A DNA stretch of 11,070 bases from an uncultured Nitrososphaerota archaeon (lineage in GTDB: Archaea; Asgardarchaeota; Njordarchaeia; Njordarchaeales; Njordarchaeaceae): assembly GCA_964518475.1 (NCBI GenBank), contig CAZFGR010000039.1, positions 1 to 11,070 on the forward strand, given 5' to 3'. Positions within the stretch are counted from its first letter, which is position 1. Each line of letters begins with the position of its first letter. Positions 1 to 11,070 of the stretch are shown here, one piece after another. The translations under genes and the position numbers were made by a program. A model generated the notes under the pieces. That model had not been told where the DNA came from. It saw nothing but the letters and a program-made list of their open reading frames with translations, and ran no database searches.

Positions 1-105
1 GGAGTCGCAGCATTCGATGTCGAAAGCGGAATCATAAGCCCCGGGGGAATAGGGTTATCAGAAATATCGATATTTATTTAATTATTAATTCTTAAAAAGA
101 TCAAT

Positions 106-720
106 ATGAAGGATCGTCTTCTCAGATTGTGTGAAGCAGCCGAACTTCTTGGCGTTAGTGTAGATACATTACGTAAATGGGATCGACTCGGAAAAATAAA
201 AACAATTAGAACTCCTGGGGGGCATAGGAGGATCCCCCTTTCTGAGATAGAGAAAATCCTTGGTAAAAACTTCAAGAGAAGAATACGTTGTGCAATATAC
301 GCACGGGTATCATCTCACTCTCGGCAACAAGACCTCGAAAGACAAATAACAATTCTCAAGCAATTTGCTCAAGAGCAAGGTTGGCTCATCATAGACATAA
401 TAAAGGATATTGCATCGGGCCTAAAGGAAAGAAGGCGTGGTCTAAAAAAGTTATTCAATCTAGTGATAAGAAAAAGGATAGACATTGTCTTAATAACATA
501 CAAAGATAGGCTCACACGCTTTGGTTTTAAGTATCTTGAGGAATTCTTTAGAAGCTACGGAGTACAGATATATATCCTTCTCGATAAACCAGAGAAATCA
601 GAACTGCAAGAACTAATCGAGGACTTTGTAGCAATCATTGCGAGTTTTGCTGGAAGAATCTATGGTAGAAGATCTAAGCGAATACTCGAACTTTTAACTA
701 AAATAAAAAATAAGGAATAG
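106..720 (+). CDS. tnpA: IS607-family serine recombinase/transposase TnpA
   Basis: N-terminal MerR/Xis-like HTH (LRLCEAAELLGVSVDTLRKWDRLGKI..RTPGGHRRI), then the serine recombinase catalytic motif YARVSS, DLERQ, DIASGL..RRGL, YKDRLTRFGF and C-terminal ELIEDFVAIIASFAGRIYGRRS, the typical IS607 TnpA layout. Confidence 0.95.
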   Translation: MKDRLLRLCEAAELLGVSVDTLRKWDRLGKIKTIRTPGGHRRIPLSEIEKILGKNFKRRIRCAIYARVSSHSRQQDLERQITILKQFAQEQGWLIIDIIKDIASGLKERRRGLKKLFNLVIRKRIDIVLITYKDRLTRFGFKYLEEFFRSYGVQIYILLDKPEKSELQELIEDFVAIIASFAGRIYGRRSKRILELLTKIKNKE

Positions 721-737
721 AAAATAATAAAAAAGAA
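721..737 (-). terminator. Oligo-T terminator of the minus-strand HTH gene
   Basis: Reverse complement TTCTTTTTTATTATTTT directly after the stop of 738..1094. Confidence 0.5.
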
Positions 738-1094
738 CTAAGCAGACTCAATCTTTTTCTTTATTAACTTGGCCAGCTCTCCACTCAATTTTTCTAGGTC
801 TTTTTCGTGTTCTCGGAGAACCCTTTCAAGACCGACTTTTAGAATCTCAGGATACTTCGCAGCAACACCTTTAAAAACTCTCTCAGCTAAATCATCTCCA
901 AGACTCTCTCTAGTTAATGCGGAACTAATACTACCAGGATTAGTACCAGTAGCACGAGCTACTTTGCTTAATCCAATTTCCCGCACTAGGTATTCTAGTA
1001 ATTTTATTTTTACTTTTCCAAACCAAAAAACAATAAGTCTTGCTACCTCATCAGCACTCATAAAGAATACCAGCCTAGCCTTATCGTTTTGCAT
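738..1094 (-). CDS. HTH transcriptional regulator (putative repressor) with C-terminal coiled coil
   Basis: HTH-like segment GLSKVARATGTNPGSISSAL; GGTGAT RBS upstream of ATG on the minus strand; divergent from the early operon. Confidence 0.7.
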   Translation of the reverse strand: MQNDKARLVFFMSADEVARLIVFWFGKVKIKLLEYLVREIGLSKVARATGTNPGSISSALTRESLGDDLAERVFKGVAAKYPEILKVGLERVLREHEKDLEKLSGELAKLIKKKIESA

Positions 1095-1120
1095 CTTTAT
1101 ATCACCACATGCAAACGATA

Positions 1121-1218
1121 TTATGAATTTTTCTCAAAGAATTATGATGCTATGAACATAATTTAAATCTTCATGAAGAATTCACAAATTCTTATGAATT
1201 TTGCAAAAGATTTATATA
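1121..1218. promoter_or_regulatory. Divergent promoter/operator region
   Basis: Plus-strand BRE-TATA CAAAAGA-TTTATATA (1204-1218); minus-strand TATA-like TTTAAATT (1160-1167); 12-bp palindrome TCTTCATGAAGA (1168-1179); inverted repeat AATTATG/CATAATT (1140-1146/1157-1163); direct repeat TTATGAATTTT (1121-1131, 1192-1202). Confidence 0.7.
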
Positions 1219-1271
1219 CGCTATTCAGCAATACTATTTCTATTGACCCCCTATCCCCAGGTGATATACGA

Positions 1272-1496
1272 ATGTCTGAAGGAGGAGAAAGTTTTAGAAA
1301 AGCGATAGAAAAGCTCACAAAAGAATTAAAAACTGTTGCGAAAACATTAGAGCAAATCCCGACTCGCGGCTTCATCAGAGAACTATTAATCCTATACATT
1401 CACGAGAAAACGGGCCTTGGTAAGCGGAAGATAGAATACATTCTGGACATAATTAGACAATTTGCAGAAGAAATTCTTAAGGAGGGAGAAGAGTGA
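1272..1496 (+). CDS. Small helical hypothetical protein (74 aa), first gene of early operon; start revised from 1173
   Basis: GGTGAT RBS at 1260-1265 before ATG 1272; the TATA box at 1211-1218 lies inside the longer ORF-track call. Confidence 0.7.
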   Translation: MSEGGESFRKAIEKLTKELKTVAKTLEQIPTRGFIRELLILYIHEKTGLGKRKIEYILDIIRQFAEEILKEGEE

Positions 1497-1756
1497 GCAT
1501 CGAGAATGAGTTACGCGCATTTGAGAGTTTTTCCTGCCCCCGCCTACATAACCTAATACACGAGCTAAAAGAATGCAAAAACATACTAATGCGTGCAGTC
1601 GTGCATACAAAGGATAAAGAAGCAATCGATGAAGTAGCTGAAATAGTAAAAGAAATGCTTATCCTGAGAGAGAAACTAGAAAGATTCGTTAAAAAAGCTT
1701 TTCAAAAAAGAAAAAAGCTCGAAAAACGGCTATGGAGGAGGGCTCTCGATGATTGA
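1493..1756 (+). CDS. Hypothetical coiled-coil protein
   Basis: GTG start overlapping the upstream TGA; GGAGGGAG RBS; charged helical sequence. Confidence 0.7.
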   Translation: MSIENELRAFESFSCPRLHNLIHELKECKNILMRAVVHTKDKEAIDEVAEIVKEMLILREKLERFVKKAFQKRKKLEKRLWRRALDD

Positions 1757-2060
1757 GATCGAGGAGACCGATTTCCACAAATTATATCACCTAAAGATAA
1801 GAACAACACTCGGCACAGTAGAATTCCCAGCAACAATCAACGATATAGTAGACATCTGGAAAGACCTCGGGAACTTCATCCTCACACAGTTCCTCAAACA
1901 ATACAAAACATCATTCCTGATCTCTACCCGCTGGACCAAAGATAAACTAGAATTAACAATAAACCGGGACAGCAAGAAGAGAAAACTGGAGCTACATCTA
2001 GACGAAATAACCCCCCTCGCAGCAATACTAACAATAATAAGCGAGGGGATCCAGGGATGA
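1749..2060 (+). CDS. Hypothetical protein
   Basis: GGAGGAGGG RBS; overlaps both neighbours (translational coupling). Confidence 0.7.
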   Translation: MIEIEETDFHKLYHLKIRTTLGTVEFPATINDIVDIWKDLGNFILTQFLKQYKTSFLISTRWTKDKLELTINRDSKKRKLELHLDEITPLAAILTIISEGIQG

Positions 2061-2347
2061 TCCAGGAAATCTATAACTATATAATAAAAAAGGAAGGACT
2101 CGCGAAATACCAGGATGCGATAAGAGAACTAATAATCTCAAGGAACGGGAAGTACAAACTAAAGTTAAACAAGAGATATCAGCATCTCCGCAGAAAAACA
2201 ACAATAACCGGGAACCTGGAAAACTCCTTATTACAACAACTAGAAAAGACACTGACAGAATTTGGTGCCGCAAAAATAATCGCTAAAATCACTCTAAAAA
2301 AGACGACGGGAAGGGTTTACTTCGACATACTACTTTCTCCGAGGTGA
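2057..2347 (+). CDS. Hypothetical basic protein
   Basis: ATGA start/stop overlap; GAGGGG RBS; K/R-rich. Confidence 0.7.
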   Translation: MIQEIYNYIIKKEGLAKYQDAIRELIISRNGKYKLKLNKRYQHLRRKTTITGNLENSLLQQLEKTLTEFGAAKIIAKITLKKTTGRVYFDILLSPR

Positions 2348-2351
2348 TTCC

Positions 2352-2543
2352 ATGCCCTACAACTACATTATAACTTTCAAAATCAATCGCGATTTACTAG
2401 AACATCTCGATAAACTAGTAAAACAAGGCTACTACAATAGCAGAAGCGAAGCAATCAGAGAAGCAATCAAACAGCTAATAATAATACATAACAACTTCCG
2501 CGAACAACTAAGAAGAGCATGGGGTGAGGAGGAAGATGGCTAG
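2352..2543 (+). CDS. Ribbon-helix-helix (CopG/MetJ/NikR-type) regulator
   Basis: IITFKINRDLLEHLDKLVKQGYYNSRSEAIREAIKQL matches the archaeal CopG RHH pattern; GAGGTGA RBS. Confidence 0.9.
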   Translation: MPYNYIITFKINRDLLEHLDKLVKQGYYNSRSEAIREAIKQLIIIHNNFREQLRRAWGEEEDG

Positions 2544-3108
2544 GAAGAAAGACAAAATAAAATTACCAGATAAACTCTTTACCATTGTGGAAGTGGAGCT
2601 AGAGATTCAGCGCATTGCTGGCGGTGAACCTGGATTAAGTATAAATCAATTCGGAGAGCCAATAGAAACGCGTTTCCAGAACAACATATTTAGGAGAAAG
2701 GAAAATGGCACAAGGATCTTGTTTGAAGAGAAACACGTGAAGGGGCTTTTGAAGGAGGTAGTTAGAATCTTAGGACTGTCAACCAAAGAAAAAGGCATAC
2801 TTTTCAAAATTCGCCATAGCCTGGCAATGGAACCATCCGAAATATTAATTCCTCCTGGCACAGAGGTTTACGGTCGCCCAATACCGGTTCTCTTAGGGAA
2901 CCGGGTATCAATCACATTCACAGAAGTCATCGAGAAACCGCTAAGAGTAAAATTCAGATTAAAAATCCCGAACGGACCAGACGGACCAGTAGTAAGCCCT
3001 GAGTTACTACGTAAATTATTCGAAGTGGGGCAAACTGTTGGCATTGGGGCTAAGAGATCGTTGGGCTATGGCAAATATAAGGTGGTGAAATTCGAAGTCA
3101 TAACTTAA
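2536..3108 (+). CDS. Stand-alone RAMP-superfamily protein, Cas7/Csm3-like (candidate Vipr-type effector), 190 aa
   Basis: N-terminal strand plus IAGG, helix HVKGLLKEVV (cf. Csm3/Cmr4 SLKGxLR), TEVIE strand and C-terminal G-rich loop GIGAKRSLGYGKY typical of group-7 RAMPs; GGAGG RBS before ATG 2536 (start revised from 2524). Confidence 0.85.
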   Translation: MARKKDKIKLPDKLFTIVEVELEIQRIAGGEPGLSINQFGEPIETRFQNNIFRRKENGTRILFEEKHVKGLLKEVVRILGLSTKEKGILFKIRHSLAMEPSEILIPPGTEVYGRPIPVLLGNRVSITFTEVIEKPLRVKFRLKIPNGPDGPVVSPELLRKLFEVGQTVGIGAKRSLGYGKYKVVKFEVIT

Positions 3109-3109
3109 A

Positions 3110-3137
3110 CCTTCTTTCCTTTTTTTTATTTTTTATT
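3110..3137 (+). terminator. Oligo-T terminator of early operon
   Basis: CCTTCTTTCCTTTTTTTTATTTTTTATT right after the RAMP stop codon. Confidence 0.7.
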
Positions 3138-3140
3138 AAA

Positions 3141-3409
3141 CCAATACTGCCCTTTACCTAGCATTACAAAACAGTACTGAACTCTCCTCTCCTCATCGCA
3201 TTACATAACTAGACATAACATTACTTAACAAAACGATCCAGCAGCGCTAAACAAAACACTACTTTACAAAACGCCTCACCCCCATTAGCAAACCTAACCG
3301 AGACGTTCCATAACTCTGCAATCCTACAGCGCTAAACATAACGAGACAAGACGAAACAATCCTGACCCGGCAACACATAACAGTATTTTACAAGCCGGGC
3401 CAGTACTAT
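3141..3409. ncRNA. Pentamer-periodic repeat array, putative guide-RNA (vrRNA-like) array partnered with the RAMP
   Basis: 52 pentamers in 6 phase blocks (3141-3195, 3198-3242, 3246-3285, 3288-3327, 3331-3370, 3370-3409). C at position 2 in 51/52; position 1 A30/C14/G7/T1; position 3 A25/T17/G7/C3; positions 4-5 variable. Example: GCATT ACATA ACTAG ACATA ACATT ACTTA ACAAA ACGAT CCAGC. The periodicity is directly visible; RNA function is inferred. Confidence 0.75.
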
Positions 3410-3521
3410 CTACTCAAGTTAAAATTCACAATAAGGCCCGGAAAGGCCGAGCAATGAAGACATCTTCTGAGCAATGAAGCCCCGGAGCAAATAATTAGTA
3501 AGTTTTTCCTGAGGTGGTGTA

Positions 3522-3590
3522 ATGACCTATCTCTGGAGTCCAGATGACGACTTAATAAAAGAAGCATTAGAGCGAGGGCCAGAGGTCTAG
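3522..3590 (+). CDS. 22-aa micro-ORF MTYLWSPDDDLIKEALERGPEV
   Basis: GAGGTGG RBS at 3511-3517; its TAG overlaps the GGTGAT RBS of the next gene. Confidence 0.5.
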   Translation: MTYLWSPDDDLIKEALERGPEV

Positions 3591-3600
3591 GTGATGTTAT

Positions 3601-3990
3601 ATGCCCATCAAAACCAGAATTGTTTTTCTCCCGGATTTTAAGATTGATATGCTCCCCTTCAGTTTTTCCACAAAAAAATTCACGATTTACATCGAGAAAC
3701 TAGCACCGATGGAATTCGAAGAAGTAATCAAAAATAATGTAATCGCGGCAAAGCGAGGCTACCAGGAACTAGAGATCCTATGCTTTATAAAACATAAGGA
3801 GACACGGGAACTCCTGAACACAATAATAAAAAACACCGGCTGGAAAATAAAACTCAGCACAGAAACATACAAAGTCCCCGAAAACCCAACAACAGACATC
3901 ATATTAATAGTAAAAGCAGAAAAAGTAGATGAACACGACTACGTCTTTCACACTTATATCGTATACGTGGAGACAGGGTGGAGGGAGTAG
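3601..3990 (+). CDS. Divergent DUF1874 (STIV B116 / AcrIII-1 ring nuclease family)-like protein
   Basis: By-eye match to the remembered family pattern: FLPDFKIDML ~ YLxNAFSxNML, IYIEKLAPMEF ~ VxIxKIxxxEF, CFIKHKETRELLN ~ SIGHxSTxxLxN (His kept); NR and RLxEG motifs not evident; GGTGAT RBS. Confidence 0.55.
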   Translation: MPIKTRIVFLPDFKIDMLPFSFSTKKFTIYIEKLAPMEFEEVIKNNVIAAKRGYQELEILCFIKHKETRELLNTIIKNTGWKIKLSTETYKVPENPTTDIILIVKAEKVDEHDYVFHTYIVYVETGWRE

Positions 3991-4050
3991 GGTAGGAACC
4001 GGATCGCTGCTTTACCCTACTTCTTTTTCTTCTTTATTCTTTATTATTTT
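3986..4050 (+). terminator. Stem-loop plus long T-rich tract
   Basis: AGTAGGGTA (3986-3994) / TACCCTACT (4013-4021) inverted repeat followed by TCTTTTTCTTCTTTATTCTTTATTATTTT. Confidence 0.65.
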
Positions 4051-4293
4051 ATTATTATAGATGAATAAGACGAATTCTCAACTCACAAACAAGTATCAAC
4101 TCTATTACAAACACTATACTGAAAGTAAACAAATACAAAAACATCTCTCTTCTTCTCGCTTTTATCAAAAATAAGCTATGAGGTAAGTTTTTGGAGCTGC
4201 AATAACAGGGTCTTCCTCACAACTCATGTAATGTGACCCCCTCGTATCTTCTCAGGACCTTTATAATTTTAGCGATAACTATAGCAATCACCT

Positions 4294-4920
4294 CTAGAGG
4301 ATCAGACTTTCCTCGGTTAGCAATCTGTGTTTTACTCTTTCTAGGTATGGCTCCATATCTCTCGCTGAGATACTGTAATATATACTCGTGTTTTTAGGAT
4401 CCGTATGCCTCAAGAAACGCTGTAAAACATTTAGAGGAACACCCAGTGTCGCTAATAATATCGCAATGCTATGCCTAAGCATATGGGGGTATACTCTTTC
4501 ATACCCAAAAACCTTGAACGCATCATGTACGGCTCGCCATACACCAAATCTTGTTCTGATATCTACTATTGGTGAATCTAGATCTTTTCCGGCCAAAAAC
4601 CTCTCCCAAAATCTTATCTCGTCATTTGGCACATGTCGTAAACTTATCGTTATTTTGACAAAACTACGCTGTTTTAAGGTCGGTGCATGAAGCAATCTCG
4701 ATGCGATATCGAGATCTCTACGCCTTACTTTTAATAATTCTGACGCCCTTAAACCGGTCCAGAATAGAAACCCAACAATAAACCGTCTCTCTTCCCAGGA
4801 TTGCCTCTTCCTTCTTCCTTCAATATACTTGTCTAAACGATTGAGGACTTCAAGCACTATTTTTGGCCTAACAGCCCTAATTACTCTTCCTCCAACCTTA
4901 GTTACAATAAGATAGTCCAA
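4294..4920 (-). CDS. Tyrosine recombinase/integrase (Xer-like), catalytic domain only
   Basis: TGLRASE (R), TLKQR (K), PHMLRHS (HxxR), FLRH (H), TSIYY (Y); 208 aa with no N-terminal core-binding domain; TTG start with GGGTGA RBS. Confidence 0.92.
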   Translation of the reverse strand: MDYLIVTKVGGRVIRAVRPKIVLEVLNRLDKYIEGRRKRQSWEERRFIVGFLFWTGLRASELLKVRRRDLDIASRLLHAPTLKQRSFVKITISLRHVPNDEIRFWERFLAGKDLDSPIVDIRTRFGVWRAVHDAFKVFGYERVYPHMLRHSIAILLATLGVPLNVLQRFLRHTDPKNTSIYYSISARDMEPYLERVKHRLLTEESLIL

Positions 4921-5145
4921 AACAATTCACCCAAAAAGTATACTATTTACTTCTTCACAGGAGTGTTACTCATTTATTTTTTCACATCACCAAAATGTTG
5001 CGGATAAGAAATAGTAAGCATTACAATAGTCAACAATTTACTCATTCTGTTTACTGTTGATATTTAAAAGCGAATATTTAAACAAACAGCGAATCTAGGA
5101 TAATATATTGCCATATCCCCAGTTTTATTAAGCAAAGGTGAAAAT

Positions 5146-6657
5146 ATGACAGTTTTAGTAAAACTGCCAAGACGCCTTCTCTTCGTGGCCCCAATCCTAG
5201 TCCTACTCATCATACTGCCTCTGGCCCAGGTCCAAGCCCAAGCACCAGTAGTCATAAGGGAGGAAGATGCTGTAATACCATACCTTGAAGCAACAATGGA
5301 TATTTTTATTCCATCGACTTCTGCGAAAATACTCTCAGGTTTTCATACACTTACGACTGGCGACTTTATAGTTATACCAAGAGTAAAACTTGAACTTGGA
5401 ATAATTCCCAGTGGAGATAAAGCAATAGCTTTATTCCGCATCTCGCAGTTCTACTCCAAGGACGGGGTAATAATTAGGTCAACAAACGTCGAGGAATTCA
5501 AAACGGATGCTAAAAAAGAATATTCAAAAGGAATACTGGCAGAGCTACACCCAGTAAGTACGCTAGCTGAATTCCAAGCAAATGCAACGTGGTATACACT
5601 CTCAAGTCCGGTAGAGTCCGATGGAGAGTACTACATATTATATTTCAAGGCTAGTTCTAGAATAACAGTAACTGAAGTTAAGATAGACCCTGACACGAAT
5701 CATTCAAACGGGAACGAAATAGTTCTCTGGAACAAACCGGCAACAGTAGAAGAAAACGAGGAATTCTGGCTCCCACTGCCATACACAACAATAGCAGCAA
5801 TATATGTGGTTACGAAAGGGTCTTATATCCCAGTTACGAAGTTATACTACAACGAACTATCAGTAAGAGACCACAGATTCTTGGAGGAGCAGAACTTAAC
5901 GGTTAACGATACAGAGAGCGAGATAATAAGCGAGGAAACAACGGAGGAAGCGAAAACAGAAAACATCTGGATAGGAGTTGATAGCTTACATGATTACATC
6001 ATGGAAGCGCTGAAGAATACATTCGGAGAGGTTGAGACATATAACTTAACATCATTCAACATTGAGCTAAAAGTAGGAAAGAATATAAAATACGAGACTG
6101 CGGGAATCATCAAATATTCTTGGACCTCACTAGCGATCCTACCGGATCTCTCAGGATGCTTTAGGAAGGTAAGAGTAACGGTAGCGGGATACCTAGATAC
6201 TGTAAGAATGTATCTGAGCAGAACAGCAAGTGAACTAAAGAAGACAGCCACGAGCACCGCGAACCTCGTAGTAATTGGGGCGACAAACGTAGCAAGAAAA
6301 GCATCAGAGACATACAGCCGCATGGCTAAAATGACAACCTCAACGGTTCAGAACTTGGCAGAGAGCATCAAAAACGCAGGGCTAACAGTAAAATCTCTCG
6401 CTGAATCAACGGTAAATAATGTAGGAAAAGCATTAGCAAACGCCAAGAAAACAATTGTTGATGCTGGAGCAAAACTAGTGCATGCCGTTAAAGCAGCACC
6501 AGGAGCAGTTCTCAACTTCGGCAAACTCGCATACGGAGCAGTCACAGGATTCATTAAGAAATTCAAAACGTACATTGTGATTGGTATAATAATCGCAGTA
6601 ATAGCAGTAATCGCGTTACTAAGCTACGGCCTAACAGTAACAAGGAGGAGATTCTAG
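5146..6657 (+). CDS. Type I membrane protein, probable virion envelope/spike or surface protein
   Basis: Signal peptide (..LPLAQVQAQA), beta-rich ectodomain with N-x-S/T sites, long A/T/K-rich amphipathic helical stem, C-terminal TM (YIVIGIIIAVIAVIALLSYGL) and RRRF tail; AGGTGA RBS. Confidence 0.75.
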   Translation: MTVLVKLPRRLLFVAPILVLLIILPLAQVQAQAPVVIREEDAVIPYLEATMDIFIPSTSAKILSGFHTLTTGDFIVIPRVKLELGIIPSGDKAIALFRISQFYSKDGVIIRSTNVEEFKTDAKKEYSKGILAELHPVSTLAEFQANATWYTLSSPVESDGEYYILYFKASSRITVTEVKIDPDTNHSNGNEIVLWNKPATVEENEEFWLPLPYTTIAAIYVVTKGSYIPVTKLYYNELSVRDHRFLEEQNLTVNDTESEIISEETTEEAKTENIWIGVDSLHDYIMEALKNTFGEVETYNLTSFNIELKVGKNIKYETAGIIKYSWTSLAILPDLSGCFRKVRVTVAGYLDTVRMYLSRTASELKKTATSTANLVVIGATNVARKASETYSRMAKMTTSTVQNLAESIKNAGLTVKSLAESTVNNVGKALANAKKTIVDAGAKLVHAVKAAPGAVLNFGKLAYGAVTGFIKKFKTYIVIGIIIAVIAVIALLSYGLTVTRRRF

Positions 6658-6882
6658 ATGGGATTCCGGCCTAGAACAAAAAGAGAACAGCTAGCACTAG
6701 CACAAGCAATAGCATTCGTAATAGCAGTAATAATCACAATAATTTACTTTTTATCACCGATCGACATTATTCCTGATGCGATACCCTTAACAGGCTGGAC
6801 AGACGACGTCGGAGTAGGAATCATCAGCTTAATAATCAGCAGCATATTCTCTCGCGCACTAGTCCAAGAACACTTCGAATAA
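6658..6882 (+). CDS. DUF1232 (YkvA-family) small membrane protein
   Basis: Signature YFLSPIDIIPDAIPLTGWTDD between two TM helices; ATG abuts the upstream TAG. Confidence 0.85.
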   Translation: MGFRPRTKREQLALAQAIAFVIAVIITIIYFLSPIDIIPDAIPLTGWTDDVGVGIISLIISSIFSRALVQEHFE

Positions 6883-6884
6883 TC

Positions 6885-6910
6885 CTTTCCCTATTTTTAT
6901 TATTTTTTAT
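6885..6910 (+). terminator. Oligo-T terminator (overlapping a possible TATA box TTTTATAAAA at 6905-6914)
   Basis: CTTTCCCTATTTTTATTATTTTTTAT after the DUF1232 stop, similar to 3110-3137. Confidence 0.6.
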
Positions 6911-6963
6911 AAAAGCCCGAGAGGCCCGAAAGGGCCCGGCAATCTTAATTATAGGTGTTAATA

Positions 6964-7183
6964 ATGGCGAGGAAGAAAAGAGGCATATTCTACGAACCCC
7001 CCTACTATCAAAAATACGCAGAAATAGTGAAAATGGACACACCAGCAAACGCAAGAAAATCAGCAAAACAGTTAATCGAGAAATCTAAGTACAAAAGAGA
7101 AGAGAGAGCTCCGGGAGATCGCAGGAATATATAGACGGGCAATGGAGAAGGTACAACAAATATACCGTAAGAAATTCAAATAA
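6964..7183 (+). pseudogene. Small basic helical protein split by a frameshift or internal deletion near 7081
   Basis: AGGTG RBS; first frame 6964-7134 MARKKRGIFYEPPYYQKYAEIVKMDTPANARKSAKQLIEK...; the +1 frame 7082-7183 continues as the amphipathic helix NLSTKEKRELREIAGIYRRAMEKVQQIYRKKFK*. Confidence 0.5.
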
Positions 7184-7215
7184 CATATATTGCACAACTC
7201 GCCCAGGGTGACTCA

Positions 7216-8049
7216 ATGAAACTACACATACTCCCAATACTAGTCATAACACTCCTAGCCCTGACACCAGCAACAGTACAAGCGAAAACCAATATCCCTA
7301 AGTGGAGCGATATCCTTAAGTGGCTCAAAGAAGGAGACTGGTTCTACTATGAAGTAAATGTAACGTACCATAACTTAGCAACTAATTTAACCGAAAAAAT
7401 TCACAGACAATACAACTTCACCATTAAAGAAATCAGAAATACCACTATTAAGATAGTAAGATATCTAAAACAATTTGATATTGAAACTGGTAGAGGCGAA
7501 GAAGATACTGCGGAACTACTCGTTAATCTTTCTGATCTGAAGCAAGTGGGATTGCTATTTCCATTCTTTACTCCTGTTAATGTTACGCATGGAAATACAC
7601 CATACAAAATTCCAGAGGGAGAATGGGTTAAGATAAACCAGACAGTAATCATAAGGCATATTGAGCTCAAGCTTAAAGAGGGCAAATTAATCATAGAATG
7701 CTCACTAAATGAATCTATCATTCTCAGTTGGTTCGAAGAATGGATTATTCTCGGTAATTACAGTATATATATCGAAATATCTATCCTAAAATTAGGTTTA
7801 GTCACATATTTTGAGATGAACATCACGAGAAACTTCATAAGGAATACTAATGTAAACTCTACAGGATATCTCATAATGAGTGCATCTAATGGTACTTCTC
7901 ATGAGATTGGCATATTAAAAGATACTAATATTGAGTTAACTAAAGAAGAAACCACTGAAGTCACTAAATCATCTGTAAACTACTTGCTTATTATTCCAAT
8001 TCTAATCGCTATACCAGTTAGTGCTCTCTTGGTAAAACGTAAAAAATAA
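7216..8049 (+). CDS. Secreted, C-terminally anchored surface glycoprotein
   Basis: Signal peptide (..ATVQA/K), LKEGDWFYYEV start, many N-x-S/T sequons, T/E linker, TM and KRKK tail; GGGTGA RBS. Confidence 0.85.
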   Translation: MKLHILPILVITLLALTPATVQAKTNIPKWSDILKWLKEGDWFYYEVNVTYHNLATNLTEKIHRQYNFTIKEIRNTTIKIVRYLKQFDIETGRGEEDTAELLVNLSDLKQVGLLFPFFTPVNVTHGNTPYKIPEGEWVKINQTVIIRHIELKLKEGKLIIECSLNESIILSWFEEWIILGNYSIYIEISILKLGLVTYFEMNITRNFIRNTNVNSTGYLIMSASNGTSHEIGILKDTNIELTKEETTEVTKSSVNYLLIIPILIAIPVSALLVKRKK

Positions 8050-8059
8050 GGGTTGCGGT

Positions 8060-11000
8060 ATGAGATCAAAACTCATTCTTGCTCTTTTCCTAATTTTTTT
8101 AGTTGCTAATTCTACGCTGAGTGTTTTGTTTAAGCTTCCTGGTACAGAAAAGTCTCTCGTTTCCAATTCTAGCTCTAATGAAGAAGATAACAATGAAGTG
8201 AAAGTTTCTAGTTCTAACAATGATTTCGCCTTAACGTTGAAGTTTGAGCCTCCACCATCATTCCCTGATGATGGTTATTTCACATACGATACTTATAACC
8301 CAAATACAGAAGCAAGTCTAGTGACATCTTTTGATACAAGCGGATATATTGGAGACACTATTGCAGCAGACGATGCATACTACATTGGTCACATAGATGC
8401 TAACGAGTATGCCTTCTCAGTATCTTCAGACGATAAAATCGATGAGGGATACTGGTATCTTTATTTTAGAGCATCAATACCAGCATCATACCTTGGAACT
8501 ATTAGTGTGAAATACAAAGTAAGGATGACTATAGAGGGCGGAGATGCCCTGCAATTCATCTATACTGATACTTTCGATGCCACAGCAGATTACATAATCA
8601 ACGGACATATTTACTTAGAAATTAAAGCAAAATTCTATGACAAAGCATCATATTGGGAAGGGGAATACTACGATGATTTCGAAATAGATACTTTCGTGTA
8701 TCTGATGAAATGGGATGGGACAAAAGTTCTAGTTGCCAGCCATGATAACGATCCCTATACAATGGGATCTGTTGGCAGTACAGAGGGTACTGATGACTGC
8801 TACTTAATGGTTGACCAAGTCAAGCTCACCACAACTTACTACTACAGCAATGTCATTCCAGAACACACAACAACAGACAACTATGTCCTCCACAAAGTAA
8901 CCTTCGACGTATCCTATGCAGGGACAAAAGTAACATTCCTCAATCTCCCAAGAAACTGGGTATTCTATAATGCCTCACCAGCAATAGACTGGAATGATAC
9001 AGAGAAGAGCTTCTATGCAATAATAGAGGGAACATACACACTATACTTCATCTCATATAACACTTGGAACTATCCACAATACGAGTTATCAAGGGTAGCT
9101 TTCTTCAACAGCAGAGGAGAATTTTTGAACTTCGACAGCTTCCACACATACATTGCTGAATCACCAACGAGGCTGATAAGATACGCACCAGATATCAATG
9201 ATCCCGATTTGGTTGCATGGTTCAGATTCAACGAGGGAGAAGGAAGCGTAACATATGACTGGAAAAATAATCTGCAGGGAATAATTCATGGAGCAACATG
9301 GGTAACAGGATATATTGGGAAAGCACTGAGTTTCGATGGAACAGATGATTATGTAGAAGCAGATGATGTAACACAATACTTTGTAGAGACCGACTTTACA
9401 GTTGAAGCTTGGATTAAATGCACAGATATTTCAGGGACTGATACAATAGTAGGTAGGTATGATTCTTCAGGTAATAATCTATGGGTTTTATGCGTTGATG
9501 GTACTGGTCAAATATACTTCCATCACGGCCCAACCACTACAAATAGACTTTTTAATGCACGTGTTACCAATGAGCAATGGTATCATATAGTCTTCGAGAG
9601 GGAAGGAACAATTTGGAAATTATTCCTGAACGGAAGATTTATTGGATCATATGATCTATCGATACCTGATGAATCGAGCAATGATAGATTCTCAATAGGT
9701 CAGGATTGGGATGGATCAAGTACATCTGATTTCTTCGATGGTTTAATCGACGAAGTCCGCATCTACAAAAGAGCCTTAACCCCCGAGGAAATCTGGTGGC
9801 ATTATTGTATCGTGCTCTATTTTGATGGTTACAGAGATATATTAGGTAGAGAGCCCGATACTGATACTCGTATTAGAATTGTACAGGGAGTATTTGGTTA
9901 TGCCTCAGAATTCGACTATTCGAAGTTAAAGTATGAAGGTGATGATGCTCTAAGGTCATTAGTCGAGATGACTTGTATTGCTATGTTCTACAGGTACGGT
10001 TATAGAAAGACAGGAGCTCACGGTGATGATTATTTCGTTTTATTCGAAAAGACAAGGGAGACATCTAGCGGTACTGAAATAGTTTTCCTAGAAAGTCTTG
10101 GTTCAGTAATTCTGGAGTTCCGCACAGAAGGTTATTGGCACTCAGCATACACTTTCTTCGACATAGAGCATCGTGATAAGGTTTGGACTTTTGTTGCTGG
10201 GTCTATTAGCTATGATGGCCTCATGACAGTATACTATACAAATAAATATGAGGAATCATCAAAAACTGAAGCAACATCTAGAAAAGATTATGCCATGCCA
10301 ACAAGAGATGCTGGATCAGCATTTATTGGTTATACGCATGGGTTTAATAGATACGCATGGGGTTTAATTGATGAGCTTATAGTTCTAAGAGAACCTCTTT
10401 CGCTTGATATGATGAAAAAGCTGTACCATATTGCAGAAAAATACATCGGTGGCTATTACACTGACGAATCTTTCAGGGCAACGTGGGATATAGAACAAGA
10501 TTCACCAGAGGATGGATATGGATTTGCGGAGGATTTTTCAGATATTAGTGAGTGGGATTGGTGGGCGTATCAAAACGCTTATTCTTCACGGAGTGCAACT
10601 ACAGATGGTGATATTCTTACGTTATATGCTGATTTTCCAGCAGATTCATCTTACGGCTTCGTGACTTATGGAGTTGATTTTACTGATTTCGATTTAGCTA
10701 ATTATCCGTTCATTGAAGTACGGTGGAAAGGAGAGACAAATGCCTCAACTTACTTGAGAATTTTCGCTAACATAACAGATGGAGGATCAAACACTTATAA
10801 CTTGTTAATTGTATCGCACACATCTACTTTCGATTGGGAGATTGTTAGAGTTAATTTATACGAATTAGCAAAAGCAAAACAATCATCTTGGTCAGCATGG
10901 TATTTAAGTGGCATTTATTTCGACATCAACGATAATCCAGATGATGTAGCACAATACGGCAAAATTTACGTCGACTGGATACGGATCTATCGGATTGAGG

Positions 11001-11070
11001 GATACAAGCATTATGACTACTATGGGCAAGACTCATCTTACTGGGCTACATCGATTGGTGGAATACTACA
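8060..11070 (+). CDS. Large secreted LamG/concanavalin-A-like jelly-roll protein (putative receptor-binding adhesin), 3'-truncated by window
   Basis: Absent from the ORF track because it has no stop in the window; open for ~1003 codons. Signal peptide MRSKLILALFLIFLVA; LamG at ~9200-9800 (LVAWFRFNEGEG..GKALSFDGTDDYV..FTVEAWIK..WYHIV..FDGLIDEVRIYKRALTPEEI); a second degenerate LamG at ~9810-10430 (WTFVAG..GLIDELIVLREPLS); a CBM-like domain ending YVDWIRIY. Confidence 0.9.
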   Translation, partial: MRSKLILALFLIFLVANSTLSVLFKLPGTEKSLVSNSSSNEEDNNEVKVSSSNNDFALTLKFEPPPSFPDDGYFTYDTYNPNTEASLVTSFDTSGYIGDTIAADDAYYIGHIDANEYAFSVSSDDKIDEGYWYLYFRASIPASYLGTISVKYKVRMTIEGGDALQFIYTDTFDATADYIINGHIYLEIKAKFYDKASYWEGEYYDDFEIDTFVYLMKWDGTKVLVASHDNDPYTMGSVGSTEGTDDCYLMVDQVKLTTTYYYSNVIPEHTTTDNYVLHKVTFDVSYAGTKVTFLNLPRNWVFYNASPAIDWNDTEKSFYAIIEGTYTLYFISYNTWNYPQYELSRVAFFNSRGEFLNFDSFHTYIAESPTRLIRYAPDINDPDLVAWFRFNEGEGSVTYDWKNNLQGIIHGATWVTGYIGKALSFDGTDDYVEADDVTQYFVETDFTVEAWIKCTDISGTDTIVGRYDSSGNNLWVLCVDGTGQIYFHHGPTTTNRLFNARVTNEQWYHIVFEREGTIWKLFLNGRFIGSYDLSIPDESSNDRFSIGQDWDGSSTSDFFDGLIDEVRIYKRALTPEEIWWHYCIVLYFDGYRDILGREPDTDTRIRIVQGVFGYASEFDYSKLKYEGDDALRSLVEMTCIAMFYRYGYRKTGAHGDDYFVLFEKTRETSSGTEIVFLESLGSVILEFRTEGYWHSAYTFFDIEHRDKVWTFVAGSISYDGLMTVYYTNKYEESSKTEATSRKDYAMPTRDAGSAFIGYTHGFNRYAWGLIDELIVLREPLSLDMMKKLYHIAEKYIGGYYTDESFRATWDIEQDSPEDGYGFAEDFSDISEWDWWAYQNAYSSRSATTDGDILTLYADFPADSSYGFVTYGVDFTDFDLANYPFIEVRWKGETNASTYLRIFANITDGGSNTYNLLIVSHTSTFDWEIVRVNLYELAKAKQSSWSAWYLSGIYFDINDNPDDVAQYGKIYVDWIRIYRIEGYKHYDYYGQDSSYWATSIGGIL

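Follow-up and report, generated by a model that had tools for sequence, protein, structure and literature searches.

A lone Cas7-like RAMP gene with an adjacent pentamer array on a Njordarchaeales-associated mobile element, a probable member of the VIPR family

A gene for a lone 190-aa RAMP protein and the array of 5-nt units that follows it, both carried by an archaeal mobile element, very probably belong to the VIPR family of CRISPR-like systems. The array consists of five blocks of eight pentamers, each pentamer ending in cytosine on the gene strand, and arrays of this kind stand beside the close relatives of the gene. VIPR has already been published, and the locus therefore represents no new type of system. 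An earlier note, made from the letters of the window (the whole stretch of 11,070 nucleotides analyzed here), had proposed a candidate RNA-guided VIPR-like system at this place, and the proposal is supported by the RAMP fold of the protein and by the period-5 arrays adjacent to its homologues.

VIPR, as given in the accessible text of two papers of 2026 (bioRxiv 10.64898/2026.04.26.720920 and 10.64898/2026.04.26.720927), comprises Vipr and vrRNA (plus vap), with Escherichia phage SUSP1 as the type II exemplar. According to the same text, Vipr is a lone ancestral RAMP with a single RRM core, to which a glycine-rich loop and a thumb are added but no further RRM. It polymerizes on the vrRNA, each 5-nt repeat taking up one protomer, and it grips the fixed bases and offers the variable bases to a gapped DNA target. 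In the published code one DNA base is skipped for every unit as the NN bases read the target, and targets often lie in coding sequence, where the skipped base falls on the wobble position. The SUSP1 protein has been solved (PDB 36pp), UniProt X1U2U4 is also a bona fide Vipr, and non-canonical arrays are described as NNNGG, YNNNG, NNNNG and staggered. The anchors GAC/NN, CAC/NN, WGT/NN and TGH/NN are added by the accessible part of a further preprint (bioRxiv 10.64898/2026.10.21.760802). What the earlier note said of VIPR (a lone RAMP, pentamer RNA and a gapped DNA target) agrees with the first two papers. In the SUSP1 genome, period-5 arrays were confirmed on both sides of the 195-aa gene (28474–29061).

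The 11-kb contig was binned with a Njordarchaeales (Asgard-affiliated) archaeal MAG and is a mobile or virus-like element bearing an integrase and a recombinase. Searches of the window with Pfam and PHROGs recognized only an IS607-like serine recombinase, a ribbon-helix-helix (RHH) protein, a tyrosine integrase and a virion-like Laminin_G_3 protein. VIPR loci are carried mainly by viruses, proviruses and mobile elements, and this contig is such a carrier; the RAMP gene is absent from six other genomes of the same genus. Synteny was found between the contig and the locus of a close homologue, L001. No cas genes were found in the window with Pfam or PHROGs, nor any CRISPR repeats (no 20-mer is present twice), which bears out the earlier reading of the letters, and neither a CRISPR array nor Cas10, Cas5, Cas11 or Cas14 partners were found in the window or at homologous loci. 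The RHH (CopG) gene (2352–2543, + strand; 63 aa; Pfam RHH_1, E 3.2e-9; PHROGs transcriptional repressor) has a stop that overlaps the start of the RAMP gene, an arrangement repeated in L001, and was not found upstream of the homologues at 56–61% identity. It is a candidate accessory DNA-binding gene of the vap kind; a small DNA-binding gene in the operon is a feature shared with VIPR.

The RAMP gene (2536–3108, + strand) encodes a single-domain, Cas7/Csm3-like protein of 190 aa with the G-loop GIGAKRSLGYGKY, as judged from the ORF, the AF2 model, structure matches and a tree. The model is confident (pLDDT 92.8, pTM 0.85) and consists of one domain, with RAMP matches spanning residues 11–190 and the G-loop GIGAKRSLGYGK, as in the minimal RAMP of the VIPR papers. 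Foldseek placed only CRISPR RAMPs among its best matches (Cmr-beta, type VII Cas7 and Csm3; E 3.5e-6 to 1e-4), and VIA returned Csm4, Csm3, Cmr4 and gRAMP (Z 12.4–10, rmsd 3–3.5 Å over 135–165 residues); identity to these structural matches is 10–16%. Note that the structure libraries used for both searches predate 36pp and other Vipr cryo-EM entries. The C-terminal G-rich loop GQTVGIGAKRSLGYGKY aligns with the G-loops of Csm4 and Cmr6, and a β-hairpin at residues 112–132 of the model would occupy the position expected of the thumb. Both the 190-aa RAMP with a G-rich loop that had been read from the letters and the RAMP fold on which that reading depended were recovered. The protein resembles the type III and VII Cas7-group RAMPs (Csm3, Cmr4 and type VII Cas7) and Csm4 in fold and G-loop sequence but differs from those systems in that the window is without partner subunits, Cas10, Cas5, Cas6 or CRISPR repeats, and in that the array implies a 5-nt rather than a 6-nt footprint.

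Taken alone, the sequence resemblance to the solved Vipr falls short of significance, and this counts against our explanation. A profile search of PDB sequences gave the SUSP1 Vipr protein (36pp_D) as a weak match over nearly the full length (E 0.2, profile positions 60–203), hhalign aligned 43 C-terminal columns including the G-loops with a probability of 43%, and the family profile does not detect the vipr gene in the SUSP1 genome. The G-loop has A-K-R in place of the D-W-R of SUSP1, of which D177 and W178 contact G1 and G2. The same profile finds gp16 of Hydrogenobaculum phage HP1 (E 1.8e-29), which has a G-T-N-N-N array downstream. On sequence grounds the tie to the solved Vipr would be indirect, by way of HP1 gp16 and a sister branch with the G-loop GQWR, both with G-type arrays.

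The 492 nt between the stop codon of the RAMP gene and the next ORF are without coding. Blocks of eight NNN[A>G>C]C pentamers occupy 3158–3367, with C at the fifth position in 40/40. Guide unit A (3158–3197) reads CTAGC ATTAC AAAAC AGTAC TGAAC TCTCC TCTCC TCATC (+GC); unit B (3200–3239), ATTAC ATAAC TAGAC ATAAC ATTAC TTAAC AAAAC GATCC (+AGC); unit C (3243–3282), AGCGC TAAAC AAAAC ACTAC TTTAC AAAAC GCCTC ACCCC (+CA); unit D (3285–3324), TTAGC AAACC TAACC GAGAC GTTCC ATAAC TCTGC AATCC (+TAC); and unit E (3328–3367), AGCGC TAAAC ATAAC GAGAC AAGAC GAAAC AATCC TGACC (+CG). The bracketed linkers (GC, AGC, CA, TAC and CG) alternate between 2 and 3 nt and give an 85-nt super-period. Four in-phase pentamers (3138–3157) precede the first block, and a degenerate stretch (3368–3409) follows the last. 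The in-phase run begins 32 nt after the stop codon, as had been counted earlier, and the first clean block begins 49 nt after it.

The phase slips leave the array as a whole with little Fourier power at period 5 (1.14, with shuffles reaching 3.05; the power lies at 2.5 nt), and the array was assessed by run and block statistics instead. The run score of 50 was reached by 0/5000 shuffles (shuffle maximum 10), any run of at least 8 occurred in only 0.9% of shuffles, and C runs in the rest of the window never exceed 7. The earlier count of C in 51/52 pentamers stands if phase slips are allowed but fails in any single fixed register, the best of which has C in 30/54; the single continuous array that it described is instead a set of discrete 8-unit guides separated by slips. 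On the gene strand the consensus is NNN[A 43%, G 26%, C 21%]C; the other strand has G[T>C>G]NNN, whose third position is not restricted to pyrimidines. Tandem 5-nt repeats of at least four units, with fixed and hypervariable positions, thus lie beside the vipr-like gene as they do in VIPR. The canonical GGY/NN (YNNGG) repeat is not present on the vipr gene strand in the window; a non-canonical repeat does not exclude membership, because the paper allows 'a related consensus'.

Arrays of this type are a property of the family. Four sets of close homologues at 56–84% identity (L001/2/16, L003-6/17, L007 and L008/9) all have C-every-5 blocks, mostly of about eight units, just downstream on the gene strand over up to ~1.2 kb, and their variable bases differ from set to set. 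The 84% homologue has its gene, its spacer and the core of one guide in common with the window and differs from it in the remaining guides; the common core is that of unit B, found in L001. Alignment searches with the close clade found nothing in IMG/VR or GTDB species genomes, and JGI metagenomes yielded known contigs only; the contigs of the four related arrays come from sediment and hydrothermal samples. The period-5 arrays that the earlier note had expected beside homologues also occur at ~150 more distant viral loci. The branch with non-aromatic G-loops is represented by 74 IMG/VR loci, of which 58 have C-only gene-strand arrays and two G-only; in the GQ[WF]R sister branch (80 loci), 71 are G-only and none C-only. 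The difference needs one change on the protein tree, and the window protein lies on the C-side branch. The periodic base is therefore C on the gene strand throughout one deep branch of Vipr, a family-wide rule that appears to be new, since it was not found in the accessible text of the VIPR papers. Covariation of the G-loop residue with the array strand looks perfect at clade level and was rejected as a residue rule because of P0050 (GLGAWRTQG) and P0068 (GLGSFRHLG), which have C arrays even though they retain the aromatic residue by which G2 is stacked in SUSP1. One locus (L023) has a +1 stagger with a G|GTA junction.

As in VIPR, a single-RRM RAMP that carries a G-loop stands alone on a mobile element, away from any CRISPR locus, and beside it lie 5-nt units in which some positions are fixed and others hypervariable, each array comprising several guides. 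Unlike the exemplar, its anchor is one invariant base (C on the gene strand, G on the other) with a soft neighbor rather than GGY, its guides have 8 units, are separated by 2/3-nt slips and lack a structured tail between them, where the exemplar has 9–16 units and a pseudoknot tail, with respect to the gene the periodic base is found on the other strand, and the host is archaeal (Njordarchaeales). The degenerate anchor is like that of non-canonical VIPR arrays (W-G-Y/NN on the minus strand, N-A-C/NN on the plus strand), and the guides abut without tails as in the 'staggered' arrays. The main texts of the VIPR papers, as accessible, give no experimental strand for non-canonical arrays and mention neither a branch-wide complement anchor nor an alternating 2/3-nt slip with an 85-nt super-period.

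In the explanation that we prefer, the lone RAMP would polymerize on RNA made from the array beside it, with a protomer on every pentamer, so that the fixed letters would be gripped and the variable ones exposed as a gapped guide to double-stranded DNA. The array would encode five discrete guides of eight units each, probably separated by processing at the 2/3-nt slips, and nuclease-free silencing would be the default, because the operon has no nuclease gene. Transcription would proceed from the gene strand, giving the unit 5'-N N N [A>G>C] C-3', with cytosine as the anchor, mostly preceded by A, in place of the G-G of published vrRNAs; each guide would open with a unit ending in GC and close with one ending in CC. 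Given VIPR membership, same-strand transcription is slightly favored, and we consider the account as a whole, VIPR with sense C-anchored guides, to have an even chance of being correct.

The main competitor is the same VIPR system with its array transcribed opposite to, and convergent with, the gene, a reading to which we assign a substantial probability that nonetheless falls short of even. Guides would then read 5'-GG NNN, (G[U>C>G] NNN) x6, GC NNN-3', the non-canonical G-anchored 'YNNNG' or 'WGT-NN' kind listed in the 2026 papers, and the entire C-side branch would encode arrays antisense to vipr. All vrRNAs verified by experiment are G-anchored, and the complement of the window array (GG-NNN, GT-NNN x6, GC-NNN) consists of known motifs, including the canonical GG of the nearest outgroups; GG-NNN occurs at the P0007/8/9 loci and GT-NNN in the G-side relatives HP1 and P0077. 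A simple inversion would account for this complement, whereas a change of specificity would need coincidence, and the published NNNGG, YNNNG, NNNNG and WGT/NN alternatives are compatible with it. The protein retains the Arg by which Y3 is held in SUSP1, and aromatic G-loop residues remain in two C-array proteins.

Layout across the branch argues for sense transcription. At 49 C-side loci an upstream array ends a median of 32 nt (often 13–30) before the start codon, with only a Shine-Dalgarno sequence between; at L040 the array continues directly into the RBS of the next co-directional gene, and in Microcystis phage Mae-JY09 it begins 5 nt past the stop codon that closes a one-way gene module. 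In Mae-JY09 the C-bearing strand must be transcribed, since there is no room for an antisense promoter, and many bacterial loci of the branch likewise leave no promoter room between the array and the start codon or next gene. At L053/54 an upstream G-array lies 115 nt from vipr and a downstream C-array 25 nt after the operon. The tight stop-codon/array layout equals that of the G-side branch, where arrays are sense.

The flanks of the array bear on both readings. The spacer (3109–3157, + strand) contains T8-A-T6 (3120–3134) followed by ATTAAACC, with a TATA-like TTATTAAA at 3133–3140, and the window and L001 are nearly identical from the 3' end of the gene through ...TTATTAAACCAATA and diverge beyond. 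From its sequence the spacer could be a terminator of the RAMP gene, a promoter of a sense array, or both; note that T8-A-T6 would end a co-transcript, so that a separate promoter must be assumed for sense guides. An inverted repeat (CTGACCCGGC / GCCGGGCCAG, 3362–3403) surrounds a degenerate sixth unit. Beyond it (3435–3507) lie a GGCC-CGGAAA-GGCC hairpin (3435–3448), two copies of GAGCAATGAAG (3449–3459 and 3469–3479) and a + strand T5 (3503–3507), which may be a sense terminator or an A-rich promoter-like stretch on the other strand. Gene-strand tracts of T5 or longer follow the arrays of the window, L001 and L007, and the predicted sense RNA is unstructured (MFE -14.8, z +0.4), as sense guides would have it. 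Antisense guides are favored by A-rich, TATA-like minus-strand stretches past the far end of the array in the window (3509–3495), L001 and L007, and by the better folding of the flank minus strand (z -3.1 versus -1.5), but no T tract stops a minus-strand transcript before the RAMP gene in the window or L007. Our own terminator scan and sigma-70/terminator prediction on the viral loci gave chance levels, pentamer logos gave no additional polarity signal in either reading, and an Rfam search of the arrays at 52 loci returned no family, ribozymes included, and so no strand marker.

It is very improbable that the array is instead a DNA-level element (for example iterons, or a replication or packaging site, with 5-bp phasing) or a decaying remnant beside an orphan RAMP with another role: the absence of any Rfam family in the array and of targets in the element's own genome (13 decoding rules) or related elements (nine rules) would fit, but period-5 arrays accompany the protein family at ~150 independent viral loci and in 4/4 close-homologue sets, variable positions turn over while the anchor and 8-unit block length are retained, and 5 bp, half a DNA turn, matches the solved RNA filament of one protomer per 5 nt.

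Candidate targets of the guides were sought in 14 genomes of the host's order using the published 1-nt-skip rule, by which a guide has 16 read bases. Three exact 16/16 matches were found against 0.37 expected (Poisson P ~0.006), two of the three wobble-aligned in ORFs; one-mismatch matches were at chance. Guide C (3243–3282) matches G295:C70:4045-4067 exactly and spells codon positions 1–2 of G-G-L-N-R-L-L-A in an unrecognized 389-aa gene, which holds the cas8 (large-subunit) position in a type I CRISPR-Cas operon of a same-order archaeon (cas1-cas2-cas4-x-cas7-cas5-[389 aa]-cas3). The excess of exact matches, including the cas8-position site, is a lead, not a result. RNA-guided silencing of host CRISPR-Cas by an archaeal mobile element, an RNA-programmed anti-CRISPR, is an unlikely interpretation at present. 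The matches of guide E (a chromosomal MFS transporter gene) and guide D (with in-frame stops) are possibly chance, and L007_3217, considered as a second guide on the 389-aa gene, matches at 15/18 out of wobble alignment and was treated as chance. No homologues of the 389-aa gene were found in 400 genomes of the phylum. Thirteen decoding rules applied to the 2.33-Mb MAG itself returned the array only, and nine rules applied to 29 guides from four related arrays gave nothing above shuffles in related elements.

The assignment places VIPR on a small mobile element associated with Njordarchaeales, a group whose mobile elements are barely known. If the guides are sense, Vipr can anchor on cytosines and not guanines, which would widen both the recognition chemistry and the design space of a programmable DNA binder; if they are antisense, half of the family would have an unexpected convergent or divergent arrangement of gene and guides. 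Guides of 8 units with alternating 2/3-nt slips would be very short natural guides (16 read bases), and the exact match in a CRISPR-Cas effector operon makes a role in anti-defense testable.

The window locus very probably belongs to the VIPR family. In the sections consulted of two preprints (bioRxiv 10.64898/2026.04.26.720920, 10.64898/2026.04.26.720927), Vipr is described as an ancestral RAMP whose protomers assemble into a filament along its guide RNA (vrRNA), each covering one YNNGG unit. Protein pockets take up the flipped-out GGY bases (G1 to H17/D177, G2 to R138/W178, Y3 to R179), and the NN bases pair with DNA, every third target base being skipped. Seven types are distinguished there, with repeat variants NNNGG, YNNNG and NNNNG and with staggered and ribozyme-interspersed arrays; the part consulted of a later preprint (bioRxiv 10.64898/2026.10.21.760802) gives GAC/NN, CAC/NN, WGT/NN and TGH/NN arrays.

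Sequence searches with the window's RAMP (2536-3108, plus strand, 190 aa) gave matches confined to the G-loop (Cas6, Csm4 and Cmr6, E 0.016-0.6). An exhaustive search recovered 65 distant relatives, each about 200 aa long, and the AlphaFold2 model based on their alignment (A2) had a pLDDT of 92.8 and a pTM of 0.85. The best 50 Foldseek matches of this model in the PDB were all CRISPR RAMPs (50/50), including Cmr-beta (E 3.5e-6), type VII Cas7 and Csm3, and an all-against-all structural search gave Z scores of 12.4 for Csm4, 12.1 for Csm3 and 11.7 for a Cmr-beta complex chain (6s6b_I). On these matches of the predicted structure, the Cas7-like RAMP fold proposed in the earlier note was confirmed. 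Direct sequence likeness to the solved Vipr of Escherichia phage SUSP1 was weak: the family profile reached E 0.2 against the PDB over nearly the full length, hhalign aligned the G-loop alone, and the profile had no match in the SUSP1 genome. It did find gp16 of Hydrogenobaculum phage HP1 (E 1.8e-29), whose gene is directly followed by a G-T-N-N-N array. Two sub-alignments retrieved about 150 loci from IMG/VR, and almost all of these had period-5 arrays. The VIPR-like interpretation is thus supported by the fold, by the arrays beside homologues and by the link to HP1 gp16.

The window is the complete contig C39 of a 2.33-Mb MAG (121 contigs). The RAMP gene start overlaps the stop codon of a gene for a 63-aa ribbon-helix-helix protein (2352-2543; Pfam RHH_1, E 3.2e-9). 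Also encoded are an IS607-type recombinase with MerR-HTH and serine resolvase domains (106-720, plus strand; phrog_6620, E 1.2e-55), a short tyrosine integrase (4294-4920, minus strand, 208 aa), a 503-aa protein faintly resembling tape-measure proteins, and a Laminin_G_3-domain protein of >1000 aa that resembles virion proteins. Because of this gene content, the absence of the RAMP from six other genomes of the host's genus, and an 84% identical copy in L001, a syntenic 13.6-kb metagenomic contig, C39 is a mobile or virus-like element. As claimed earlier, neither cas genes nor CRISPR repeats were found in the window (cas genes, 0; 20-mers occurring twice, 0). Relative to L001, the window carries an additional ∼760-nt segment (about 3530-4290) between array and integrase; it contains a 129-aa ORF directly beyond the array flank (3601-3990, plus strand) that matched nothing in Pfam or PHROGs.

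The array (3158-3367) consists of five blocks of exactly eight pentamers (guides A to E: 3158-3197, 3200-3239, 3243-3282, 3285-3324 and 3328-3367), with C in 40/40 pentamers, and none of 5000 shuffles approached its run score. The periodicity reported earlier is therefore real, and the accompanying count of C in 51/52 pentamers requires phase slips, since the best single register has C in at most 30/54. Linkers alternate between 2 and 3 nt, so that two blocks span 85 nt (17 x 5). Blocks C and E both start with AGCGCTAAAC, and pentamer endings tend to be GC in the first, AC in the middle and CC in the last places of a block. At every close-homologue locus (56-84% identity), a like array on the gene strand directly follows the stop codon, and most of the blocks likewise have about 8 pentamers; lengths were about 140 nt in L001, about 900 nt in L003 (truncated at the contig edge) and about 1,170 nt in L007. 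Conserved between the window and L001 are the gene, 75 nt running through the T-rich spacer, and a single guide core, CATAACTAGACATAACATTACTTAAC (identical between window 3200-3239 and L001 2618-2642); their other guides differ, as would be expected of a guide array. The common core suggests a shared, maintained target.

The periodic base is C on the gene strand in the window, in the four close-homologue sets and in the nearest outgroups with DNA fetched (P0007-10, P0085). It is G in SUSP1, for which sRNA-seq data exist, in HP1, in P0077 and in an archaeal genome (L030) from the host's phylum. On the branch with G-loop GxGA[S/T/L/D]RSQG (C-side; 74 loci), arrays were C-only at 58, G-only at 2, both at 9 and not clear at 5; on the GQ[W/F]R branch (G-side; 80 loci), the corresponding numbers were 0, 71, 7 and 2. 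The strand is thus a clade rule, and a single label change suffices on the maximum-likelihood tree (support 77/93).

Among other arrays, those of L018, the nearest outgroup locus (13-66 and 1062-1278), flank in mirror orientation a divergent pair of a 56-aa gene (minus) and vipr (plus). In each array, C is on the same strand as the gene preceding it, and the two have a common junction motif, GAAGG in the G reading. The high-GC C-side arrays of L040 (2783-3969) and L185 (4728-5113) start each 8-unit block with CCGAC (complement GTCGG); this junction is conserved and may serve as a signal for processing. In L023, a 96-kb metagenomic contig, a constant G|GTA junction separates guides of 5-8 units in a G-type array (3794-4592) with a +1 nt stagger, probably what the VIPR paper calls "staggered arrays". 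About 2.8 kb upstream of a G-type vipr, this contig has a Pistol ribozyme match over the gathering score (121-183; 39.4 vs 34.5 bits, E 1e-3).

As to which strand is the guide, we lean towards sense RNAs with a C anchor, a reading placed just on the probable side. At 49 C-side loci with an upstream array, the array end lies a median of 32 nt from the start codon, with the SD site alone between, and the L040 array adjoins the RBS of the next gene. In phage Mae-JY09 the array begins 5 nt past the stop closing a one-way gene module, so the C strand must be transcribed and there is no space for an antisense promoter. At L053/54 an upstream G-array lies 115 nt off vipr and a downstream C-array 25 nt after the operon. 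On the gene strand, archaeal loci have tracts of T5 or longer beyond the arrays; they have no T tract that would stop a minus-strand transcript ahead of the gene. The G-loop of the window protein has A-K-R at the positions of D-W-R in SUSP1 Vipr. G-anchored guides read from the strand opposite to vipr are rated somewhat lower, although the array complement gives known anchors exactly (GG-NNN in outgroups, GT-NNN in the window and G-side relatives), every verified vrRNA has a G anchor, and the G2-stacking aromatic residue is retained in two C-array proteins. Scans for Rfam families, terminators and promoters revealed no marker of the strand.

To apply the published rule, bases 2 and 3 of every pentamer on the gene strand were taken as NN and one base was skipped, which gives the same double-stranded site for sense and antisense guides. 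In the element's own MAG and related elements, no decoding rule gave matches exceeding shuffles, in agreement with the absence of self-targeting in published VIPR, as far as the consulted sections of the preprints describe it (bioRxiv 10.64898/2026.04.26.720920, 10.64898/2026.04.26.720927). Across 14 genomes of the host's order (26 Mb), matches with ≤1 mismatch numbered 0, 13, 1, 6 and 5 for guides A to E, including one exact match each for C, D and E (none for A and B); a composition control gave 31 against these 25. Because 300 shuffled guides on the element's own genome predict 0.37 exact and 17.8 one-mismatch matches per 26 Mb, the exact class alone is in excess (3 vs 0.37; Poisson P about 0.006).

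The exact match of guide D has in-frame stops at the site. Guide E matches within a congener's gene for an MFS transporter, and the skipped bases fall on wobble positions; at the homologous MFS site of a second genome (G287; similar flanks, ORF of about 500 aa) there is one mismatch. The guide C match, also wobble-aligned, lies in a 389-aa gene (L201, contig C70 of genome G295, 3808-4977) between cas5 and cas3 in a complete type I cas operon of a related archaeon, cas1-cas2-cas4-x-cas7-cas5-[389]-cas3. In type I systems the large subunit Cas8 is encoded at this place. No Pfam, NCBIfam or PADLOC model matched the gene, which is possibly a new large-subunit family. A search of 400 genomes from the phylum gave no homologue of it with which to judge conservation of the site. 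The guide C match is a lead, not a finding.

VIPR is already known as a kind, and the window locus is a variant new in four respects: relative to published VIPR it is archaeal, has a single-base anchor, uses 8-unit slipped guides and has the anchor strand reversed. What deserves pursuit is the strand rule across the clade, together with the match of guide C in the CRISPR-Cas operon.

Follow-up and report, generated by a model that had tools for sequence, protein, structure and literature searches.

A period-5 array with a single fixed base beside a Vipr-like gene on an archaeal mobile element, and the strand on which that base lies

One stretch of an archaeal contig, in which the same base returns at every fifth position next to the gene of a small Cas7-fold protein, raises the question whether it is a guide array of the VIPR type and, if so, which of its two strands would be the guide. 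The window (the whole stretch of DNA analysed here, 11,070 nt) corresponds to one complete contig in the bin of an archaeal genome, and TBP is present in the host genome. It encodes a serine recombinase (resolvase) and a tyrosine integrase, which gives a mobile-element setting.

VIPR, a CRISPR-related RNA-guided DNA silencer, was first described in 2026 (bioRxiv 10.64898/2026.04.26.720920,.720927). In the text of these two preprints, Vipr is described as a lone ancestral RAMP that coats vrRNAs consisting of GGY/NN pentamers, and the free NN bases of the vrRNA pair with DNA in such a way that every third target base is skipped. The vrRNAs whose tests are presented there are all G-anchored. In the complex of SUSP1 Vipr (PDB 36pp), as far as it is described, D177 reads G1, W178 stacks on G2, R179 stacks on Y3, and H17 is base-reading. 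What is known of the rules of VIPR comes from a pair of phage systems that are close relatives, namely type II SUSP1 and P. fulva. Other units are also in print: loci without YNNGG are said to carry NNNGG, YNNNG or NNNNG repeats, with ‘staggered’ arrays being described (10.64898/2026.04.26.720920, Methods and legend of fig. S18), and 21 clusters with non-canonical units, including WGT/NN, TGH/NN, GAC/NN and CAC/NN, are presented in 10.64898/2026.10.21.760802. According to the relevant passages of both preprints, the orientation of these non-canonical arrays is assumed, and the staggered arrays stand outside the architectures confirmed by sRNA-seq.

Structure and surroundings of the array

A C on the plus strand (a G on the minus strand) recurs every 5 nt across 3142-3409. 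The autocorrelation of plus-strand C reached z = 8.8, 7.3, 6.2 and 4.1 at lags of 5, 10, 15 and 20, respectively, in comparison with 2000 shuffles of the same composition, and A, G and T on this strand were nearly without period-5 autocorrelation. A phase-tracking model gave 3142-3409 as the limits of the array, with a start possibly at 3138, and divided it into six in-phase runs of 57, 41, 47, 38, 33 and 52 nt with phase slips between them; we infer the unit boundaries listed in Table 1 from these slips. The junction (A/T)(G/A)C-AGCGC-TAAAC is common to two of them. Among ORFs of at least 60 aa, none overlaps the array, and searches for Rfam families and tRNAs gave no match to it.

Table 1. 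Coordinates of the array units and of the neighbouring features in the window.
Feature	Position	Strand	Description
Ribbon-helix-helix gene	2352..2543	+	Pfam RHH_1 3.2e-09; 20-nt overlap with vipr start
vipr-like gene	2524..3108	+	194-aa single-RRM Cas7-fold RAMP; glycine loop GIGAKRSLGYGKY
T-rich spacer	3109..3141	+	T8 and T6 runs, read directly; separates vipr stop from array
Array unit 1	3142..3198		11-12 pentamers, NNNNC on the plus strand; phase-tracking model
Array unit 2	3199..3239		8 pentamers; holds the 27-nt stretch 3204-3230
Array unit 3	3240..3286		8 pentamers; first letters are the junction AGC-AGCGC-TAAAC
Array unit 4	3287..3324		7 pentamers
Array unit 5	3325..3357		6 pentamers; opens with the repeated junction TAC-AGCGC-TAAAC
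Array unit 6	3358..3409		About 9 pentamers, one anchor broken
129-aa ORF	3601..3990	+	Beside the array; no Pfam match at E <= 0.1

The original prediction, made from the sequence of the window, had read the minus strand as WG(T/G/C)-NN in place of GGY-NN, with only the central base invariant. In 48 in-phase pentamers, the successive minus-strand columns are T22/A16/C8/G2, then G47/A1, then T30/G11/C5/A2, and the earlier count of 52 pentamers (T25/A17/C7/G3, then G, then T30/G14/C7/A1) gives the same picture of a pentamer code with one invariant base. A fixed G-G-Y trinucleotide per unit is not present in the array. G is indeed the rarest base before the anchor (2 of 48, 4%), and the base after it is T62/G23/C10/A4 (%). 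The W of the first position does not survive as a constraint: the base 5' of the G has the same composition as the two free columns in the window (chi-square p = 0.36), and with p = 0.38, 0.016, 0.05 and 0.44 in four homologous arrays, it is indistinguishable from free columns in three of the five arrays. The base 3' of the G is biased in all five (p <= 0.002 in comparison with free columns; pooled A11/C20/G23/T45). A better notation for the unit is therefore N-G-B-N-N (B, not A, with T preferred), which has one fixed and one biased position, and the alternative proposed at the outset, two fixed plus three variable positions, describes the columns no less well than WGK/NN does.

The array is flanked by the vipr-like gene and the 129-aa ORF, both of which are on the plus strand. 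The ribbon-helix-helix gene ahead of vipr is a candidate DNA-binding accessory (vap-like), and the same gene pair is found in two homologous loci, L002 and L003. The T-rich spacer, which may be terminator-like or TATA-like on the plus strand, is kept in L002 and missing in L006 and L009. The 129-aa ORF is missing from L002 and L003, which are otherwise syntenic. Just past the array, GAGCAATGAAG occurs twice at 3434-3509 with 20 nt between the copies, near a GGCC-loop-GGCC hairpin, and this arrangement is not kept in L002. Searches of the window with Pfam and Rfam found no CRISPR repeats or other cas genes. A class 1 CRISPR-Cas effector was ruled out on these grounds: there is no repeat-spacer array, no further cas gene and no match to a CRISPR repeat family, and a Cas6 glycine-loop match is below the cut-off.

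The protein and its link to Vipr

The AF2 model of the 194-aa RAMP has a pLDDT of 80.6. Its best structural matches are Csm3 (6ae2_B, Z 10.3 over 152 residues at 3.4 A), 9g9a_D (Z 10.2) and the type VII Cas7 8yhd_A (Z 10.1), and Foldseek also returned Csm3/Cas7, with E of about 1e-5. Pfam gave the ORF only the sub-threshold match to Cas6, and the ORF ends in a RAMP glycine loop. In a search of 1.8 billion proteins, the family profile collected 138, with lengths of about 200 aa, and close relatives were found neither in IMG/VR nor among the GTDB representative genomes. The RAMP is intact, with 52 invariant columns.

For a test of membership without circularity, 120 IMG/VR loci were gathered purely by the DNA pattern (GGYNN)x8. 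When a profile was built from this family together with its relatives, it detected an ORF next to the canonical GGYNN array in 18 of these 120 pattern-selected loci, with E from 1e-10 to 4e-4. The same profile matched the solved SUSP1 Vipr (36pp_D) with E = 0.11 over 146 residues, which is nearly full length, and hhalign of the clade profile with SUSP1 Vipr gave a probability of 38%, in the glycine-loop region only. In the alignment to SUSP1 Vipr, which is reliable only around the glycine loop, D177 is replaced by K and W178 by R, and the equivalent of R179 is kept. Outside this loop the alignment is unreliable; as it stands, strand 1 of the RAMP (motif GGEP) is without a His at the place of H17 of SUSP1. 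Taking the array, the fold and the family link together, we are confident that the locus of the window is a VIPR system and the array a VIPR array.

Homologous arrays and the strand of the fixed base

Five other proteins are 56-84% identical to the RAMP. Period-5 C arrays are located just downstream of vipr, on its sense strand, in L002/L003/L013 (142 nt), L006/L007/L008 (>950 nt), L009 (1.2 kb) and L010/L015 (>1 kb), and a G-anchored array on the sense strand was found in none of the homologous loci. In L004 and L005, beside the 71%-identical protein P0003, the phase-tracking model detected no array; a weak degenerate rhythm is visible by eye in L004, downstream of a small ORF. L004 (1134-1391) and L010 (498-764) have a small gene between vipr and the array, which encodes 85-88 aa with a hydrophobic N-terminus and is followed by a T-rich run and the conserved motif ACAAGGGGC. 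The anchor base is retained at 83-98% in the five arrays, and GG is present in none of them. T after the minus-strand G amounts to 62% in the window and 81% in L002, and secondary column preferences differ between lineages when outgroups are compared for register (the invariant G as G1 or G2). Ordinary GGY arrays, for which the original prediction had advised a comparison of homologous loci, were thus absent, and wherever an array was detected, it has the same one-base anchor together with the bias 3' of the G.

Window and L002 have 75% identity to the left of the array (window 1481-3146, L002 907-2571) and 99.8% over 2 kb to the right of the array and integrase region (window 5029-7080, L002 3646-5697). 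This jump points to a recent recombination between diverged elements, for which the array region would be the breakpoint. The two arrays have a single 27-nt unit in common (L002 2617-2643), which is 100% identical and might have been retained as a guide to a shared target, and share nothing else. Because only this one unit is shared amid flanks of 75% and 99.8% identity, the arrays have the mosaic pattern expected of exchangeable guides, and not that of decay. Since the homologous arrays keep the same one-base anchor, the comparison supports the view that this anchor is a conserved trait of a distinct archaeal Vipr subfamily rather than the residue of a GGY array. The proposal of such a subfamily with relaxed recognition has been borne out in this respect, both by the single anchor of the five arrays and by a protein without the residues with which SUSP1 Vipr reads G1 and G2.

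In SUSP1 (KT454805), the G-strand is the sense strand of vipr for upstream and downstream arrays alike, and G is on the vipr sense strand in 17 of the 18 canonical IMG/VR loci. In the family of the window and the four nearest outgroups compared (L141, L143, L144 and L145), C or CC is on the sense strand; for L143, with a flank of 145 nt, C is seen by eye only, since the lag-5 signal is weak (z of 2.2 for C and 2.4 for G) and the model found no array. Among 80 IMG/VR loci of the clade, sense-strand period-5 C was found in 60 and G in 2 by the lag-5 signal, and the corresponding numbers by run length were 56 and 3. On a maximum-likelihood tree, the C-on-sense trait occupies one side of a single branch with support of 94/97. 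The clade comprises about 107 of 143 cluster representatives and at least 60 phage loci, in addition to the archaeal family of the window.

The glycine loop of the clade is distinctive. Canonical Vipr has G-x-G-(D/T/E/Q)-(F/W/Y)-R, whereas the loop of the C-sense clade reads GAKRS or GA(S/D/N)RSQ and lacks both the acidic and the aromatic residue; this type was counted in 107 of the 143 cluster representatives. The clade is therefore without equivalents of the Asp (G1) and the aromatic residue (G2) by which the SUSP1 loop reads G.

Several loci of the clade depart from this pattern or add to it. G-type runs on the vipr sense strand are present in L148, L171, L172 and L173 of IMG/VR, some loci having runs on both strands, and these exceptions could hold a second, inverted array or gene. 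In the phage arrays of L163, L168, L174, L180 and L196, IMG/VR loci of the same clade, each unit has about seven NNNCC pentamers, and ahead of it stands a constant delimiter (sense strand: CCGAC or GCGCGAC), which gives a phase slip of minus one per unit. P0015, a relative of Vipr, has a glycine loop of the aromatic kind (GLGQFRN), and its gene is set among RecA-like, HNH and metallophosphatase genes, an arrangement that resembles the nuclease-associated VIPR types.

The position of the arrays relative to vipr is informative on transcription. Upstream arrays of the clade end at a median of 31.5 nt before the vipr start codon, with only a Shine-Dalgarno site in the gap, and 29 of 32 are within 60 nt of the start codon. 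The array of L196 occupies all the space from the stop of the preceding gene to the vipr ribosome-binding site. Downstream, arrays start 4 nt (L009) and 14 nt (L006) after the vipr stop, and those of L144 and L145 also abut the stop. In L144, a single strand carries a sigma-70-like promoter (11/12 matches) and, with it, vipr, the array and a terminator of 13 bp, and on the plus strand of L009 the array has a T-rich terminator behind it. Arrays packed in this manner against the stop or the ribosome-binding site of vipr mean that the sense strand must be transcribed, and they leave little room for antisense promoters. Other signals speak against a sense-strand guide: in the window, L002, L004 and L010, the vipr operon is separated from the array by a T-rich, terminator-like run, and T6 runs, at which an archaeal polymerase could halt, are present on the plus strand inside the L009 and L015 arrays. 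On the minus strand, a T-run after the array was found in no family locus. A terminator scan around 75 arrays in GC-rich phage loci yielded too few terminators to inform on the strand, and an Rfam search of eight related loci found no hammerheads, the sole result being a sub-threshold CRISPR-DR9 match in L019. The asymmetry of T-runs within arrays was dropped as a test of the strand, because the sole variant of the anchor is a transition, which itself prevents long T-runs on the G-strand.

The earlier statement that the strand is beyond what the sequence can tell is true of the window alone; comparison with the relatives provides evidence, which leans to the plus strand and away from the minus-strand framing in which the code was originally presented.

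Proposed explanation and rival readings

As a whole, we propose a divergent archaeal VIPR guide (vrRNA) array on a mobile element with the plus strand as guide, an explanation that we consider evenly poised between right and wrong. The neighbouring Cas7-fold RAMP would be the Vipr protein of the array, with one protomer per 5-nt unit by analogy with the SUSP1 complex, and each protomer would hold the fixed base or bases and offer the free ones for pairing with the DNA of a rival element. Each guide would consist of 6-12 units that stay in phase, with a phase slip as its limit, and the scaffold would be reduced to one invariant base and one biased neighbour. The array would be transcribed in the direction of vipr, so that the RNA reads NNNNC (commonly ..AC) and not GNNNN, and the Asp and aromatic G-readers of the glycine loop would have been swapped in this clade for Ala/Ser/Lys-Arg-Ser. 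We infer RNA binding and guide function from this architecture. Target searches with 53 guides under 18 column/skip rules, in comparison with 3 permutations, showed no enrichment in the host genome and the family loci, with guides being short and databases small; only period-5 rules exceeded the permuted guides, by re-finding shared array units. Two 20-base gapped guide patterns had no exact match in IMG/VR, and a search of 14 genomes of the order, in which as many as 2 mismatches were allowed, gave no match to one gapped guide pattern.

Three readings would remove the array from the VIPR systems in working order, and all of them are far from the evidence. The region around the array is A+C rich, and a rhythm could be expected by chance from such a composition; z = 8.8 was obtained against shuffles of this very composition and the pattern is conserved in homologous loci, which makes the idea hardly credible at all. 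Occasionally broken anchors and weakly constrained flanking positions would suit an ordinary GGY/NN array that has decayed and lost its function, yet five independent arrays of up to 1.2 kb, accompanied by proteins of 56-84% identity, keep the anchor without any GG, the protein is intact, and one unit is fully identical between elements whose flanks are 75% identical, so that we regard decay as very improbable. Slightly less remote, though still quite unlikely, is an element acting at the DNA level, such as an array of protein-binding sites, an origin or a phased DNA structure for the mobile element. The location between the operon and the integrase region would be suitable for it, but a 5-nt period with phase slips is unlike the helical repeat, the array goes with a Cas7-fold RNA-binding protein in a fixed orientation in more than 60 loci, and the architecture is that of VIPR loci proven by sRNA-seq and cryo-EM.

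The serious competitor concerns the strand. Here the array would be transcribed convergently toward vipr, from a promoter near 3420-3510, a course of events that we find possible and rather doubtful; the guide unit would then read N-G-(T>G>C)-N-N and represent a relaxed GGY that keeps G2 and Y3 but has lost G1, and for this form of the unit too our expectation is low. Several points speak for this reading. The C/CC anchor is the exact complement of canonical G/GG, which a guide on the minus strand explains at once, and an inverted cassette of promoter plus array would look alike; the T that dominates after the minus-strand G resembles Y3 of SUSP1 (88% T), and the Arg that stacks on Y3 is kept. 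The loss of the G1 readers (the equivalents of His17 and Asp177) fits a loss of G1, the T8/T6 run closes the vipr operon ahead of the array in the window, the vrRNAs tested by experiment in the published descriptions are G-anchored throughout, and the YNNNG, NNNNG and WGT/NN classes are written in this way in print. Against it, the aromatic residue stacking on G2 has also been lost despite the invariant G, the family loci provide no minus-strand T-run after the array, the arrays abutting vipr leave little space for an antisense promoter, whether at the stop (L006, L009, L144, L145) or at the start (29 of 32 upstream arrays), and the published orientations of such arrays, as described, are assumed and are not covered by the sRNA-seq-confirmed set. 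Given a VIPR array, we therefore lean to the plus strand (sense, C-anchored) as the probable guide, and regard the minus strand (G-anchored) as the less likely one, a preference that comes from comparison of sequences.

A relaxed scaffold as such is largely known already. The NNNGG, YNNNG and NNNNG units (10.64898/2026.04.26.720920) and the WGT/NN and TGH/NN units (10.64898/2026.10.21.760802) were in print, the code is not unprecedented, and the window adds an archaeal family to variants that are published but, in the descriptions available, uncharacterised. The new point is the strand. In a whole clade of Vipr, the fixed base is on the opposite strand with respect to the gene, the residues by which the solved structure reads G have been lost, and the arrays are packed within the transcription unit of vipr. 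It may be, and we would put the chances at about half, that this large clade reads cytosine-anchored guides (CC or a single C) from arrays co-transcribed as leader or trailer of vipr, and that NNNGG, YNNNG and NNNNG have been written for the wrong strand in the literature. If so, the VIPR scaffold code is more plastic than described. A sense-strand guide would mean that a change from G to C has occurred at least once in the protein-RNA code; an antisense guide would require an unusual convergent or divergent scheme of expression. The strand bears on the evolution of programmable scaffolds and on target prediction, since it decides which strand and which columns are to be decoded.

Comparison with known systems

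The Cas7 backbones of class 1 CRISPR systems (Csm3/Cmr4 and type VII Cas7) resemble the protein of the window with Z of about 10, an RRM core, a thumb, a glycine loop and one protomer per RNA repeat length. They differ in binding any sequence at a 6-nt period and in forming multi-subunit effectors fed by repeat-spacer arrays, features that the window lacks.

The closest G-sense relatives on the tree are the GA-NNN sister group of Vipr, represented by L019 from an archaeal genome of the same phylum. Its array of 1 kb (342-1396, G267 contig 26) consists of exact 36-nt staggered units (7 x 5 + 1). Unlike in the window, the anchor is a G on the sense strand, followed by A (76%), and the glycine loop GLGQWRN keeps the aromatic residue. 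The CRISPR-DR9 match in this locus is at the gene-proximal end of the array (1382-1415).

The published non-canonical and staggered arrays, so far as they are described, share with the window relaxed or altered fixed positions beside a protein of Vipr fold. The staggered ones are compact, with one guide ending where the next begins, and the window has the same features. When set side by side from the descriptions in the text, the WGT/NN or NNNNG classes are practically the WG(T/G/C)-NN of the original prediction.

The best-known comparison is the type II VIPR of SUSP1, an Escherichia phage, which has Vipr, vap1 and four vrRNAs. Its units are G-G-Y-N-N (G 100%, G 100%, T 88%) on the vipr sense strand, whereas the window has one invariant base, which is C on the sense strand; each SUSP1 vrRNA has a structured 3' tail, whereas the units of the window are closely packed and have no tails; and K and R stand in the protein of the window where SUSP1 Vipr has its glycine-loop readers D177 and W178, with marginal sequence similarity. 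Both are free of CRISPR repeats and other cas genes, and in both a small Cas7-like RAMP stands alone on a mobile element next to non-coding arrays of 5-nt units, which have fixed and free positions and form guide-sized runs of about 6-16 units.

Follow-up and report, generated by a model that had tools for sequence, protein, structure and literature searches.

What is encoded by a non-coding tract of five-nucleotide repeats that adjoins a solitary gene of the RAMP superfamily, and do the abrupt changes of register within such a tract divide it into functional units? The question is raised by an archaeal contig of 11,070 nt (C39), which was analysed over its complete length (hereafter the window) and forms part of a 2.33-Mb metagenome-assembled genome (MAG). 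A preliminary description of this DNA had proposed that the tract is a multiplexed guide array, punctuated into about six guide-sized units by phase slips and a repeated junction, and that it grows by duplication of whole units.

VIPR, which is related to CRISPR and silences the DNA of viruses and plasmids under RNA guidance, joined the known RNA-guided systems very recently, being first described in preprints of 2026 (10.64898/2026.04.26.720920). It combines a solitary ancestral RAMP protein (Vipr) with vrRNAs composed of YNNGG pentamers, in which GGY is fixed and NN is variable; it occurs mostly on phages and archaeal viruses, in seven types, and the alternative repeats NNNGG, YNNNG, and NNNNG are also on record (10.64898/2026.04.26.720920). 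Those vrRNAs that have been characterised are separate molecules about 100 nt long, with 9-16 repeats plus a 40-nt tail in the type II systems among them, and the VIPR of SUSP1 has been shown by experiment to be RNA-based (10.64898/2026.04.26.720920). The legend of fig. S18 in the same preprint further describes 'staggered arrays with overlapping vrRNAs', processed individual vrRNAs whose ends abut with a 1-nt overlap. Cryo-EM places one protomer on each repeat, with two neighbours sharing each fixed trinucleotide; the NN bases pair with double-stranded DNA, every third target base being skipped, and residues D177 and W178 of SUSP1 Vipr read G1 and G2 (10.64898/2026.04.26.720927). Non-canonical motifs (WGT/NN, TGH/NN, GAC/NN, and CAC/NN) are reported among 21 clusters in the accessible part of a later preprint, which contains no discussion of register slips or unit punctuation (10.64898/2026.10.21.760802). 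The grammar of VIPR arrays is known mainly from a few phage examples.

Here we describe a locus that is probably (at roughly 70%, in our estimate) a VIPR-type system, in which a solitary Cas7-like RAMP is accompanied by a staggered array without tails, made up of about six units of vrRNA size. VIPR is a kind of system already known, and the locus leaves the picture of what VIPR is unchanged; what it adds is an archaeal clade with GC-marked slips of several nucleotides, an array probably antisense to its protein gene, and arrays that reach about 26 units.

A solitary RAMP gene and its adjoining pentamer array

The protein gene of the locus (2524-3108, + strand) is present in a single copy in the MAG and encodes a 194-aa single-domain, Cas7-like RAMP, designated Vipr-like from its AlphaFold model, structure matches, and profile. 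The model (pLDDT 78) comprises a beta-alpha-beta core, a beta-hairpin, and a G-loop, and the C-terminus of the protein carries a glycine-rich loop (GIGAKRSLGYGKY). Its best matches in the PDB are the Csm3/Cas7 subunits that form the backbone of complexes of types III and VII (E about 1e-4, TM 0.45-0.54), and viral 'RAMP superfamily' proteins are matched in BFVD; at the level of sequence there are weak matches only, to the glycine-rich loops of Cas6, Cmr6, and Csm4. A profile search gathered a family of 132 representatives at E<1e-3, mostly 190-250 aa in length. When a 94-sequence profile of this family was compared with SUSP1 Vipr, a C-terminal segment of 44 aa (strand-helix-G-loop) was aligned with an hhalign probability of 61% and an E of 8e-5, and the likeness is confined to these 44 residues; a shallow profile of five close homologues gave no match to SUSP1 Vipr (probability 0.3%). 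The protein has the attributes of a Vipr: it is a small RAMP of one RRM domain, equipped with glycine-rich loop and thumb, and its gene lies outside any cas operon. Apart from this lone RAMP, Pfam searches found no cas genes in the window, no Rfam family matched the window at E<=1, and no tRNAs were found in it.

Downstream of the gene, a T-rich spacer read from the sequence (3109-3142, + strand) leads to the array; it appears to serve as an AT-rich leader, as an oligo-T terminator of the RAMP gene, or as both. The spacer is near-identical in the closely related locus L003, and L016 and L018 have a comparable T-rich block ahead of their arrays; L005 and L006 do not.

The array itself (3143-3410) is non-coding, with no open reading frame of 60 aa or more, and is G-poor on the + strand. 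Its period is well defined: over 3161-3409, self-identity at lag 5 is 0.47, as against 0.287 +/- 0.029 for dinucleotide shuffles, none of 2000 of which reached this value, and self-identity at lag 10 is likewise raised. A scan of the whole 2.33-Mb MAG identified the array as its only period-5 tract. Read on the + strand, the pentamer is W-N-N-(A>C>G)-C, corresponding to W-G-(T>G>C)-N-N on the minus strand, so that three positions of each repeat are constrained and two are variable (ACW/NN on +, WGT/NN on -). The column frequencies are 0.88 for the ladder C, 0.81 for a preceding A/C, and 0.82 for a following W, the other two columns being nearly free; on the minus strand the ladder G is preceded by W and followed by T (0.56), G (0.25), or C (0.13). 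The array is thus an adjacent non-coding tract with a fixed trinucleotide and a variable dinucleotide, as in VIPR, although it does not conform to the canonical GGY/NN (YNNGG) repeat.

The association of gene and array is conserved. Each of the close homologues (56-84% protein identity) has a single period-5 tract, which follows the RAMP gene directly and measures about 150 nt in L003, L004, and L014, 1.25 kb in L005, >0.9 kb in L006, and >1 kb in L018. Six more distant homologous loci also have adjoining period-5 arrays. Of the distant members whose contigs were retrieved, L010 and the phage records L031-L035 have arrays that are G-rich on the RAMP gene's own strand, and L012 and L013 carry an NNNGG array on the strand opposite the gene; L011 has no period-5 array in its contig. 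No further close relatives were found in IMG/VR or in GTDB genomes, and searches of JGI metagenomes returned known loci only. The last ~60 nt of L018 (about 1880-1943) contain an adapter-like string (CTGTCTCTTATACACATCT...) and were excluded from the array analysis as an assembly artefact.

Some of these relatives have genes of their own around the array. In L016 (1134-1391) and L018 (498-764), an ORF of 85-88 aa starts at the RAMP stop codon, ahead of both T-rich block and array. This candidate for an accessory (vap-like) gene has no counterpart in the window. In L012, a called gene of 183 aa (1536-2087) overlaps the period-5 array almost wholly and is probably an artefact of gene calling across a vrRNA array.

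Register slips and the units they delimit

Segmentation by a five-phase Viterbi model divided the region into blocks at 3130-3193, 3194-3241 (48 nt), 3242-3285 (44 nt), 3286-3324 (39 nt), 3325-3367 (43 nt), and 3368-3410 (43 nt). Within the array proper these amount to six abutting, guide-sized blocks of 39-51 nt, offset in register and listed here under the minus strand, the probable guide strand. Block A (3143-3193) has about 10 pentamers in one phase, among them an in-phase GC pentamer that ends at 3162 and may start a unit of seven pentamers. Unit B (3194-3241), delimited by the segmentation and by comparison with L003, has nine pentamers plus a junction, and its 27-nt core (3204-3230) is identical in the L003 array. 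Unit C (3242-3285; eight pentamers) and unit E (3325-3367; eight pentamers) both start, on the + strand, with AGCGC TAAAC, and unit E has 15 nt (3344-3358) in common with L003. They are separated by unit D (3286-3324; seven pentamers) and followed by unit F (3368-3410), whose seven pentamers, two of them degenerate, lie largely within a GC hairpin recognised by folding. Unit size in the window is accordingly 7-9 pentamers.

These boundaries agree closely with those of the preliminary description, which had put slips at 3196, 3243, 3286, 3328, and 3370; the Viterbi slips fall at about 3193/4, 3241/2, 3285/6, 3324/5, and 3367/8, in no case more than 3 nt away, and the GC pentamers noted at 3161, 3198, 3246, 3288, 3331, and 3370 are all present. 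The further suggestion that units end in CC pentamers applies to the window, where 4 of 5 internal blocks do so, and fails as a rule of the family (25/80 units compared with 130/543 pentamers elsewhere, p 0.17).

The slips are regularly spaced. The coefficient of variation of the lengths of internal blocks is 0.08 in the window, 0.29 in L005 (24 blocks), and 0.38 in L006 (26 blocks), whereas arrays simulated under the same column model as the real ones with randomly placed slips gave values of 0.66-0.79, and in each of the three cases all 200 simulations were less regular. Units have a median size of 8.5-9 pentamers, and certain blocks depart far from this length (5-113 nt). The slips are also marked: in 64 of 80 units the pentamer that comes first after the slip has GC at its end, as opposed to 80 of 543 internal pentamers (odds ratio 23, p 7e-32), and in a position matrix of 87 junctions a G precedes the first in-phase ladder C after the slip in 76%. 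The junctions were drawn from six arrays that have almost no alignable sequence in common. At a slip the insertion is as a rule either the 3-nt xGC or a piece of 6-8 nt with GC at its end, and the units stand 2-8 nt apart; the net slip is most often +3 (42 cases), followed by +2 (29), +1 (14), and +4 (11).

The phage homologues L010, L031, and L032 are divided in a comparable manner, by uniform slips of +1 (an extra G), and their units comprise 5-9 pentamers, with runs of exactly 26 nt as one example. In L031 and L032 it is the pentamer just before the slip that is GC, in 21 of 25 units compared with 60 of 119 pentamers elsewhere (p 0.0019). Had the slips been placed at random across homologous arrays, the earlier proposal of punctuation would have had to be given up; that is not what was found, since the spacing is regular, the junction grammar and its GC mark are common to the family, and the phage homologues are cut likewise. 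The phase slips are therefore supported as genuine unit boundaries.

One unit of the gut-phage array L031 (3489-3534) alternates GCAGA with GAAYC pentamers and thereby acquires a sub-period of 10 nt. It may represent a low-complexity guide or a recent internal duplication.

Probable guide array, guide strand, and competing readings

Among published systems, the locus most resembles the staggered VIPR arrays. It has in common with them a solitary small RAMP on a viral or mobile element, an adjoining non-coding array of 5-nt period with three constrained and two variable positions, the lack of a CRISPR array or cas operon, and guide-sized tail-less units that abut with an offset of register. This layout, as set out in the legend of fig. 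S18 (10.64898/2026.04.26.720920), supports the proposal that the tract is a multiplexed guide array. A structured, conserved 3' tail of the type II kind follows none of the repeat tracts, the units being only a few nucleotides apart and the sole hairpin (3362-3403) unconserved, which fits the tail-less staggered class. Because the locus matches both the published staggered arrays and the WGT/NN motif, the inference that its units are separate guides or filament segments is well supported. The two differ in that the slips of the window family are of 2-4 nt (mostly +3 and +2) and marked by GC, whereas the legend gives a 1-nt overlap; an offset of 1 nt between successive vrRNAs is not the pattern of the window family, and is seen in the phage loci L010, L031, and L032. 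The window's G ladder moreover lies antisense to the RAMP gene, and its host is archaeal.

Other comparisons are looser. With its minus strand read as WGT/NN, the array belongs to the WGT/NN (YNNNG) class of non-canonical VIPR motifs and stands beside a Vipr-like fold. The type II VIPRs of SUSP1 and P. fulva resemble it in having a RAMP with G-loop and thumb, a pentamer grammar, and several guides per locus. The SUSP1 locus, which we re-found at 27.6-29.2 kb of NC_028808, differs in its canonical GGY/NN motif, its 10-12 repeats with a 40-nt pseudoknot tail per vrRNA, and an array on the strand of the gene; the window's array is tail-less, departs from the canonical motif, and lies on the opposite strand, with protein likeness detectable at the C-terminus only. 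Its units of 7-9 pentamers likewise differ from the 9-16 repeats and 40-nt tail of characterised type II systems. The Cas7 backbones of class 1 CRISPR systems have in common with it a RAMP filament on a guide RNA, a thumb that periodically disrupts pairing, and several guides; the window, however, is without a 25-40-nt repeat, spacers, Cas6, Cas1, or Cas2, and its period is 5 rather than 6. A CRISPR array was ruled out, no direct repeats of 25-40 nt alternating with unique spacers having been found in the window and no cas genes besides the RAMP.

As to which strand serves as guide, the sequence favours the minus strand, which bears the G ladder and is antisense to the RAMP gene, and we regard this as probable. 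It is possible, though doubtful, that the guide of the same VIPR-type system is instead the + strand with its C ladder (ACW/NN), co-transcribed with the RAMP gene or transcribed from just downstream of it; in that case units would open with xGC-xxxGC and extend 5' to 3' in the direction of 3410, and the scaffold read by this RAMP lineage would be A/C instead of G-based. Such a guide would be co-oriented with its gene, as in SUSP1, L010, and L031-L035, and would suit the conserved T-rich/AT-rich block upstream of the array in the window, L003, L016, and L018, the beginning of the L005 and L006 arrays right at the stop codon, and the T5-T6 runs that follow the arrays on the + strand in the window, L003, and L005, there being no oligo-T terminator on the minus strand. 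An alignment of the G-loops by eye places A and K at the positions of SUSP1 D177 and W178, and the C-rich ladder of L012 and L013 is also found on the coding strand. In favour of the minus strand are the G ladder kept by all motifs in the accessible part of the first VIPR preprint (10.64898/2026.04.26.720920) and the identical WGT/NN motif on the gene's own strand in L010, inside an operon. In addition, the GC-before-slip polarity of the co-oriented phage arrays L031 and L032 fits the window family only on the minus strand, four T5-T6 runs (archaeal terminator signals) occur inside arrays on the + strand and none on the minus strand, and the window's hairpin gains a G-U pair and 8 kcal/mol on the minus strand. 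A wider proposal, that the GC pentamer with its 2-4-nt slip is a dedicated 'stop/start' signal setting filament length, and/or that the + strand is a guide with an A/C-based scaffold, strikes us as rather unlikely. Were the 'stop/start' reading true, it would mean tail-less, nuclease-free multiplexing with 6 to >25 guides per transcript; were the + strand reading true, a Vipr lineage would have switched from a G-based to an A/C-based scaffold; and either would constitute a new rule of VIPR array grammar, one absent from the accessible text of the published preprint.

Three further readings depart from a set of separately processed guides on an RNA. That the array acts as one long uncut guide RNA, its slips being hinges or spacers between filament segments in a 'beads on a string' arrangement, is in our judgement unlikely; it would account for the lack of any nuclease, ribozyme, or Cas6-like processing element in the window (Rfam, Pfam) and for tail-less units with junctions of only 2-8 nt, but the published staggered arrays, according to the legend of fig. 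S18, give individual processed vrRNAs with abutting ends (10.64898/2026.04.26.720920), characterised vrRNAs are discrete molecules of about 100 nt, and an intact 1.25-kb array such as that of L005, while possible, would be unprecedented. Neutral decay by indels of a once-perfect pentamer repeat, which would make the slips functionless, would explain their variable size and the irregular length of some blocks; it is extremely improbable, and we reject it, given a spacing too regular for random slips, the specific GC mark at junctions, and the recurrence of the same grammar in arrays without alignable common sequence. Equally remote is a role at the level of DNA, as iterons, a replication origin, or bent DNA, in place of an RNA gene. 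The position of the array on a mobile element between regulatory genes would suit such a role, but it is strictly linked to a gene for an RNA-binding RAMP across distant lineages and missing from a sibling element that is without the RAMP gene, its 5-bp period is out of phase with the DNA helical repeat, and the homologous SUSP1 system is RNA-based by experiment (10.64898/2026.04.26.720920); the iteron reading was rejected on these grounds.

Under the favoured interpretation as a VIPR-type array of separate units, the mechanism can be sketched by analogy with SUSP1 VIPR, from which we infer RNA expression, the choice of strand, filament breaks, processing, and DNA targeting. One RAMP protomer would sit on each pentamer and coat each in-register run of 7-9 pentamers, neighbouring protomers jointly clamping the fixed trinucleotide and leaving the two variable bases exposed, so that double-stranded DNA would be read as a gapped code. 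A GC-marked slip of 2-4 nt would break this 5-nt lattice; since neighbouring protomers would need an in-register lattice to clamp their common trinucleotide, the filament could presumably not cross the slip, and because the lattice is broken there, each unit would form its own filament or separate guide segment. The short exposed junction would then be a place of trimming or processing, and with its 14-18 specified bases a unit would cover 21-27 bp of DNA.

Competing mobile elements would be the probable targets. Guides were decoded as NN or NNN reads in two registers with skips of 0-3; against both DNA strands of the array-masked 2.33-Mb MAG, the decoded guides of the window gave matches no better than shuffled guides, and 61 units from six arrays did no better than shuffled ones against the MAG and related contigs, a comparison of low power with 14-18 specified bases per unit.

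In the archaeal clade, even arrays without common sequence keep their punctuation by register slips, and a marked junction (a GC pentamer plus 2-4 nt) can replace a single-base offset; the clade also indicates that an array can lie antisense to its protein gene, the assignment of the guide strand being probable. Rules of this kind are useful for the automatic annotation of vrRNA units and for the design of compact multiplexed guide arrays.

Junction duplication and the surrounding mobile element

The repeated junction of the preliminary description consists of two copies, to which no strand is assigned, at 3236-3257 (the B/C boundary) and 3321-3342 (the D/E boundary), 85 nt apart. Their reported identity of 19/22 was confirmed (18/22 in the frame of the present analysis), and they are the most alike of 4278 junction pairs from six arrays, pairs between arrays matching at a mean of 8.2 +/- 2.2 and a maximum of 16 of the 22 positions. 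The AGCGCT palindrome that had been remarked at their centre is indeed present in the window's duplicated junction and occurs in no other array. Growth of the array by whole-unit duplication does not follow from this pair: only ~22-24 nt around one junction are duplicated, and at an offset of 85 nt the likeness ends there. Because it ends after ~24 nt, we interpret the duplicated junction as a local duplication or conversion and not as a duplicated unit. Comparison with L003, whose protein is 84% identical, likewise revealed no clean case of the gain or loss of a whole unit, the common parts being the 27-nt core of unit B and the 15 nt of unit E, in the same order. The variable content of the units turns over quickly between related elements.

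A stem of CCCGGC/GCCGGG that had been noticed around the last unit is present in the window, where on the minus strand it extends to 10 pairs (3362-3371/3394-3403), and is absent from L003 and L005, making it specific to the window; neither L003 nor L005 has a conserved distal hairpin or tail. The stem region folds at -14.6 kcal/mol on the + strand (z -3.2) and at -22.8 kcal/mol on the minus strand (z -5.2).

The locus resides on an archaeal mobile element: Pfam identifies a serine resolvase with a MerR domain, a tyrosine integrase, and RHH regulators on the contig, a setting that accords with the occurrence of VIPR on viruses, proviruses, and plasmids and is reinforced by a sibling element on another contig of the same MAG (C52). 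The MAG is assigned to the archaea by its ribosomal protein L31e; a search for SSU rRNA gave no match. Immediately upstream of the RAMP gene is a gene for an RHH (CopG-type) DNA-binding protein (2352-2543, + strand; Pfam RHH_1, E 3e-9), the end of which overlaps the start of the RAMP gene. A homologue of this RHH gene is present in the C52 sibling, where both the RAMP gene and the array are absent; the RHH gene belongs to the element backbone and may have an accessory or regulatory role. Since the sibling runs straight from its RHH gene into a conserved flank without either, the RAMP gene and the array behave as one cassette.

The flank lies outside the array (3416-3490, no strand assigned) and was recognised by its match on C52, of which 35 nt are 100% identical and which spans ~70 nt by eye, at about 1465-1535 of C52 (L002). 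It contains a GGCC-CGGAAA-GGCC hairpin and two GAGCAATGAAG repeats 20 nt apart; folding of 3416-3490 was not significant. The flank marks the insertion/deletion boundary of the VIPR cassette and is probably a regulatory or terminator region of the backbone, where it may serve as an RHH operator or a terminator.

Several other genes deserve mention. A 129-aa ORF that adjoins the array (3601-3990, + strand) has no Pfam match at E<=0.1. The record of the Aquificae Conch Spring virus has an annotated DUF1874 gene two genes upstream of its Vipr homologue. Further along the window are three large genes for secreted or membrane proteins, all on the + strand, at 5146-6657 (503 aa), 7216-8049 (277 aa), and 8060-11068, the last of which encodes >1003 aa and runs off the contig; in L003 the same place is taken by a gene for a 1790-aa Laminin_G_3 protein. 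The three large downstream genes may encode surface or virion proteins of the element.
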